Below are positions 1-64,000 of a stretch of 64,000 bases of DNA, in pieces. Position numbers and translations under genes: made by a program. The stretch is from assembly GCA_965661285.1 (NCBI GenBank), contig CBFIDD010000002.1:12611-76610 (forward strand), in the 5' to 3' direction. How positions within the stretch are numbered: position 1 is the first letter of the stretch; each line of letters starts with the position of its first letter. This DNA is from Poseidonia sp. GTDB lineage: Archaea > Thermoplasmatota > Poseidoniia > Poseidoniales > Poseidoniaceae. Under the pieces are notes generated by a model. That model saw only the letters and a program-made list of their open reading frames with translations, had not been told where the DNA came from and did no database searches.

Positions 1-225
1 GGCCCTGCCCGTCATCACAAAGGGCCGGGCTATGAATTTCAAATGCTCCTCGGCGTTCGAGGTCCCCTGCGTCGTCGTTTATTGAAGGAAGGTCACCGCA
101 CCCGGGTGTACATCCCTTACGGAGAAAAGTGGTACGAATACAGCATTCGCCGCCTCAAGGAAAACCCTACCATTGGTGCACAGGTCGCCAAGGCGTTCAT
201 CATGCCTTGGACCAACCGCCCGTGA
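1..225 (+). CDS. proline dehydrogenase, C-terminal fragment (5' end lies outside the window)
   Basis: Frame 1 is open from base 1. The tail YEFQMLLGVRGPLRRRLLKEGHRTRVYIPYGEKWYEYSIRRLKENP matches the conserved C-terminal block of PRODH/PutA enzymes (FQxLxG...RVYxPxG..W..Y..RRL.E.P). Confidence 0.7.
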   Translation, partial: GPARHHKGPGYEFQMLLGVRGPLRRRLLKEGHRTRVYIPYGEKWYEYSIRRLKENPTIGAQVAKAFIMPWTNRP

Positions 226-999
226 TCATGTTCGCTTTTTCTTCTTGCTCCGTTTTTTCGAAGCGTTCGGATGAACACCTTTCTTGACCTGCTCCTTTGG
301 GCGCTCTGGGTTGGGGTTGTAGCCCAAACGTCCTTCTTTCCAAGCCTGTCTTCGCTCACGAGGTGTTCGAGGCGTGAAGTGTTCGGGATTTGGGGGTTCG
401 TGCAGGTACATCCGCTTGATATCAGGGGCCTTCACGGTCCCTCGGAGCGTTCGGCCCGCTCCCGTATGGATGGCTCGGATTCTCCATGTTTCACCGTTAT
501 GCTCCATCAGATGTGAGCCGGTGAAGGTGGTTTCTTGTGGTACGACGATCACGTCGGCAGTGGAATCTTCGCCTCGCGTCAGCGTCAATTTTACGCGGAC
601 CATATCGGTTCGCAAGGCGGTGATTCGGATGATATTCGTGGCGATTTCTGCGCGTGTCGTCCGGTCTCCATCAACTTCGATTTGATGTATTTTCCAAAGT
701 TTGCCATCTTCTTCAAACACATCACCAACGACAAACTCCTCATCGGCGTCAACCACCAAAACAACACGCTCTGATTTCGGCCCTTCTGTCAGGATGAACG
801 GTATATTCTTCGGAGGCGGTGGTCGAAATTCAACGGTGTGAACATGTTGGCATGCATCGCAACGAAGCATGAAATCCGCTCCATTGCCAACAGGCTTCTC
901 TCGAATGATGGCGTGGCCGGTGAGTTCGTCACATACTGGGCAATGCGTGGCGTTTTCGAGGATTTCTTCTTCCTCTTCCCACACATCGTCATCTTCCAT
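226..999 (-). CDS. archaeal zinc-finger protein (COG1326 / HVO_0476-like) with a Lys/Arg-rich tail
   Basis: The N-terminal zinc ribbon CPVC...x20...CDAC..H is followed by a beta-rich body, typical of the uncharacterised archaeal Zn-finger family. The C-terminus is ASKKRSKKKKRT. The ORF is convergent with and abuts the PRODH stop. Confidence 0.5.
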   Translation of the reverse strand: MEDDDVWEEEEEILENATHCPVCDELTGHAIIREKPVGNGADFMLRCDACQHVHTVEFRPPPPKNIPFILTEGPKSERVVLVVDADEEFVVGDVFEEDGKLWKIHQIEVDGDRTTRAEIATNIIRITALRTDMVRVKLTLTRGEDSTADVIVVPQETTFTGSHLMEHNGETWRIRAIHTGAGRTLRGTVKAPDIKRMYLHEPPNPEHFTPRTPRERRQAWKEGRLGYNPNPERPKEQVKKGVHPNASKKRSKKKKRT

Positions 1000-1090
1000 G
1001 GGTCTCCCTCATGCCTCCGCTGAACCCACGAGGTTTGAACCCTCCGTTCACGGGCTGGGTGCAAGACTTGATGTTGGGGATGAACGACCA

Positions 1091-1831
1091 ATGTGCATGG
1101 CTGACCTCCCTGAGGAGATCGTGCGAGAGGAAATTCTTGCTTATCTCATGACCAAGGACACGCAACAACCTCGAGATGAACCGGAGATTGCAGCCAATAT
1201 TCACGCACAACTCCAACACATGGGGCTTTCGACATGGTCCATTTCCGTCCATCGGCGATTACGCGATGCTGTGGCTCGGTTGCGCCCTTCAACCGTTCTC
1301 GAAGTTGGGGCAAGCATCGGTCATCGTACGGCTTGGCTTTTGGATCAGTTCGAACGCTCAGATGCCCGGCCAGCTACTTTGACGGTGGTGGAGCAAGGCG
1401 GAAAATTCGGCGTCATTCTTCAGCGATTGCTGCAACGCTACGAGGCCATGTCTTGGGCGTCGGTCGTGGTCGGTGAGCCTGAGCAATTGGCCGCAGAGCA
1501 CCAAGCTTGGCAGCTGGCTGCGGCAACCAATCAAGAATTGTCTCAAACACCATTTGAACGCGAATACGATGTGATCGTCATTGATGCCCCATCGCCAAAC
1601 AGGGCTTCCTTCGTGGCCAGCTACCTCCCTTTTCTCTCAAAAAACGGCGTCCTGTTCACGGTGGAACCGGACATGCCAAGTGGCGAGGTGGACGAAGATG
1701 ACGAAGCCGGCATGGCGCTTGTCAACGGATTCAACCGATGGATTGAGGTGGTTGCAGAGTCGAAGGATACCCACCATCTCGCTTTCATGCCCCTCTTCGG
1801 AGGCACCCTGGTTGCGTGGTTGCCTCGTTAA
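1091..1831 (+). CDS. class I SAM-dependent (family-3 O-methyltransferase-like) methyltransferase
   Basis: Motif I VLEVGASIGHRTAWLL and a later acidic strand YDVIVIDA resemble caffeoyl-CoA-type O-MTs. The start is moved from 869 to the ATG at 1091 (or 1097), because 869-999 overlaps the opposite-strand gene and translates as low-complexity Ser-rich sequence. Confidence 0.55.
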   Translation: MCMADLPEEIVREEILAYLMTKDTQQPRDEPEIAANIHAQLQHMGLSTWSISVHRRLRDAVARLRPSTVLEVGASIGHRTAWLLDQFERSDARPATLTVVEQGGKFGVILQRLLQRYEAMSWASVVVGEPEQLAAEHQAWQLAAATNQELSQTPFEREYDVIVIDAPSPNRASFVASYLPFLSKNGVLFTVEPDMPSGEVDEDDEAGMALVNGFNRWIEVVAESKDTHHLAFMPLFGGTLVAWLPR

Positions 1832-3003
1832 TTTTGCGTGGTCGCTTCCTCGATGAGTCCACGTATGCTCAACAAACCGTAGCCGTAGTAATCATCATGG
1901 CCGACTTGACCGTCTTCGGGAACAGCACTGTTCATTAGCCACTGTTTGACGGCGTTCACGTTGTCTGAGCCACCTTGAGACTGGTCGGCTCGCAAATCCG
2001 GTTTCGCTTCCAGTAACAAACACAACGCTCCCGTGACGTAAACCGTGGCCGCGCTGGTTCCGTCAGCGATGCCCCAGCCGCCGTTGTTGAGAAGCACGGG
2101 TACACCTTCGGCGGGGGCAACAACTTCGGGTTTTTTGTTCGGGTCTCCACGTGGCATGAGCACCGGGAGGGGAAGCAGGCGTCCGTTGTTGTCGCCCTTT
2201 GACGACCCTGACCAGTGGGTGCCTTTGATGGTGACACCACCAACAGAAATGACGCCGGCCTCGCTCGATGGATGGGCGACATCGCCATCATCGTCCTCAC
2301 CGTCGTTGCCAGCCGCAGCAACGACGTAGATACCAGCGTCAGTGGCATCTTCGGCTGCATCGCCGGAACTCCGGCCGGATCCCAAGGTGAAAGGGAGAAT
2401 ATCGGGTGCGCCTCCCAGTGAGAGAGAGATAACATGAGCACCGTTTTGCGCACACCAATCGATGGCCTCTGCCACGATTTCGTCGTTTCCACTTCCGTCT
2501 GAGGAAAGCGCTTTGGCCACCAACAAATTCACGTTTTTTGCCACGCCTTTCAGCCAACCATTCGCGACCAAAATTCCGGCCATGGACGTGCCATGGCCGT
2601 GGTCGTCGTAGGGCTCGCCTCTGTTGTTCACGAAATCTTTCCAGCCAACCAAGTTGATGCCTTCCAAGTCAGTATGGTCGCTGGCTATTCCCGAATCAAC
2701 GATACAGGCGGTGATTCCAGACCCCGTCAATTCCGGACTGGCGGGTTGGATGAGGTCATCGTATGCCGCATGTCGCTCAAGCGCGACCTCACTCGGGCGC
2801 AGCAACACCGCACCGTCGGTCAACACCACTGCAGTAAGATAACCTGCAGCAAGGACCAGCGTGATGCCCAAGGTGATGCTCACGAGCAGTTTGATCGTAC
2901 GAAGATCATTGGGTTCATTGTTGAATTCATCAAGGAGGCGAGGGGTGAGCACCTCGACTGCCTCGTCATCTTCCGGAGACGAAGAGAAGTCGTAGATCGA
3001 CAT
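1828..3003 (-). CDS. membrane-anchored subtilisin-like serine protease (peptidase S8)
   Basis: The catalytic triad motifs are all present: D in VDSGIASDHTDL, H in HGHGTSMAGIL and S in GTSAATVYVTGA. The N-terminus has an acidic segment followed by one TM helix (IKLLVSITLGITLVLAAGYLTAVVL). Confidence 0.85.
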   Translation of the reverse strand: MSIYDFSSSPEDDEAVEVLTPRLLDEFNNEPNDLRTIKLLVSITLGITLVLAAGYLTAVVLTDGAVLLRPSEVALERHAAYDDLIQPASPELTGSGITACIVDSGIASDHTDLEGINLVGWKDFVNNRGEPYDDHGHGTSMAGILVANGWLKGVAKNVNLLVAKALSSDGSGNDEIVAEAIDWCAQNGAHVISLSLGGAPDILPFTLGSGRSSGDAAEDATDAGIYVVAAAGNDGEDDDGDVAHPSSEAGVISVGGVTIKGTHWSGSSKGDNNGRLLPLPVLMPRGDPNKKPEVVAPAEGVPVLLNNGGWGIADGTSAATVYVTGALCLLLEAKPDLRADQSQGGSDNVNAVKQWLMNSAVPEDGQVGHDDYYGYGLLSIRGLIEEATTQN

Positions 3004-3007
3004 ACCA

Positions 3008-4222
3008 TCAACTCAGTGTGTGAACTATTTCAGTCAGTGTATCCACGAACCGGCGGACATCGTCTTCGGTGTTGTAGAGATAAGCAGAAGCACGAAGCGA
3101 GCCCTGAGGGTGCCCGCGGTCTGCAAACCATGAATGAACACAGTGCTGACCGCTTCTCACCATGACGCCAGCGGCTTCGTCGAGCAGGAGCGCCACATCG
3201 TGGGCGGGGAGGCCGTCCATCAACAAGGAGCAGATGCCGCCACGCTGACTCGGGTCTTCGGGTCCAATGATGGACACGCCAGGGAGGTCTTTGACGCCTT
3301 GTGTCATGATGCGGTTTAATTTGATTTCATGTTCATGAACCTCGTTCATGTCAAGGGCAGCGAGGTAGTCAATGGCCGCACCAGTAGCCATCATGCCGGA
3401 GAAATTCCCCAATCCTCCCTCGAAGCGTGCTGGTGGTTTCGCCCAAGAAGCCTCAGTGTATGTCGACGAAGAAACGGTTTGTCCTCCGGACTGAATCGTC
3501 CTCAAGCCATCGAGGAGGTCGTATCGCCCCCACAGACCGCCCATGCCGGAAGGTCCACACATTTTGTGAATGGAAAAGGAGAGAAAATCGATGTCCAAGG
3601 CCTTCACGTCGACATTCATATGGGGTGTGGATTGGGCGCCATCAACGGCAACGAGAGCGCCGTGGTCGTGAGCAACCTTTGTGATTTCTGCGATGGGAGC
3701 CTCCACACCGTCAAGATTTCCAACCTGACTCATGGCGACCATCTTCAGCCGGTCACCGGCTTCAGCACAAGCCGCCTCAAAGGCCTCCATGTCAAAGGTG
3801 TTGTCTGGCATGCTGGCGACCACGCGATGGTCAATGCCCTGTTCCTGTTCAAGTTGGAGCCACGGGACGAGATTTGAGTTGTGCTCTCGGTCGGTGGTCA
3901 ACACCACATCACCTTTGTCCCATGCCATGCCGTGGGCGATTTGGTTGATGGAATGGGTTGCGTTTCTTGTGAACACGATTTCATTTGGTGTGGCTGCGTT
4001 GAGGAATGAGGCCAATTTGGTCCGCGCATCCGCAACGGATTTTGATACGACTGTGCCGTAGCGGTGAACTGAACGCCCCCCGCAACCCGGCGTCTCTGTG
4101 TAATACCTGTGGATGGCGTTGATGACCGATTGAGGCTTCAGCGTGACGCAGGCATTGTCAAGATAGGCCGGTGGATTTTCTTCTTGGAGCGTAGGGAAAT
4201 CGTTTCTGCAGTTGTTCAACAT
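3008..4222 (-). CDS. sufS: cysteine desulfurase (class V aminotransferase, SufS-type)
   Basis: PLP-lysine motif SFSIHKMCGPSGMGGLWG and active-site loop RSGQHCVH are present. The 404-aa length and overall pattern are typical of SufS/CsdA. Confidence 0.85.
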   Translation of the reverse strand: MLNNCRNDFPTLQEENPPAYLDNACVTLKPQSVINAIHRYYTETPGCGGRSVHRYGTVVSKSVADARTKLASFLNAATPNEIVFTRNATHSINQIAHGMAWDKGDVVLTTDREHNSNLVPWLQLEQEQGIDHRVVASMPDNTFDMEAFEAACAEAGDRLKMVAMSQVGNLDGVEAPIAEITKVAHDHGALVAVDGAQSTPHMNVDVKALDIDFLSFSIHKMCGPSGMGGLWGRYDLLDGLRTIQSGGQTVSSSTYTEASWAKPPARFEGGLGNFSGMMATGAAIDYLAALDMNEVHEHEIKLNRIMTQGVKDLPGVSIIGPEDPSQRGGICSLLMDGLPAHDVALLLDEAAGVMVRSGQHCVHSWFADRGHPQGSLRASAYLYNTEDDVRRFVDTLTEIVHTLS

Positions 4223-5356
4223 TTACCATGCCTCCTGATCGGGTAAGAAATCCAAGGCCGGTGCATTGACGCCACATGCATTGCATGCGATACGGTTTGG
4301 CATGGCTGCGTCGCATGTTGGACACGACGTGCCAACAACGACGACCGTGCTGCAGTCTGGAGAAAAGCAGTGGTGGGCCAGCGCTCCTGTCTCGGTGAGC
4401 ATGACGTTCGATGGGTGGCCGCATTCGGGACATTTTGAGTTCTTGGGCCTTTCAACCGGGGCTTCTTCCGACATTTCAAGAGCGGCATCAACGGCGGCTC
4501 GTGTGCGAACACTGGCCTGATCGCCGAGCATTCGCTGGGGGTACCACAACACGAAGAGAAGGAGTGGAACGGCCGGCAACCCTGTGAGCAGATGGAGCAC
4601 AAGGTAACCGATGTTGGCATCTCCGTACGTTGAGATGTGGTGTAAACCCGCCCACGAAGAGACGGTGATCAGCAGAACCCAGATGCCGAACACAGCTGTC
4701 CACCCTCGCAGTGAGTGTTCGGCAAGGGACGCCTCCATGATGCGAACATCCTCGTGAAGGTGGTGGATTTCAACGTGAAGGTCCCGAGTTTCAACCACTG
4801 CTTTCCAGAAAAAGAAGAGGAAAAAGAACACGATGAGAAGGATGAGTGTTCCTTCCATCATGTTCGCCAGATCAAATGAGAACGGGAAGGAAGGGTTGTT
4901 GCGGTGGAAGAAAATTTGCGCACCGACCAAGCCGTTCCACATCACCAAGAGGGAAATGGCGTGAACACGCATGATGGGGAAGAGCATCCAAGCTTGGTAG
5001 GCAAACCAACCCCAGCAGATGGTGGAGACCAACATCTGGAAGAACTGGAAGCCGTTGATCGCCAACAGGCCGTCAAGACCCGTGACCTTTGCATTTCCAC
5101 CGTCCCAAAGTTCAGTCGAAACGGACCCCAAACAAAGGGCGAGAAGACCGAAGGCGATGGTGAGGTAGTGTTCTCGCTTCCATTCTATTCGCAGGAGCCT
5201 CATGTGAAACATCCATTCTTTTTGCAAGGTGTTGAGTTGTTGTGCAAGTGGAAATCGAGATGGAATGGGGCGTGCCAGTTCGATCTCTGCCATGCGAAAC
5301 GGCAGGGTGGTTGACACGAGGTTTGTATCCACGGCGGAATCCGCCCCCTCGGCCAT
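4223..5356 (-). CDS. multi-pass membrane protein with two C-terminal zinc ribbons (function unknown)
   Basis: About 6-7 hydrophobic helices are followed by CPEC...CFSPDC and CPTC...CNAC. Its stop codon directly abuts the sufS ATG (4223/4222), which implies co-transcription. Confidence 0.6.
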   Translation of the reverse strand: MAEGADSAVDTNLVSTTLPFRMAEIELARPIPSRFPLAQQLNTLQKEWMFHMRLLRIEWKREHYLTIAFGLLALCLGSVSTELWDGGNAKVTGLDGLLAINGFQFFQMLVSTICWGWFAYQAWMLFPIMRVHAISLLVMWNGLVGAQIFFHRNNPSFPFSFDLANMMEGTLILLIVFFFLFFFWKAVVETRDLHVEIHHLHEDVRIMEASLAEHSLRGWTAVFGIWVLLITVSSWAGLHHISTYGDANIGYLVLHLLTGLPAVPLLLFVLWYPQRMLGDQASVRTRAAVDAALEMSEEAPVERPKNSKCPECGHPSNVMLTETGALAHHCFSPDCSTVVVVGTSCPTCDAAMPNRIACNACGVNAPALDFLPDQEAW

Positions 5357-5430
5357 GTTGGAGGGCTGGCGTTCGCCCCTTTGAGTCCTTTCGCTCGTGT
5401 GCTTCTCTTCCTCACTTTTGGAGGGTGATG

Positions 5431-5437
5431 GTTAAAC
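5431..5437 (+). promoter_or_regulatory. candidate archaeal TATA box for tRNA-Ser
   Basis: GTTAAAC is centred about 30 nt upstream of tRNA position 1. The same spacing is seen for tRNA-Thr and the SRP RNA in this window. Confidence 0.3.
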
Positions 5438-5463
5438 GACAAGTGGGGTTCGGCGGGGTTAGA

Positions 5464-5550
5464 GCCGAGATCGCATAGCCTGGTAGTGCGCGCGACTGGA
5501 AATCGCGTGGGCCCGTTCCCTCGGGAGTTCAAATCTCTCTCTCGGCGCCA
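5464..5550 (+). tRNA. tRNA-Ser (anticodon GGA), CCA encoded
   Basis: Hand-folded cloverleaf. Acceptor stem is GCCGAGA/TCTCGGC and D stem is GCAT/GTGC. Anticodon stem CGCGA/TCGCG carries loop CTGGAAA. The 15-nt variable arm (class II) and T arm GGGAG-TTCAAAT-CTCTC follow, then discriminator G and CCA. Total 87 nt, no intron. Confidence 0.9.
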
Positions 5551-5564
5551 CAACCGCAACCTCC

Positions 5565-7127
5565 ATGACAACTCCAAACGTGGTGTACGACATGGAGGAA
5601 GACCCACTTCGGCGACATCGACGATGGGTGGTGGCTCTTTTTCTGGGGCTCGCCCTGCACACGTATGCTGCATCTCACAGTGATCTCGGACTGGATGCCC
5701 ATGTGCGCTTGAACGCGCTGAACGATGAGGTTACGCAAGGGCAAGACCTGACTTGGGGCTCCCCCCGCATCAGCGGCTCATCCACACTGAACACCACCTC
5801 GGATTATGACGGCTACATTCCCCCTTGGAACACGACCGAGGCCTCGATGAAGGTGACCGCTGTTCTCTCCCTTGTGCTGGTTGCGGGGTTGGTGTCCTTG
5901 CGTCCTCGCCGGCACGGCCAACGGCCTCGATTTGACCCCATGTGGGGGGCCATGTTGATGTTGAGTCCTGTGCTGATGTTTTCAACGAGTCGAGGGTACG
6001 ATGAAGCACCGCTTGCACTTCTCATGGGACTTGGCGTTTCCGGGTATTGGTTTCACCGTGGTGAAACCGCATCGCAGCAACGTCTGAACGGCGTTCTCAT
6101 GGCGACATCAGTTATGTTGGTCATGGTTTGGAAAGGATTTTCTCCGTGGCTTTCTGCCTTACTTTGGCTGGTCATCCTCCTCCTTGCGGAAGCATGGGTG
6201 CGCATCAGTCGAACAACCCGCGTTGCCCAACAGGAACGGTGGTACACACAACCCTGGACGGTCGGATTGCTCGTGTTTGCTCTGGTTTACCTCGGCATCA
6301 CCATCATCGGTTTCTTTTCGTCAACAGGTACATTTTCTGTCATTGGTGAACGCCCGCTCCACTTCGCATTCGCCTCGATGTTCGCATTCATTGATGCTGT
6401 GGTTCTGTATCTTTTGGTCGGGTGCTTTTTGTGGTCCTTCATCGCTCAACGATGGGCCCATTTGCGCCATGCCCGCGGCCCCGGTTTTACCATGTTGGTG
6501 GCCTACATCGGTGCCTTGCTGGCAGGAATTGTCGCCTACATTGCCTCGCTATGGACGCTCGAGGCTTGGTTGTGGGGAATGAAGTTGCCTCAGGTCATGA
6601 TCATCCTTGGCAACAATGGACGATACGCAACGCTGCTGTTGGTCCCTATGGTAGCGCTGCTTCGCTGGGCTGATGATGAGGCGCTTCCACAAACCACCGT
6701 CACGTCTCGACCGCAGTTGCGTGCTGTCATGTTGGTGCTCCCCTTTCTTCTCTTTACCACGCTCGTCGGACACCAGATTTGGTCCGAGGACGCAGGGGAG
6801 GCCCTCGCTGAAACATGGGGTGATGACGACGACACGTTCCTCCTTATCGCTCCAGAATCCATGGCTGTTCACCATTTGTACGTCGTGAAAACCAATCTCG
6901 ACCTTACCGGTACTGAATCCATTCAAGGGTGGTGGTCCACATCAGAAGAAGCAGGTCGTGTCATGGATGAGCATGCTTCGGTCATTGACTATGTGCTCGT
7001 TGCGCCATCATCCTCTGTTCAGTTCAATGCTTCATCATGGGTCCTTGTCGAATCACGCGATGTTCCCGTTTCGATTCCAGCTGGTATACAGGATGGAGAA
7101 TGGATGTTGTATCGTGCTGCGATGTAA
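5565..7127 (+). CDS. large polytopic membrane protein (function unknown; possibly GT-C-like glycosyltransferase)
   Basis: More than 10 predicted TM helices are followed by a ~110-aa soluble C-terminal domain. The ATG lies only 15 nt after the tRNA-Ser CCA; an alternative start is at 5592. No catalytic motif is recognised with confidence. Confidence 0.55.
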   Translation: MTTPNVVYDMEEDPLRRHRRWVVALFLGLALHTYAASHSDLGLDAHVRLNALNDEVTQGQDLTWGSPRISGSSTLNTTSDYDGYIPPWNTTEASMKVTAVLSLVLVAGLVSLRPRRHGQRPRFDPMWGAMLMLSPVLMFSTSRGYDEAPLALLMGLGVSGYWFHRGETASQQRLNGVLMATSVMLVMVWKGFSPWLSALLWLVILLLAEAWVRISRTTRVAQQERWYTQPWTVGLLVFALVYLGITIIGFFSSTGTFSVIGERPLHFAFASMFAFIDAVVLYLLVGCFLWSFIAQRWAHLRHARGPGFTMLVAYIGALLAGIVAYIASLWTLEAWLWGMKLPQVMIILGNNGRYATLLLVPMVALLRWADDEALPQTTVTSRPQLRAVMLVLPFLLFTTLVGHQIWSEDAGEALAETWGDDDDTFLLIAPESMAVHHLYVVKTNLDLTGTESIQGWWSTSEEAGRVMDEHASVIDYVLVAPSSSVQFNASSWVLVESRDVPVSIPAGIQDGEWMLYRAAM

Positions 7128-7146
7128 TTCTTGATTCGCGAAGCGA

Positions 7147-7152
7147 TTATAT
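7147..7152 (+). promoter_or_regulatory. candidate archaeal TATA box for tRNA-Thr
   Basis: TTATAT lies 26-31 nt upstream of tRNA position 1. Confidence 0.35.
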
Positions 7153-7177
7153 CCGCTTGGCTGGTGGCCCGACCACT

Positions 7178-7252
7178 GCCACCGTGGCTTAGGGGTATAG
7201 CACCTCATTGGTAATGAGGAGGTCGCGAGTTCAAATCTCGCCGGTGGCTCCA
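7178..7252 (+). tRNA. tRNA-Thr (anticodon GGT), CCA encoded
   Basis: Acceptor stem is GCCACCG/CGGTGGC. Anticodon stem CCTCA/TGAGG carries loop TTGGTAA. Variable loop AGGTC and T arm GCGAG-TTCAAAT-CTCGC follow, then discriminator T and CCA. Total 75 nt. Confidence 0.9.
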
Positions 7253-7297
7253 CCGCCCGTGTCGTTGAATACACTGGAAATAGACTCGCTTTCGGAA

Positions 7298-7302
7298 TTT
7301 TT
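7298..7302 (+). terminator. oligo-T tract downstream of tRNA-Thr (possible archaeal terminator)
   Basis: TTTTT lies 46 nt after the tRNA 3' end. A second T5 run is at 7324-7328. Confidence 0.25.
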
Positions 7303-7364
7303 ACCTCAATGTATAAGAGGCGATTTTTCAAGTTTCCAATTGAGAAGGCGACTTCTCAGATGGG

Positions 7365-7556
7365 ATGCACATGGAGCGAAAGCAACAACAAAATGAGGAC
7401 ATGCAACGACGGGTGAAGGAACTTCAAAACCAGGTCGACGAACTGAAAGAACTGGTGAACACGTTGCTCAGCGTGATTGTGGAAGAGCCAGATGGCGTTC
7501 ACAGTGGCGCTGCACCCACCATTCCCGGCCAAGGAATGATGGAAGTCTGCATGTGA
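7365..7556 (+). CDS. small coiled-coil ORF (hypothetical, 63 aa)
   Basis: Heptad-like charged helix QRRVKELQNQVDELKELVNTLLSVI. A TATA-like GTATAAG sits about 50 nt upstream. No homology is recognised, so this could be spurious. Confidence 0.3.
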   Translation: MHMERKQQQNEDMQRRVKELQNQVDELKELVNTLLSVIVEEPDGVHSGAAPTIPGQGMMEVCM

Positions 7557-9077
7557 TCATCCCTTGATGACGGCAAGTGGATTCATTCGGGCGACCGGCC
7601 GTGCAAGGCCTGCCTTAGCCGTGAGGCGTATCACTTCATCCACGTCCTTGTAGGCGTCAGGTGCTTCCTCCGAGAGGACATTTGGTGTTGATGCGTGGAC
7701 CCGCACACCTTGGAGTTCGAGATTCCGTTTCAGTGCCTTTCCATCGAGTGTCTTCTTCGCCTGACTTCGGGAAAGCGCTCGACCGGCGCCGTGGCAAGAC
7801 GAGCCAAACGCCATGTTGCTCCCTTGTCGTGGACCGGCCATGATCCATGAGCCATTGCCCATGTCGCCGGGAACAACCACCGGTTGTCCTGTTGTTGAGA
7901 AGGTGGCGCCGATATCAGCATGATCTCCTCCAAATGCACGGGTGGCACCTTTTCTGTGGACGCAACAGGAACAGGATTTTCCATGAATGACATGGGTTTC
8001 CATCTTGGCGATGTTGTGGGCGACATCGTAGAGCGTCCTCGCTTCACCGTCAACGCCCATCTCGAGTTTCAAGACCGTTCGTAGTCGCTCTGCCAAGACG
8101 GCACGGTTTGCAAAGGCGAAATTTGCCGCAGCATTCATCGCATCAAGGTAGGCTTGACCTTCACGTGAATGAACCGGTGCAGATGCGAGTTGCCTGTCCG
8201 GGAGGGCATAATCCCACTTCTCATTGTGCCACATGCCATCGTGTTGCTTGTAGGTCGCCTCCAATTTCCGAACATGGTCGGTGCAAACCTGGTGGCCCAA
8301 ACCACGACTCCCGGAATGAATCATCGCTACGACTTGGTCCTCATACAGGCCCCATGCAGTGGCGGTTGCTTCGTCGACGACGCTGCCAACGGTCTGCAAC
8401 TCCAGGAAATGGTTGCCGCTACCAAGTGTGCCCAAGGATTTCATGCCGCGCTCGAGAGCACGCTGAGACACATCCGCCTCTCGTGTCTCGAGCAGGCCGC
8501 TTGATTCCAGCACGTCAAGGTCGGCGTGATGCCCGTGGCCAAGGTCCACGGCAGCATGGGCTCCTCGCTGCAAGATGTCGTTCAGGTCTGAGCGGCTGAT
8601 GTCCACGCCTCCTTTCCCTGAGCCCCCGGCAGGGATGCGTCCTGCGAGTCTTCCGGCCAACTTCTTGAGATTGGGAATGTCGTTGGCCGTGGCATCAAGC
8701 GCCAAAAACCGAACACCGCAGTTGATGTCAAATCCAACACCGCCTGGCGATATCGCACCGCCCATGTCGCCAAATTCCGTATCCGTCGCCACCACGCCAC
8801 CAATCGGGAATCCGTAGCCATAATGCCAGTCGGCCATGGCCCATGCTTCACCCACGATGCCCGGGAGGGAGGCGGTATTGACCAACTGTTCTGGGCCACG
8901 GTCATCTGCGTGTCGTTCCATGTGGTCGCTATCGGTGATCAACCGTGCATCGACCTTCATCTGGCCGTGGGCCTTGATTCGCATGGTGCCGTCGCCCTCG
9001 TCAACGAGGTGTTGGCGCCATGATGGTTCCATGGCTCGTGGTTCAAACAATGGGATTTGAGCCTTTGCACAACCCAT
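7557..9077 (-). CDS. rtcB: RNA-splicing ligase RtcB (3'-phosphate/5'-hydroxy RNA ligase)
   Basis: Hallmark motifs are present: GGVGFDINCGVR, GSGNHFLE, HSGSRGLGHQV, VHRKGATRAF and SSCHGAGR. The start is uncertain: ATG at 9077, or at 9032 (MEPSW). Confidence 0.92.
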   Translation of the reverse strand: MGCAKAQIPLFEPRAMEPSWRQHLVDEGDGTMRIKAHGQMKVDARLITDSDHMERHADDRGPEQLVNTASLPGIVGEAWAMADWHYGYGFPIGGVVATDTEFGDMGGAISPGGVGFDINCGVRFLALDATANDIPNLKKLAGRLAGRIPAGGSGKGGVDISRSDLNDILQRGAHAAVDLGHGHHADLDVLESSGLLETREADVSQRALERGMKSLGTLGSGNHFLELQTVGSVVDEATATAWGLYEDQVVAMIHSGSRGLGHQVCTDHVRKLEATYKQHDGMWHNEKWDYALPDRQLASAPVHSREGQAYLDAMNAAANFAFANRAVLAERLRTVLKLEMGVDGEARTLYDVAHNIAKMETHVIHGKSCSCCVHRKGATRAFGGDHADIGATFSTTGQPVVVPGDMGNGSWIMAGPRQGSNMAFGSSCHGAGRALSRSQAKKTLDGKALKRNLELQGVRVHASTPNVLSEEAPDAYKDVDEVIRLTAKAGLARPVARMNPLAVIKG

Positions 9078-9155
9078 CAACTCAGACGCGTATCAACACA
9101 GGCTTGAAGGGGGGTCTCTCCTTGGCGAGAACATCCAACATGGAGGGACTTCTGC

Positions 9156-12002
9156 ATGGCGTTGCCACCGATTGATTTGGCCGTTTTTCACGACAATGGC
9201 TATGTTCGGAAGCAGTGTAGGGTGACCTCACTCTGGTTTTGGACGTGCGATGAAGCACGAGAGACCTGCGGAGATACACCTGAAGATGAATACACCTTCA
9301 TCGGCGCTCCACTTATCGACGGCTTCTCCCAGCGTGGTAAAGCCCTCAAGGACGCCATGCGTGAAGCGTTTCTCGGCTTCTTCGAACAGCGGGACCACGT
9401 CCGCATTGCCCCCTATCCGGTCCTCGCACGCTGGCGGGACGATATTCACTTGACCATTGCTTCAATCGCTGACTTCCAGCCCCACGTCACGTCGGGCGAA
9501 GTTCAACCTCCTGCCAACCCTCTCGCCGTTTCTCAGCCTTGCATTCGCCTCACGGATGTTGATGCAGTTGGCCGTTCAGGCCGGCATTTGACAACCTTTG
9601 AGATGATGGCCCACCACGTGTTTAACCGACCTGAAGACGGGGTTGAGATTTACTGGATGGAACGATGTGTTGAGCACTGCCATCGCATGCTAACCGAGAC
9701 CTTCGGTATCGATGCTGGTGAAATCACTTACGTCGAGAATCCATGGTGCGGTGGGGGGAATGCAGGCGCCGCTGTGGAGGTTATTGTTGGTGGATTGGAG
9801 TTGGCTACACTGGTGTTCATGGACATGGAAGAACATCCTGACGGCGATGTTGAACTCAAGGGCGACCGGTATCGCACGATGCCACTCCAGATTATTGACA
9901 CCGGATACGGTCTCGAACGGTTTTGTTGGGCCGCTGCCGGAACGCCTACCATCTATGAGGCCATTTACCCCGAAACGGTGGCATGGCTGAAAGAGATTTC
10001 AGGCTTTGACAGCGTTGCAAACCAGTGGACTTCCCTTGACCTTGACCGCCTCCTCAGCGAGATGTCGAGATTGAACGGCATCATGAACATCGAAGCAGGT
10101 GTTGACGGGGAGAAATTGGTCAACATTTTCTTGCAAAAACTTGCCGAGCGGGGCGTCGAGGTCACGAGTGAACAGTTCTCGTCGGTCACCGAACCGTTGG
10201 CAAACATCTACGCTATTCCAGACCACCTCCACGCCCTTTGCAACATGTTGGGCGATGGCCTGGTCCCCTCCAATGCCAAAGCCGGCTACCTCGCACGCAT
10301 GCTTGCGCGCAGGGTTCTCCGAATGCGCGACGAACTCGGTCTTGATGTGCCACTTGCAGAACTGGCAGCTCACCACCTTGAGGTGAATCTGGGTGGCCAA
10401 TTGAACAAGCAAACACGGGAGGGCCTTCTCATGATTCTCACGCTGGAAGAGGAGCGCTATGCCGAAATGCTGCGAAAGGGAACCAACGTCATTCAAACCC
10501 AACTCAAATCTGTTCCAAATGATGCTACCGAAATTCCGGATGAACTTCTCTTCACCATGAACGACTCGCATGGCTTGGCTCCCGATATGGCCATCACCCT
10601 CGCACGCAACGCCGGTTGGGGTTCGGTCTCCCTACGCACGGGCTTCTCAGCGGAAATGGCCGAACGCCATGCGCAAATGGCCAAAGAAGCGGCCAAAGCT
10701 TCGACAGATGGAAAGGCTGTTCTCGATGTCGCTTCTCACCCTGCAACATCGCCTCTTTACTACGACGCTGTCTACACCTCCTCATTTGAAGCACATGTCT
10801 TGGATTGCCTTCCAGCACAAGACCACGGTCCTGATGGTGCCACGCACGCCGTGATCCTTAACGCCACGCTGTTCTATCCTGAGGGCGGTGGCCAAGAAGG
10901 CGACCGTGGCGAACTCATTCAAGGCCAAACGAGTGTCAAGGTCCTTGATACACAAAAAAGTGGCCACGTCATCGTCCACTTCACCAACGGTCCGCTCACG
11001 CCCTCTCAGGAGGTCACAGGTGATCTGGATTGGAAACGCAGAAAGCAGTTGATGGACCACCACACGGCGGTTCACATCGTCGGCGGTGCGGCTCGAAGGC
11101 TCCTTGGACCGCACATTTTCCAAGCCGGGTCTCACCTAACGGTTGAAAGCGGCCGCCTTGACATCACGCACTATCACCGTCTGACTCGCGCCGACCTCGA
11201 CGCGATGGAAGACATGGCCAACGAGGTCCTCAGTGAAGTCCGGTCAACTGAAAAAACCGAACTCAATCGCAGGGATGCTGATATCGTCCATGGCTTTGAT
11301 TTGTATCAAGGTGGGGCTCCCAAGGGCGACTCCATTCGTATTTTGAAAATCGCAGACCATGACATCCAGGCCTGTGGGGGAACGCACCACGATGAACCAG
11401 GACAGATTGGTTCCATTCGGATTGTTCGCTCATCTGCCGTTCAGGACGGTGTTGAGCGACTCCACATCGTTGCTGGCGAGGCTGCGCTTGCGTATGCTCG
11501 TTTGCAAGATGACCTTGTTCGCAAGTCGAGTGAGGTTTTCGGCGTGCACAGTGATGACTTGCCGAAGGCTGCGGCGCGATTCTTCAAAGAGTGGAAAGAA
11601 CAGCGAAAACTGATCGAGCAACTCGAATCCGAAATTGTTCGCTTGAGGACCAGTGGTGGAGGCGATGCGTCAACCGACGTTGAAGGTGTACGTGTCGTGA
11701 TAATGGAGATTGACGGTGATTTGAAATCAATGACGTCGATGATGAAAGAATTGACCCTTGACCCTTCCAAACCGACGCTCGCTGTTCTTGGTTCCCGGGA
11801 CGGTGGAGGGAAATTGATGATCGCCGTCACCGAAAACACCCCAGCGAGTGAACGGTACAACGCCGTTGATTTGCTTCGCTCAATTTCATCCCATATTCGA
11901 GGTGGTGGTGGCGGACGTCCCACCTTTGCCCAAGGCGGTGGGTCACATGCGGAAGGTCTCGATGATGCTCTCGATGCAGCTCGCCAGCAATTGGGCGTCT
12001 GA
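9156..12002 (+). CDS. alaS: alanyl-tRNA synthetase (archaeal type)
   Basis: 948 aa. The archaeal AlaRS N-terminus is present (F..NGY..K.C......FWT), along with the editing-domain HxxxH (HHTAVH) and CGGTH motifs, and a C-terminal DHHA1-like GGGGGRPTFAQGG. Confidence 0.95.
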   Translation: MALPPIDLAVFHDNGYVRKQCRVTSLWFWTCDEARETCGDTPEDEYTFIGAPLIDGFSQRGKALKDAMREAFLGFFEQRDHVRIAPYPVLARWRDDIHLTIASIADFQPHVTSGEVQPPANPLAVSQPCIRLTDVDAVGRSGRHLTTFEMMAHHVFNRPEDGVEIYWMERCVEHCHRMLTETFGIDAGEITYVENPWCGGGNAGAAVEVIVGGLELATLVFMDMEEHPDGDVELKGDRYRTMPLQIIDTGYGLERFCWAAAGTPTIYEAIYPETVAWLKEISGFDSVANQWTSLDLDRLLSEMSRLNGIMNIEAGVDGEKLVNIFLQKLAERGVEVTSEQFSSVTEPLANIYAIPDHLHALCNMLGDGLVPSNAKAGYLARMLARRVLRMRDELGLDVPLAELAAHHLEVNLGGQLNKQTREGLLMILTLEEERYAEMLRKGTNVIQTQLKSVPNDATEIPDELLFTMNDSHGLAPDMAITLARNAGWGSVSLRTGFSAEMAERHAQMAKEAAKASTDGKAVLDVASHPATSPLYYDAVYTSSFEAHVLDCLPAQDHGPDGATHAVILNATLFYPEGGGQEGDRGELIQGQTSVKVLDTQKSGHVIVHFTNGPLTPSQEVTGDLDWKRRKQLMDHHTAVHIVGGAARRLLGPHIFQAGSHLTVESGRLDITHYHRLTRADLDAMEDMANEVLSEVRSTEKTELNRRDADIVHGFDLYQGGAPKGDSIRILKIADHDIQACGGTHHDEPGQIGSIRIVRSSAVQDGVERLHIVAGEAALAYARLQDDLVRKSSEVFGVHSDDLPKAAARFFKEWKEQRKLIEQLESEIVRLRTSGGGDASTDVEGVRVVIMEIDGDLKSMTSMMKELTLDPSKPTLAVLGSRDGGGKLMIAVTENTPASERYNAVDLLRSISSHIRGGGGGRPTFAQGGGSHAEGLDDALDAARQQLGV

Positions 12003-12722
12003 TTACAGCAGGCTTCGAAGGGCTTCTCGGTCAAAATGCGAAACCGCTTGTTGGTGGGCCTTTTGGGGTGAAAACCAAGCGGCCTGTGAAATCTCTTCGG
12101 TTTGAAGGGTTAAATCGCTCAGATCACCGGTCCACGTCGCACGATATGTGAACGATACGAACGAGATGCCTTCATCGTTGAAGACGCGTTGAGTGATCAC
12201 CGGTTCAATGTCGTCGAGCACGATCGTGATACCCAATTCTTCACGTGTTTCTCGCACACATCCAACCGCAGGATGTTCGTTATGGTCCATGTAGCCACCT
12301 GGCAAGGTCCAGAACCCATGGAAATGCCCCCGTTCCACCTTGCCCATCAGAACATCCCCCTCGGCGTTGCATATCATGACCTTCGAGACCAATCGGTGAA
12401 CGGAGCGGTAAATCGCATCTCGGGCAACGGGGTGAACGGCGTTATCAGCCACACACTTGTCCTTCCATGCCCATGCTTCGGGCCAGTCTATGTTCGGGTA
12501 GGCCTTCACCACAACGAAGGCGTCTTCACCGTACTGCAACACGATACGTTCGTTCTCAACATAGGCGATGTTCAAATTCTCAACTTCATCTTTGGTCGGA
12601 AACCGAAGGCGTTCCTCCGATGATGTCCGTCCTTGCACGGGTTGTTGAGGTCCCTGGCCGTTCTTGTCCACCAAGAGCACCTTTCCGTCGTGCTCAAGGT
12701 ACACGACTTCAGCTGGGTGCAT
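12003..12722 (-). CDS. NUDIX hydrolase with ~100-aa N-terminal extension
   Basis: Nudix box GFWTLPGGYMDHNEHPAVGCVRETREELGI (Gx5Ex7REUxEExGU). Convergent with and directly abutting alaS. Confidence 0.8.
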   Translation of the reverse strand: MHPAEVVYLEHDGKVLLVDKNGQGPQQPVQGRTSSEERLRFPTKDEVENLNIAYVENERIVLQYGEDAFVVVKAYPNIDWPEAWAWKDKCVADNAVHPVARDAIYRSVHRLVSKVMICNAEGDVLMGKVERGHFHGFWTLPGGYMDHNEHPAVGCVRETREELGITIVLDDIEPVITQRVFNDEGISFVSFTYRATWTGDLSDLTLQTEEISQAAWFSPQKAHQQAVSHFDREALRSLL

Positions 12723-12813
12723 GCTGACTCCAGACCCTCATGCGTCAAGAAGACTCCCTTTTTGCGGGCTTTCTTCATCAATGTTCAAAGCAGTCCACTT
12801 GCTGGATTGGTTC

Positions 12814-13524
12814 ATGCGATTCGAACAACTCAACGAAGGCATCTGGGCGATGACCTACCTTATCGTCGATGAAGCCACCAAAAAAGCAGCGCTTGTCGAC
12901 CCGGTGTACGACTACCTCGACACCTACCTCAACCTCCTTGAGGAACAAAATCTGACGCTCGTGTATGCCATTGCGACGCACACCCATGCTGACCACATCA
13001 CGGCGTGTTTTTCTCTCCGAGAACAACTGGGTTGCGATTACGTGATGTCCCATGAGACCGCCAGTCTGGGCGTGAGCATGTACGTGGACGACGAGGAAAA
13101 AATCATGCTGGGTTCAATTCCAATCCAATTCCATGCTGCGCCCGGCCATACCAATGATTCGATGATCGTTCACGTTCCGGGCTATATGATGACAGGTGAT
13201 TTCCTCTTCAACGGTGAAGGCGGGGTCGGCAGAGACGATTTGCCAAGCGGTCGGGTTCGCATCCACTGGGATGCGTTGTCCGTTCTTGAACGATTCGAAG
13301 GCGACACGATTGTCTGTTCGGGGCACGAACCTCCCGGAACCACCATGATGTCGTTGGCGTGGAACCGAGAGAACAACCCGATTCTTTCGATGACCTCGTT
13401 CGAAGTGTTTCGGGATTGGCAATCTGCATCAGCAGCAAAACTCGGCAGCGTCTCAAAAATCAAAACGGCCATTCCCGCCAACCTTTTCGCCGAGGTTCCA
13501 GAGACCATTCCGTGGCTCCAATGA
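12814..13524 (+). CDS. MBL-fold metallo-hydrolase (glyoxalase II / ETHE1-like)
   Basis: THTHADHI metal motif, then GHTNDSM and a downstream GH. The start is placed at MRFEQL (12814; alternative 12781), because the 12664 extension overlaps the NUDIX gene. Confidence 0.8.
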   Translation: MRFEQLNEGIWAMTYLIVDEATKKAALVDPVYDYLDTYLNLLEEQNLTLVYAIATHTHADHITACFSLREQLGCDYVMSHETASLGVSMYVDDEEKIMLGSIPIQFHAAPGHTNDSMIVHVPGYMMTGDFLFNGEGGVGRDDLPSGRVRIHWDALSVLERFEGDTIVCSGHEPPGTTMMSLAWNRENNPILSMTSFEVFRDWQSASAAKLGSVSKIKTAIPANLFAEVPETIPWLQ

Positions 13525-13526
13525 CC

Positions 13527-14681
13527 TCATTTTTTGAGCGGATTTTTTGGCGCTTTGGTGTCCTTTGGAATCGTTGGTAAATTCTGGAGTTCCTCGAACG
13601 TCATTTGCTGGTGCTTGATCGTTTCAAACGCCGACAGACGTTCATCCATGCCCATTCGGACGGTGAAGTCGATGCGACCCTTTGTCCGGGTGAGGTCATA
13701 GGAAAGTGGTTCAAGGAACTCAATAACCTGCTCTTCGAATTCCTGTCGGACCCGCTTGCCACGCCACGACGAATAGCCCCAACGGTATGAAATTCCAACG
13801 ATGGCTGCTCCGTAGAGGAGGGTGAGGACCACGGTGGCAAAGAGAACAGGATTCCCGCCAACATCCCTCGACTCCTCGAGCAGATTTCGGCCCAGCAAGA
13901 ACAGAAGACCGATGCCGACAATGGGGTTGAGCACGCCTTCAAGCCACTGGTTGACGGGCACCAAACGTGCTTTTGCAGGGTCGACGAACACCAGATCAGC
14001 TTCAAACGCTGTATTCAACACGGAAAGCACCGAGAGGAGGACCATGTAAAGGAACGAGGAAACAAGGAGTTCGACCATGAGTGAGTCAAGATTGAACACC
14101 CAGTGGACGATAAGCCACGCAAAGAGTCCTAAGAAAGCCGCTTGGGGTACATAGTTGAAGTGCTCAATGTGTTGGGAGAATTCGGTCAATGACGTACGCT
14201 TTTCACGACTCCCTCGATGTGGTTTAGGGATGTGGATGACCTGCCAGTGAAGCAGACGTTCGATGGCTCTGAGGCTCCAGATCAGGAGTTTACGCCGAAT
14301 CAGGAGGTACTCCATGAACAACATGAACGGAAAGCCAATCAAAATCAACGGCAGGGCCATGATGGCGGACAGGGGCAAGATGAGAAGGGCAGGCAATAAC
14401 AAAAAGTGAGAGAGTGTGAGTGGGTGGAGCATTTCGGCCTCGATAAGTCGCTGCTTGGAGGGTGGGATGCGGAGGTTTCGCGCGATGTCGTCGAGCGTTT
14501 GGGAAAACGAGGCGACCTGATGGCCCGAGTCAAGGATTTGGCGGACCACGGTTCGATATTCGGAGACCTCATGGCCAACCCCCACCCAAAACTGCCAAGC
14601 AAGCCGCATCGGGAGCGCCAAAAGGAGGGGCAACGCAAGGATGCCTGCACTCCAGAGCAGTTCCTGAACCGCGGATTCCAT
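13527..14681 (-). CDS. polytopic membrane protein (hypothetical)
   Basis: 384-aa ORF with about 8 hydrophobic helices and a soluble C-terminal ~70 aa. No motif recognised. Confidence 0.5.
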   Translation of the reverse strand: MESAVQELLWSAGILALPLLLALPMRLAWQFWVGVGHEVSEYRTVVRQILDSGHQVASFSQTLDDIARNLRIPPSKQRLIEAEMLHPLTLSHFLLLPALLILPLSAIMALPLILIGFPFMLFMEYLLIRRKLLIWSLRAIERLLHWQVIHIPKPHRGSREKRTSLTEFSQHIEHFNYVPQAAFLGLFAWLIVHWVFNLDSLMVELLVSSFLYMVLLSVLSVLNTAFEADLVFVDPAKARLVPVNQWLEGVLNPIVGIGLLFLLGRNLLEESRDVGGNPVLFATVVLTLLYGAAIVGISYRWGYSSWRGKRVRQEFEEQVIEFLEPLSYDLTRTKGRIDFTVRMGMDERLSAFETIKHQQMTFEELQNLPTIPKDTKAPKNPLKK

Positions 14682-14782
14682 GCTGCAACCTCGTCATGCC
14701 GACTTGCTTGGGGTTGTTGAAAACAACGGTCGTTCCACGGGTCAATCCGAATGTTCTAACGCCTTCGGGTGTTGTTCCGACC

Positions 14783-15766
14783 ATGGCTAAGATTGCCGTC
14801 ACCGACGGGATGGATGAAAAAGCGGTTGCACAGCTCGAAAAAGCCGGTCACGAGGTGGTCCTCGGGCATATCGATCAGGACGCACTGCTCCAAGGAGCCC
14901 TGCAGTCCTTTGATGCCATCATCGTTCGAAGTGCAACCAAACTCACCAAGGACGTCTTGGAGGCTTCCGGAGAGCGCCTTGCAGTCATCGGTCGGGCTGG
15001 CGTGGGTGTTGACAACATTGACTTGAAGACAGCCGGTTCTCTGGGCATACGTGTCGTCAACGCTCCTCGTGCCAGTACCCAGTCGGTCGTCGAGCTCACC
15101 TTGGGCCATCTTCTGGCCTCCATCCGTCATCTCCCCCGGGCCGATCGCAGTCTTCGAGACGGGAAGTGGGAAAAGAAAGCCATGAAGGGGTCAGAACTTT
15201 CCGGAAAAGCTCTCGGTCTCATCGGTTTTGGCCGAATTGCTCAATCGGTTGGCCGAATTGCTCAAGCCATTGGAATGGAAGTCCACGCCTACGACCCCTA
15301 CCTCCCTCCAAAGGTAGCGAAAGCCCAAGACACACGGCTGCACAAAACATTGGAGTCGTTGTTCTCCAATTGCACCCACATCTCCATTCACTGCAACCTG
15401 ACGGAAGAAACCCATCACCTCGTCAACGCCGAGCGGATTGCCTCCATGCCCCACATCGGCAAAGACGGGGCTCGTTGTGGGAGTCACATCGTCAATTGTG
15501 CTCGAGGCGGTATTGTCGACGAAGATGCCGTCCTCGCTGCTCTTGAATCGGGCACGCTCACGTCGGCAGCCTTGGACGTCTTTGAGGACGAACCGGTCCC
15601 ACCGGACCACCCGCTCCTCCAGATGGAGCACTTTCACGGCACGCCACACATCGGGGCTGCTACCGTTGAGGCACAAGAGCGGGTCGGCACCGATATCGCT
15701 ACCAACGTGATGGCCGTCCTCGCAGGTCGCCCGTGTGATTTTGTGGTCAATTCCAACTTCTTGTAG
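14783..15766 (+). CDS. D-isomer-specific 2-hydroxyacid dehydrogenase (phosphoglycerate dehydrogenase-like, no ACT domain)
   Basis: GRAGVGVDNIDL, Rossmann motif LGLIGFGRIAQSVGRIAQAIGMEV, catalytic region NCARGGIVDE and HIGAAT are all present. The start is moved to MAKIAVTDG (14783), since the longer ORF overlaps the divergent gene. Confidence 0.85.
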   Translation: MAKIAVTDGMDEKAVAQLEKAGHEVVLGHIDQDALLQGALQSFDAIIVRSATKLTKDVLEASGERLAVIGRAGVGVDNIDLKTAGSLGIRVVNAPRASTQSVVELTLGHLLASIRHLPRADRSLRDGKWEKKAMKGSELSGKALGLIGFGRIAQSVGRIAQAIGMEVHAYDPYLPPKVAKAQDTRLHKTLESLFSNCTHISIHCNLTEETHHLVNAERIASMPHIGKDGARCGSHIVNCARGGIVDEDAVLAALESGTLTSAALDVFEDEPVPPDHPLLQMEHFHGTPHIGAATVEAQERVGTDIATNVMAVLAGRPCDFVVNSNFL

Positions 15767-15830
15767 CACTTTCACTTTCAACACCCGGGTCTGGCATAAG
15801 CATGCCGTGCTCCTTCGGGCTGAGCGTGTC

Positions 15831-16100
15831 ATGGGTCGAAGTGTGCCACCATGGCGAACGCGAGTGGAGAACGAATTGCAGCAATTGATGCCGTACCGTC
15901 GAGCCCTCTCGTCGGTTGATCGTGCTGCTTTTGATGCCCTTTTGGATGCGGTGCGTGAGCGTCGCGCTGCGGGAGGAATGCTTCCAGCCATCAACACCTG
16001 GCAGCCCACAGTTCTCAGCATGATGGTGGGTTTGATGGCTCAGGTGTCGCAGCTCACCGAACGCGTTGAAGCGCTTGAGGAACGGCGTCGCCATGATTGA
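15831..16100 (+). CDS. small helical ORF translationally coupled to the PolB2-like gene (hypothetical, 89 aa)
   Basis: Its stop (16098-16100) overlaps the polymerase ATG at 16093 (...CGCCATGATTGA). The C-terminus has an amphipathic helix QVSQLTERVEALEERRR. No recognised family. Confidence 0.4.
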   Translation: MGRSVPPWRTRVENELQQLMPYRRALSSVDRAAFDALLDAVRERRAAGGMLPAINTWQPTVLSMMVGLMAQVSQLTERVEALEERRRHD

Positions 16101-18597
16101 GGGTTGGTTGCTGGACGTTCACGAGAACGAGACACACACCGAGATGGTGGCGTGGGTTGTTGACGACCAAGGTGTTGCCCACGGGTGTGCTGTGCCTTGG
16201 ACGCCTTCGATACATGTCCACGCCTCCCATCGCTCTTTGGACCGGTTAGAGCACTGGTTGAACCAACCCGAATTGCGTCAGCGTTTTGGTATTGGCGCCA
16301 TGGTTCCAACACGTGCTCGATTGGACCTTGAGGCCGAAGGCCAGGCCGATGTTCTCGACATCACCTTGCGTTCTTACCACCACATGCGGGCCCTTGCAGA
16401 ACACATTGAAGCGCGCGGTGATTTTCATCGGTACACGCTCTACTCGGTCGATGCCCATCTCGCGCAGCGCTTCCTGAACGAACACGCCTGCATTCCGTTT
16501 CAACGGGTTCGTTGGAATCCTTCGGTGCCAACCTTGCTCGAACCGATCAGCGCGGCTGAAACCGACACCGTCGAGTTCCCGCCGCTATGTGTTGCTCGCC
16601 TCACCCTTCAATTTGCAGAGGGTGGTGGTTTGCCTGCACAAGGTGACGTTGTTGAACGCATTTGTTTGGAAACGGTTCTTGAGCCGGGTTTTTCTTCTCC
16701 CAGAACAACCCATTCCGCTCGTCTTGAACGGAGCGAATTTCCATCGTTGGCTGCCTTCCTCAATGCTTTCCAAGCGGTTTTTGATGATGTCAACCCTGAT
16801 GTCGTTGTGACCGCAGGCGGTGACCAGCGTTGGTTCCCATGGTTGGTTGAACAAGGCCACATCCATCAGGTTCCACTCGTTCTCGGGCGGACACCCGAAC
16901 ACTTGCGCCAATCGACCGGCCAGCGTACCGTTCACTCCTACGGGCAAACTCGACATCGTCATGGTTCCTTCTTTCTCAAAGGTCGACTTCACCTTGACGT
17001 AAAGAACAGTTTCATCGTCAACGAGGGTGGACTTGCGGGCTTGTTTGAACTGGCACAACACTCTCGCCAATCGGCCCAAATCATTTCCCGACTTTCTCCA
17101 GGTTCGGTCATCAGCGCCATCCAAATGCGGGTGGCCATGGATGACGGTGTCTTGGTGCCGTGGAAGAAAAACCGGCCTGAAGACACAAAGTCTGCGCTGG
17201 ACCTTCTCCATGCTGACCGAGGAGGTTTGTACCTTGATAGCCGACCAGGGGTACATTCTTCCGTGATTGAACTTGATTTTGCAAGTTTGTTCCCGAGCAT
17301 CATCGCGACACGCAACATCTCTCCTGAGACGCTGAATTGCTCTTGCTGTCAAGCGTCCGCCGCTTCCACGACGCGGGGTGTTGTCCCCTTGCATCCAGAT
17401 GAGGCTGGTCAAGAGTTTCGTGAACGTGCGATGGTCTCACGATTTGGTCACGGGCTTTTCCCGCTCGCGAACGAAAAGGCCCTCTCCGTTCCCGGCCTCA
17501 ACATGCACACATGTGGCCGCAAGCACGGCTTTCTCGGGCGTGTGGTCGCACCCATCATTGAGCGCCGTCGAGTTTTGAAGCGTCAGCGTCAGCACAAAGG
17601 CGACGCCTTTGACCTGCGACAAAACGCCCTCAAGTGGCTGCTCGTGACGTGCTTTGGATACACCGGTTACCGCAATGCGCGTTTTGGGCGTATCGAGGCA
17701 CACGAGGCGATTTGTGCATGGTCTCGAGATCTTCTACTGACCACGATTGAAGAGGCTCAAAACGACGGGTGGGATGTGCTTCATGCCATCGTGGATTGTG
17801 TTTGGCTCTCCGATACGAAAGGGCGCTCACCCGAGCAACAGCGGTTGGATGCAGAGGACTTTGGAATCCGTATTTCCCAACATGTTGGTATCCCTCTTGA
17901 GTTTGAAGCACACTACGATTTCATTGCGTTTCTCCCGAGTCGGATGCACGGTTCGGGGTCGCTTACCAAATATTGGGCCTTGGCGGGTGATGAATTCAAA
18001 GTTCGTGGCATTGAGTTGCGCCAACATTCCACTCCACGATGGGTGCGTGAACTTCAGCAAAAGGGGTTGGAACTTCTGGCAAAAGGGGAGCGCGTTGACG
18101 GACGTCCTTCCCTTCGGGCTCAACGGTCGGTGTTGGCCCACTATCGGGGCGAGCTTCAGCGATTAAATTCCGGCGAGGTTTCGCTCGTCGACCTCGTGAT
18201 CACGCGACGAACCACGCGACACTTGGCCGATTATCGCGTCAAGAACCTGACCTATGGGGCACTCCTGCGAGCCCATGAACGCGGATATGTTGTCCCGCCG
18301 GGAGGGAAAATTCGTTATGTCGTCGTGAATTCATCGTCCAGCGAACCTCTGGATCGTGTCCGTTTGGCTGAGGAACTCCCCCTTTGTCAAGCCGCAACTG
18401 CTGGATGTCCAGTCCATTATGGCGAACTCGCTGAACGCGCCGTATGGGCGCTTCTTGCGCCGTTCGGTTGGACAACAGAAACACTTCGAAGCGACGGGGT
18501 TCAACCGAGTCTCTTGATGTTCACGCGTCGCGATGAAACAGAGGGAGAACGCCGACCGTTTGACTCCTCGTTGACCGGTCAAAGCTCTGTTCGTTGA
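16093..18597 (+). CDS. family-B DNA polymerase, PolB2/Dpo2-like (proofreading motifs not detectable, motif C degenerate)
   Basis: Motif A is ELDFASLFPSII, followed by SPETLN as in archaeal PolB. The motif-B region is KWLLVTCFGYTGY (canonical KxxxNSxYG). Motif C is LHAIVDCVWLSD (canonical YGDTDS). The KVRGIELRQ region resembles the KxRGxExxRRD thumb motif. I cannot find ExoI FDIE, ExoII NxxxFD or ExoIII YxxxD by eye. Confidence 0.85.
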   Translation: MIEGWLLDVHENETHTEMVAWVVDDQGVAHGCAVPWTPSIHVHASHRSLDRLEHWLNQPELRQRFGIGAMVPTRARLDLEAEGQADVLDITLRSYHHMRALAEHIEARGDFHRYTLYSVDAHLAQRFLNEHACIPFQRVRWNPSVPTLLEPISAAETDTVEFPPLCVARLTLQFAEGGGLPAQGDVVERICLETVLEPGFSSPRTTHSARLERSEFPSLAAFLNAFQAVFDDVNPDVVVTAGGDQRWFPWLVEQGHIHQVPLVLGRTPEHLRQSTGQRTVHSYGQTRHRHGSFFLKGRLHLDVKNSFIVNEGGLAGLFELAQHSRQSAQIISRLSPGSVISAIQMRVAMDDGVLVPWKKNRPEDTKSALDLLHADRGGLYLDSRPGVHSSVIELDFASLFPSIIATRNISPETLNCSCCQASAASTTRGVVPLHPDEAGQEFRERAMVSRFGHGLFPLANEKALSVPGLNMHTCGRKHGFLGRVVAPIIERRRVLKRQRQHKGDAFDLRQNALKWLLVTCFGYTGYRNARFGRIEAHEAICAWSRDLLLTTIEEAQNDGWDVLHAIVDCVWLSDTKGRSPEQQRLDAEDFGIRISQHVGIPLEFEAHYDFIAFLPSRMHGSGSLTKYWALAGDEFKVRGIELRQHSTPRWVRELQQKGLELLAKGERVDGRPSLRAQRSVLAHYRGELQRLNSGEVSLVDLVITRRTTRHLADYRVKNLTYGALLRAHERGYVVPPGGKIRYVVVNSSSSEPLDRVRLAEELPLCQAATAGCPVHYGELAERAVWALLAPFGWTTETLRSDGVQPSLLMFTRRDETEGERRPFDSSLTGQSSVR

Positions 18598-19306
18598 GAC
18601 GAAAACGAGTTTGAGCGATGTTCTCGAAGGGGCGCCAGTGTCCTTGAAGCCCCGAACGAGGATGTCGGAGGTGCAGTGCTCTCCTTCGCCGACTTCCTGT
18701 CCACGTACCGATGAGGTGGTTTTGAGCGTGGCGGTGAAGATGTTGAAGCAAACGTGCATCGGTGTGTTGCGAGCGAGGCGATCCCGTGATGACGACCACA
18801 GCGGCGTGCTGGTGTTCGGCCAGTTGCCGTAAGAGACCAACATGTCTTCGGAACAAGGTTCTGGATTCAAGCCTCGAAATCGCATCATCGCTGTGCATGG
18901 CGAGCAAACCGTCAATCACAATGACGGGGGCACGGGTGATGGCCAGTTCATTTGGGAGGCGTTCGATTTGTCGGTCCAATTGATGCAGTGTGAATCCTCG
19001 ACTCAAGTACAAACGTGCGAGACACGCCTCAACATCTGCTCCAAGCCGTTCCAAACCTGGAATGAAACGTGAGGGGTCAATTCGGCAGGCACCGTCCACC
19101 CAGTGCACCACTTCGCCTTGTGCCAAGGCGTGAACGGCCCAATGTTCTGCAACACATCGCATGCTCTTGCCTGCCCGTCCGGGCCCACTCAAGTGGTAGA
19201 GTTGTCCTCGCACGGGCACAAGCGTGGTTGGGTCAATGCCTCTTCGGCGTTGGATGAGGTCGGTGTTCAGCCGTGATGTCGCTTGGTGGTGTTGCATACG
19301 AATCAT
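18521..19306 (-). CDS. RecA-superfamily P-loop ATPase lacking an N-terminal domain (RadB/ImuA-like)
   Basis: Walker A is LSGPGRAGKS and Walker B-like strand is PVIVIDGL. The order of elements matches RadB (P-loop, VxWVD, L..R.., VVIDS-like, VVVITG). The C-terminal tail is Arg-rich. The last 25 codons overlap the 3' end of the polymerase gene. Confidence 0.65.
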   Translation of the reverse strand: MIRMQHHQATSRLNTDLIQRRRGIDPTTLVPVRGQLYHLSGPGRAGKSMRCVAEHWAVHALAQGEVVHWVDGACRIDPSRFIPGLERLGADVEACLARLYLSRGFTLHQLDRQIERLPNELAITRAPVIVIDGLLAMHSDDAISRLESRTLFRRHVGLLRQLAEHQHAAVVVITGSPRSQHTDARLLQHLHRHAQNHLIGTWTGSRRRRALHLRHPRSGLQGHWRPFENIAQTRFRLNEQSFDRSTRSQTVGVLPLFHRDA

Positions 19307-19405
19307 TGACGGTCGTCAAACGGGGTCTTCAATACTTAGGAGGACCCCTCGGTTGAACTGAACATCCACATCAAGTTCAAACACCATCGGCGTCGATGGG
19401 CGATT

Positions 19406-20536
19406 GTGCTTGGGCAAGACGCAGGTGGTGCGGTTGGTGGTCCGAGAATCATCATTCACTGCGACTTGGATGCGTTTTTTGCAGCGGTTGAAACCCTTCA
19501 CCACGGCTTTGACCGCGATGTACCTTTGATCATCGGTTCAGATCCGAAACAGGGACGGGGTCGCGGCATCGTTTCTACCTGTAATTACGCGGCGCGCGTC
19601 TACGGAATACGTTCGGCCATGCCCGTTTCCGAGGCGTGGCGCCGGTGCCCTGCAGCGCCGTTTGGCCCGGCCATCTTCATCCGAGGAACACGTGGCCTCT
19701 ACAGCCGAGCGAGTCGAAAAGTCATGGCGGTTCTTTCGGAAATGGCGGACCTGTTTGAAAAGGCGAGCATCGATGAGGCCTATCTCGATGTGACGGAGCG
19801 AGTAAACGGGGATTGGGATGCAGCACTCGCCCTTGCAAATATTCTGCAGCAGCGTATCTTTGAAGCGGTCGAGTTGACGGCTTCTTTTGGCATCGGGCCA
19901 ACTCGTCTCGTGGCCAAGATGGCGAGTGAGGTGAACAAACCCAACGGAATCTTTCGTGTTATGCCTGACGAACTGCAGTCGTTTTTCGAGGGTCGCTCTC
20001 TCCGAGATATCCCGGGGATTGGACCAAAACGCGCAACCCAGTTGGCAGAGTGGGGCTACACAACGGCCGACGAGCTTTACGGTTTGGGTGAACTTTCCCT
20101 TGCAAGGCTCGCAGGTGAGCGATTTGCTGCTTGGTTTGTGCGAGTTGTTGATGGAGAAAGCAGTTCGGTTGTCAGTCCTCTGCGGAGTCGGAAATCCATT
20201 GGGAAAGAGCACACGTTTGAACGCGACCAAGAGGACCATCAACACGTGGTGGAGCGCCTCGAACAATTGGTATCGTTGGTCATGGAACGGGCTGCACATC
20301 TCGGTGTGTCTGGTCGGTTGGCTGAAGTCAAAATTCGCTACACGGGATTTGAAACCCATACCGCTGGCCGGAGCATACCGGTGGCGATGGACGAAACGTC
20401 GGTGTTCAAGCGGCTGGCGAACGGGTTGTTTGCCACCAGTGTTCGCCCGGATTCAACCGTGCGCCTCATCGGGTTTCGTTTGGGGCAGTTAGAGATGCCA
20501 GCATTCCGTCAGTCCACGCTGTTTGAGGAAGAATAG
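19406..20536 (+). CDS. dinB: Y-family DNA polymerase IV (DinB/Dpo4-type)
   Basis: IIHCDLDAFFAAVE, SIDEAYLDVT, IGPTRLVAKMAS and DIPGIGPK (HhH) are all present, so the catalytic acidic residues are intact. The predicted start is GTG. Confidence 0.9.
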   Translation: MLGQDAGGAVGGPRIIIHCDLDAFFAAVETLHHGFDRDVPLIIGSDPKQGRGRGIVSTCNYAARVYGIRSAMPVSEAWRRCPAAPFGPAIFIRGTRGLYSRASRKVMAVLSEMADLFEKASIDEAYLDVTERVNGDWDAALALANILQQRIFEAVELTASFGIGPTRLVAKMASEVNKPNGIFRVMPDELQSFFEGRSLRDIPGIGPKRATQLAEWGYTTADELYGLGELSLARLAGERFAAWFVRVVDGESSSVVSPLRSRKSIGKEHTFERDQEDHQHVVERLEQLVSLVMERAAHLGVSGRLAEVKIRYTGFETHTAGRSIPVAMDETSVFKRLANGLFATSVRPDSTVRLIGFRLGQLEMPAFRQSTLFEEE

Positions 20537-20538
20537 TT

Positions 20539-23031
20539 TCATTCCAACTTGTGCATGCGCGTCAGTGTTGCCGAGAACTCTCCCAGCAATTCCGGGACAG
20601 GCGTGTCGGAGATGGGCTGGTTGAGCGAGATACCGGCTTCTTTCTTTTTGGCCCACACGTGCCCGTTGAATTCCTGCAGTGCGTGCGAGAGGCTACAGAG
20701 CCGTTCACTTTCGTCGGTGCCAAAGGCCACATCCTCGAGCGCAGGTGAAGGGAAGGCATCAACATCCACGGCCGATGTTCCGTAAACGGTGCTGGTGATG
20801 TGGTGGGTAAAGAAGGGGCAGACCGGGCTGAATGCCGCCATGAAATCACGGACAATACGGTGAAGGGTCCAAGCCGCTGCCTTGTCCTCATCGTAAAGTC
20901 TTGATTTGACCATTTCGAGGTAGTGGCTTGGCAACAGCCCGGTTCCAAAGGTTTTGAGCGCCTGCGTCGCCGTATAGATGTCAAGATTGGACCACGCATC
21001 GTTCACGGTGTTCATCGTGTGATGGAACTCGGCGAGGATCCAGCGGTCCTCCGAAGCGAAGGATGCGGGAGGCGTTTCAAGGTCGTCGGGAACTTCAAAT
21101 TGGGACGCAAATCGGGCAACGTTGAACAATTTCGTCAACACACCGAAGTATTTCTTTTCGATTTCTTCGGGGTTGATATGGAAATCATCGCCAACTTGGG
21201 CATCACAGGCCTTCCAAAGACGGAAACATTCACTCCCGATTTTGTTTGCTCGCAGTTTCACGGAGCCATCGGGGCCCTTGACTTGCCATGCGCCGGTCCG
21301 GCCGCCAGCTCCGCACTCGAGAACCGAATCAGCATCGATGCCGTTGCCGAGGGATTTGCTCATTTTTCGTCCCCAAGGGTCCATGCCGAGGCCATCGATC
21401 CAAACGTGTTGGAATCCAGGTTGGTCGAGCACAAGTGTTGATTTTAGGAGTGTGTAGTAGAGCCAAGTCCTGACGATTTCTTTGCCTTGAGGGCGTAAGG
21501 CTGTTGGAAAGGCATTCTCAAAGATATCTGGGTGGTTGAGATAACCGCTGACAAAGAGGTTTGAGTTGGATGAATCCATCCATGTGTCAAACACTTTTTC
21601 CTCGCCCCTGATCTGCCCGAGAGTCTCGGCGATGTCCGCAAAAGCACCCAAATCTTCTCTCGAATCTCTGTCCAGCACTCGGCTGCCCTTCGGCGGCATG
21701 TCCTTCCAGGGTTGCACGTAGGTTCCGGAGGGCGGAACGACGACCTTTGTTTCGTCTTCACTGTACCAAATTGGAATCTCAGTATGGTACCATCGACGTC
21801 GGCTGATCGGCCAATCAATGCTGATGTTGTCCATCCAGTCGAGTAAAAATTGGCGATTGCGCACCGGATGGAAATTGATGGATTCAATGTGCTCACGCAT
21901 GCGGTCTTGGATGTGGGTTTGGCGCACATACCACTCCTTGAGGAGGATGATTTCAACGGGGTTTTTTCCTCGCTCTGACACCGGGATATCCTGGTCTCGC
22001 TCAACGGCTTGAACCAGACGCCCTTCCTCTTGGAGCAGTTCGATCGCCTTTGTGCGTGCTTCGAGGACCGAAAGGCCGTGGAGAGGACCGGATACCTCCG
22101 TCATTTTGCCATCCAAATCAATGGCTTGGAACGGTGTTAATCCCAGTTCACGGAAGACGGCAACATCGTTTTGATCGCCGAATGAACACACCATCAAGAC
22201 GCCGGTTCCGAAATCTGATTTGACCGAGGGATGCTCCTGTATTGATACGGTCGTTCCGCGATCGCTGACGCCCAGTGGGAGGGTAATTTCCTGACCCACA
22301 AGGTGCTTGTAGCGAGCGTCATCCGGGTGCACGACCACCACGCCGCAGGCGCAGATCAACTCCGGCCGTGTGGTGGATATCACCAAATCCGTTCCGTCTT
22401 TGCATGTCCAACGGACATCGACAAGCTTTGTTTTTCGTGGCAAACGTTCGACCTCAGCATCTGCGATGGTGGTCCCTTCGACGGGGTCATAGATGTTGGG
22501 GCGAAGGTCTTCGATAATGTCACCTTTCTTGAACAGGTCCACGAAAATAGACTGTGTCACGCTGCGGTAGTCTGGAGCGTCGGTCAGGTATTCCCGAGAG
22601 AAGTCACAGGAAAGGCCGACTCGTTTTGCCGTGTTTCGCATCGCTTGTGTGAAGGATTCGATGGTGGTTTCACACAGTTGGAGGAATTCTTCCCGGTCAT
22701 AGGTCTTCATTTTCCGTTTGGTGTTCTTTTCCACCGTGAACTCGATATTGATCCCGTTGCGGTCCACGCCCCACGGGAAATAGACTTCCTTGCCAAGCAA
22801 ACGCTGACTCCGAGCAAGGACATCGATCATGGAATACTGGGCTACGGCACCGATGTGCCATGTGCCTGAAGGATAGGGTGGGGGGGTGTCGATGACAAAC
22901 AGTTCCTTCTCACTCTCGGGGTTGAAGGCGTAGCGTCCACTGTAGGCTGCATCATCAGCGTAGTGGGCTTCTTGGATGGTCTTTTCAAGGTCAATGGACC
23001 ATCGTTTTTCTGGTATTTTTGGGGCTGGCAT
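20539..23031 (-). CDS. valS: class Ia aminoacyl-tRNA synthetase, most likely valyl-tRNA synthetase
   Basis: TPPPYPSGTWHIGAV (HIGH region), GVDRNGINIE, CP1 editing motifs TTRPELICACGVVVVHPDDARY and FGTGVLMVCSFGDQND, and KMSKSLGN. ATG at 23031 (GTG at 23040 is possible). Confidence 0.75.
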   Translation of the reverse strand: MPAPKIPEKRWSIDLEKTIQEAHYADDAAYSGRYAFNPESEKELFVIDTPPPYPSGTWHIGAVAQYSMIDVLARSQRLLGKEVYFPWGVDRNGINIEFTVEKNTKRKMKTYDREEFLQLCETTIESFTQAMRNTAKRVGLSCDFSREYLTDAPDYRSVTQSIFVDLFKKGDIIEDLRPNIYDPVEGTTIADAEVERLPRKTKLVDVRWTCKDGTDLVISTTRPELICACGVVVVHPDDARYKHLVGQEITLPLGVSDRGTTVSIQEHPSVKSDFGTGVLMVCSFGDQNDVAVFRELGLTPFQAIDLDGKMTEVSGPLHGLSVLEARTKAIELLQEEGRLVQAVERDQDIPVSERGKNPVEIILLKEWYVRQTHIQDRMREHIESINFHPVRNRQFLLDWMDNISIDWPISRRRWYHTEIPIWYSEDETKVVVPPSGTYVQPWKDMPPKGSRVLDRDSREDLGAFADIAETLGQIRGEEKVFDTWMDSSNSNLFVSGYLNHPDIFENAFPTALRPQGKEIVRTWLYYTLLKSTLVLDQPGFQHVWIDGLGMDPWGRKMSKSLGNGIDADSVLECGAGGRTGAWQVKGPDGSVKLRANKIGSECFRLWKACDAQVGDDFHINPEEIEKKYFGVLTKLFNVARFASQFEVPDDLETPPASFASEDRWILAEFHHTMNTVNDAWSNLDIYTATQALKTFGTGLLPSHYLEMVKSRLYDEDKAAAWTLHRIVRDFMAAFSPVCPFFTHHITSTVYGTSAVDVDAFPSPALEDVAFGTDESERLCSLSHALQEFNGHVWAKKKEAGISLNQPISDTPVPELLGEFSATLTRMHKLE

Positions 23032-23194
23032 GTGCCTCACCTGGCCCCTCCTCGGTCACTGAGGGGGGTCCAATCCGTCGGATGTGGGGCATCATTTCAA
23101 CCCGTCGGCTCAATCATGAAAGACAACCGTCAAACGTCCATGGCGAAGGTAAGCCTTTGAAGGTCAATGGTTTCGGTGTCGTTGAGGTGGTGTC

Positions 23195-26100
23195 GTGGCT
23201 TCGGTGGATGATGCTTCAAAAACCCAGCCTCCTCAAGATACAGGTGCGACCTCTGTAGGGAATCGTCGCCTCAACGCCATCACCGAAAAGAGCCGTGCTG
23301 TGAGGAACCAACTCACTGGTCAAATGAAGGCCATTGACTCGAAGCGTACACTTGATGCGGTTCTTGAAGCCCCAAAACGTTTCAAGCGAGAATGGCAGAA
23401 AACAGGTGCGACCGGCGCCATTACCAAATTTCCGATACCCACCATCCTCGTCTTCCTCTTGCTAACAGTGTACTTTGTTTCACAGTCTGGCTTCCTCGAC
23501 GGTACGCAGTTCGATGACGACCCCGATAATCCAGCGCTGAACGTCAACGGGGACTTGGAGGTCTACCTCCCGGACGGGAGCCGTGTTGCTGAATTGATCG
23601 GAAAAGTGGAGGAGGATTGGTCCACCAACGTGATGGTTGTCTACATTGAGTCGGACAAAAACAACATTACAGACCAGCGGATTCTCCAAGAGATCAGCTA
23701 TGTCGAGAACATTCTCAATCCCTATCTTTCTGATGACTCCGACGACGTGATCTACATTCTTTCCCTCTCCACGGTCCTCAAAGAAGTCAATTCAAGCGCC
23801 CCTCGCATTCGAGAAGCTGTCATCACCGAAGTTGGAGAACTTGGCTGCTCAAACAACCCCGAAGACAATTGCCCCTCGAGGGAATTTGCCAAGGAGATGA
23901 ACGATGCCTTTGCACTTACCGATGACCAATTTGGTGGCTCATACGAAATTCCGAGTCAAACCACCATCGACCTTGTCGTGGGTGAGATGTATTCGGATGA
24001 AGGCCAACCCTCAGCCGGCATGAACAAGCTTGCTCGAGATATTGAGGGCGGTGAAGACGGCGGTCCCGACGGATTGCTCGACCGTGCCATCATGGCGATT
24101 GCAGTGACCGAAGACCGTCCTGCAAAGGACATCATTGCTGACACACAAGAAGTTCTCGACACCATCGCTTCGATGGAGCGAGCCTGCTTGTATGACGCCA
24201 ACGGAAATCCGGTGGAGTCAGAGGGCATGTGCACCTGGGAAGACCTTGGGATTTCGATGGTTCTCACCGGGCCTGTCCCCATCACCAACGCCGTCACAGA
24301 ATTTTCGTTCAAGTTGTTCTGGGACATCTTCCCCAAAGCGGTCGTCCTGGTTGCCCTGGGGTTGTTTGTTTTCCACTCTGACCTTCTCCAAGCCGGTTTG
24401 ACGGGTATTCGCCCTCTCCAAGGTTTCAAAGTCATCGTCATTGCTGGTTTACCAACGCTCTGTGCGGTGTTTTGGACGCTGGGTCTCATCGGGGCGACGA
24501 ATTACGAAGTAACGATGACGGTGATTATTGTCGGGCCCATTTTACTCGCGCTGGGCGTATCGTACGGATTACACATCACCAATCGCTACGCGGAAGAGGA
24601 GGGGACTAAGAGCGAGAAAATGCGGGCTTCGTTAAGCTCGACAGGTCGGGCTGTCTTCCTTTCGGCAGTGACCACGGTGATCGGTTTCATCTCCCTTGTG
24701 TTCACACCGATGGCGCCCATACAAACGGTGGGAATCGCCCTTTCTGGGGGCATTGTCATCGTCTATTTCCTCACCATGTTCATGGTTCCGAATCTAACGC
24801 TCATCTTGGATTTGAAAAAGCCCAAACATCCTCCGCTGAAGGCTTTCGACGTGTTGGTTGATGTCCCGGTGAAACGTAACAAAGGGGTCATTGGCGTCTT
24901 TGTTTTGATGATTTTACTCTCCGCAACCATCGGCCAGGCCAATGTTGAGGAAAACATTGACCTGCTCGGCATGGCGCCCGAGGGCGAATCCCCGGTCGTC
25001 AAGATGAAGCAATACAGCCGCGAATTTGAAGCCGGCCAGGTTGGTATGATCCTCGTCAACGCCAACGTGAGCGGCGATTTCAATGACGAGGATAACTCCA
25101 ACGATGACCCTGTGGAAATTCTTCAAAAAATTGACAATTTGGAAGCCTCCCTCAACACCGTAGAAAACACCACGGCGGTTTCGGTTGTGTTCTTGATGAA
25201 AGCCTCAGGTGTCCAAATCACGGTCTCCGGCGAGGGCTTGAACGAATTGTTTCAACTCATTCCGTGTGCCGGTAATGAACAGTGCGAGGATGTGAAAACC
25301 ACCGCAAATGTGCTCCTGAATCAGAGCCAAGCCCTCGACGGTTCGTTTTGGGACTTGTTGAACGACCCCGATGCTTTCGGTCTTCCGGGTTCCCAACAAA
25401 GCCAAATTTTCCTTTTGGACGTCTTTTACGCCTCACTGACAAAAGAAACTCGTGAAATCTTCGTGAGCGAGGACTTCAGTCGCTCTCTGATTTACGTTGA
25501 CATGCCGTTCATCCCTGTTGCCGATACTGCGAAAAGTGTGGATTCGGTCAACGACAAGGCGGCCACGTTCCAGGGTCGTTATGGGGAATCAGCTGAAGAA
25601 CTGACAGGTGTGGCCGCAACAGCCATTGAAGTCAACGAACTCATTGTCGGGTCGCAGTGGACATCGCTTGGCTTTGCCATTATTTTGACCCTCATCACGC
25701 TCGCCATCGTGTTCAGAGACATTCGCTATTCAATTTGGACAACGTCACCCGTTATTGCTACCGTGGCTCTCCAATGGTTGGTCATGTGGCGGATGGACGT
25801 CCCACTCTCGTTGGTCACGGTCATGATCGGCTCTATTTTGGTCGGCGTGGGTGTTGACTTCTCAATCCACATTGCCAACCGTATACGCGAGTTGGGTGGG
25901 GGCATACAGGCCATTCGAAGTGCGGCCGTCGGCACGGGGATGTCGTTGTTTGAAGCAGCCGTGGTAACATCGCTCGGTATGTTTACCGCCTATGATATTC
26001 CGATTCCGGAAATCACACCGTTCATCACGGTGATTCTCATCCTGCTGTGGGTCGCTGCTGCCAGTGCACTGATCCTCCTACCTGCCATCTTCATCACCCT

Positions 26101-26233
26101 CGAAAAGATGGGTATCGGTGCGGTCAGTGGCGGCAATAACATGGCGAAAAAATTGGGTCTCATCCGCGCCAATACGGCTGCTGAAGACGTGATGGACGCC
26201 GCTTTGGTTGAGGATGTGGTCGACGCGTGGTAA
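23195..26233 (+). CDS. RND-superfamily exporter (MMPL/COG1033-like), 12-TM with two large extracytoplasmic domains
   Basis: Two repeats, each a large soluble loop followed by a 5-6 TM bundle (residues ~375-540 and ~840-990), as in MMPL/HpnN-type transporters. GTG start. Confidence 0.75.
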   Translation: MASVDDASKTQPPQDTGATSVGNRRLNAITEKSRAVRNQLTGQMKAIDSKRTLDAVLEAPKRFKREWQKTGATGAITKFPIPTILVFLLLTVYFVSQSGFLDGTQFDDDPDNPALNVNGDLEVYLPDGSRVAELIGKVEEDWSTNVMVVYIESDKNNITDQRILQEISYVENILNPYLSDDSDDVIYILSLSTVLKEVNSSAPRIREAVITEVGELGCSNNPEDNCPSREFAKEMNDAFALTDDQFGGSYEIPSQTTIDLVVGEMYSDEGQPSAGMNKLARDIEGGEDGGPDGLLDRAIMAIAVTEDRPAKDIIADTQEVLDTIASMERACLYDANGNPVESEGMCTWEDLGISMVLTGPVPITNAVTEFSFKLFWDIFPKAVVLVALGLFVFHSDLLQAGLTGIRPLQGFKVIVIAGLPTLCAVFWTLGLIGATNYEVTMTVIIVGPILLALGVSYGLHITNRYAEEEGTKSEKMRASLSSTGRAVFLSAVTTVIGFISLVFTPMAPIQTVGIALSGGIVIVYFLTMFMVPNLTLILDLKKPKHPPLKAFDVLVDVPVKRNKGVIGVFVLMILLSATIGQANVEENIDLLGMAPEGESPVVKMKQYSREFEAGQVGMILVNANVSGDFNDEDNSNDDPVEILQKIDNLEASLNTVENTTAVSVVFLMKASGVQITVSGEGLNELFQLIPCAGNEQCEDVKTTANVLLNQSQALDGSFWDLLNDPDAFGLPGSQQSQIFLLDVFYASLTKETREIFVSEDFSRSLIYVDMPFIPVADTAKSVDSVNDKAATFQGRYGESAEELTGVAATAIEVNELIVGSQWTSLGFAIILTLITLAIVFRDIRYSIWTTSPVIATVALQWLVMWRMDVPLSLVTVMIGSILVGVGVDFSIHIANRIRELGGGIQAIRSAAVGTGMSLFEAAVVTSLGMFTAYDIPIPEITPFITVILILLWVAAASALILLPAIFITLEKMGIGAVSGGNNMAKKLGLIRANTAAEDVMDAALVEDVVDAW

Positions 26234-26271
26234 GCGTTGAGTCCATAGACCCCTTTCGTCTCCCCACAACC

Positions 26272-26742
26272 ATGAACCACTGGTTGATGAAATCCGAGCT
26301 GGATGTTTACCCATATTCTCAACTTGTTGATGACGGTTGGACACACTGGGACGGGGTGCGAAATTATCAGGCACGTAACATGATGCGAGACGACATGAAG
26401 GTCGGCGATCTTGTTCTGTTCTACCACTCCAACACCAAACCGCCTCACGTTGCGGGTGTTGCGAGGGTCCGACGTGAGGGCTATGGCGATTTTACGTCGT
26501 GGGATACCACAAGCAAGTATCATGATGAGAAATCGACCTCAGAGAATCCTCGTTGGTTTATGGTTGACATTGAACCGGTACGGGAACTGACCATGGTCCC
26601 CCTTCAGGACATGAAAGAAAATCCGAATCTGGATGGCATGCCGCTTTTGCGACGAGGGCAACGCCTCTCGGTGCAACCGGTGAGCGAGGAGCATTTTGCT
26701 GAAGTTCTACGAATGGCTGGCGTTGATGCATCGACATTGTGA
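26272..26742 (+). CDS. EVE (PUA-like, Thy28/DUF55) domain protein
   Basis: MNHWLMKSE....Y....L......W.GVRNYQARNMMRDDMKVGDLVLFYHS......VAGVARV is the characteristic EVE-domain signature. The start is set to the ATG at 26272. Confidence 0.8.
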   Translation: MNHWLMKSELDVYPYSQLVDDGWTHWDGVRNYQARNMMRDDMKVGDLVLFYHSNTKPPHVAGVARVRREGYGDFTSWDTTSKYHDEKSTSENPRWFMVDIEPVRELTMVPLQDMKENPNLDGMPLLRRGQRLSVQPVSEEHFAEVLRMAGVDASTL

Positions 26743-26755
26743 ATGAGGTGCTTGA

Positions 26756-27982
26756 ATGACCAATCCCGTCCCGGTGTCTTCTCGAGCGGCCAACATTGAG
26801 TACGCCATACGGGATGTTGTCGTGCCGGCTGTTGAACTTGAGGCACAGGGTCACAACATCATCAAACTGAACATCGGCGACCCTATTGCCTATCCTGGTT
26901 TGCCGACCCCGCCCCACATGGTTGATGCTTACGTTCAGGCCTTGAAGAGCGGCCATAACGGGTATTCACCGTCCTATGGATTGCCTCAACTCCGTCAGGC
27001 CATTGCCGAGGATGAGCGCCGGAAAGGGTGGGATGCGACGCCCGACGATATCTATGTCTGCCACGGCGTCACAGAAGCCCTACAACTCCTCTTCGCTGCC
27101 GTGCTTGAGGAGGGCTCCAAAGTATTGGCTCCAGGCCCCCACTATCCGCCGTACATGGCCTATCCTCAAATGTACGGAGGTGAGACCGTTGAATACAAAC
27201 TTCAGCAAAAGGACGGCTGGAAACCGGATTTTTCCGACATCGCCTCAAAGATGGACGATGATGTTCGTTTGTTGGTCCTCATCAATCCCAACAATCCTTG
27301 CGGGACGGTGTGTGGCCCTGAGGATGTGGACGCCCTCTTGACCATCGCCAGCGAGTATCCAAACTGTATCGTCGTCGCTGATGAGATCTACGACGGTCTT
27401 GACTTCACGGGCCGGCATGTCTCGGTTGCGAGCCGGAGTTCTGAGGTTCCAGTGATTGCGCTCAACGGTGTATCGAAGGTCTACTATGCCCCCGGGTGGC
27501 GTATTGGATACATGGCGCTCCACGATCCAGCGGGGAGACTCGGTCTGGTCAGGGACGGGCTTGAACGATTACTTCGCTCTCGATTGTGTGCTTCAACACC
27601 TGCCCAGCTGGGGTATCTAGCAGGTTTGAACGGGGACCGGTCGTGGATGGAAACCTACGCTCGGAAAGTGAAGAACCAACGCGACCACTGTATGAAGCGA
27701 ATTTCCCAGATCGATGGATTGGAAGTGGAGCAACCCGGTGGAGCTTTCTACATGTTCATCCGGTTGACGGACAACCAGTGGGCTTCGGACGACAAAGCGT
27801 TTGTCTTGCGCTTGCTTCACGAGGAGCATGTTTTGTTGGTTCACGGCAGTGGTTTCTCACCAGAATTGGGCCGGGGCCATGTTCGTTTGGTCTATCTTGC
27901 CGATGTTGACGTGCTCGACGAAGCCTTCGACCGCATGGATCGGTTTTTGCGAAAGCACCGTTTGAACGGGGCAGTGTCGTAG
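26756..27982 (+). CDS. PLP-dependent aminotransferase class I/II (alanine/aspartate aminotransferase-like)
   Basis: LNIGDP, NPNNPCG and the PLP-lysine motif NGVSKVYYAPGWRIGY are present, plus the C-terminal RL motif. 408 aa. Confidence 0.85.
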   Translation: MTNPVPVSSRAANIEYAIRDVVVPAVELEAQGHNIIKLNIGDPIAYPGLPTPPHMVDAYVQALKSGHNGYSPSYGLPQLRQAIAEDERRKGWDATPDDIYVCHGVTEALQLLFAAVLEEGSKVLAPGPHYPPYMAYPQMYGGETVEYKLQQKDGWKPDFSDIASKMDDDVRLLVLINPNNPCGTVCGPEDVDALLTIASEYPNCIVVADEIYDGLDFTGRHVSVASRSSEVPVIALNGVSKVYYAPGWRIGYMALHDPAGRLGLVRDGLERLLRSRLCASTPAQLGYLAGLNGDRSWMETYARKVKNQRDHCMKRISQIDGLEVEQPGGAFYMFIRLTDNQWASDDKAFVLRLLHEEHVLLVHGSGFSPELGRGHVRLVYLADVDVLDEAFDRMDRFLRKHRLNGAVS

Positions 27983-27990
27983 GAGATTTC

Positions 27991-30900
27991 ATGAATCCTT
28001 GTTGCGAGGGTTGGTCCATGAGCCGCCTTTCATGGCTTGCACTCACAGGTGTTTTGGGGGTGGTGAACCTTGCCACTGCCTCGGCCGCCACGGTGTCGAC
28101 ATCGTCCGGTTTCACGACGTCGATGCTCGTGCCCTTGCTGAGTGCGCTCCTGATCGCCTTCTTTGTACGGCGGTGGTTCATCCCTCAGCAGTTGAAAAAT
28201 TTGCAGGTCGCCTTTGAAATTGACGATGACCTCTACGAAGTTCATCGACTCACACGGACGCTGCGAGACTCGAGACGCTTGTTGAACACCGGTCGAGTTG
28301 GCTACGGTGTTCTGTTGTACATGATGGGGCTCACCGGCGTCCTCATTCTCATCGCAGAACTGTTGTTTGACGCCGCCGTATTTTCGCAATTTAACCTCTA
28401 CATTGTTGCGGTTTTGATCCTGATTCCCGTGGTCATTTCACCCTGGGAAACGCTGAACAGTCAACTTTCAGGTCGGAATAGAGAAGTGCGGTCTTCACTG
28501 ACTGCAGATCTAATTCGGCGCCTCTTTACCTTGGCGTTCTTGGGCATTACGACCGTCCTGGTCTTGGCATATGGATATCGACTCAACGGCACCCTCACGC
28601 CGACGTGGATTGCCTTTGCCATGTTGACCTTTATGTCCCCCACCATCTTCGCCTACGGTCGTATCATGGGCGCCTCTTGGAACATGCTTTTGATCAATAA
28701 ATGGCGCACCGCCCGTGGGAGGAAAAATCCAATCGATCCGGATAAGAACGGATTTATCGGGCGATTGTTTTCCTTCCTCCTCGTTCTCTTCCTCATGACC
28801 ATGCCCATCACGGCGTTGAACGGCATTTTGACCGTTGTCTACGTCATGATCAACAATCCTCCCAATGCGGAAGAAGTTCTCAATTACGGCGGAATTATCG
28901 GATATTCGCTCTTTTTGCGGATTGATGCGATATCAGAATTTCTCTTTCACTGGGAGTTCATCAAATCGCTCCCGCAATTCCTTTCCCTTTATCTTACAAT
29001 GAACATTGCCATCGTTGGATTAGCGTTCATTTTCGAACTGACGCGCAACTTGATTCTCGGTGGACAATCCTTCGGCGGAATGTTCGGTGTTACGCTTGAT
29101 ACGCCCCGTGAAATACGGGCAGAAAAAAATGCGCAAGCGCGTCAACTCACCTTTGCTTTTGCCGGATTTTCGGGATACACCGTCTTGCTTTTGATCTTGG
29201 TATGTTACAAAGAATTTGGTGGGCTCATGCCCCTCACCGCAACGCTCGAAGCCAATGATTTCGATGAAGGCATGCGTCTGTTGACCGTTTGGCTCTTTAT
29301 TGCCGTTGGCCAATTGGTTTTCTTGATGACCTGGCTCGTCTCCATCAGCCGCTTTGGCCACCTAAAAAATCTCCGATTTGACTTGAATCCCGACGAGCGC
29401 CGTGAAGGTGCTGTCCGTCTCGCGGGTGGAGACAAACTCCAAAATCTTGTGGAAAACGCTGCCTTCAACGAGGATTTGGACATGCTCTTACGCATCCAAA
29501 CACACGATTTCCCGGGTGATCAAGCCCTCATTCGGCAAGAGCAATCACGTGCATCCATGTGGGAGAAAGCCCTGCGTGGACTTTGGCCTCAGGCCATTGA
29601 GGAGAGTCGCAAACTCTTGGCGCAGACGGGTGGAGATAACGATGAGGCGAGGATGATCATCGCCACGGGCTACATGGCACTGCGTCGCCTTGATGCCGCA
29701 CGGGAAGCCCTTCACGGTCTGCAACAACCCGAGGGCTACGACGAACCTGAAATTTTGTCATTTATTTGTGAATGGCTTGACCCCTGGAACGGTTCGGTGT
29801 CTGAGGATGACTTGTGGGATTGGGAAAACAATTCGGCCATCGATCATCTGCAAGTCCTCCAAAACATGATGCGAACTTGGAAGCCCCGGCCCAAGGAAAT
29901 GATGGTGCACAACGACAAACTCTCTCAAACGGGCCAACTTTCAATGGTGGCCTTGTTGAGGGCTCAGCGTCGATACGATGAAGCGCTTGAACTTGCGTTG
30001 TCATTGGTCCGCTCGGATCCCATAGGTGTCCGCCCGCGGGTTGCCGTGGCTCTCTGCCTCATTGATACGGGGCAGTGGCACGATGCGAAAACGATTCTTG
30101 ACGAACTCATGAAAAGCGATGGCAAAGACCCTAGGGTTCTCGCCTTGGCCGTCATCTTTGGATACGGCACAAAAGGCCGGGAGCACATGGAAGTCTCCTT
30201 GGTTTTTGATGATGCCAAGGATACGAAAAAATGGATGGATGCTGCCCCCGTGAATGCCTATGCTGCACTTCTCCAGAACGGTGGATTGGACGAGGCTATG
30301 AATGCCAACGTCATGATTGCAGCCCATGAAGCAACACGTCGAGCGATGCCGCCGAGGTTTTCTGCTGGTATTCTCTCCAACATTTTCCAGTACCTTGTGC
30401 TCATTCCAATGTGGTTTGTTATCGGAATTCTTACCTTTCAGGAAGTGGGTCAAACAGAGGGGTTGTCGGTATTGGGTGGGCTTCTCTTCCTGCACTTTTC
30501 ATACCGCCGCATCATGCGGCAACAGGAACATCAAATCAAACATCGAGATCAGCGTGGAATGATCAAATATGCACGACGACTTCGCAGATTCAAAGCGACT
30601 CCAGACGCCAGCAACATCCCCATTGGGAATCATTTGCTTCTCGGGGGCATCTTGGTCACTGTCAACGGCGTCGTTCTGGACATTGGCTTCCCCGCATGGC
30701 TTTTTGAACGGCTTCCAAAAGAGTCGGACAAAAAAATCCGAAGCAAACTTCGTCGGCGTAGCCTGCGTTTGGAAAAGGGACGCACGCCTCGGGTATCTAC
30801 GCTTGGCAAAGCATGGTGGTTAAAGCGACCCAAAGAACATGCAGAGTCCGGTCCCATGCTTGAACGAACCATCGGTCCCGTGGCTTATCGCGGCCGGACC

Positions 30901-31014
30901 AATTACATCCGAAAGAAAGAGGCCCAATCGCTCAACGACGCAGCACAAGGGAAAGAGACACCGCTGCAAAAGCGGTTTATCCCTCGCAACACCATTCGAA
31001 GCGAGCGGTCCTGA
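27991..31014 (+). CDS. 1007-aa polytopic membrane protein with central TPR-like region (function unknown)
   Basis: About 10 N-terminal TM helices, then a soluble ~330-aa segment with TPR-like helical hairpins (ALLRAQRRYDEALELALSLVRSDP...DTGQWHDAKTILDELMKSD), then 3-4 more TMs and a basic tail. Confidence 0.55.
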   Translation: MNPCCEGWSMSRLSWLALTGVLGVVNLATASAATVSTSSGFTTSMLVPLLSALLIAFFVRRWFIPQQLKNLQVAFEIDDDLYEVHRLTRTLRDSRRLLNTGRVGYGVLLYMMGLTGVLILIAELLFDAAVFSQFNLYIVAVLILIPVVISPWETLNSQLSGRNREVRSSLTADLIRRLFTLAFLGITTVLVLAYGYRLNGTLTPTWIAFAMLTFMSPTIFAYGRIMGASWNMLLINKWRTARGRKNPIDPDKNGFIGRLFSFLLVLFLMTMPITALNGILTVVYVMINNPPNAEEVLNYGGIIGYSLFLRIDAISEFLFHWEFIKSLPQFLSLYLTMNIAIVGLAFIFELTRNLILGGQSFGGMFGVTLDTPREIRAEKNAQARQLTFAFAGFSGYTVLLLILVCYKEFGGLMPLTATLEANDFDEGMRLLTVWLFIAVGQLVFLMTWLVSISRFGHLKNLRFDLNPDERREGAVRLAGGDKLQNLVENAAFNEDLDMLLRIQTHDFPGDQALIRQEQSRASMWEKALRGLWPQAIEESRKLLAQTGGDNDEARMIIATGYMALRRLDAAREALHGLQQPEGYDEPEILSFICEWLDPWNGSVSEDDLWDWENNSAIDHLQVLQNMMRTWKPRPKEMMVHNDKLSQTGQLSMVALLRAQRRYDEALELALSLVRSDPIGVRPRVAVALCLIDTGQWHDAKTILDELMKSDGKDPRVLALAVIFGYGTKGREHMEVSLVFDDAKDTKKWMDAAPVNAYAALLQNGGLDEAMNANVMIAAHEATRRAMPPRFSAGILSNIFQYLVLIPMWFVIGILTFQEVGQTEGLSVLGGLLFLHFSYRRIMRQQEHQIKHRDQRGMIKYARRLRRFKATPDASNIPIGNHLLLGGILVTVNGVVLDIGFPAWLFERLPKESDKKIRSKLRRRSLRLEKGRTPRVSTLGKAWWLKRPKEHAESGPMLERTIGPVAYRGRTNYIRKKEAQSLNDAAQGKETPLQKRFIPRNTIRSERS

Positions 31015-31077
31015 GCCTACGCTTTCTCTTCTGGTCGTTGACGAGAGTTCAAGGACTGCCACCCGGATAACTACCCC

Positions 31078-32391
31078 ATGAGCAACACACCCGGTGCTTG
31101 GAGTGCATCCGAACAGAACCTGCGTTTGGCTGAGGAAATCAGTAAAGCCGTTGATGCAAGTGGGGCACTGTACCGTCATGGACTGGGGATGATCGCCTCC
31201 GAGAACATCATCTCGCCCGCTGTGAGCGACATCGTCGGAAGTGACTTGCACGGGCGATATGCCGAGGGGTTGCCCGGTAAGCGCTACTACCAAGGTTGCG
31301 AGGATTTCGATACCATTGAGGCCCTCGGGATTGAACTGGCACAGGAGGTTTTCCAAGCTTCGTTCGCGAACATCCAGTCGGTCTCAGGCACGGTTTCCAA
31401 CATCGCAGCGCTCAAGGTGCTCGCGAAACCGGGTGACGACATCACCGCAGTGTCAACAGCCGACGGAGGCCACATCTCCCATGCACGCATGGGCGCCGTT
31501 GGCTTGCGGGACCTCAATCTCACGACCTACCCCTGGAACGAGGAACGAATGGAACCCGACATTGACGCTGCGTGCAAGACCATTCGTGAGGTTCAACCCA
31601 AGGTTGCGCTTTTTGGCCAGTCGGTGTTTCTCTTCCCCACGCCACTTGAAGAAATGGCTGCCGCTGCCAAAGAGGTCGGTGCATCGGTCATGTACGATGG
31701 AGCACATGTGTTGGGCCTCATCGCTGGAGGCCAATTCCAAGACCCTCTTCGAGAAGGGGCGGATTTGATGACCGGTTCAAGTCACAAAACCTTCCCGGGG
31801 CCACAAGGCGGTTTTCTGCTTTCATCTTCGGAGGACCCTGCTTTCCAACGCCGCCTGAACACGGCGATGTTCCCCGGCGTGTGTTCATCCTACCACCTTC
31901 ATCACGTCGCAGGTAAGGTGATGGCACTTGCTGAGTTCAAGGAATACGGCGAGGCCTATGCCCGTGATACGGTCGCCAATGCACAGGCCTTCGCTGGAGC
32001 ACTCGCAAGCGAGGGCTTTGATGTGCTGGCGGAAAGTCGAGGCTACACTGCTTCCCATCAGGTGCTCACACGCCACGGTGAACTCGATTCGGGAGCCGGT
32101 GCGAAAGCTGCGAAGCGGTTGGAGGACGCAGGCATCATCACCAACATGAACATGCTCCCAGGTGACACCAAGGCCCTCGCACCCTCCGGTCTTCGTTTGG
32201 GTGTTCAGGAACTAACGCGTGTTGGCTTCACCCGAGACGACATGGAAGAAGTCGCTCGCATGTACGCCCGGGTCTTGCTCCACGACGAGGACCCTAGCAC
32301 CGTGAAAAACGATGTCAAAGCCCTCAAAGCCAATCATCAAACAATCCGTTATTGTTTCAACCAAGATGGAAGGTCAGGCTACCCGGAGTAG
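31078..32391 (+). CDS. glyA: serine hydroxymethyltransferase
   Basis: IASENIISPAV, RYYQGCE and the PLP-lysine motif TGSSHKTFPGPQGG are present. Confidence 0.93.
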   Translation: MSNTPGAWSASEQNLRLAEEISKAVDASGALYRHGLGMIASENIISPAVSDIVGSDLHGRYAEGLPGKRYYQGCEDFDTIEALGIELAQEVFQASFANIQSVSGTVSNIAALKVLAKPGDDITAVSTADGGHISHARMGAVGLRDLNLTTYPWNEERMEPDIDAACKTIREVQPKVALFGQSVFLFPTPLEEMAAAAKEVGASVMYDGAHVLGLIAGGQFQDPLREGADLMTGSSHKTFPGPQGGFLLSSSEDPAFQRRLNTAMFPGVCSSYHLHHVAGKVMALAEFKEYGEAYARDTVANAQAFAGALASEGFDVLAESRGYTASHQVLTRHGELDSGAGAKAAKRLEDAGIITNMNMLPGDTKALAPSGLRLGVQELTRVGFTRDDMEEVARMYARVLLHDEDPSTVKNDVKALKANHQTIRYCFNQDGRSGYPE

Positions 32392-32403
32392 GCAGGGGAC
32401 AGG

Positions 32404-33435
32404 ATGGCAGCCACCCACAACGCAGACCACGCTTCGTTTATGTTGGGTGCGAACGGTGTTTTTCTTGACGCCTTCGGCGATCGATGCGTCTTGATTGGAA
32501 GCATTGAATTCACGGAATTTTGTCATCGATTGGACGCCATGTTTGAGGCACCCCTGGGTCGTAAATTGATTTACGCCGCCACCGATGCTGAGGAACGTCT
32601 CCTTTCGCACCACCCATCTGCGAAATTTGGACGCTGGTTCGGAAAATCAAACGTAAAGTCTCGCCTTCGCCAACGGGCCGCTGACATGGGGTGGGGGTTG
32701 TTTGGTGATGGGCAGATTATCGGCCCGGTGCATGATGCCATGACGGTTGGTTTTTCCCTCGCACATCACGAGCACATGAACCAAGAAAGGGCCACCATCG
32801 AATGGAAGCAAGCCACTTCTGAACTCATTCACCTCGTTTATTCCCATAAAGCCGAATTTCTGGAGATCGTATCTCCTCCACGCCGACTCCCATGGTTTGG
32901 CGAACTTCATGCATCGTCCCCAACACGGACGTTCACGACCGATTTTGACCATCGAGTGTACGGTTTTTTCCACGGTGAGGAACGTTCATTCTTTCTCTCT
33001 GTTCAGGTCTTTTTGTACATGTTTGAATCCATTCTTGGACGACCGCTTTCGCAAGATTTGGTGCCATCATTTTCCCTCGAAGTTCATGGTGTTTCAGAGC
33101 ATGAACAGACGTTTCGAACCCTTGTCCACGCTGCTTGTGCAGCCTTTGAGCAAAACAACCGACCGGTGTACGTTCAAACCAAAGAGGACTGGGGTGGCCA
33201 TTTGGACAAATTCTTCACCGAGCGGGGTTTTGGTCGGGTGCTTGTGCAGGAAAGCATTCTCGATGGTGTACCTCGTTCGATATTCACCGTGCATTCACCC
33301 ATCACTCCGTACAGCGTTGGGGTCCTCGTTGGCATGTGGCAGCGCGCCCACGGAACGCTCGGTGATGTCGAGGTCACGCTGGACGGTGAAAAGTGCAGCG
33401 TTAGCCTCTCACCGCGCCGAGTGGATTACGTCTGA
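32404..33435 (+). CDS. hypothetical protein, possibly tandem V4R-like ligand-binding domains
   Basis: The C-terminal pattern ERGFGRV...F.V..........G.L.G.W....G....V.....G..C.V.L and a similar N-terminal half resemble V4R (4-vinyl-reductase) domains. Weak, by-eye only. Confidence 0.4.
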   Translation: MAATHNADHASFMLGANGVFLDAFGDRCVLIGSIEFTEFCHRLDAMFEAPLGRKLIYAATDAEERLLSHHPSAKFGRWFGKSNVKSRLRQRAADMGWGLFGDGQIIGPVHDAMTVGFSLAHHEHMNQERATIEWKQATSELIHLVYSHKAEFLEIVSPPRRLPWFGELHASSPTRTFTTDFDHRVYGFFHGEERSFFLSVQVFLYMFESILGRPLSQDLVPSFSLEVHGVSEHEQTFRTLVHAACAAFEQNNRPVYVQTKEDWGGHLDKFFTERGFGRVLVQESILDGVPRSIFTVHSPITPYSVGVLVGMWQRAHGTLGDVEVTLDGEKCSVSLSPRRVDYV

Positions 33436-33471
33436 ACGAGCCATACATTCGGGCTCGTGCGTCGTATTTTT
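33436..33471 (+). terminator. hairpin plus T5 tract immediately after the stop codon
   Basis: A 7-bp stem ACGAGCC (33436-42) / GGCTCGT (33452-58) with a 9-nt loop, followed by TTTTT at 33467-33471. Confidence 0.35.
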
Positions 33472-33546
33472 CTGCTCAACTGTGGTCAAGGTTCATAACC
33501 GAATCAACGCCTCGGTTGGCTTGCACAGCGGTGCCGGGTGTTACAC

Positions 33547-36500
33547 ATGAGTCTTAACCACAACCAAATGGCGTATGTAGCCATCGTTTCGACCTTGATT
33601 TTTGGGTCCCTTTTCGTAGGTGTCTCCGGCTTCTTCCAAACCAATGAAGATATTGGAGGTTTTGAGAGCGCTGTTGAAGAAGATATTCGTGGTGAATCCG
33701 AGCTGACGGCTGCCGCCCTTGACACCGACGGCGATGGTCTTTCTGACAAACTCGAAGAAACCCAATACGGTACGGATGTCAATGACCCCGATACCGATAA
33801 TGACGGGATGAGCGACGGCTGGGAAGTGCAGCACGGGCTCAATCCCCTGGACAACGGAGAATCAGAAGATTTGGAAGTTGACCCCACACAAAATCAAGAT
33901 TCCAGTGACGCACAAGTTGAGAACGAAACCGATTCGTGGCCTGACCCCAGTCAAGGCCCAACAGGGGACCCCGACCGAGACGGCTTGACCAATCAGGCTG
34001 AGCAGGAACTCGGGACCGACCCACAACGGGCAGACACCGACAACGACGGATTGAACGACCGCTGGGAATCGCTCTACACCACCAGCGTCCAAACCCCCGG
34101 TGGAGAGGTTGTTCTCTTCAATCCACTCGACGGAAATTGGGACTGTTTGCTTCTCGACCAGGCCATGGTGGATGCACTTGAAACCCGCTTCAATGGCGAA
34201 AACGGCATGGCGGAATGGGACGATTTGGCTTCAAACGGCCAGCATTCCTGCGACATGGTGCTGGATACGGATGATGACGGCCTCGCAAATTTTGAGGAGG
34301 AGATCTTCGGTACGAATCCCACCGCCCGAGATTCAGACATGGATTTGATTGACGATATCGTCGAGGTTGCCAACGAGAGCCTTGCCCTCTATGCTGGTTT
34401 GGGTGAAAACTGCAACGAACCCCTTCTCAATCCACTCCCGCACATCGGTCCGTTCTACGGTGTTGAGCGCAATTGGTTCATGATGGACATGGACGGCGAT
34501 GGCCTCCTCAACGGTCCCTCCGACTGGGACACCGACGGTGATGGCATGCCCGATGGTTTCGAATTCTGCTATTCAGATGTATCCATGGCGCCCAATGCCG
34601 CCTACGTGTTGAATCCCGCTAACGCCTCCGACGGGTACGGCGACTGGGATGAAGATGGAATGAACAACCTTGAGGAGTATCAGGTCGCCCAACTCTTCGG
34701 AGAGGGCAATTTCACTTCGCCTTGGCTAGAGGACACCGATCAGGATGAAATGCCTGACCAATGGGAGGCTGCCAACGGACTCCACCCTCGCTCAGCGCTC
34801 AATCGGGATCAAGACCCTGATATGGACGGATATGACCTCGACGCCGACGGCGATGTCATGTACAGCGAGCTTGAGAACACCGCCATCGTTCACACCGTGG
34901 ACGTCGCTCTCGGTCAGCAGGTTTCTGCAAACCAGCAGGTGGCCTCGGCCCGTATTACCCTCGCTGGTGGCAACCAACAGGTCGTCCCTCTGCGAGCACC
35001 CGTTGACGGCTATGTGTACGAACTCAACGTCGTGCTCGGTCAGAGCATTGAATCTCGATTGTTCAGTTGGATGAATATCGTCGAGGAAGAAGAACGGTTC
35101 ACCAACGTTATGGAATACAAAGCCAACGACCGAGACCAAGACGGAATTCTCGATGGCCGAAGCACCAACCCGTTGAACGCCGATACCGATTCGGACGGCC
35201 TCATCGACGGCATTGAGGTCATGGGTTGGGAAATCTTGGTCGTGAATCGTGGCGTTCAACCCACGTGGGTCACCTCCGACCCGGGTCTGTACGATACCGA
35301 TGCTGACGGGCTTTCCGACTTCGAAGAATTCTCGTCAACGTGCAATCTTGGGGGCTCGAATGCCTCCAATCCCGATACCGATTCGGACGGCTTGACCGAT
35401 TTGGAAGAAGCCGGTGACAACTTCATGTGGGAAGGAGAAACCTACTCGACCAGCCCTTGTATGTTCGATACGGACAACGATGGCCTTGAAGATGGCGAGG
35501 AAGTCATCGCTGGTGCTGACAACTTCTTGACCCACGCCAACAACTCTGACACGGACGATGACGGACTCATCGACGGGCAAGAAGTGCTCTTCGTTCCACG
35601 GCCGTTCCAAAACCCAACCAACCCGCTCCTCAATGATACGGATGCTGATGGCATGCTCGATGGTTGGGAGATGCAGGTCAAGTCTGCAGAAGACAACACC
35701 AACACCCACAGTCTCTGGGTCGTCACCTCCACGTGGGAACGACCGGGCTGTGAATCCACCCAAACGAACTCATGTACGATGCAACCCGGTGGCTATGTTT
35801 GGTTGAATTGGCTCGGTGGGTTTGAACTTGAACCGAAATTCCAGGTCAGCGAAATGAACCTGACGGGTTTCCAAATGCCATCCAGCGCACTCTGCGATGG
35901 ATGTAACGGCCGATGGGCCCTGGACCCTTCGCTGAGTTCCTTGAAGGATGATACCTTTGACATTGATAACGACACGCTGCCCAACGGCATGGAAGCACCC
36001 GACCGATGGGACACCAATCCTGTTGACGATGACACAGACGGTGACCTCCTACCGGACGGATGGGAGGTGTACTACTCGCAACTCGCCTTTGAGATTGGCT
36101 TGGCCGACAACGAAACCGTTGGTGTTTACGGCGCTCGTGGTGTTATGGACCCAGCCATGCCCGACAGTGATTTGGATGGCATTGAGGACGGATATGAAGA
36201 CCCAGACAACGATGGTCTCAACCGAACCGGTTTGATCAAGCGGTATTGTCCGGGTTACAATGACAGCACCAATTCGGAGTGCAACATTGACCCGAACACA
36301 CCAGATGGAGAACGGTTCTATGACAATCTCGAGAATTACACGAACTTCGAGGAGATGCAGAACGGAACCAACCCCATCACGAACGATACTGACGGTGACG
36401 ACTGGAACGACGGTCCCGAGGTCTACTACCAGGACCACGACGACGATGGCATGGCAACCGGTTGGGAATATCATTTCCAATTCGATCCGTTCGATGGAGC

Positions 36501-36627
36501 CGACCGAATGGTTGACACCGACGGTGACGGGCATGTCAATTTCTGCGAATACAAGTGGGACACCAACCCGAGAAATCCTGTTTCTTACCCCGGCCAAGGG
36601 GAACTGTGTGACCCGTTTACTGATTGA
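33547..36627 (+). CDS. secreted/anchored giant protein built of thrombospondin type-3-like Ca-binding repeats
   Basis: N-terminal signal-anchor AYVAIVSTLIFGSLFVGVSGFF. There are more than 20 copies of DTDxDGxxDxxE (e.g. DTDGDGLSDKLE, DTDNDGMSDGWE, DTDSDGLIDGIE, DTDADGMLDGWE). Confidence 0.8.
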   Translation: MSLNHNQMAYVAIVSTLIFGSLFVGVSGFFQTNEDIGGFESAVEEDIRGESELTAAALDTDGDGLSDKLEETQYGTDVNDPDTDNDGMSDGWEVQHGLNPLDNGESEDLEVDPTQNQDSSDAQVENETDSWPDPSQGPTGDPDRDGLTNQAEQELGTDPQRADTDNDGLNDRWESLYTTSVQTPGGEVVLFNPLDGNWDCLLLDQAMVDALETRFNGENGMAEWDDLASNGQHSCDMVLDTDDDGLANFEEEIFGTNPTARDSDMDLIDDIVEVANESLALYAGLGENCNEPLLNPLPHIGPFYGVERNWFMMDMDGDGLLNGPSDWDTDGDGMPDGFEFCYSDVSMAPNAAYVLNPANASDGYGDWDEDGMNNLEEYQVAQLFGEGNFTSPWLEDTDQDEMPDQWEAANGLHPRSALNRDQDPDMDGYDLDADGDVMYSELENTAIVHTVDVALGQQVSANQQVASARITLAGGNQQVVPLRAPVDGYVYELNVVLGQSIESRLFSWMNIVEEEERFTNVMEYKANDRDQDGILDGRSTNPLNADTDSDGLIDGIEVMGWEILVVNRGVQPTWVTSDPGLYDTDADGLSDFEEFSSTCNLGGSNASNPDTDSDGLTDLEEAGDNFMWEGETYSTSPCMFDTDNDGLEDGEEVIAGADNFLTHANNSDTDDDGLIDGQEVLFVPRPFQNPTNPLLNDTDADGMLDGWEMQVKSAEDNTNTHSLWVVTSTWERPGCESTQTNSCTMQPGGYVWLNWLGGFELEPKFQVSEMNLTGFQMPSSALCDGCNGRWALDPSLSSLKDDTFDIDNDTLPNGMEAPDRWDTNPVDDDTDGDLLPDGWEVYYSQLAFEIGLADNETVGVYGARGVMDPAMPDSDLDGIEDGYEDPDNDGLNRTGLIKRYCPGYNDSTNSECNIDPNTPDGERFYDNLENYTNFEEMQNGTNPITNDTDGDDWNDGPEVYYQDHDDDGMATGWEYHFQFDPFDGADRMVDTDGDGHVNFCEYKWDTNPRNPVSYPGQGELCDPFTD

Positions 36628-36632
36628 TCAGA

Positions 36633-38207
36633 ATGCCCGAGATGGCTGTCTGGAACCGTAGCGTGGCTCACCTCATGGTGTGCCTTGTCGTGCTGAGCGT
36701 ACTGTCTCTTCACGTTCAAGCCACCCACACGACCGGAGCTTTACCAACCGGTATGCTCGAGTTTGATGATGAGAACGGCGCTCAATTTTCGGACACGCTT
36801 TCCCTGAACGGTACCTCAACTTTCCCGCTGCGAAACGCCAGTTGGACCGTTGTCAACATTTCTGGCATGACGCCCACGACCTTGATGAGTGGGCCGTTTT
36901 TGAGCTCTGTTGAACCCGTGTCAGAAGATCTCTTTTCCTGGCAACTGGTCGTTGATGTCGCATCGCATGATTGCACGTGCTATGTTGAACTGACCGTGAA
37001 CAAGAAACATGGCCCCGATTTTTCATCACGATTAATCGTTTTTCTCGGAGACCAACATCATCGGCCGGTCCTTCCGCAGGACTTCACTTCGTGGGGCAAT
37101 GAAGTCTCATCAGGAGGTGCGATGGAGGACGAAGGGCATCCTGTCCTCCTCCGCTCGTCTCACAACATCACCCTTCCGTTGGTCACGGCACCAAGCAGCG
37201 GCGACATCGTCCGTGTCAACGCTCTCGTTTGTCCAGCGCCAAACGGCGTTTGTACCACCGCTCCCACACAGGTTGAACTTCCCTTCTCAGCATCAGCAAG
37301 CCATCTCGAAATCACGGTCGACCCGGGCGCCCTTGAACTCGGAGAAGGTATTTGGCAGTTTGATTTTTCAGCGACCGACACGTTGCTGAGAACCACAAAT
37401 CCAGCGCGTGCTGCCTTTATCCACGATACACAGCCACCAACCGTAGCGCTGAATCTACCTCCAACGGTGAACGAGGGTGAATCCTTCCATGTCTACGCCA
37501 GCGTTGACGATGGCTATGATGGCGCTCAGTACGTAGCAACCTGGTCAATCATACAGGCAAATGGTGACCGTCGTGCACCCTCGGAGAGCGAAACGGTGAG
37601 CCAGGACCATCTGCTGCTGAACTTCACCAAACAAGGTGAATACGCGCTCAACGTCTCGGTCCGTGACAGTTCAGGCCAGGTTTCACATCACGAGCAGAGG
37701 GTGACGGTTCTCAACCTCCCACCGACGGCAAAAATATCGGTTGACGGTTTGGTGCTCGATGACATGGGGCTGTTGACCTTCGGGCCACAAGACCTCTGGG
37801 AATTGAACGCCAGCGAGAGTTTTGACAACGAGGCCGTCGATTACCTCTGGGTCATTGACGATAACAGGTCGGTACGTGGAACCTCGACGCTTTCCTCTGA
37901 CCAATTCCATGGACCGGATCTCCACCGGATCGAACTGATCGTCTTCGACGATGATGGCGCTACGCATTCGACGGTTGTTGAAATTGAAATCCTGCCTGAG
38001 GAATCTGTCGAACAACAGCGGACCTCACTTCTGGCCATCCTCCTCCTTGTGGCCCTCCTGTTGGTCGGATTTATGCTTCAACGGGGTTCTTCCACAACAG
38101 AAGATCTGCCAAAATGGACCGCTCAGGAATCGAAGGAACGGCCTCACAATCCACCCTCAAATCAGCGCATTGATGCAACGGTTGAAGAAGACGAACCTCG
38201 AGGATGA
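36633..38207 (+). CDS. secreted Ig/PKD-like repeat protein with C-terminal TM anchor
   Basis: Signal peptide AHLMVCLVVLSVLSLHVQA. PKD-like strands are present (WSIIQANGDR, YALNVSVRDSSGQVSHHEQRVTVLN, LIVFDDDGATHSTVVEIEI). C-terminal TM is LLAILLLVALLLVGFML. The start region overlaps the stop of the upstream gene. Confidence 0.6.
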   Translation: MPEMAVWNRSVAHLMVCLVVLSVLSLHVQATHTTGALPTGMLEFDDENGAQFSDTLSLNGTSTFPLRNASWTVVNISGMTPTTLMSGPFLSSVEPVSEDLFSWQLVVDVASHDCTCYVELTVNKKHGPDFSSRLIVFLGDQHHRPVLPQDFTSWGNEVSSGGAMEDEGHPVLLRSSHNITLPLVTAPSSGDIVRVNALVCPAPNGVCTTAPTQVELPFSASASHLEITVDPGALELGEGIWQFDFSATDTLLRTTNPARAAFIHDTQPPTVALNLPPTVNEGESFHVYASVDDGYDGAQYVATWSIIQANGDRRAPSESETVSQDHLLLNFTKQGEYALNVSVRDSSGQVSHHEQRVTVLNLPPTAKISVDGLVLDDMGLLTFGPQDLWELNASESFDNEAVDYLWVIDDNRSVRGTSTLSSDQFHGPDLHRIELIVFDDDGATHSTVVEIEILPEESVEQQRTSLLAILLLVALLLVGFMLQRGSSTTEDLPKWTAQESKERPHNPPSNQRIDATVEEDEPRG

Positions 38208-38210
38208 ATC

Positions 38211-39584
38211 ATGTTCGCAGAAGCCATGGCGCGATTGCCATCTCGTCCAGCAGCGACAAGCAAGGAAGAATTCCGTGACCGGCAAATGCGATTGACCTCA
38301 CAATTTCGAAACGACGATGTCCTCATCCTTGCATCCCCCCCGTTTGCTGTTCACTCCAACGATGTTGAGTATCGCTATCGGACTTCAAGCGACCTGCTGT
38401 ATTTGACGGGCTGGACCGAACCAGAATCCGTGTTCGTCTTGAGGCACGACGGTTCATCATGGTCATCAGCGCTCTTCGTCCAGCCACAGGATACACTCAA
38501 GGAAATATGGGAAGGTCGTCGCCCTGGCGTGAAGGGTGCACTGGCAGACTTTTCGGTTGACGAGGCTTACAACAACGACGAACTTGAGGTAAAACTCAGT
38601 GAATGGCTGACCGACGCTCGTCGCGTTTTTCATCGGGGTGGGTTCCATGCCGGCGTGGATGGTCTCGTAGAAGCGGCTATTCGTCGACGAGACCGCGCTC
38701 GCCAGCATTTTGGCACAGGCCCTGTCGCTATGGAGGATCCCTCGGGTCTGCTCGCAGAGTTGCGACTGCGAAAATCAGATTCAGAGGTTGAACAAATGGT
38801 CTATGCCAGTAAGGTCGCTGCCATCGCCCACGAACTGGCCATGCGACACAGCAGGGACGGCATCACGGAATACCAACTGCAATCCGTCATCGAAGGCTTC
38901 TTTTCATACGCTGGAGCCTCAGGTTGGTCGTATCCTTCGATTGTAGGCTGCGGAGAAAATGCGACGATTCTTCACTACACGACCAATCAAGATGTGTGCG
39001 GTTCCGACGAGGTTATTTTGATCGATGCCGGTGCTGAATTCCGTGGCTATGCCAGCGACATCACCCGTTCATGGCCCATATCCGGTTCGTTTTCCGAAGC
39101 ACAGCGAGAAATCTACCAAGTCGTTCTTGATGCCCAACTTGCTGCCATTGAAGCCTGTCAAGTTGGTATGCCTTACACGGCTCCACATGATGCTGCTCGA
39201 AAGGTTCTCGCAGAAGGCCTGATTTCATTGGGTGTAATTTCACAAACCGTGGACGAAGCCCTTGATTTGGAGACGGGAGAACTGCGCCGTTGGTACATGC
39301 ACAACACCAGCCACTGGATTGGTTTGGATGTCCATGATGCGGGCGTCTACAAACCAGGGGGAGAACCTCGTCTGCTTGAAGCTGGCATGTGTTTGACCGT
39401 TGAGCCAGGTTTGTACTTTGGTGCTTGGCGACCCGATGTTGATTGTCCTGAACGCTATGCAAACATTGGTATTCGAATCGAAGACGATGTGCTCATCACA
39501 AACGATGGCCCCGTCGTCTTGACCGAAGATTGTCCGAAGACCATCGAAGACATTGAGCGCATCGTCGGCAAAGGCCTCGACTGA
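38211..39584 (+). CDS. pepP: Xaa-Pro aminopeptidase (M24B)
   Basis: N-terminal AMP_N-like domain, then metal ligands in LIDAGAEFRGYASDITR, HWIGLDVHD, VEPGLY and IRIEDDV. Confidence 0.9.
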   Translation: MFAEAMARLPSRPAATSKEEFRDRQMRLTSQFRNDDVLILASPPFAVHSNDVEYRYRTSSDLLYLTGWTEPESVFVLRHDGSSWSSALFVQPQDTLKEIWEGRRPGVKGALADFSVDEAYNNDELEVKLSEWLTDARRVFHRGGFHAGVDGLVEAAIRRRDRARQHFGTGPVAMEDPSGLLAELRLRKSDSEVEQMVYASKVAAIAHELAMRHSRDGITEYQLQSVIEGFFSYAGASGWSYPSIVGCGENATILHYTTNQDVCGSDEVILIDAGAEFRGYASDITRSWPISGSFSEAQREIYQVVLDAQLAAIEACQVGMPYTAPHDAARKVLAEGLISLGVISQTVDEALDLETGELRRWYMHNTSHWIGLDVHDAGVYKPGGEPRLLEAGMCLTVEPGLYFGAWRPDVDCPERYANIGIRIEDDVLITNDGPVVLTEDCPKTIEDIERIVGKGLD

Positions 39585-39587
39585 GGT

Positions 39588-40781
39588 GTGAACGTGGTGT
39601 GGAAGGAAATTCTTGCACGGCAGTCCTCTTGGACACGTGGCGCATCATCGACGCTGCGAATGACCACCGAGGATGCCGTTGTCCTCTACAACGATGCACC
39701 TCTCCATGAATTGATGCAAGCCGCACACCAACGACGGATGGCCATGCACCCGGACGGCAAGGTCACCTACCTCGTAGACCGGAACATCAACTACACCAAC
39801 GTCTGCACCATCAACTGTCAATTTTGTTCGTTTTACAGACCACCCGGTCATGAAGAAACGTACACGCAAACCTACCAGGAAATCTCGGCGAGGGTGCGTG
39901 AGTTGGAACAGATCGGTGGTTCACGCATTCTCATGCAGGGTGGTGTCAATCCTGCTCTACCATTTTCGTGGTACACTGATCTCCTTCAGCACCTTCGCAA
40001 GGAACATCCGACCATTGATCTTGATTGTTTCAGCCCGATTGAAATCGAGGGGCTTGCAGAAGTGTGTGGAATGAGCACACTTGACGTCCTCATCCACCTG
40101 AAAGAGGCTGGCATGCACGGGTTGCCGGGTGGTGGAGCAGAAATGCTCGTCGATGATGTACGAAAGGATGTGTCTCCCAAAAAAGGGTCCCCTGCGAATT
40201 GGCTTCGAGTCATGGGTGAGGCCCAATCCTTGGGCTTGACCACCAGTGCCACCAACGTCATTGGATTTGGAGAAGGTTCAGACGAGCGTGTGGAACACAT
40301 GCTTCGCATTCGTGAACTCCAAGACCGCTCACTGCGAGACCACGGGCATGGGTTCACATCCTTCATCGCTTGGCCTGTTCAGCTTGAAGTCAATTCTTTC
40401 GGTCGACGAAATCGCGGTCAGAACAAACACGTCTTGGGTGCAGGTTCGTCAGAATATCTGCGTCACGTTGCGGTATCTCGCCTGTTCCTCGATAATGTTG
40501 AGCACATCCAAGCCTCATGGCCAACGATGGGCATACATGTGGCCCAGATGGCCCTGCTCGCAGGTGCAGATGACGCCGGGTCGACCATGATGGAGGAAAA
40601 CGTCGTTTCTGCCTCGGGGACCAGCAAGTTGGATGCGACCGAGCATGAACTCCAATCCTCTATTCGCCGAGCAGGCTTTTTCCCTCAACGGCGGGACAGC
40701 GACTACACGCATCTCAAGACAAAACCCTTGGTTGAAGAGAATTTGAGCCTCGCTTCGCCCCCGCCCTCGCTTACGTCGTAG
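39588..40781 (+). CDS. radical SAM enzyme of the MqnC/MqnE/CofH family (futalosine-pathway type)
   Basis: NINYTNVCTINCQFCSFYR (CxxxCxxC), LMQGGVNP, LPGGGAEML and GFTSFIAWP. I cannot discriminate MqnC from MqnE by eye. GTG start at 39588; alternative ATG at 39660. Confidence 0.8.
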   Translation: MNVVWKEILARQSSWTRGASSTLRMTTEDAVVLYNDAPLHELMQAAHQRRMAMHPDGKVTYLVDRNINYTNVCTINCQFCSFYRPPGHEETYTQTYQEISARVRELEQIGGSRILMQGGVNPALPFSWYTDLLQHLRKEHPTIDLDCFSPIEIEGLAEVCGMSTLDVLIHLKEAGMHGLPGGGAEMLVDDVRKDVSPKKGSPANWLRVMGEAQSLGLTTSATNVIGFGEGSDERVEHMLRIRELQDRSLRDHGHGFTSFIAWPVQLEVNSFGRRNRGQNKHVLGAGSSEYLRHVAVSRLFLDNVEHIQASWPTMGIHVAQMALLAGADDAGSTMMEENVVSASGTSKLDATEHELQSSIRRAGFFPQRRDSDYTHLKTKPLVEENLSLASPPPSLTS

Positions 40782-43700
40782 GGCCATAGAACACAACCCA
40801 CACCACGGCACGGATGTTTCGTTGTCCGTTACCGATACCGTCTGAAGGAACGTATTCAGCACCGTTGTAATAGCCTCTGTAGACCAGGTGATTGGTGTTG
40901 TTGGTACCGTTATCGACCCAATCCGTGATGTCGTAGGTCCACTGCTTCACGTCTTGACCAGCGCACCATCCCGCTCGTCCGAACGGCCACGAACCGAATT
41001 GGTTCGCCACGACTCCGTTGTTGACCTCTTTTTCACACCCTTCGTTATCGTACACGATCGGATGCCATTCGTATGTTTGGTGCTCTCCCATGGTGTAGTA
41101 GTGTTGGTGGTCGCAGAATTCGGCACAATTGGCCGAATCCTTGTTGAATCCGTGGCCGGTGATGGTTGCCACAATTTCAACACTCGTGGCATACGAAGGT
41201 ACGCTGAAGTTGAGTTGTCGAACGTAGCGAGATTCGTTGTTGTAGGTTCCATCAAATTGACCACCGCTGAAGGCGTAAGTGGCGTTGACAGCACGTGAAC
41301 CGCTTCCCCAATTGCTGAACAGGAAGGTGACGGTCAAGTCGCCTTTATTGGCGCCAGCGTATTTGAAACGCCGGTCTTCTCCGTCGTTCAACATGAAGAG
41401 ATAGGGCGAGATGTCGGTCAACCACATCCCTTCACGACCGTACGTGGTGATCCATCGGACCGATTCCGTGTTACATATCGTGTCGTTATCTCGGTCACAG
41501 ATGAACATGTAGGCCAGGTAGTCCCATTCGTGACATCCACCGTACGAACCGTCGGATTTTTGATAGCGATTCGTTCGCTCAAAGCACGCATGTTCGTGGT
41601 AAACTTCCAACGTGTCGTAACTCGTGAGGTCATTGGGGAGGTCGAAGGTGGCGTTTGAGAAGGAGGAATATCCAGAACCCCAACCTCCTGAGTGCCGTTG
41701 GAAATCCATGATTTGAACGGCATGCACGGCCGGGTCTTGTTCTCGGATTTTGGTTGGGAATTCTGCCACCCACTGGTTCGGCTCAAATGAAAGGTGGAAC
41801 GGGTCATTTGATTGGCTCGTCCATGCATAGAGTGAACCGGTTTCCCGGGAGAGTTGGAATCGGTCAATCCCCATAAAGAAGGGGTTGTTGAAGGATGATA
41901 TCATCGACCCAATGCCACCACCGAGGTTGCTCGCATCGACGTCAATGTAGTGAATTCGGTCGTCCCAGTATGCTTCCTCGCTGTTGGTCAACCCAGCGAG
42001 CACAGCGTTTCGTTGCTGAATGACATCGTTGTGGTAACTGTTGTCAAAGGACCCGTAGAAAAGGTGTGTGTTGGCAGGGAGGTTCCGGATGAATTTCCCT
42101 GGGTTTTGTCCCCATGTCGCACCGTTGTTGTTTCCGCTGGAATCGGTGTACTTGAACATGAAGAAGTAGACATCATCTCCAGTCCATCGGTCTTTGAAAT
42201 TGAAGGTGCCGTTCAAGGTTGGAAACGAAAATTGCGGCACGGTTTGCATCGGGCCGTTGAGACTTGTCGCATCCGTCCACGGGACCGGTAATTGGACCAC
42301 AGCACAACCGTTCACATCCACACTCCAACGGTCGGGTGAGGATGCGCAATCATCGACATTCGCAAAGACGCCGTCCCCATCGATGTCGGCACATCCCGCA
42401 GCATTGACCATGAGGCCGGCGGGCGTTCCCTCACATTCGTCGAGCAAGTCATTCACGCCGTCGCTATCGGTATCTCGCTCTAGCGCCGCACACCCAACAT
42501 CGTTGACGTCGGTGGCGTTCAGTGGCGTCCGAGGACACAGGTCAAGTTGATCACCGGTCGCATTGACATCATTGACGCCGTCATTGTCGTCGTCGTCGTC
42601 TTCGGTTGCGTCCTGGCATCCATCGTTGTCCCAATCGGTGGTGTTGTCTGAGAGCCAGTTGGCGACACCTTTGGCACACGCATCGTTGAGATCGTTGTGG
42701 TCATCGTTGTCATCGTTATCGTCCTCATCAAGATCCGAACATCCGTCATTGTCCCAGTCGCTGTACCGGTTAGAATACCACCCCTTTCGTCCAACGGGAC
42801 ACAGGTCGTTGACATCATCGACCCCATCGTTGTCATCATCTTCATCCTCATTGGCGTCATGACACCCATCGTAATCGTAATCTGCGGACGGTGTGCTGAC
42901 CCAGCCGTAGGATGCAGCACAAAGGTCGTAGGTGTCCGGTATCCCATCGTTGTCGTCATCCTCGTCTTCGTCGTTGTCCCTGCATCCGTCTTGGTCGCCA
43001 TCCGTAGCCGTGGTTGATTCCCACCCTTCGTTGGCACCGATTCCCGACGGACACCGATCATAGATGTCCTGGACCCCGTCACCATCTTCGTCATCCCCTG
43101 CGCCCTCGATAATCACCTGTGTCGTAGCCGTGTCGCTTGACACACTGTAGCGACCGCAATTGGCATTGGAGGTGATGGTATGTGAGGAAATCGATTCGGT
43201 AAAATCCATCAAGATTTTCCATCCACCGTTTTCGTTAAGCGCAACGGTACCTTCGTTCCCGTCGGTCACGGTATACGACACCGCACACGAGTCAACATAG
43301 AGGTGGCTTACGCTCCCCTCAAACCACACCACGTTTGGTTGTTCCAAGACGAGACGGTTGGGAACACTCAACACCGGGGCCGGTTCATCCGGCGCATTGA
43401 TGTTCACCACCAGCACCAAAGGTTGGACGGATGGATTGAGTTGCGAGTCACCTGTGTTTTCAATGGTGATGGAAACGATATGTTCGCCGGTAGAGACCGG
43501 CGTGAATTTGAGTTGGTAACCGGTGTCCGTTTGCTCCCAAGTACGCTCGGATACCGGTGAAAAGTTTGGCTGAAGAACCGAGGCCTCGATGCTCCACTCG
43601 CCGGTACCTTCCTGGGTAATGCCAAGAATATACGTGAGCTCATCACCGAGTTGGGCTTCGGTTGGAGCGAGAATCCAATTTGTGTTCAAACTGTAGGTTG

Positions 43701-43806
43701 AGGCTGCTGGCTCCTCCTCCACAAGGGCGGGTTCGGTCGCCCCCATACACCCTGCAAGGGTCATGAGAGAGACGAGAATCAGAGCGGACCAACGTCGAGC
43801 ATCCAT
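40771..43806 (-). CDS. secreted lipoprotein: Ig-like N-terminal region + TSP3 repeats + C-terminal PNGase F-like domains
   Basis: The leader MDARRWSALILVSLMTLAGC carries RR and lipobox LAGC. The central part is DxDxDG repeats. The C-terminus aligns by eye with Elizabethkingia PNGase F: CHEWD (CDEWD), ITTYG (ITPYW), ITGHG...NCAEFC (ISGWGH...GCAEWC) and GRAGWCAGQDV (DRAGWCPGMAV). Confidence 0.8.
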   Translation of the reverse strand: MDARRWSALILVSLMTLAGCMGATEPALVEEEPAASTYSLNTNWILAPTEAQLGDELTYILGITQEGTGEWSIEASVLQPNFSPVSERTWEQTDTGYQLKFTPVSTGEHIVSITIENTGDSQLNPSVQPLVLVVNINAPDEPAPVLSVPNRLVLEQPNVVWFEGSVSHLYVDSCAVSYTVTDGNEGTVALNENGGWKILMDFTESISSHTITSNANCGRYSVSSDTATTQVIIEGAGDDEDGDGVQDIYDRCPSGIGANEGWESTTATDGDQDGCRDNDEDEDDDNDGIPDTYDLCAASYGWVSTPSADYDYDGCHDANEDEDDDNDGVDDVNDLCPVGRKGWYSNRYSDWDNDGCSDLDEDDNDDNDDHNDLNDACAKGVANWLSDNTTDWDNDGCQDATEDDDDDNDGVNDVNATGDQLDLCPRTPLNATDVNDVGCAALERDTDSDGVNDLLDECEGTPAGLMVNAAGCADIDGDGVFANVDDCASSPDRWSVDVNGCAVVQLPVPWTDATSLNGPMQTVPQFSFPTLNGTFNFKDRWTGDDVYFFMFKYTDSSGNNNGATWGQNPGKFIRNLPANTHLFYGSFDNSYHNDVIQQRNAVLAGLTNSEEAYWDDRIHYIDVDASNLGGGIGSMISSFNNPFFMGIDRFQLSRETGSLYAWTSQSNDPFHLSFEPNQWVAEFPTKIREQDPAVHAVQIMDFQRHSGGWGSGYSSFSNATFDLPNDLTSYDTLEVYHEHACFERTNRYQKSDGSYGGCHEWDYLAYMFICDRDNDTICNTESVRWITTYGREGMWLTDISPYLFMLNDGEDRRFKYAGANKGDLTVTFLFSNWGSGSRAVNATYAFSGGQFDGTYNNESRYVRQLNFSVPSYATSVEIVATITGHGFNKDSANCAEFCDHQHYYTMGEHQTYEWHPIVYDNEGCEKEVNNGVVANQFGSWPFGRAGWCAGQDVKQWTYDITDWVDNGTNNTNHLVYRGYYNGAEYVPSDGIGNGQRNIRAVVWVVFYGPTT
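42366..43098 (-). repeat. in-frame array of thrombospondin type-3 (DxDxDGxxD) repeat codons
   Basis: Periodic GAY-rich DNA encodes repeats of the type DGDQDGCRDNDEDEDDDNDGIPDTYD. It is coding, not CRISPR. Confidence 0.8.
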
Positions 43807-43843
43807 GCCTGTTGCTTGGCTGGGCTGTCTTTCAATGTGTTGT

Positions 43844-44995
43844 TCAACTGATGTCGAGTTCGGAGCGGCCGTCGTGAAGCGGCAGTGATGCTAACGCCAC
43901 CTTTCCGCTTCCGTGAGCGACCTTGAGCGGTTGTACCCAGAGCAGTGCGCCTCCCTTTTTCCTATCGATTCTCAAAATACACTCCCAATGGATGCGCAAG
44001 AGGTCGGTGTTGACTGACCCTGGCCATGCTGGCTGTGGCGGTTCAAGAACGAGAGGTTTTCCATCCTCCCACCGTTGTGGTTCATTTTGGACCATCACTC
44101 GCATCGGACGAAGATAGAGGCCACCTTTTACTTCCTTGAGTTCCATCGGGGCGTCCTCGCCTCCTGCCGTCCCATCATCCAAACCGACTTCCCAATGATG
44201 AGGTAGTTCCGTCGATAACCCGGGTGGAGGCTGACGTTTTGGGTCTCGATCAAGGGTTTCGAGCAGCACTTCCCGTGAGGGCGGAAGAACACCAACCCGG
44301 AGAATGGCATCGACATGGTTCCACGAGTCATCCCACTCAGGGAACGTGACATTGAACTCCAAGGATTCATGCGCTACACTGGGTTTTGAAAATTCTATGA
44401 CGGGTGTCTGAAGGTTTCGTTTCAAGAAAAGGTTTTGGCGCCGTAACTCGATCAAATTGGCAACGACTCTGAGGACCAGCGGTGCGAAAATGAGCGGGAC
44501 GACAAAAACTGCCAGAGCAGGATAATCAAGCAAGCCCCAGCGTACGGTTTCAAGCCCGTATACGGGGAGGTTGAGAAGGAGAAGGACCGGTGAGATGAAC
44601 AGGTAGAAAAGACAAGCGAGAAGAACGACCACAACACCATTGATAAACGTGCGAAGGACATTGTGAATCGGATTGGGAATCAGATACCAACCACGGCGTT
44701 GTCGTTTGATCAAACGCACATAGGGCTCGTTTTCTAAATGGGGGCTGGAAGGTGTATGTTGTAGACGCTCCTCGCCGAATATGTAGGTTCGCTCAATCAG
44801 CCACGACTGCTCATCACCGAGTTGAAATTCCGGACTGCGCTCCTTGATCACTTCCAGTGCTTCATCTTGCTCTTCATACTCACCAATCAGCGTGCGATGC
44901 GTTGCGATGGGGAGGGCTTCTGCTTCCCAACGTGCCGCTTCAAACGGCGGGTATCGAACCCGATGCTGTTCGTAGAGACGCTTCACGTCGAGCAC
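43844..44995 (-). CDS. hypothetical membrane protein (two TM helices, beta-rich C-terminal domain)
   Basis: Long ORF with no in-frame ATG downstream of the upstream gene's stop. In-frame GTG codons at 44995 and 44986 would start it 1-10 nt after the geranylgeranyl reductase stop. No family recognised. Confidence 0.45.
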   Translation of the reverse strand: MLDVKRLYEQHRVRYPPFEAARWEAEALPIATHRTLIGEYEEQDEALEVIKERSPEFQLGDEQSWLIERTYIFGEERLQHTPSSPHLENEPYVRLIKRQRRGWYLIPNPIHNVLRTFINGVVVVLLACLFYLFISPVLLLLNLPVYGLETVRWGLLDYPALAVFVVPLIFAPLVLRVVANLIELRRQNLFLKRNLQTPVIEFSKPSVAHESLEFNVTFPEWDDSWNHVDAILRVGVLPPSREVLLETLDRDPKRQPPPGLSTELPHHWEVGLDDGTAGGEDAPMELKEVKGGLYLRPMRVMVQNEPQRWEDGKPLVLEPPQPAWPGSVNTDLLRIHWECILRIDRKKGGALLWVQPLKVAHGSGKVALASLPLHDGRSELDIS

Positions 44996-44996
44996 C

Positions 44997-46211
44997 TCAG
45001 GACAACAACAATCGAACGCCTGCTTTGAGTGCAAGTGGGCGGAACGCTGGTACTTGCTTGAGCAAGGCCATACCAAGGGGGACTGGCTTTTCGATGTCCC
45101 CTATAGCGTTGATGAGTTGAAGCGTATCCGGGTGTGCGAAATTTGTGAAATGTTTGTCCAGTACGTCGTCCGAGCAATCACTCACGAGGAGATTGCGCAA
45201 CGTTCGAGCCCTGTCCTGCTCTTTTTTCATGGCGGCCCACGGTTTCTTGGTGATGGACTTGAGCGTCACCTCGTCTAGCGTGTTGGCCCGGATGGCTTCG
45301 CTGAGCGGCTCGATAATGCATTGAATTTGATGGAAGCCTGGTCCGAGTCCTCCGCCCGTGGTTGGCTTGGCCATGCCGGCTGCGTCGCCAAGTAACATGA
45401 CTCTGTTTTTGACTGGCTTTTTCACCATACCCGAAGGTACTGGTCCGCAATACCGGGCGATTTCTGAGGTGTTCGCGAACCGTTCTTTCCACAACGGATG
45501 GTCCATCAAATCCTGATAACACGATTCAATACTGCGTCCGTTGAGACGGTCGGCCGTCGACCACAACCCAATTCGATGGGTTCCAAATCCGGAAGGAATG
45601 ACCCAAGCGAAGAATCCCGGTGCGATACTGGAACCGCTGTACATCTCGAGCCAGCGTTCCCGACCTTCGTAGCCCACGACTTCTGTTTGAAAACCGATCA
45701 TCAATTCCTTCGGACGGCCCATTTTGAACGTCCGTCGAGTCCAGCTGTGGGCACCGTCTGCACCGATGAGGAGTTTGCAGTGGAGGTGGTGAATCTCGCC
45801 GGATTTACGCACGGTTACCTCAACGCCATCGTCGTTTGCCTGTGCGTTGAGTGGAACACTGTCCAGCCACAGGGTGGCACCTGCTTCCATGCCTTGCTGC
45901 ACAATGAACTGGTCAAATCGCTTGCGACACACAACATAGGTGCGTAGGACACCCTCTGTACCGACCGGTACCAACGTTCCACTTGGCCCGTGTATGAGGG
46001 CACCATCGACTTCTTCCAGAACGGTTTCATGACCGCCTACCACGTTCATTGCCGAGGGTGTGACCAAGCCTGCGCATTGAAACGGACGGCCAATTTCGGT
46101 GTGTTCCTCGAGCATGAGGACACGAAATCCTTGCTCACTGAGGAGCGTTGCTGCCCGTCCCCCTACAGGGCCTGCGCCGACGATGACGACATCAAAGCCG
46201 ACCGTGTCCAT
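44997..46211 (-). CDS. geranylgeranyl reductase family flavoprotein (digeranylgeranylglycerophospholipid reductase-like)
   Basis: FAD dinucleotide fold FDVVIVGAGPVGGRAATLL, CAGLV, and the GDAAG motif MLLGDAAGMAKPTTGGG. The ~400-aa length is typical of archaeal GGR. Confidence 0.88.
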   Translation of the reverse strand: MDTVGFDVVIVGAGPVGGRAATLLSEQGFRVLMLEEHTEIGRPFQCAGLVTPSAMNVVGGHETVLEEVDGALIHGPSGTLVPVGTEGVLRTYVVCRKRFDQFIVQQGMEAGATLWLDSVPLNAQANDDGVEVTVRKSGEIHHLHCKLLIGADGAHSWTRRTFKMGRPKELMIGFQTEVVGYEGRERWLEMYSGSSIAPGFFAWVIPSGFGTHRIGLWSTADRLNGRSIESCYQDLMDHPLWKERFANTSEIARYCGPVPSGMVKKPVKNRVMLLGDAAGMAKPTTGGGLGPGFHQIQCIIEPLSEAIRANTLDEVTLKSITKKPWAAMKKEQDRARTLRNLLVSDCSDDVLDKHFTNFAHPDTLQLINAIGDIEKPVPLGMALLKQVPAFRPLALKAGVRLLLS

Positions 46212-46265
46212 GTTTTCGCCTGGGGAAGGTATTGTTTCAACCTTCCTTCACTCATGGCCTTTCGG

Positions 46266-49007
46266 TTAGCGTTTGGCGAATTTGTATCCAACGGATTGGT
46301 TCTTTTTCAGATAAAGCGTTGCAGAGAAGGGATTGTTGGTTTTCTTTGAAACAAAATCGTCAAACGGGCCCAACGAACCGGTCTCGATGAGTGTTTTCGC
46401 TTCCTCGCGGGTGATGTCCCGTTTTGAGATGCAACGAGAGATGTGGATCTTGCAGTTGGTGGATTTGTCTTCTGCAGTATAGTGTGTTTCCGTTTCGATG
46501 ATGTTCGCTTTCGATTTGGGACAAACCGCAACCACGCCCGGCTCAACCGGGAATTTCTTGGCGTCCGCTGCGGGGGCTCGCGGTGGGAAATCAAAGGAAA
46601 CACGATTTTTGTCGAGCATCAGGAAGGCGCTAAAGGGGCGGTTTCGGCGTGACGTGAAATCTTCGAGCAGAAGTGATTTTCCTTCCGTGAAGATTGGTTT
46701 CGCCTCCTCGGGCGTGATGGTGCGCTTGCACATCACGTTCTGCATGCCACGGAATTTGCAGTCGGGATTGTCGCAGTTGTAGGCGGATGGCGTGATTCTG
46801 ATGTTGCCGTGGTCGCATACCGGGCAAGGACACAGGACTTCGTCATCATCGCTGGTCCCACCTCCTGCGGCTCCTTTGCTTGCGACCTTTCCGTCTTTTG
46901 CAAGGACAACGGATGTTTCGTACCCCTCAGCAGATTGTGAAAAGAAGCCGTGGAGGTCATTGAGTTCTCCCGAAGCCAACAACCTCGTGGCCGTGGTGCG
47001 ATCGAACCACCGACCCGATGTGTCTTTCCAAAACACGAACGAACATCCTTTGTTTCGTCCTTCATTGTGTTCGCATTGGTAGGCCAGTGTGTTTTCTTTC
47101 ACCTCTCCACCGCATGCTGGACAAGCACCAAGACTCGGCTCCTCAAGGTAGAGTTGCTTGCGGTCATGGTCCCGAATAAGTTCCACCATGGATTGTGTTT
47201 GTTGGATGATTTTGTTCATGTAGGATTCCATGGGCTCTTCGCCGCGTTGAACAGCGAGGAGCGATGCTTCCATCTCTCCTGTCAGTTCAGGGGATGTAAT
47301 CCACTCGACCGGGATTCTTCGTAAGACATCAATCATTCGAATGCCGTGAGGCGAGGCACTGATGGTTCCATTGCGGGAGCGTCGGATGTAATTTCGACTG
47401 AGAAGTTTCTCAATGGTGTCGGCACGTGTTGCTGGGGTTCCCAAGCCCTTCTCTTTCATCGCTTCTGCGAGTTCATCATCCTCGATGTTCTTGCCAGCAT
47501 GTTCCATGAGTTGCAGGAGGCTCGCTTCTTTGAGGCGATTTTTTGGCTTGCTTTTTTCTTCAGAAAATTCATGCGAATCGAGGGTTGCGTCGCATGGATT
47601 GGCTGGGAGTTTCCCCCAGCCCTCCGGGACCTTGTCCTTCTTCGGGACAACTGCCCGCCAACCGGATATGGCCAACCGTTCCACTTGCTTGATGAATTGG
47701 TGCCCTTCTTTTGAGGTGATTCGCTTCGTAACCGTCCATTCAGACGCAGGGTGCCACGATGCCAAGAAATTACGAACAATCAAATCGTAGAGTTTCGCAT
47801 GGTCGCCGCCGAAATTGGTCGGTGGTGTCTGACCCGTGGGAACGATGGCATAGTGATCTGAAACCTTCGCATTGTTGTAATTCCGTTTGACGTTGGCCAA
47901 ACCCTCCGATTGCAGACGCTTGGTATGTTCGCTGTAGTCTGATTGTTTACCGATGTTGTCCAGTGTTTTGGCGACGGTTTCGTGCATGTCTTCGGGGAGA
48001 TATTTTGAATCTGTTCTCGGGTAGGTGGTCAATTTGAATTTGTCATAGAGGTCTTGTGCGACGCCCAGCGTACGCTTTGCTGACCAAGACCACAAACTGT
48101 TCGCTCGCTTCTGGAGTGTGGTCAAGTCAAAGTTGAGCGGTGGCTGTTCTTTCTTGGTTCGGTCTGTTTCTTCCGTAGAAAAGCCATTCTGTTCGGCCAA
48201 GATGGTTTCAATGGCATCTTTTTCAGCCGGGTCAATAATTCGGTGGGCTTTGAATTCGGGCCGCTCAGCATCGTCCTTGTGATTTGTCCGTTCCCAACGC
48301 GCTGTCCATGTCGCATCGCCTGCTGAAAAGGTTGCATTCAGTTGCCAGTACGGCACAGGAATGTGCGACAAGACCTCGAGTTCATGGTCAACGACAAGTG
48401 CCAGTGTTGCCGTTTGTACTCGACCAAGAGAGTTCGCCGAACGGTCTCGGTTCTGAGGGAGGCGTGTGGCGACACGAGAACCGTTCATTCCGATGATCCA
48501 ATCTGCTCTGGACCGGGAATACGCCGCGTCGCTCAAGGCCTGATAGGCCTCGCCCTGTTCTCGGTTCTCAAAGGCTTGCAGCATAGCGTCGTAGGTCATT
48601 GATTGCATCCACATTCGAGAGGTGGGTGTTTTTACTTTGGTGTGCTGCACGATGGTGCGGAAAATCAATTCGCCTTCTCTTGCAGCATCGCAGGCGTTGA
48701 CGATCTCTGTCACGGACTTGTCTTTGACGAGTTTCATGATGGCTGACAACTGCTTTTTCGCACGCCCACCTTTTGGTTTGTATTGAAAGGATTCGGGAAT
48801 GTAGGGGAGACGGTCAATGGTTTTCCTCCAATTCTTGAACGCCTCATCATAGTCGTCCATGTATTTCAGTTCGAGAAGATGTCCAATGGCCCACGTGATG
48901 ATGATATCATCGCTGTGCCAGTGTGTTTCTGTTTTTTTCCCGACGCCGAGAACATTTGCCAAGTCCTCGGCAACACTGGGTTTCTCAGCAATGATGACGA
49001 TGGACAT
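46266..49007 (-). CDS. topA: type IA DNA topoisomerase (topo I/III-like) with Zn-ribbons and two C-terminal Topo_C repeats
   Basis: Toprim domain IVIIAEKPSVAEDL and active-site Tyr motif TTYPRTDSKYL. There are several CxxC ribbons (CPACGGEV, CPCPVCDHG). The terminal repeats are FTSRRNRPFSAFLMLDKN and FVSKKTNNPFSATLYLKKN. Confidence 0.9.
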   Translation of the reverse strand: MSIVIIAEKPSVAEDLANVLGVGKKTETHWHSDDIIITWAIGHLLELKYMDDYDEAFKNWRKTIDRLPYIPESFQYKPKGGRAKKQLSAIMKLVKDKSVTEIVNACDAAREGELIFRTIVQHTKVKTPTSRMWMQSMTYDAMLQAFENREQGEAYQALSDAAYSRSRADWIIGMNGSRVATRLPQNRDRSANSLGRVQTATLALVVDHELEVLSHIPVPYWQLNATFSAGDATWTARWERTNHKDDAERPEFKAHRIIDPAEKDAIETILAEQNGFSTEETDRTKKEQPPLNFDLTTLQKRANSLWSWSAKRTLGVAQDLYDKFKLTTYPRTDSKYLPEDMHETVAKTLDNIGKQSDYSEHTKRLQSEGLANVKRNYNNAKVSDHYAIVPTGQTPPTNFGGDHAKLYDLIVRNFLASWHPASEWTVTKRITSKEGHQFIKQVERLAISGWRAVVPKKDKVPEGWGKLPANPCDATLDSHEFSEEKSKPKNRLKEASLLQLMEHAGKNIEDDELAEAMKEKGLGTPATRADTIEKLLSRNYIRRSRNGTISASPHGIRMIDVLRRIPVEWITSPELTGEMEASLLAVQRGEEPMESYMNKIIQQTQSMVELIRDHDRKQLYLEEPSLGACPACGGEVKENTLAYQCEHNEGRNKGCSFVFWKDTSGRWFDRTTATRLLASGELNDLHGFFSQSAEGYETSVVLAKDGKVASKGAAGGGTSDDDEVLCPCPVCDHGNIRITPSAYNCDNPDCKFRGMQNVMCKRTITPEEAKPIFTEGKSLLLEDFTSRRNRPFSAFLMLDKNRVSFDFPPRAPAADAKKFPVEPGVVAVCPKSKANIIETETHYTAEDKSTNCKIHISRCISKRDITREEAKTLIETGSLGPFDDFVSKKTNNPFSATLYLKKNQSVGYKFAKR

Positions 49008-49099
49008 ATGATGATTGCGCACCGATGACCGTACTTGAACCCTCCTTTGAGGGCGAGATGCAATCGGTCACGCACATGAAATGTCTCATTTCATGAGGT

Positions 49100-49528
49100 T
49101 CAATCATCTCGGTTTTGCATCTTTTTCCGACTCGCATGTTCGTCCCAATCATCTTCTGTATGTGGGCCACCGCAACCCAGGCATCCCGGATACCCTGCAT
49201 CCAAGAGGTCGCCCATGACCGCTGCTATAGATTGCCAACCTGATTCCACATCCATGGGCACCCAGACCGTTTCAAGCGGCGGTTCTCCTTCACAACAAAC
49301 GGCCAGTGTGCTTGACTGATGCGGCAGGTTGAGCTCGATCGAGCCATCATTCATTGGGGTGAATTCCAGAAAATTCGTTCGCGAGGGTTGGACATCACCC
49401 AGTCGTATGTTCAACGCATGGAGAAGTGGTTCCAGCCACGTCGGGCCGCTCACCACCAACCCTTCGGTTCTCAAGAGGATTCGTCCAAACTCTCGAACCG
49501 CAGGCCAGCGAGGGTCCGTTATTCGCAT
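49100..49528 (-). CDS. hypothetical protein (143 aa)
   Basis: ORF trimmed to MRITDPRW so that it does not overlap pyrD. The C-terminus has GCLGCGGPH. No family recognised. Confidence 0.35.
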   Translation of the reverse strand: MRITDPRWPAVREFGRILLRTEGLVVSGPTWLEPLLHALNIRLGDVQPSRTNFLEFTPMNDGSIELNLPHQSSTLAVCCEGEPPLETVWVPMDVESGWQSIAAVMGDLLDAGYPGCLGCGGPHTEDDWDEHASRKKMQNRDD

Positions 49529-49582
49529 GTTTTCTTCCAAGCAGAGGCAAGTCTTGAAGGATGGCGTGCCAAACCACCACTC

Positions 49583-50719
49583 ATGGGCGTTGGCTATCGT
49601 TGGTTTGGACGCCCATTGTTGCGTTTTCAAGACTCCGAAAGAGCGCACGCACGCTCGTTATCACTTCTACGCCTCTTTTCCACAAACCCGCTTACACGAG
49701 TGGCTTTGAAAATCCTATACAAACCACGTCGCTCTCTCCCCGTTGAATTATTCGGCCACACCTACACCCATCCCTTTGGCCTTGCAGCAGGCATGGACAA
49801 GAACGCCAAAGCTCTCCTGGGTTGGGAAGCAACGGGTTTGGCCTTTGTCGAAATCGGTGGTGTTACGATGTTGGAACAAACCGGCAACCCCAAACCGAGA
49901 ATGTTTCGAGCGCCAAAGGCTCAAGCGCTTGTCAATCGGATGGGGTTCAACAACGATGGAAGTGAAAAAATTCAATCGGCACTCAGGCGTCATTTCGAAC
50001 GACACGGCCGCCCAGGAATCCCTCTTTGGGTCAATCTTGGCAAATCCAAAGTGACACCCCTTGATGAGGCGCCTGCCGATTATGCCACCACCATGGAGCG
50101 ACTTTGGGAGTATGGGGACGTGTTTGTCATCAATGTCTCTTCCCCCAACACACCAAATCTCCGGGAACTTCAGGGTGACGAGGGGCTCAAAACGATTCTT
50201 TTGGCTTGCCATGGCGTCAACAATCGTCGTTCTGAGGAAACGAATGCGGACAAGAAGCCTGTGCTGGTCAAAGTTGCCCCCGACATGACGGCGCAGCAAC
50301 TCGTTCACATCGCAAGAACCGCGAAAGAAAACGGAGCAGACGGCATCGTTGTCTCCAACACCACGGTCGAGCGCCCGACGGCAACACATGGTCGAGACAA
50401 GGCGGTTTTTTCTCAGAAAGGAGGCTTGAGCGGTCAGCCCCTCAAGGAACGCTCTACGGCCATGATTCGAACGGTCAGAGAGGCCACAGGACCGGAATGG
50501 CCCATCATCGGCGTTGGTGGTATTGCTTCTGCAGATGATGCCTGGGAAAAATTAGAGGCTGGGGCCACCCTTCTCCAAGCCTATAGCGGGTTTGTGTTTG
50601 AGGGCCCAGCCTTGACCAAAAGCGTCGTTCATGGACTTCACAAGCGGCTTGAAGCGTCGACCCACGAGACTGTAGCCGATGTGGTCGGGTCCTCAGTACG
50701 AACAAAAGAGGATTTGTAA
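49583..50719 (+). CDS. pyrD: dihydroorotate dehydrogenase (quinone), class 2
   Basis: The class-2 N-terminal extension (RPLLRFQDSERAHARSL resembles LF.LDPE.AH) is present, plus GLAAGMDKN, FVEIGGVT, NRMGFNNDG, NVSSPNTP, VSNTT and IGVGGI. The start is set at 49583. Confidence 0.88.
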   Translation: MGVGYRWFGRPLLRFQDSERAHARSLSLLRLFSTNPLTRVALKILYKPRRSLPVELFGHTYTHPFGLAAGMDKNAKALLGWEATGLAFVEIGGVTMLEQTGNPKPRMFRAPKAQALVNRMGFNNDGSEKIQSALRRHFERHGRPGIPLWVNLGKSKVTPLDEAPADYATTMERLWEYGDVFVINVSSPNTPNLRELQGDEGLKTILLACHGVNNRRSEETNADKKPVLVKVAPDMTAQQLVHIARTAKENGADGIVVSNTTVERPTATHGRDKAVFSQKGGLSGQPLKERSTAMIRTVREATGPEWPIIGVGGIASADDAWEKLEAGATLLQAYSGFVFEGPALTKSVVHGLHKRLEASTHETVADVVGSSVRTKEDL

Positions 50720-50741
50720 GGGTTCAACGGTTGGGAACATC

Positions 50742-51140
50742 GTGTGGGCAAGGCGTACTCGGATTCTTGCCATTGGTGCTCTGCTGACCGTTGGTTTACT
50801 CGCAACCGTACTGCTGCAGTCTCCGGCCCCGACACAAACAGTGGATGAGTTGATGCGCTCACCTTCCGAACACCTCGACCAAGACGTAGCGGTTCGAGGT
50901 GAGGTGATGGATGGAACCATCGACAATTCCACCATGACCTTTGTTTTGGAGGGAGCAACGTCCACGTTGACGGTTCGATTTACCGATGCCATGGTATCCA
51001 ACGGTCTGGATGATAACAGAACCGTCTACGCTGAAGGCGTCTTGCGGTACGAAGACGGATCGTACGTCTTTGATGCCAATGTCATCAAGACATCATGCCC
51101 CTCAAAATACGAAGAAGCGGCGGAAGACGAGGGCGAATGA
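50742..51140 (+). CDS. ccmE: cytochrome c maturation haem chaperone CcmE, archaeal CxxxY variant
   Basis: N-terminal anchor RRTRILAIGALLTVGLLATVLL, then an OB-fold pattern (VAVRGEVMDGTI...TFVL.....L.V.F......G......VYAEGVL..EDG.F.A..V.TSCPSKYE). This parallels E. coli CcmE (RVGGMV..GSV...F.I.D....V.V.Y.G.LPDLF.EGQGVV..G......A.EVLAKHDENY), with Cys replacing the haem-binding His. GTG start at 50742 avoids overlap with pyrD. Confidence 0.7.
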   Translation: MWARRTRILAIGALLTVGLLATVLLQSPAPTQTVDELMRSPSEHLDQDVAVRGEVMDGTIDNSTMTFVLEGATSTLTVRFTDAMVSNGLDDNRTVYAEGVLRYEDGSYVFDANVIKTSCPSKYEEAAEDEGE

Positions 51141-51153
51141 CGCTGCGTTGGCT

Positions 51154-51160
51154 TCATATA
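51154..51160 (+). promoter_or_regulatory. candidate TATA box for SRP RNA
   Basis: TCATATA lies about 27 nt upstream of the predicted 5' end of the SRP RNA. Confidence 0.3.
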
Positions 51161-51183
51161 GGCTGAGCACCGGCCCGTGGATG

Positions 51184-51488
51184 GGATAGGTGGGGAGCTC
51201 GGCGTACCCTGTATCACAAATCGTCGTTATGGTGGACCGAACGCCTTGGGGCGGCGAAAGCGGCCGTGGGGTTCCCGTAGGCGGACGTTGATGTCTCGCC
51301 CCCACATGACTCGGGTGTCATGAACCGTCTCCGGAAGGAAACGGTGAGTGAATAACCGGGGGACTAGGTCAGGCCGGGAACGGAGCAGCCCTACCTGGGG
51401 CCATGGGTGCTGTGGGGATTCGGGATGGAGGAAGCTTGCGGATTTGGCCTTGCGAAGCGCACGTCCACCCTTGGCACTCCCACCTCAA
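51184..51488 (+). ncRNA. ffs: signal recognition particle RNA (archaeal 7S RNA, ~300 nt; ends approximate)
   Basis: The conserved helix-8 motif AGGTCAGGCCGGGAACGGAGCAGCC (51366-51390) includes a GGAA tetraloop. A helix-6-like TCCGGAAGGA is present. The Alu-domain 5' sequence GGTGGGGAGCTCGGCGTACCCTGTA resembles M. jannaschii 7S RNA. The 5' GGTGGGGAG pairs with the 3' CTCCCACC (51478-85). No credible ORF in a 340-bp gap. Confidence 0.85.
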
Positions 51489-51979
51489 ATGTCGAAGACA
51501 ACATCAGCGTACCAGCCCGGGCCTTCGAAATCAGGAACATCTTCCCAGCGACTGACAACCTGTTCGCCACCGCTGACTTCAGCTACAACAAGGTTGTGGG
51601 TTGTCACGGCTTTGATTTCTATTTCCCGTTCAATATGGTTGGCTTCAACCCATGAGACATGGGCCACAGCAAGGAGGCCGTGATCATCGTGTTCAATCCT
51701 TACAAGACCGTCAACATACCACTCCGCATGCACTTCTGCGCGATACAGAATCTCATCCAACCATGCCAAGTAGAGAAAATGCGGGTCTGTTGGATGGTGT
51801 TGCGAACGGACACGCCATTCTCCTGAGTGGCGCACATGTCGATTGATACTTTTGGCGGCGTTCTCGCTCATAAGGTAGGTTTGCACACCGTGAGCCGCTT
51901 CGCTTAACAAACTTGCAAGGTCTTTGGCGTACACACGCATGCCGATATCGGCGGTGGTCGGCCATAACCATGCACTCAT
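51485..51979 (-). CDS. archease (RtcB activator / tRNA-modification chaperone family)
   Basis: N-terminal TADIGMRVYAKDLASLLSEAA and C-terminal EIKAVTTHNLVV...WYADVVFDI match the archease signature (ADiG..v.g.....lF..aa ... iKavTyH.l.v......a.vv.Di). Confidence 0.85.
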   Translation of the reverse strand: MSAWLWPTTADIGMRVYAKDLASLLSEAAHGVQTYLMSENAAKSINRHVRHSGEWRVRSQHHPTDPHFLYLAWLDEILYRAEVHAEWYVDGLVRIEHDDHGLLAVAHVSWVEANHIEREIEIKAVTTHNLVVAEVSGGEQVVSRWEDVPDFEGPGWYADVVFDI

Positions 51980-51988
51980 GGATTCACC

Positions 51989-53059
51989 TTATCGTTTGGA
52001 GACTTGGAGATTCCATACATGCTCACCGACGCGATGAACCAAATCATCTCGGCTCAAGACAAAGGCATCTGTTCGCTCTGCTGCGAGGATGCATTCGCAG
52101 GCTGCATTGGCAAGCAGAGCCGTGGAATGGACATCCAAGTTTCGAGATAAAGAAAAGGCGATGGCTACGGCGGCGGCGTCAATCAAACCGATCATCTGGC
52201 GCAGGTCGACCAAACCACACGGTGCATGAACGGTTTCTTCTTCAGCGGAATAGATGGTGACGCCTGCTTCACCTGACAGCACCACAAGATGATTCCACTT
52301 GTATTGGGCAATCAATTTCTCTGCAGCCTCTGCGCCGGTGCTTGCTCCTACTCTTCGCCTCATCAACTCGAGGCCTTGTGATTGGAATAAAATCCAGTCC
52401 ACGCCTTCCGTGCGGTGGAGGCCGGTTAATTTTGGGTCGGCGATGACCGGTATTCCCTGCTCTCTTGCGGCAGCGAACAATACTGCAGCTCCTTTGTCGG
52501 TGATGACGCCCTGACCGTAATCTGATGCGATGAGGGCGGAGGCGCCCTCCAAATCATCGATCGCTTGTTCATACAAGGCTTCGGAGGCTTCCAAGGGGAC
52601 GGGGTCGTCCTCTTCGATGTCCCACCGAAGCAAGAGTTGTTCATCGCGAATGAGGCTTTCACGTGATGCGAGCATGCGGGTTTTGACCGTGGTTGTGCGC
52701 TCTTCAACGATGGCGATGCCGTGGGTGGTGACGCCCTCGTTTTCAAGCGATTCAATGATGCTTAACCCCGCTCCATCGTCGCCAACCACGCCGAAGAGGT
52801 GGCTTTCTAACCCCATAGACCTCAACCCTCTGGCAACGTGCGCTGCTGCTCCGACATCTTCCTCCCGTGATGTCTCACGAAGCACCGGGACAGGAGCACG
52901 GGAATTCAGGTTGTTCGCGTAGCCGTGAATGTAGCAATCCATCATGACATCGCCGATCAAGACAATTTTCGCCGTATCCTCGGAGCGGAGGTGTCGTTTC
53001 AAATCAGAGAGTGTGTCGTGCAATGTTGCTTCTTCATCGGTCATTCCCATGTGCTTCAC
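51989..53059 (-). CDS. PfkB-family sugar kinase, HldE/RfaE domain-I-like
   Basis: KIVLIGDVMMDCYIHGY....SRAPVPVL....E.DVGAAAHVARGL..MG parallels the heptose-7-phosphate kinase N-terminus (vlViGDvMLD.Y..G...RiSPEAPVPV). The C-terminal anion-hole region is VDLRQMIGLIDAAAVA, a variant of GAGD with the Asp retained. Confidence 0.75.
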   Translation of the reverse strand: MKHMGMTDEEATLHDTLSDLKRHLRSEDTAKIVLIGDVMMDCYIHGYANNLNSRAPVPVLRETSREEDVGAAAHVARGLRSMGLESHLFGVVGDDGAGLSIIESLENEGVTTHGIAIVEERTTTVKTRMLASRESLIRDEQLLLRWDIEEDDPVPLEASEALYEQAIDDLEGASALIASDYGQGVITDKGAAVLFAAAREQGIPVIADPKLTGLHRTEGVDWILFQSQGLELMRRRVGASTGAEAAEKLIAQYKWNHLVVLSGEAGVTIYSAEEETVHAPCGLVDLRQMIGLIDAAAVAIAFSLSRNLDVHSTALLANAACECILAAERTDAFVLSRDDLVHRVGEHVWNLQVSKR

Positions 53060-54045
53060 CTCTGGTGTTCGTCTCTCAAATCTTCCATGATTCGTTCGTG
53101 CTCTGCTTCGGAAATTCCCAACGTTCCACGCAGTGTTCGCAAGATGGCGTGTTCATCTGCCGTAATGACTCGGTCTTGCATGGCTGTGCGAACAGCGGCA
53201 GCGTAGGTGTGGTATTGTTCGGAAACTACCGGGGTGTTGCGTGCCCGCTCAAGGAGGGTGTTATGGGTAAACTGGTCAATGCCGAAATGAACCCGAAAAG
53301 TGTTGAGCAGGTCAATTTCCTCTTGGACGATCTCACCATCATCCAGGGCTTGGAGGATCATATCGTAATACACCTCCTCTGGCGGGGGTATTTTGAGCGC
53401 CTTTCGCGCTTCTGTGGACAAACGGCGCACACGTTCCGGGTGCATGCCGAGGAATTCAACGACCTCGTTGAGCAGGGACTGTTCATCTCTTGTGATCTTC
53501 CCATCCTCCCATGCCCTCGCAAACATTCTCTGAACCAGCTGCTCGCCGTACTGTGCATCGAGGGACGCTACGCCTTCCGGATTTGACACCGGAGAGACCA
53601 GGGCGGATGAATGGAAGTTCATGCCCTCATCAACATGCGACAACAGCTCAAGAATCGGTTGGGGAGATGTCCACAGCGATTGCAATTTGACCGTCGTGTC
53701 GATATGCTGAACCTGCTTTGCTAGAATCCCGTCCTTGAGGGATTCTGCTCGCTCACGACCGATGGCTGTGAGCGTGTAGACTCGTTTTCGTTGCTTTCCA
53801 CCGGGTATGTGCCGTTGGGCCACATCGAGCAGACCGTTTCTTTCCATTCGCTTCAGTGTACGAGGAATGTGTTTGCGTTGAACGTGGACTGCAGCCGATA
53901 TCCCGGCTTGCGTCAAAATGGCGGGGGCTTCCCACCCGCCGCTAGGCAATTGTTGGTTGATGAGGTGGAGAAGCGTACGCTCCTCGGTGGTGAGTGTACC
54001 GAGAAACCCATCCACCATGATGCTGGGGCTGAGAAGGTAGCACAT
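53056..54045 (-). CDS. winged-helix DNA-binding protein with three TerB-like DG.I...E..LL......LGI repeats
   Basis: The N-terminal wHTH is MarR/PadR-like (ILTQAGISAAVHVQRKHIPRTLKRMERNGLLDV...KQRKRVYTLTAIG). Three repeats follow: DGKITRDEQSLLNEVVEFLGM, DGEIVQEEIDLLNTFRVHFGI and DRVITADEHAILRTLRGTLGI. The start is trimmed to 54045 (or 54018). Its stop overlaps the kinase start by 4 nt. Confidence 0.55.
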   Translation of the reverse strand: MCYLLSPSIMVDGFLGTLTTEERTLLHLINQQLPSGGWEAPAILTQAGISAAVHVQRKHIPRTLKRMERNGLLDVAQRHIPGGKQRKRVYTLTAIGRERAESLKDGILAKQVQHIDTTVKLQSLWTSPQPILELLSHVDEGMNFHSSALVSPVSNPEGVASLDAQYGEQLVQRMFARAWEDGKITRDEQSLLNEVVEFLGMHPERVRRLSTEARKALKIPPPEEVYYDMILQALDDGEIVQEEIDLLNTFRVHFGIDQFTHNTLLERARNTPVVSEQYHTYAAAVRTAMQDRVITADEHAILRTLRGTLGISEAEHERIMEDLRDEHQR

Positions 54046-54099
54046 AGGACAATCGGTTTCGTGCGACGGAATCAAAAGCGCAGGAGCCGTGGGGAAACC

Positions 54100-55182
54100 A
54101 TGGCAGGTCGAGAGCGTAACTACACGCCTCGAGCACGCACGACGCGTCCGATTGGTGAGCCTCGAACGTCCAACACCCCTCCGGGAATACCTCTCGACTC
54201 TCCCACAGAGAAGGATGGATTTTGGTTTATCAGTGAGCCACTTTCGCATCGCTTACACGAGAAAAGTGCACTCGGGCAGCAAACCAAAGGCGGTATTCTT
54301 CTCAGCCCCGAGGAGGTCATGTTTTGCCACTGGTATCGCCACGTACCACTCCCAGGAGGGTCGGCGTGGTTTCATGGTCAACTGATGGAAGATGACCAAA
54401 TTGCCAAACGTATCATTGCACTGGATGTTTTGCGAAACGGCGGTGAACGCGTGGTGCCCGTCGTTCATTTGCAACATCGGTTTCCGTCGCTTCCCAAGAG
54501 CACGTGGGCCATTCGCTGGGAGCGGCACGAGCGTTGGATGTCACACGAAGGGTACAGTCAGGTTCGACTGCAACGCACGCACGACCAGCTGGATTGGAAT
54601 GAACTCCGTACGTGGGTATTGGACGTTCAAGCCTCTGGCCATGTTGCTGAACTCTGTGTGATTGATGAGGAATTTGACACGACGATTTACCATCTTTCCA
54701 TGGTAGAGCCGTCTGGCTCGCATCACGTTCGGGAGGATTTGGACGAACACGCCCTTTCTCAATTGACCGATTCGTGTCGGCAAGCAACGTCCGTTGAGGG
54801 TGGATATTTTGTTTCACACGATGGTTCTTGGCCGCTACCTGCTATCGGCTTGCCCCATTTTTCCGGTCGCTATCTGCGTGGCGAAGAGTACCGGGTGCTC
54901 ATGGACAGTACAATGCCTGATGACGCTCTCTACCAGGAGTTGGTCGCCCTTGGTCTTCTGCTCCGTCCAGGTTTCAAGTACGGCTGTCGTTGGCGGGCCT
55001 ATGAAGATGGCATTGACGTGGCTCACGCCCCTTGGTTGGTTCAACCCTTGAGTGAAGCACCGCAGAACTGGGAAGAGGTCTGCTTAGCGATTCGGTTAGC
55101 TGAAGGCGTGAACAAGCAGTGGATTTGTGCCCTTGAAAATCAGGCCTCACATTCCTTCATCAACATCCGGCGTTACGGATAA
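54100..55182 (+). CDS. endA: tRNA-splicing endonuclease, two-domain (homodimer alpha-prime2) type
   Basis: The C-terminal catalytic domain GFKYGCRWRAYEDGIDVAHAPWLVQPL......W.E...AIRLAEGVNKQ carries the Y..H..K pattern of EndA. The N-terminal pseudo-repeat has LLSPEEVMF. The 361-aa length fits the duplicated form. The start is set to the ATG at 54100. Confidence 0.8.
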   Translation: MAGRERNYTPRARTTRPIGEPRTSNTPPGIPLDSPTEKDGFWFISEPLSHRLHEKSALGQQTKGGILLSPEEVMFCHWYRHVPLPGGSAWFHGQLMEDDQIAKRIIALDVLRNGGERVVPVVHLQHRFPSLPKSTWAIRWERHERWMSHEGYSQVRLQRTHDQLDWNELRTWVLDVQASGHVAELCVIDEEFDTTIYHLSMVEPSGSHHVREDLDEHALSQLTDSCRQATSVEGGYFVSHDGSWPLPAIGLPHFSGRYLRGEEYRVLMDSTMPDDALYQELVALGLLLRPGFKYGCRWRAYEDGIDVAHAPWLVQPLSEAPQNWEEVCLAIRLAEGVNKQWICALENQASHSFINIRRYG

Positions 55183-57267
55183 CGAAGATGCATCAATGGG
55201 TCGCCCCCAAGCATCTGTTTCCACCGGCTTTGCCTCCATTTGCGGAGCTGGAGAGGTCGAATGTTCCCCTGCCTTTTTTGCTGCGGAAGTCGTACGGGTG
55301 AAGACGGACATAAACGCTGACAAGCCTACGATGGTCAGCATCAATCCAACGATTCTGCCGGGTTCAGTCCAGGGTGTCAACCATGTTTCGTCCGTGCTGG
55401 TTGCTTCCAAGGCCACATCAATGGTCCAGACCATGCCCTCCTCTGTCATCAACTTCAGACTGCCATAGACCAACATGTTCTCGGTGAGCAAACCGTTTGG
55501 TTCAATGTCGAGTATGTAGGCCGAATCATCGGCCAACACGATGAACTCATCTCCGGAAGCTACTCTTGAAAGCGGCCCGTCAGTCAAAACAGACAAGCGT
55601 TGTTCACCGGATCCAACAGAGGAAATCGGAATCTCAAGACGTGTTGGGGTGGAAGGGTGAACCTGGGCCTCAAAGGATGTGGGTTCGGGTATTCGCTGCA
55701 TGATATGAATGTCATAAAGGAGGTCAACGGTACGACCATCACACGAAATGGAGCCTTTAACGGTGACGAAGGAGTTGGCCACGCCTTCTCGAGAGAACTC
55801 CAGCCGATGTCCAGATGCATCGCTCACGAGAAAGACACCCCGTCCATCCGATGAGAGAAGTGAACTTGAGCAATTGTCAACCTTTCCACGAAGCGTCACG
55901 TTCAAACTTTGGTCGAAGAGCAACGTGGCTCCATGGTCGGGCAGGTCCACGTCAAAGGATGGCGTGCATTCCGTAGCGGTGAAGGAGACGGTGAGATTTT
56001 CATCTCCCGATACCGATGCGACCCACGGAACGAGGAAACCATCGTGTGTACGGATCTCCACGCCTTGTGCGCCAAACGTGGTACCGTTGAGGAAGAGGTC
56101 ACTTTGCTCGCCTTGATTCGAACCGCGCACGAGGTCGTCTCTCATGTCCGCTTCAATGACCTTCAACCAGGGTTGATTTGGGTTCGTGTTGACTTCATTA
56201 CGTTCAAAATCACCAACGCTGAGGTCTTGATACGTCACAAGAAGCCCATGACCGGGCAGCCGACTGTCATAGCCCGAGTCGGCCCGATGTTCAATGAACA
56301 CCGATTCTTCGTCAGTGAGGGGAATTTTCAGGATGGTTCCGCCTTGTGTAACGCCATCGAGTTGAATCGATGGACCGATACAAGGAGCGCTTGCCGTAGC
56401 TGGCCATACCAATTCCAGGGTTTCAATCCGTTCGGCCCGCACCAGTTCTGTATTGGCGCCTGTAGGCATGGCAGGCCAGCGTCCGCCGCCGTTCCAATTT
56501 CCGCTGGCCATGATGTCCCAATCCCCGGGACCCTTCCATGGTTGCGAACTGACCTCGTCGTGAACTGGATAAAGGTCAACGGCACCCATCTGATGCAGCA
56601 TTTCGTGGATCATGGTTCCGACGCCGCTGGAACCGGTTTGCAAACTCGCCATCGTATAGTGTTCAATCACCAGTCCATCCGGTAAATCGAGCGGACGTTC
56701 AAACTGTGTGAAATGGCTCCATATACGATTCACAATGCCGGGATTCTCCTCCTGTCCTTTCGTACTGTGGAGAACGAGGAAACGGTCAACATGTTGGTCA
56801 TTGTTGAGGTCAAACATGCTCCAGTTTACTTCACTTCGCACTGCAGCAACGGCCTCCTCTGCGAGCTGTGCTGGTAGAAAACGACCGTCTGCATCCGTGT
56901 CTTTTCCAGCGGCATCTCGCCCGTAATCCTCCATGGCGCTACTGGCCCTTACCACCGTTGGATGAACGGTGACCTGGAGCGACGAAGTGTTTCCTGACAG
57001 TTGCTCAACATAGGGAACAATCGCTTGGTTCAGCAGGTTCTCGGCTTCATCGACCCCCCACCCGTTTCCGGCAGGAGCAGATTCGAAGTCAACCACAACG
57101 ATGAGCCACTGCTCGTTGTCTTGAAGCGGCACGAGGGAGATGCTGTCCTCTTGTTCGGTGACAAGTTGCCCCCTCAACCAAGATTCTACGGTCGCTTCGT
57201 TCATGAATGTCCAGGCTGCGGAGGCCAAGAAGACCAGTGCGATGAGCCCCGCAACCGTCCGCCTCAT
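55147..57267 (-). CDS. M6 (InhA-like) zinc metalloprotease with RR leader, Ig-like C-terminal domains and C-terminal TM anchor
   Basis: HExxH motif in MIHEMLHQMGAVDLY (M6 pattern HExxHxxGxxDxY). The leader is MRRTVAGLIALVFLASAAW. The C-terminal TM is IVGLMLTIVGLSAFMSVF. The start is trimmed to 57267. Confidence 0.8.
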   Translation of the reverse strand: MRRTVAGLIALVFLASAAWTFMNEATVESWLRGQLVTEQEDSISLVPLQDNEQWLIVVVDFESAPAGNGWGVDEAENLLNQAIVPYVEQLSGNTSSLQVTVHPTVVRASSAMEDYGRDAAGKDTDADGRFLPAQLAEEAVAAVRSEVNWSMFDLNNDQHVDRFLVLHSTKGQEENPGIVNRIWSHFTQFERPLDLPDGLVIEHYTMASLQTGSSGVGTMIHEMLHQMGAVDLYPVHDEVSSQPWKGPGDWDIMASGNWNGGGRWPAMPTGANTELVRAERIETLELVWPATASAPCIGPSIQLDGVTQGGTILKIPLTDEESVFIEHRADSGYDSRLPGHGLLVTYQDLSVGDFERNEVNTNPNQPWLKVIEADMRDDLVRGSNQGEQSDLFLNGTTFGAQGVEIRTHDGFLVPWVASVSGDENLTVSFTATECTPSFDVDLPDHGATLLFDQSLNVTLRGKVDNCSSSLLSSDGRGVFLVSDASGHRLEFSREGVANSFVTVKGSISCDGRTVDLLYDIHIMQRIPEPTSFEAQVHPSTPTRLEIPISSVGSGEQRLSVLTDGPLSRVASGDEFIVLADDSAYILDIEPNGLLTENMLVYGSLKLMTEEGMVWTIDVALEATSTDETWLTPWTEPGRIVGLMLTIVGLSAFMSVFTRTTSAAKKAGEHSTSPAPQMEAKPVETDAWGRPIDASSLSVTPDVDEGM

Positions 57268-57331
57268 ACCGTGTTCTCGTTGTTTCACCGTTTGAACCTT
57301 GGCCGCTTGTGTTGGGCAACACGGATGTTGT

Positions 57332-58606
57332 TCACAGGGCCGTCGTTTGTACGGGGGGGAGCACGAGCCCTTCCGTAGAATGATTGGTACTCCATGTCGG
57401 TGGTGTCTCATGCTTGACCACAGGGAGTGTTCGGTGCAGCCACGCCTTCTTCTCGATCAGATTCCTTAACATGTTCTCGTGTAGATGTTGCGGAAAAAGG
57501 GTTGGGAGGGTGAGAAAAGCCGCATGGACATCAAGGTCAGGATGAGGGGAATCGACCCGTATATTTTGGAGGCTCATGAGGTTCAATCCGTGGACGGTAA
57601 TGTTGAGGTTCTTCATGTTCCCAAGAAATTGCGATGGGCAGGCCTTGGTGTCGCACCCGGTGATGACGACGTCCGTGATGGCAGACTGCAGTGCATGTTC
57701 AATGAGTCTTGTCCGACTTTCACCATCCGTGCACAAACTCCTCACATCGACGGTTGAACATCCCGGCACGAGGGCGTGTCCATGATGTGTATTGGCGCCT
57801 TCACAAGAGCAATCGACCATCGCAACTTTTCTGCGGCGTCCTTCGCCGTCCAGACGAACCGATGGCGAGCCGAAAACAGCGACCTCTCGCAGGTACCAGC
57901 GCTGTCCGATGAGTTCACTCGTGGTCCAATACGTGGCCAAAAGTGGCAACAGCAGGGAGGCTGCATGTTCGGGAATGCTCAAGACAAGAAGGAGGCTTCC
58001 AAGGCCATAAATCCTTAACCGCCAGTAATCGGCGGTGTCGGCATTGAGGATGTTGAAAAAACCGAGCAACGCGATGGCGTTCCATGTGGCAATGAAGACA
58101 AAAAAACCCCAAATGCAGAAGGCTGCCACCAACAACATGTCTACAGCGCTGTACTGGGCGGACAATCCTGCCGCTCGATGTTGCTGGAACCCGAATTCAT
58201 ACAGCATCGGTAGCCCATCGGCGATGAGCAAGAAGGTCCCACCGCCAAGCACAAAGGTCGTGATGGTGAGCCACCTTTTGAATGCGGTATACTCTGATGG
58301 CAGCATGCCGGGCTTTGAAAATTTCAGGAGTTGAACAAGCACCAACGGAAGTGCCGAAAACACGCCGAGGATCACGCACGTAAGCCATCGAACAGCACTC
58401 CACTGAGCAGGGTCGTAGACATTCAAGCAATCACCAACACAAGGTTGGAGCGTTGTGAGAAGAGTGTTCAGTACTTCATCAACGTACATTGACCAGACCA
58501 GTGTGAAGACGGCGACCGTAGCAAAGATGAGGGTCGTGCGCCACGTGAGTTCGTCAAGATGCGACTGGAGCGTTCGTGTGCTGTCGTGCTCAAGCAGAAC
58601 CGACAT
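57332..58606 (-). CDS. tatC: Sec-independent translocase TatC fused to a ~180-aa Cys/His-rich C-terminal domain
   Basis: The N-terminal LQSHLDELTWRTTLIFATVAV resembles the TatC signature HL.ELR.R. It is followed by six TM helices (~245 aa). A soluble extension follows, containing VDCSCEGANTHHGH and ITGCDTKACP. Confidence 0.7.
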   Translation of the reverse strand: MSVLLEHDSTRTLQSHLDELTWRTTLIFATVAVFTLVWSMYVDEVLNTLLTTLQPCVGDCLNVYDPAQWSAVRWLTCVILGVFSALPLVLVQLLKFSKPGMLPSEYTAFKRWLTITTFVLGGGTFLLIADGLPMLYEFGFQQHRAAGLSAQYSAVDMLLVAAFCIWGFFVFIATWNAIALLGFFNILNADTADYWRLRIYGLGSLLLVLSIPEHAASLLLPLLATYWTTSELIGQRWYLREVAVFGSPSVRLDGEGRRRKVAMVDCSCEGANTHHGHALVPGCSTVDVRSLCTDGESRTRLIEHALQSAITDVVITGCDTKACPSQFLGNMKNLNITVHGLNLMSLQNIRVDSPHPDLDVHAAFLTLPTLFPQHLHENMLRNLIEKKAWLHRTLPVVKHETPPTWSTNHSTEGLVLPPVQTTAL

Positions 58607-58616
58607 GCCGCTTCAC

Positions 58617-59573
58617 TCACACGAGGTCAGTGTATTGCTTTGGAGCACGTGCTTGGACGATGGTTCGGTAAACGCCGTATATTGCCCAGAGCGTGAGCAT
58701 ACCGGTGACCAAGGCGTATCCCCATGGTTGGCCGCTGTCAACCATGTAGGCAAAGAGAACCGCCAAACCTGCGGCGAGGACACCACGGCGTAGGCCTTGA
58801 GGAACGGCGAGGCTCTTGTCGAGGTGGGTGGGGCCACCACCAAACCGTCGTTCGTAGAATTCTCCCTGGATGACGGCTGCGACGATGATGAGCGACAACG
58901 TTGTCCAGTAGTAGAGGTTCCCGTTGGTGAAGAAATCGTCTGCAATTCCTTCTTGACGCTCGGCTTCAATCGCTTCGGGGTCTTCTTCTGCTACGAAGAG
59001 GGACTCATAATCGCCAACGCTGATGGTTCGCAGTGATACATCCTCATCCGTAGCGATTTCTGTTGCGCCGGGTGCGCTCACGGTGAAGGTGAGGATGTTC
59101 CATTTGTCGCCCTCGTCGAAATTGCCGTTGCCGTTCACGGCGTTGCCAACGAGTTGGAAGTTTGCCGGTCCAGCATCCTCATCGGGGGCCGTCCACTGAA
59201 CGACCCAGTCGTTGCCGGGTTCCGATTGTGAAAGCGCTCCTGGCTTGTCGGGAACGGTCTGACTCCCTTCACCGGCAATGAGCGTGCCGATGTCCCCGTC
59301 CCAGAACAGGAATCCACCGCCGTCGTTTGATGCGTGTTGCAGACTGATCACGAATTCATATGTCTCGCTAAGGTTGTAAGCACGAGGAACGCCGGATACC
59401 GAAACCACAACTTCGGTTGATGGCGCACCACCGCCGTGGCAGGTACATCCTGTTTCGATGACCAGGTTTCCACCGTTGTCCCAAGGTGGACCGTTGGGGT
59501 TCCCAAGGACGGGAGCGACCAGCATCAAAGAGAGAACAACCATCAACGAAAAGTTACGGAAGTTGCGTCGCAT
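58617..59573 (-). CDS. secreted reeler-like domain protein with twin-arginine leader and three C-terminal TM helices
   Basis: Leader MRRNFRNFSLMVVLSLMLVAPVLG (RRxF). The domain pattern GCTCHGGG...Y.F.I.L......GGFLF.......G..........W.V.WTAP.....A.F.L.G.AV resembles reeler/DOMON-type beta-sandwiches. The start may be the upstream ATG at 59624. Confidence 0.5.
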   Translation of the reverse strand: MRRNFRNFSLMVVLSLMLVAPVLGNPNGPPWDNGGNLVIETGCTCHGGGAPSTEVVVSVSGVPRAYNLSETYEFVISLQHASNDGGGFLFWDGDIGTLIAGEGSQTVPDKPGALSQSEPGNDWVVQWTAPDEDAGPANFQLVGNAVNGNGNFDEGDKWNILTFTVSAPGATEIATDEDVSLRTISVGDYESLFVAEEDPEAIEAERQEGIADDFFTNGNLYYWTTLSLIIVAAVIQGEFYERRFGGGPTHLDKSLAVPQGLRRGVLAAGLAVLFAYMVDSGQPWGYALVTGMLTLWAIYGVYRTIVQARAPKQYTDLV

Positions 59574-59645
59574 GAACTCACCTGTCTTTTTCCACCAGCC
59601 CCCGCTCTTTGAATGTTGCTTCAAATTGCGGAATCAAGGCCTGGT

Positions 59646-61064
59646 TCAAATTTCCTTGATGGCGTTGTTCAAGCCGGTCATCATGGCCTTACCGTCTCCG
59701 AACAGCATCATGGTCTTGTCCTCGTAGAAGAGGTCGTTGTCCACTCCAGCGTACCCTACGGAGAGGGAGCGCTTGATGATGACGACCGTTCGGGCTTGGT
59801 CGGCGTCAATGATGGGCATGCCGGCAAGCGGCCCCTCACCAGAACGAGCGGCAGGATTGCAGGTGTCGTTTGCACCGATGACGACGGCGACATCGCACTC
59901 TGGGAATTCTGGATTGATTTCGTCCATCTCGATGAGTTGCTCATAAGGCACATTGGCTTCAGCGAGAAGCACGTTCATGTGTCCGGGCATCCGTCCTGCG
60001 ACCGGGTGGATGGCATACTTGACTTCCGTGCCGAATTTTTCTTCGAGCAGGTCTCCAAATTCCTTGACTTGGTGTTGACACTGGGAGACGGCCATGCCGT
60101 ATCCAGGGACGATGATGACCTTTTGAGCCCCATCCACCATCATGGCGACCTCGTCTGGATCCGACCCGACCTTGGTGCGTGTGACGGTTTCCTTGGTGGA
60201 GCCACCGAAGGACTTGAACAACACATCGGGGAGGGTTCGGTTCATCGCTTTGCACATGATGAAGGTAAGGATGAGACCCGAGGCACCAACAAGCGAACCG
60301 GCCACAATAAGGACAGGATTGCTGATGATGAAGCCGGTGAATGCAGCTGCGATCCCTGAAAGCGAATTGAGCAAGGAAACAACCACAGGCATGTCTGCAC
60401 CTCCGATTGGCAGGACCAGCACAATACCCAGCAAGCAGGATATGCCAATGATGGCCCACAAGTAGCCGGTGTTGGTGGGCTCGTTGATCGACACCACGAT
60501 GAGCCCTAGAACGCTGATGGTCAACAGCACCTTCACGGGGTTGAGCCACGTAGGGCCCCATGTGGGCGTGCTGAACCACTTTCCGAAAATCTCCACACCG
60601 CCCTTCAGTTTGAACATGGCGAGAATGGACCCGGTGAGCGTCATCCAGCCGACCAGTGCAGAAAGACCGGCGGCGAGCATGATCACCTGCAAGGTCAGTC
60701 CCGTAGGCACCGTAGCGGAGCCTTCGATGTACTTCCATGTCTCCGAAAGGGCCACAAGGGCTGATGCTGCTCCGCCAAATCCGTTGAAGAGTGCGACAAG
60801 TTCCGGCATTCCCGTCATTTCGACCTTTACAGCCATGATGATGCCGATGATGGAACCAACGATGAGGCCCGCCACGATCAACTCAAGGTTGAGTCCCCCT
60901 GAGGAGAGCTGCATGTCAACCACGGTTGTGATGACGGCAACCAGCATACCCATGGCACCGTATTGGTTTCCACGAGGAGCGGTCCTTGGATGTCCGAGTT
61001 TCTTCAACCCGAAAATAAAGAGAGCGGCCGAGAGCAAATATCCGAGCGGAATCCACGCTTCCAT
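59646..61064 (-). CDS. pntB: NAD(P) transhydrogenase subunit beta
   Basis: YLLSAALFIFGLKKLGHPRTAPRGN, PGYGMAVSQCQH, IHPVAGRMPGHMNVLLAEA and GANDTCNP are present. The start at 61064 is preceded by AGGAGGG; the longer ORF to 61091 would overlap pntAB. Confidence 0.93.
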   Translation of the reverse strand: MEAWIPLGYLLSAALFIFGLKKLGHPRTAPRGNQYGAMGMLVAVITTVVDMQLSSGGLNLELIVAGLIVGSIIGIIMAVKVEMTGMPELVALFNGFGGAASALVALSETWKYIEGSATVPTGLTLQVIMLAAGLSALVGWMTLTGSILAMFKLKGGVEIFGKWFSTPTWGPTWLNPVKVLLTISVLGLIVVSINEPTNTGYLWAIIGISCLLGIVLVLPIGGADMPVVVSLLNSLSGIAAAFTGFIISNPVLIVAGSLVGASGLILTFIMCKAMNRTLPDVLFKSFGGSTKETVTRTKVGSDPDEVAMMVDGAQKVIIVPGYGMAVSQCQHQVKEFGDLLEEKFGTEVKYAIHPVAGRMPGHMNVLLAEANVPYEQLIEMDEINPEFPECDVAVVIGANDTCNPAARSGEGPLAGMPIIDADQARTVVIIKRSLSVGYAGVDNDLFYEDKTMMLFGDGKAMMTGLNNAIKEI

Positions 61065-61065
61065 C

Positions 61066-61377
61066 TCAAGCCCTCCTGTTCTTGCCTGCAATCATGTTGA
61101 GCATGCGATTGGTGACGGCAAAACCACCAACGACGTTGATCATGGCCAACACCAGAGCGACGAACGCCAACAATCCTGAAACCAGTGTTTCACCACCAGC
61201 GTAGGCAACATTTGCACCAAGGAGGGCACCTACGACACTGATGCCTGAAATCGCATTTGCACCGCTCATCAGCGGCGTGTGCAGTGTTGCTGGGACCTTG
61301 GTAATGAGTTCAAACCCGAGGAAAATAGCCAACATAAAGAGCGTCAAGTTTGCAATAAGTGATGTTTCCGTAATCAT
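61066..61377 (-). CDS. pntAB: NAD(P) transhydrogenase subunit alpha part 2 (membrane domain)
   Basis: A ~100-aa protein with 3 TMs and the motif TPLMSGANAISGISVVGAL. Its ATG overlaps the pntAA stop (ATGA). Confidence 0.85.
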   Translation of the reverse strand: MITETSLIANLTLFMLAIFLGFELITKVPATLHTPLMSGANAISGISVVGALLGANVAYAGGETLVSGLLAFVALVLAMINVVGGFAVTNRMLNMIAGKNRRA

Positions 61378-62543
61378 TCGACCACCCCTGCGAGTCGGGT
61401 TTGTTTTGGATGAATGGCGCCGTCTTTGCATATGAGCACGCCGCCCATGCCGTTGACGTAGAAATCAGAGCCTTCGGGGGCACCGACCAGGATATCGTCA
61501 TCGTCGGAGATGATGACCGCCTTGGTCTCTTTGTCCACCAGCGAGGTGAAGAACGTCGTCAGGTTGTTGGAGTACAGCATCGAAGCCGTGTTGGCAAGTG
61601 TGCCTGGAAGGTTGGATGTTCCCACGATGATCACGCCGTTTTCGGTCGTGGTGATTTCTCCTTGAACCGTATCTTCACAGTTTCCTCCGACGTCAGCGTT
61701 CATGTCAACAACAACGGCTCCGGATTTGAAATTGGCTACCGCAGACGAAGGCACCGTGATGGGTGCGGGTCGTCCGAAAATACGGGCGGTGGTCACGATG
61801 ATGTCGGCATCGGCGGCCACACCGCACACCGTATCGTTTACTTTTTGGATAAATTCAGGCGTGAGCGGTTTGGCATATCCCGATTCGTCTTCGAAATCGT
61901 CCATGCCGTCCACCTCGATGAAGCGACCGCCAACGGATTCGATTTGTTCTGCAGCTGATTTTCGCACGTCAGAAGCGAATACGATGGCTCCGAGGCGTTT
62001 GGCCGTCGCAATCGCTTGCAGACCCGCAACACCGCTGCCCATGATCACAACTTTTGCTGGACGAATTGTACCGGCAGATGTCGTCATCATCGGTATGCCT
62101 TTGGGTACATGAGCCGCACCGAGCAGGACGGCTTTGTAGCCTGCAAGGTTGTCTTGGCTGGAGTTGACGTCCATCGACTGTGCGCGTGAGAGTCGGCGGG
62201 GAATCATGTCCATTGAAAGCAAGGTGATGTTCGCATCCATGCAGGCTTTCACGTAATCGGGATGTCGAAACGGGTCAGAGACACAAGCCAAGTTGGTGCC
62301 TTCCGCAATGCCCTCAACCCCCGGGAATCGAATGCAAACAATGTTCTCACATGCAAGCGCTTCTTCTCTGGATACGATGGTTGCGCCGGCTTCCTCATAC
62401 GCTGCGTCGTGATAATTCGCGGCGAGGCCTGCACCGGCTTCGATGTGGACTTCAAATCCAGCTTTTGCGAGTTTCTTCATGCTGGACGGCACGATGCCAA
62501 CCCTCGTCTCACCTTCTGGCTCTTTTGGGACACCTAATTTCAT
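61374..62543 (-). CDS. pntAA: NAD(P) transhydrogenase subunit alpha part 1 (AlaDH-like dI domain)
   Basis: MKLGVPKEPEGETRVGIVP and Rossmann motif VVIMGSGVAGLQAIATAKRLGA, with overall AlaDH/PNT architecture. Confidence 0.9.
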   Translation of the reverse strand: MKLGVPKEPEGETRVGIVPSSMKKLAKAGFEVHIEAGAGLAANYHDAAYEEAGATIVSREEALACENIVCIRFPGVEGIAEGTNLACVSDPFRHPDYVKACMDANITLLSMDMIPRRLSRAQSMDVNSSQDNLAGYKAVLLGAAHVPKGIPMMTTSAGTIRPAKVVIMGSGVAGLQAIATAKRLGAIVFASDVRKSAAEQIESVGGRFIEVDGMDDFEDESGYAKPLTPEFIQKVNDTVCGVAADADIIVTTARIFGRPAPITVPSSAVANFKSGAVVVDMNADVGGNCEDTVQGEITTTENGVIIVGTSNLPGTLANTASMLYSNNLTTFFTSLVDKETKAVIISDDDDILVGAPEGSDFYVNGMGGVLICKDGAIHPKQTRLAGVVE

Positions 62544-62729
62544 GCGTTCACCTGCCGAATGCACCACCGAAAGGGTAGGTGCAATTTGCCCACTTGAAGG
62601 AGGTTTTTAGACTCCACGCCCCGAACCATTGCGGGCTTCTGTCCGGTTTTTGACCGCAATGAGTAGAAAGGACCTCACCATCGGACTTATGGACTGGCCG
62701 CATCAGGTTCAGAATGAAAGGTGAACACC

Positions 62730-63668
62730 ATGGCAAGCGGTCGTCGAAAAATTGCGGTAATTGGAGCAGGGAATGTTGGAGCAACGTGTGCTTTTGTCCT
62801 CGCACAAATGAAAATCGCTGATATTTTTCTCCTCGACATCTATGAGGGTTTCGCGAAAGGTAAGGCCCTTGACATGTCCCAGAACGCCAATGTCTTGAAC
62901 TACAACGGTACCATCACGGGGACGTCGGATTACCAAGACATTGCGGGAGCAGAAGTTGTTGTTGTCACATCGGGTTTCCCTCGCCAACCGGGTATGACCC
63001 GAGAAGACCTGATCGGCAAAAATGCCGATATTGTCTCTCAGGTTGGAACAGGTATCAAGGACCACGCACCCGATGCCGTGGTCATCGTGGTCACCAACCC
63101 GCTTGACTTGATGACGTACCACATGCAGCAAGTAACGGGTTTTCCGCCTGAACGCGTCATCGGACAAGCAGGTGTTCTCGACAGTGCACGAATGGCTCAC
63201 TTCATTGCGTTGGAGTTGAATTGTGCAGAGGAGGATGTTTCTCCTATGGTCTTGGGTGGGCACGGCGATACCATGGTGCCGCTGCCAAGGTACACCACCG
63301 TTGGTGGGATTCCAATTACGCAGTTGATGGACCAAGACCGAATTGATGCCATCAGTGCCAGAACGGCGAGCGGTGGTGGAGAAATCGTCAAGCTCCTTGA
63401 GCGAGGTTCAGCGTTCTACGCACCCGGTTCGGCGGCTGCCATCATGGCGGAATCGGTGTTAAACGACCGCCGTCGCCTCATACCCGCCTCCTGTCTTCTC
63501 ACGGGACAGTACGGACTCAGCGATGTCTACATCGGTGTTCCGTGCATCATAGGTGCGAACGGTGTCGAACAAATCTTTGAATTGGAGTTGACCGATGATG
63601 AACTTCAATCGCTGCAGGGCTCCGGTGAATTCTACAAAGGTCAACTCAAGGATGTCCTCGGCTACTGA
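62730..63668 (+). CDS. mdh: malate dehydrogenase (LDH-like MDH family)
   Basis: KIAVIGAGNVGATCAF, GFPRQPGMTREDL (the substrate Arg in this position suggests MDH), VTNPLD and GGHGDTMVPL. Confidence 0.9.
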   Translation: MASGRRKIAVIGAGNVGATCAFVLAQMKIADIFLLDIYEGFAKGKALDMSQNANVLNYNGTITGTSDYQDIAGAEVVVVTSGFPRQPGMTREDLIGKNADIVSQVGTGIKDHAPDAVVIVVTNPLDLMTYHMQQVTGFPPERVIGQAGVLDSARMAHFIALELNCAEEDVSPMVLGGHGDTMVPLPRYTTVGGIPITQLMDQDRIDAISARTASGGGEIVKLLERGSAFYAPGSAAAIMAESVLNDRRRLIPASCLLTGQYGLSDVYIGVPCIIGANGVEQIFELELTDDELQSLQGSGEFYKGQLKDVLGY

Positions 63669-64000
63669 GCCCTGACGATGCAAAGGCTTCGGTCTTTGCC
63701 TCGGGTGGTGGCGTCTTCGACAGGATTATCCTGAACGACGAGTTTGTGCCCTTGCTTTCCTCGGCTTCGCATTCGTGTGAGGACTTCCTGACCGATATAG
63801 CAGCCTTTCTGCGGATGGACCAGTTCATCAAGTCCACACGCAAGTGGGTGCCATTTGGCTGTGATTTCGTGGCCGTAATACGGAATGGAACGGTCAATAC
63901 GGTACTCATCCCACACTGCCTTGTCCACCGTGGGCTCGATGTTGTGTTTCACCGGTACGACGTACATGGTGCCGAAAAAGGAGGGATGGATCGTTGCGTC
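63662..64000 (-). CDS. folate-binding YgfZ/GcvT-like protein, C-terminal part (5' end outside window)
   Basis: The KGCYIGQEVLTRMRSRG motif is characteristic of YgfZ/aminomethyltransferase-fold proteins. The reading frame stays open to the window edge. It overlaps the mdh stop by 7 nt (convergent). Confidence 0.6.
   Translation of the reverse strand, partial: DATIHPSFFGTMYVVPVKHNIEPTVDKAVWDEYRIDRSIPYYGHEITAKWHPLACGLDELVHPQKGCYIGQEVLTRMRSRGKQGHKLVVQDNPVEDATTRGKDRSLCIVRAQ

Follow-up and report, generated by a model that had tools for sequence, protein, structure and literature searches.

A probable PPB2-PolB2-iRadA translesion polymerase locus beside an ordinary dinB gene in Poseidoniales

Positions 15831-19306 of the window (the whole 64-kb stretch of DNA analysed here) very probably encode the Poseidoniales version of the known PPB2-PolB2-iRadA translesion polymerase, the 'PolB2 mutasome', next to a dinB gene that specifies an independent, ordinary DNA polymerase IV; we put the probability of this reading at roughly 0.88. 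The finding is real, yet mostly ordinary, because the three-gene module has already been published and does not need DinB. A translesion unit consisting of a small helical protein, a PolB2 devoid of exonuclease and a RecA-family protein was proposed by Makarova et al. in 2014 (PMC4104785), and Timinskas, Timinskas and Venclovas (2025, PMC11791011) modelled a heteropentameric 'PolB2 mutasome' that they likened explicitly to Pol V. The initial annotation of this DNA arrived at the same proposal for the first three genes, but its view that the module was undescribed does not hold, since the Poseidoniales loci already make up operon group 3b of the 2025 dataset, whose Supplementary Table S1 includes the IMS neighbour.

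Gene content and conservation

ORF calls and profile searches on the 64-kb window returned all four ORFs with the coordinates and motifs described initially (Table 1), and the same four genes were obtained by independent gene calls on public contigs. The genes of the locus are conserved across 80 species-level genomes of Poseidoniales (marine group II), and the complete four-gene arrangement is found in 52 species-level genomes, a recurrence that far exceeds chance. As a conserved neighbourhood, the proposed four-gene cassette survives in part: PPB2, PolB2 and iRadA occur together in unchanged orientation at all loci (78/78), in at least five genomic contexts, but DinB adjoins them at only 52 of the 78. 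Our reading is based directly on what the genes are, the state of their motifs, their synteny and the conservation of the promoter boxes.

Table 1. Genes and promoter elements of the locus (positions in the window)
Feature	Position	Strand	Description
14-nt box CACTTTCACTTTCA	15767..15780	+	two tandem ACTTTC; follows the serA-like stop codon immediately and precedes the PPB2 ATG by 64 nt
Promoter-proximal elements	15787..15803	+	GGGTCT (15787-15792) and ATAAGCAT (15796-15803), between the 14-nt box and the PPB2 start
PPB2 (arCOG07300 / Pfam DUF8156)	15831..16100	+	89 aa; small helical PolB2 accessory subunit
PolB2 (Dpo2-type family-B translesion polymerase)	16093..18597	+	834 aa; decayed exonuclease domain; C-terminal PIP-like box
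iRadA	18521..19306	-	261 aa; inactivated RadA/Rad51-core paralogue without N-terminal HhH domain
iRadA-dinB divergent promoter region	19307..19405	.	99 bp; alignment of 50 spacers
Spacer, iRadA side	19353-19362; 19342-19348; 19332-19338	-	TTCAGTTCAA; GGGGTCC; TAAGTAT
Spacer, dinB side	19369-19385	.	CATCAAGTTCAAACACC
DinB / DNA polymerase IV	19406..20536	+	376 aa, GTG start; catalytically intact canonical Y-family polymerase

The precomputed Pfam assignment of the small ORF is PF26485 (DUF8156), and its AF2 model consists of an arm and three helices. Its N-terminus, MGR[ST]VPxWR, shows no variation in 74 loci and agrees with the published 'MGRT' arm, R3 and R9 included (PMC11791011). As had been noted, the end of this frame (TGA, 16098-16100) overlaps the beginning of PolB2 (ATG, 16093-16095) within ATGATTGA; a comparison of 76 loci put the PPB2 stop between -20 and +4 nt from the PolB2 start in 70.

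Pfam matches PolB2 at the polymerase domain alone (PF00136, 6e-19), with nothing detected for an exonuclease. Profile alignment to Thermococcus PolB bears out the reported lack of Exo motifs: Exo II, 'GDNFDF' in Thermococcus, reads 'GGDQRhF', with the catalytic Asp gone, and Exo I and Exo III could not be aligned at all. Motif A is DFASLFPSI, with an invariant Asp, and motif C, correctly described as degenerate, is HAIVDCV, in which the first Asp is missing and H564 and D568 are invariant; in B2-group enzymes the His and the second Asp are all that remains of this motif (PMC7544198). The polymerase core contains long invariant blocks despite an overall identity of ~50% among the sequences. The wholly invariant segment I331-D382, which has D375-R376 at its end, shortly ahead of motif A, is a positional match to the predicted iRadA-binding segment and D(K/R) motif of PMC11791011 and may correspond to them. 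The C-terminal PIP-like box, QPSLLMF, has an invariant L807 and an F810 conserved to 90% or more. Among NCBIfam models, the short type-B polymerases NF004418 and NF004416 match best, with scores below the curated cut-offs (398 against 692) that give no equivalog assignment; the protein is placed in the B2 group by its motifs, its context and the way its orthologues are classified in the literature.

The iRadA protein of the window carries GPGRAGKS and VIVIDGL. Its match to Pfam Rad51 is weak (23.5 bits, cut-off 22), and a profile search of PDB retrieved Pyrococcus furiosus RadA (E=3.4e-6); both searches are consistent with a RadA core that, as originally stated, lacks the N-terminal HhH domain. 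In each of the 75 sequences compared, Ala stands in place of the catalytic Glu (RadA 'WIDTE' being 'WIDGA' here), and 24 of the 73 sequences that include the P-loop Lys position have another residue there. With the Glu lost and the Lys variable, iRadA is unlikely to be a functional ATPase despite the GKS in the window's copy, contrary to its initial description as a P-loop ATPase; the canonical-looking GxxxxGKS suggests that nucleotide binding, as opposed to hydrolysis, may be possible. Like RadB of Thermococcales, iRadA is a short RadA paralogue without the N-terminal domain, but it scores only 26 bits against the 172-bit cut-off of the RadB model TIGR02237, lacks the catalytic Glu and has PolB2 rather than PolD as its partner. 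We therefore rejected the RadB part of the earlier 'RadB/ImuA-like' label, along with the possibility of a canonical RadB orthologue, and the ImuA-like part as well, the protein being an inactivated RadA paralogue. The gene is convergent with PolB2 at all 78 loci, a point that the initial annotation left unmentioned, and the two ORFs overlap at 66 of them, by 77 bp at their 3' ends in the window.

Relation to the published PolB2 modules

The Poseidoniales module shares with the published PolB2 mutasome (Sulfolobus Dpo2, SiRe_0614/0615) the MGR(T/S) arm, the decayed exonuclease, the single-Asp motif C and the presence of a clamp-binding motif in either PolB2 or iRadA but not in both. It also shares the gene order PPB2-PolB2-iRadA with published group 3, and its iRadA resembles the published one in having a RadA core with neither N-terminal domain nor catalytic Glu. 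In contrast to the published operon, iRadA is on the opposite strand at 78/78 Poseidoniales loci, its 3' end overlapping that of PolB2 in most cases, and so is not part of the PPB2-PolB2 transcript. Further differences are the GKS P-loop kept by the window's iRadA, the lack of an orc1/cdc6 gene nearby, and the canonical dinB that diverges from iRadA at two thirds of Poseidoniales loci.

The literature on these relatives leads us to expect that the proteins form a complex, that PolB2 acts as an extender and that DNA damage induces the module. PPB2 and PolB2 are probably produced from one tightly coupled transcript, and iRadA, encoded on the opposite strand, from a promoter of its own. If the published model holds for these homologues, a PPB2 trimer would insert one of its N-terminal MGR(S/T) arms between PolB2 and iRadA, and iRadA, as a structural, non-hydrolysing RadA paralogue, would dock on a Rad51-oligomerisation-like segment of PolB2; the sliding clamp is probably contacted via the PIP-like box at the PolB2 C-terminus. 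If it behaves like Sulfolobus Dpo2, PolB2, which has no proofreading, would extend primer ends that already carry a nucleotide across from the lesion. PolB2 is poor at insertion and good at extension, and the authors of that work raised the question of a partnership with another polymerase (PMC8764526; see also PMC6061795 for PolB2 biochemistry).

E. coli Pol V (UmuD'2C-RecA-ATP) and bacterial ImuA-ImuB-DnaE2 have a comparable make-up, in which a RecA-family protein and a small accessory protein that oligomerises accompany an error-prone polymerase, and their role in damage tolerance is probably shared by the Poseidoniales module, judging from homology. However, the catalytic subunit here belongs to family B, not Y or C, and the RecA-family member is an inactive paralogue reserved for this role rather than the recombinase of the cell.

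Promoter elements

The 14-nt box is the sole strong PWM match in the 64-kb window (22.9 bits) and is kept at about -64 from the PPB2 start in both synteny groups. In relatives, the same box, with its two tandem A(N)TTTC, is located at -62 to -66 upstream of iRadA; the iRadA box in the window's clade is a diverged variant. Among ~15 genes in each of the 80 loci, the full 14-mer is specific to the PPB2 and iRadA promoters, as befits a putative module-specific promoter element; no copy was found on the dinB strand. GGGTCT and ATAAGCAT, conserved in PPB2-upstream alignments and mirrored upstream of iRadA, are candidates for a TATA, PPE or initiator element.

The 14-nt box resembles the Sulfolobales DNA-damage-response element (DDRE), 5'-A(N)TTTC-3', which is bound by Orc1-2 and through which the PolB2 genes of S. 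islandicus are counted among the damage-induced, Orc1-2-dependent targets (PMC5817253, PMC6061795). The likeness lies in the tandem ACTTTC hexamers, which are found immediately 5' of the core promoter region, or inside it, at PPB2 and, in relatives, at iRadA too. The host, however, belongs to another phylum (Thermoplasmatota), the element is tandem rather than single, it overlaps the generic TTCA(A) promoter element and there is no neighbouring orc1/cdc6; the resemblance, known here at the level of sequence, may be coincidental. We consider it an even chance that the box is no more than a core promoter (BRE/TATA region), conserved to an unusual degree in two genes expressed together, and not the operator of a damage regulator related to Orc1-2. 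The overlap of its 3' half with TTCA(A), the shortness of A(N)TTTC and the fact that no orc1/cdc6 gene was found among the neighbours of group-3b loci in Supplementary Table S1 all point that way, and the box would fall at BRE/TATA positions if TTTCAA were a TATA-like element; a mere core promoter is at odds with the restriction of the 14-mer to two promoters, its equal distance from both start codons and its make-up of two exact copies of an element whose Sulfolobales targets include dpo2.

In the iRadA-dinB spacer, the layout on the iRadA side equals that of the PPB2 promoter. An earlier description of this spacer as palindrome-rich was right as to its length and its short inverted repeats (TTGAACT/AGTTCAA, 19353-59 and 19374-80), but these represent two back-to-back copies of TTCAA, a generic upstream box in this genome. 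The spacer measures 87-131 nt at all 52 loci, down to ~50% PolB2 identity, and at distant DinB-adjacent loci the 14-nt box of iRadA lies inside it, 40-55 nt from the dinB start.

DinB as a neighbour of the module

DinB contains the DLDAFF and SIDEAYLD motifs, matches Pfam IMS, IMS_C and IMS_HHH, passes the NCBIfam Pol IV equivalog cut-off (NF002677, 275 bits against 256) and has a conserved C-terminus, RQ[TA]TLFEEE; at the sequence level, it is catalytically intact, in line with the initial annotation of an apparently fully active Y-family polymerase. It is nevertheless a lineage-specific neighbour and not, as first proposed, an integral fourth component of the module. The gene lies beside the module because gene order in an ~18-kb housekeeping block (AlaRS-Nudix-MBL-membrane-SerA ... 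DinB-aaRS-MMPL) is jointly conserved across most of the lineage; the Pfam families of this block also co-occur in group 3b of Supplementary Table S1 (PMC11791011). DinB is missing at 20 loci with room to show it. The PolB2 tree places the clade without adjoining DinB inside the DinB-adjacent clades, and in this nested clade the three-gene unit has been relocated to at least four other contexts. A photolyase gene often adjoins the module in the clade where dinB is elsewhere. The same table, without comment from its authors, records an IMS neighbour at 46 of 95 group-3b loci; across all 1823 PolB2 loci surveyed there are 56, leaving 1767 with none (PMC11791011).

Since dinB and iRadA share the 99-bp divergent promoter region, their co-expression is possible. 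A broader proposal, which we regard as tentative and rather improbable, is a two-polymerase damage island in which DinB inserts, PolB2 extends and the two are co-regulated through this bidirectional region with no stable complex. It would fit the constant spacing at 52 loci, the iRadA box close to the dinB start, the complementary abilities of PolB2 and the second polymerase asked about in PMC8764526, the Q-x-x-L-type C-terminal motif conserved in both polymerases and the return of a DNA-damage theme with the photolyase gene. However, the adjacency is confounded with that of about ten housekeeping genes conserved in this block, the module has moved without dinB, the dinB strand bears no 14-nt box and its conserved box is the generic TTCAA. 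Sulfolobus dpo4 is neither damage-induced nor required for targeted mutagenesis, the Y-family Dpo4 being dispensable for PolB2-dependent mutagenesis (PMC8764526), and an IMS neighbour is as rare overall as noted above. The likeness to eukaryotic two-polymerase translesion synthesis, with a Y-family inserter and the family-B Pol zeta as extender, is that one organism encodes both a Y-family polymerase and a family-B extender without proofreading, here side by side; cooperation in archaea is hypothetical.

An integrated four-gene mutasome of the ImuA-ImuB-DnaE2 kind, with the Y-family protein as physical hub or subunit and an active RecA-like ATPase, is very improbable. The initial annotation drew this parallel from the adjacency of the four genes, seen at 52 loci, and from their composition (RecA-like protein, Y-family polymerase, replicative-family polymerase), which does match superficially. 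ImuB is a catalytically dead Y-family protein, whereas DinB is a stand-alone Pol IV with intact motifs and not a scaffold of the ImuB type; moreover, iRadA lacks the catalytic Glu, the unit does without DinB in almost every other lineage as well as at 20 Poseidoniales loci, and no Y-family protein is needed to complete the published pentamer (PMC11791011).

Very unlikely, too, is the idea, in keeping with the view before 2020 that PolB2 is an inactivated polymerase, that the module is a relic devoid of enzyme activity or else regulates replication, a regulatory role having been considered by Makarova et al. (PMC4104785): the missing first Asp of motif C and the lost exonuclease site would suit it, but PolB2 enzymes of S. 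islandicus and S. solfataricus bearing the same substitutions are robust polymerases (PMC7544198, PMC8764526), and in Poseidoniales the core is extremely conserved, with the Asp of motif A and both the His and the remaining Asp of motif C invariant.

Gene content and chromosomal setting

All four ORFs of the proposed cassette were found where the initial annotation had placed them (see table), and the same four genes are called independently on public contigs that encode an identical small protein. The stop codon of the small ORF does overlap the polymerase start, TGA and ATG lying together inside ATGATTGA, and the distance between the RecA-like gene and dinB is 99 bp, as described before. The initial annotation left unmentioned that the polymerase gene and the RecA-like gene are convergent and that their ORFs overlap. 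Relatives of the window in the databases carry the names Poseidoniales, Poseidonia or Poseidoniaceae and are marine group II archaea. The region belongs to the chromosome proper and is no mobile element, because its neighbours are housekeeping genes (RtcB, AlaRS, Nudix, metallo-beta-lactamase-fold, SerA-like dehydrogenase, class-I aminoacyl-tRNA synthetase, MMPL transporter, SHMT and topoisomerase) and the G+C content is flat along the whole window.

Features of the PolB2 locus in the window and of related Poseidoniales loci (L handles)
Feature	Position	Strand	Remarks
PPB2, small ORF	15831-16100	+	89 aa
PolB2, family-B polymerase	16093-18597	+	834 aa
iRadA, RecA-fold protein	18521-19306	-	261 aa
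DinB	19406-20536	+	376 aa, GTG start
PolB2/iRadA ORF overlap	18521-18597		77 bp
14-nt box, PPB2 side	15767-15780		directly past the upstream stop codon
Box plus GGGTC(T) and A-rich elements	15767-15803
iRadA promoter elements	19332-19362	-
Diverged iRadA-side box	19353-19362
TTCAA examples	19376-19380; 31048 region; 61400 region
tRNA-Ser	5464-5550		TTCAA lies in its T-loop
DinB C-terminal motif	20507-20533		RQ[TA]TLFEEE
Insertion between PolB2 and iRadA	L042:10412-12664		2.25 kb
Photolyase-like gene	e.g. L057:2563-4545		L055, L057, L063, L065, L068, L069, L071, L074, L077
YdjM-like gene	L055:4057-4746		equivalents in L057, L063, L065, L068

Identity of the encoded proteins

The small ORF is PPB2 (arCOG07300, Pfam DUF8156), a protein defined by an 'MGRT' arm with Arg3 and Arg9 (PMC11791011). 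In the window its N-terminus reads MGRSVPPWR, and MGR[ST]VPxWR is invariant in the PPB2 proteins of 74 loci and in 25 database homologues. An AF2 monomer model (pLDDT 74.8) places three helices, at residues 8-23, 28-46 and 57-88, after the extended arm. The small ORF gave nothing meaningful in Pfam and NCBIfam scans, and its assignment to DUF8156 (PF26485) comes from precomputed annotations only; the Pfam entry is still unlinked to the published name. PPB2 and PolB2 are tightly coupled: of 76 loci compared, 70 have the PPB2 stop between -20 and +4 nt relative to the PolB2 start.

The polymerase domain of PolB2 was the only one detected by Pfam (PF00136 at 6e-19), with no match to an exonuclease domain. 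A profile search matched the protein to Thermococcus PolB at 5e-46; in the resulting alignment GGDQR[W/H]F stands in place of the Exo II sequence GDNFDF, and neither Exo I nor Exo III could be aligned. The exonuclease active site has been lost, in agreement with the earlier failure to find Exo I, II and III motifs. Motif A is intact (DFASLFPSI, with D395 invariant), and motif C, HAIVDCV, keeps the second Asp only, together with a conserved His; H564 and D568 are invariant among 12 PolB2 sequences of 49-80% identity. The same single-Asp motif C with a His has been described for the archaeal B2 group (PMC7544198), and the Poseidoniales PolB2 proteins EHR76801 and MBL6742771 are included in the published B2 dataset (PMC11791011). 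The best NCBIfam models for PolB2 are those of short type-B polymerases, with scores under their cut-offs.

Two further conserved segments of PolB2 are an invariant block, I331-D382, and a PIP-like box near the C-terminus ([QK]-x-x-[ST]-L-x-x-F, with L807 invariant). The former includes D375-R376, 20 residues ahead of motif A, and is a candidate for the D(K/R) motif (253-DK-254 in S. islandicus) together with the iRadA-binding beta-alpha segment ahead of it; the latter is followed by a variable, non-conserved tail, which is the part encoded in the overlap with iRadA. PolB2 also carries an invariant Cys/His cluster at residues ~416-474 (C416, C418, C419 ... H472, C474) that flanks a ~50-residue insertion between motifs A and B. 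The cluster is expanded relative to the cysteine pair of Thermococcus PolB and may serve in metal binding or form disulfides.

The RecA-like protein is iRadA, the RadA paralogue that PolB2 operons encode in inactivated form, since it has a RadA core without the N-terminal domain, has lost the catalytic Glu and has a variable P-loop Lys. It matches the Rad51 Pfam model weakly (23.5 bits, cut-off 22) and, in a profile search, the RadA core of P. furiosus (E=3.4e-6); the HhH domain is missing, and the ~30 residues ahead of the core are short and non-conserved. In all 75 sequences compared, the WIDTE of RadA has become WIDGA (WIDGS once), so that Ala, or once Ser, replaces the catalytic Glu. At the P-loop Lys, a column covered by 73 of these sequences, 49 have K, 13 have R, five have S, three have A, and G, D and Q each occur once; HW[IV]DGA, RGFT[LV]HQ and MH do not vary. 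The window copy itself retains GKS, which on this pattern is probably under no ATPase-type constraint. The labels 'RadB/ImuA-like' and 'ATPase' in the initial annotation are therefore inaccurate: RadB is rejected by TIGR02237 (26.2 bits, with the cut-off at 172.4), ImuA by an NCBIfam scan in which no ImuA model matched at E<=0.1, and both identities, like the word ATPase, by the state of the active site.

DinB is a canonical Pol IV that has kept its catalytic motifs, as the initial annotation had supposed in calling it an apparently fully active Y-family polymerase. Its Pfam domains, PF00817 (9e-39), PF11799 and PF11798, cover the IMS catalytic core and the little finger; it carries both DLDAFF and SIDEAYLD, and reaches 275.2 on NF002677, the Pol IV equivalog, whose cut-off is 256. 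By score it is nearer to the bacterial Pol IV models, at 275 bits, than to the Dpo4-type model, at 153 bits. Its C-terminal motif, RQ[TA]TLFEEE, is conserved across orthologues and resembles the C-terminal box of PolB2 in style; it may be a non-canonical clamp-binding motif.

The likeness to the bacterial ImuA/ImuB/DnaE2 cassette does not hold at the level of the components. No match to ImuA was found, the Y-family protein has intact catalytic motifs, in contrast to the inactive ImuB, and the polymerase belongs to family B and not, like DnaE2, to family C.

The published PolB2 mutasome

The association of PolB2 with arCOG07300 and an inactivated RadA was described in 2013-2014, together with the proposal of a damage-related complex (PMC4104785). 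In S. islandicus, Dpo2 is an active polymerase, induced by damage in an Orc1-2-dependent manner; targeted mutagenesis depends on it, and its role is that of an extender at mismatches and lesions (PMC7544198, PMC6061795, PMC8764526). Timinskas et al. (2025) coined the names PPB2 and iRadA and modelled a PolB2-iRadA-3xPPB2 pentamer for 40 species, which they called the PolB2 mutasome and compared with Pol V (PMC11791011). Their operon group 3b, PPB2-PolB2-iRadA, includes the Poseidoniales pairs EHR76802/EHR76801 and MBL6742770/1. Within five genes on either side of the 95 group-3b loci, their Supplementary Table S1 lists IMS 46 times, 2-Hacid_dh_C 45 times, tRNA-synt_1 42 times and Lactamase_B 32 times; these are exactly the neighbours seen in the window, and the main text of that paper does not discuss them (PMC11791011). 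Because the three-gene unit, its interpretation as a mutasome and its presence in Poseidoniales are all already published, the locus carries little weight as a discovery.

Conservation of the gene neighbourhood

A scan with one genome per species yielded 80 Poseidoniales loci, onto which the window proteins were mapped. PolB2 and iRadA co-occur in 78 of them and are convergent in every case, with 3' ORF ends that overlap in 66 of the 78, commonly by 62, 60, 26 or 17 bp. The dinB gene diverges from iRadA in 52 loci, at a spacing of 87-131 nt. In these 52 loci the entire block is kept: AlaRS-Nudix-MBL-membrane protein-SerA, the three genes, then DinB-aaRS-MMPL. In the other 26 loci dinB was not found, and in 20 of these it is truly absent beside iRadA, because at least 1.3 kb of sequence is present there. 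The three genes of loci without dinB occur in at least four different contexts. A search for DinB homologues encoded away from the locus gave, among the matches listed (at least 120), only sequences at least 70% identical, i.e. of the DinB-adjacent type.

Neighbour joining of PolB2 places the loci without an adjacent dinB in one monophyletic clade nested among dinB-adjacent clades, so the likeliest history is that the three-gene unit moved, intact, out of an ancestral block and left dinB behind. This amounts to a clean natural experiment, and it identifies three genes, not four, as the unit under selection. The adjacency of DinB is inseparable from the general synteny of the block, and DinB is a neighbour of the unit and not a component of it. 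Of the four-gene 'mutasome-like' cassette of the initial annotation, PPB2, PolB2 and iRadA thus remain, and DinB, which the relocated units lack, does not; the four-gene neighbourhood, whose conservation the initial annotation had proposed to check, is kept in 52 loci but not in the 20 where the three genes stand without dinB.

Several of the loci show additional features. In a single genome (locus L042), an insertion with two membrane-protein genes parts PolB2 from iRadA, which is consistent with iRadA as an autonomous transcription unit. In the clade without an adjacent dinB, nine of the 17 sampled loci have a same-strand gene for a 660-aa photolyase-like protein (PF00875) immediately before PPB2, and a crtI-like gene often precedes it in turn. 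In five loci a gene for a YdjM-like membrane protein (PF04307, 28.6 bits, cut-off 29) diverges from iRadA; in E. coli, YdjM is LexA-regulated.

Promoter elements

Regardless of whether dinB is present, the intergenic sequence upstream of PPB2 is best conserved in a 14-nt box, CACTTTCACTTTCA, located ~64 nt ahead of the PPB2 ATG and followed by GGGTCT and then an A-rich box. In the window it consists of two tandem ACTTTC copies at -64 to -51. A looser box, WTCANNTTCAA, was discarded in favour of a position weight matrix (PWM) because its 10 matches in the window (1.9 expected) lay, all but those at the two promoters, inside ORFs. The PWM, built from the PPB2 sites, has one strong match in the 64-kb window. 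Over 1.2 Mb of loci, 96 of its matches lay upstream of PPB2, and another 37 preceded iRadA, on the strand of that gene at -62 to -66 from its start; 56 further matches fell elsewhere, mostly within ORFs, and there were none on the dinB strand. The box was not found upstream of the photolyase-like gene. An exact scan of metagenome contigs for the 14-mer was uninformative on the regulon, the matches listed comprising 120 unrelated contigs from all biomes and one related fragment.

PPB2 and iRadA have the whole promoter layout in common (box, GGGTC(T) and A-rich box at the same distance; loci L001-L079), and iRadA is transcribed independently. The shared layout explains how a convergent iRadA could be kept in step with PPB2-PolB2. 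In the clade of the window the iRadA-side box is a diverged variant, TTCAGTTCAA, so for the window itself the shared box rests on its relatives.

In Sulfolobales, A(N)TTTC is the damage-response element, needed for damage induction and bound by Orc1-2 just upstream of BRE/TATA, and the damage induction of dpo2 genes depends on Orc1-2 (PMC5817253, PMC6061795). The Poseidoniales box, made up of two tandem copies of A(N)TTTC, is similar to this element in sequence and approximate position, a resemblance that falls short of demonstrated homology. It is improbable (roughly 15%) that the full scheme holds, with the two convergent units kept in step by a shared tandem A(N)TTTC operator that is the counterpart of the Orc1-2 element and with dinB drawn in as the inserter partner of a PolB2 extender. 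If it did, an Orc1/Cdc6-type DNA-damage circuit would span Crenarchaeota to the abundant marine Thermoplasmatota. The shared box on two convergent units, in an archaeal group that is among the most abundant in the ocean, makes co-regulation and a possible damage regulon directly testable in existing diel or UV metatranscriptomes. This new side result is the sole part of the analysis that might repay follow-up.

The spacer between iRadA and dinB has an ordinary promoter architecture that gives no reason to assume a special operator. The main inverted repeat in it, TTGAACT/AGTTCAA, exists as the description of a palindrome-rich spacer implied, but its arms are two oppositely oriented TTCAA boxes. 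TTCAA occurs at -70 to -10 of 15 of the 36 window genes (4.1±2.0 expected), although one of the 15 instances is actually part of a tRNA-Ser, and in view of this enrichment it looks like the generic, TATA-like promoter box of this genome. One such TTCAA, at -30, is part of the conserved dinB box, CATCAAGTTCAAACACC.

Predicted mechanism and the role of DinB

By analogy with the published homologues, the arm of a PPB2 trimer would lock PolB2 to iRadA, and iRadA, in a structural role, would dock on the invariant stretch of PolB2 with D375-R376 at its end. The C-terminus of PolB2 would recruit PCNA, the polymerase would extend past lesions without proofreading, and the module would be induced by damage. 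What the comparison establishes directly is narrower, namely the gene identities, the states of the motifs, the close coupling of PPB2 to PolB2, the separate transcription of iRadA, the promoter box common to both units and the three-gene unit as the object of conservation.

Whether a PolB2 extender works with a Y-family inserter is a question raised for Sulfolobus, on which the present loci give a weak genomic hint. The conserved divergent arrangement of dinB and the biochemical logic of pairing an inserter with an extender (PMC8764526) speak for such a role of DinB; however, the arrangement is confounded with synteny, the three-gene unit has relocated without dinB, the 14-nt box is absent from the dinB strand, and Sulfolobus genetics argues against it (PMC8764526). 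The preferred reading remains that of a three-gene unit with DinB as its neighbour. The 3' overlap of PolB2 and iRadA may in addition give rise to antisense or termination effects.
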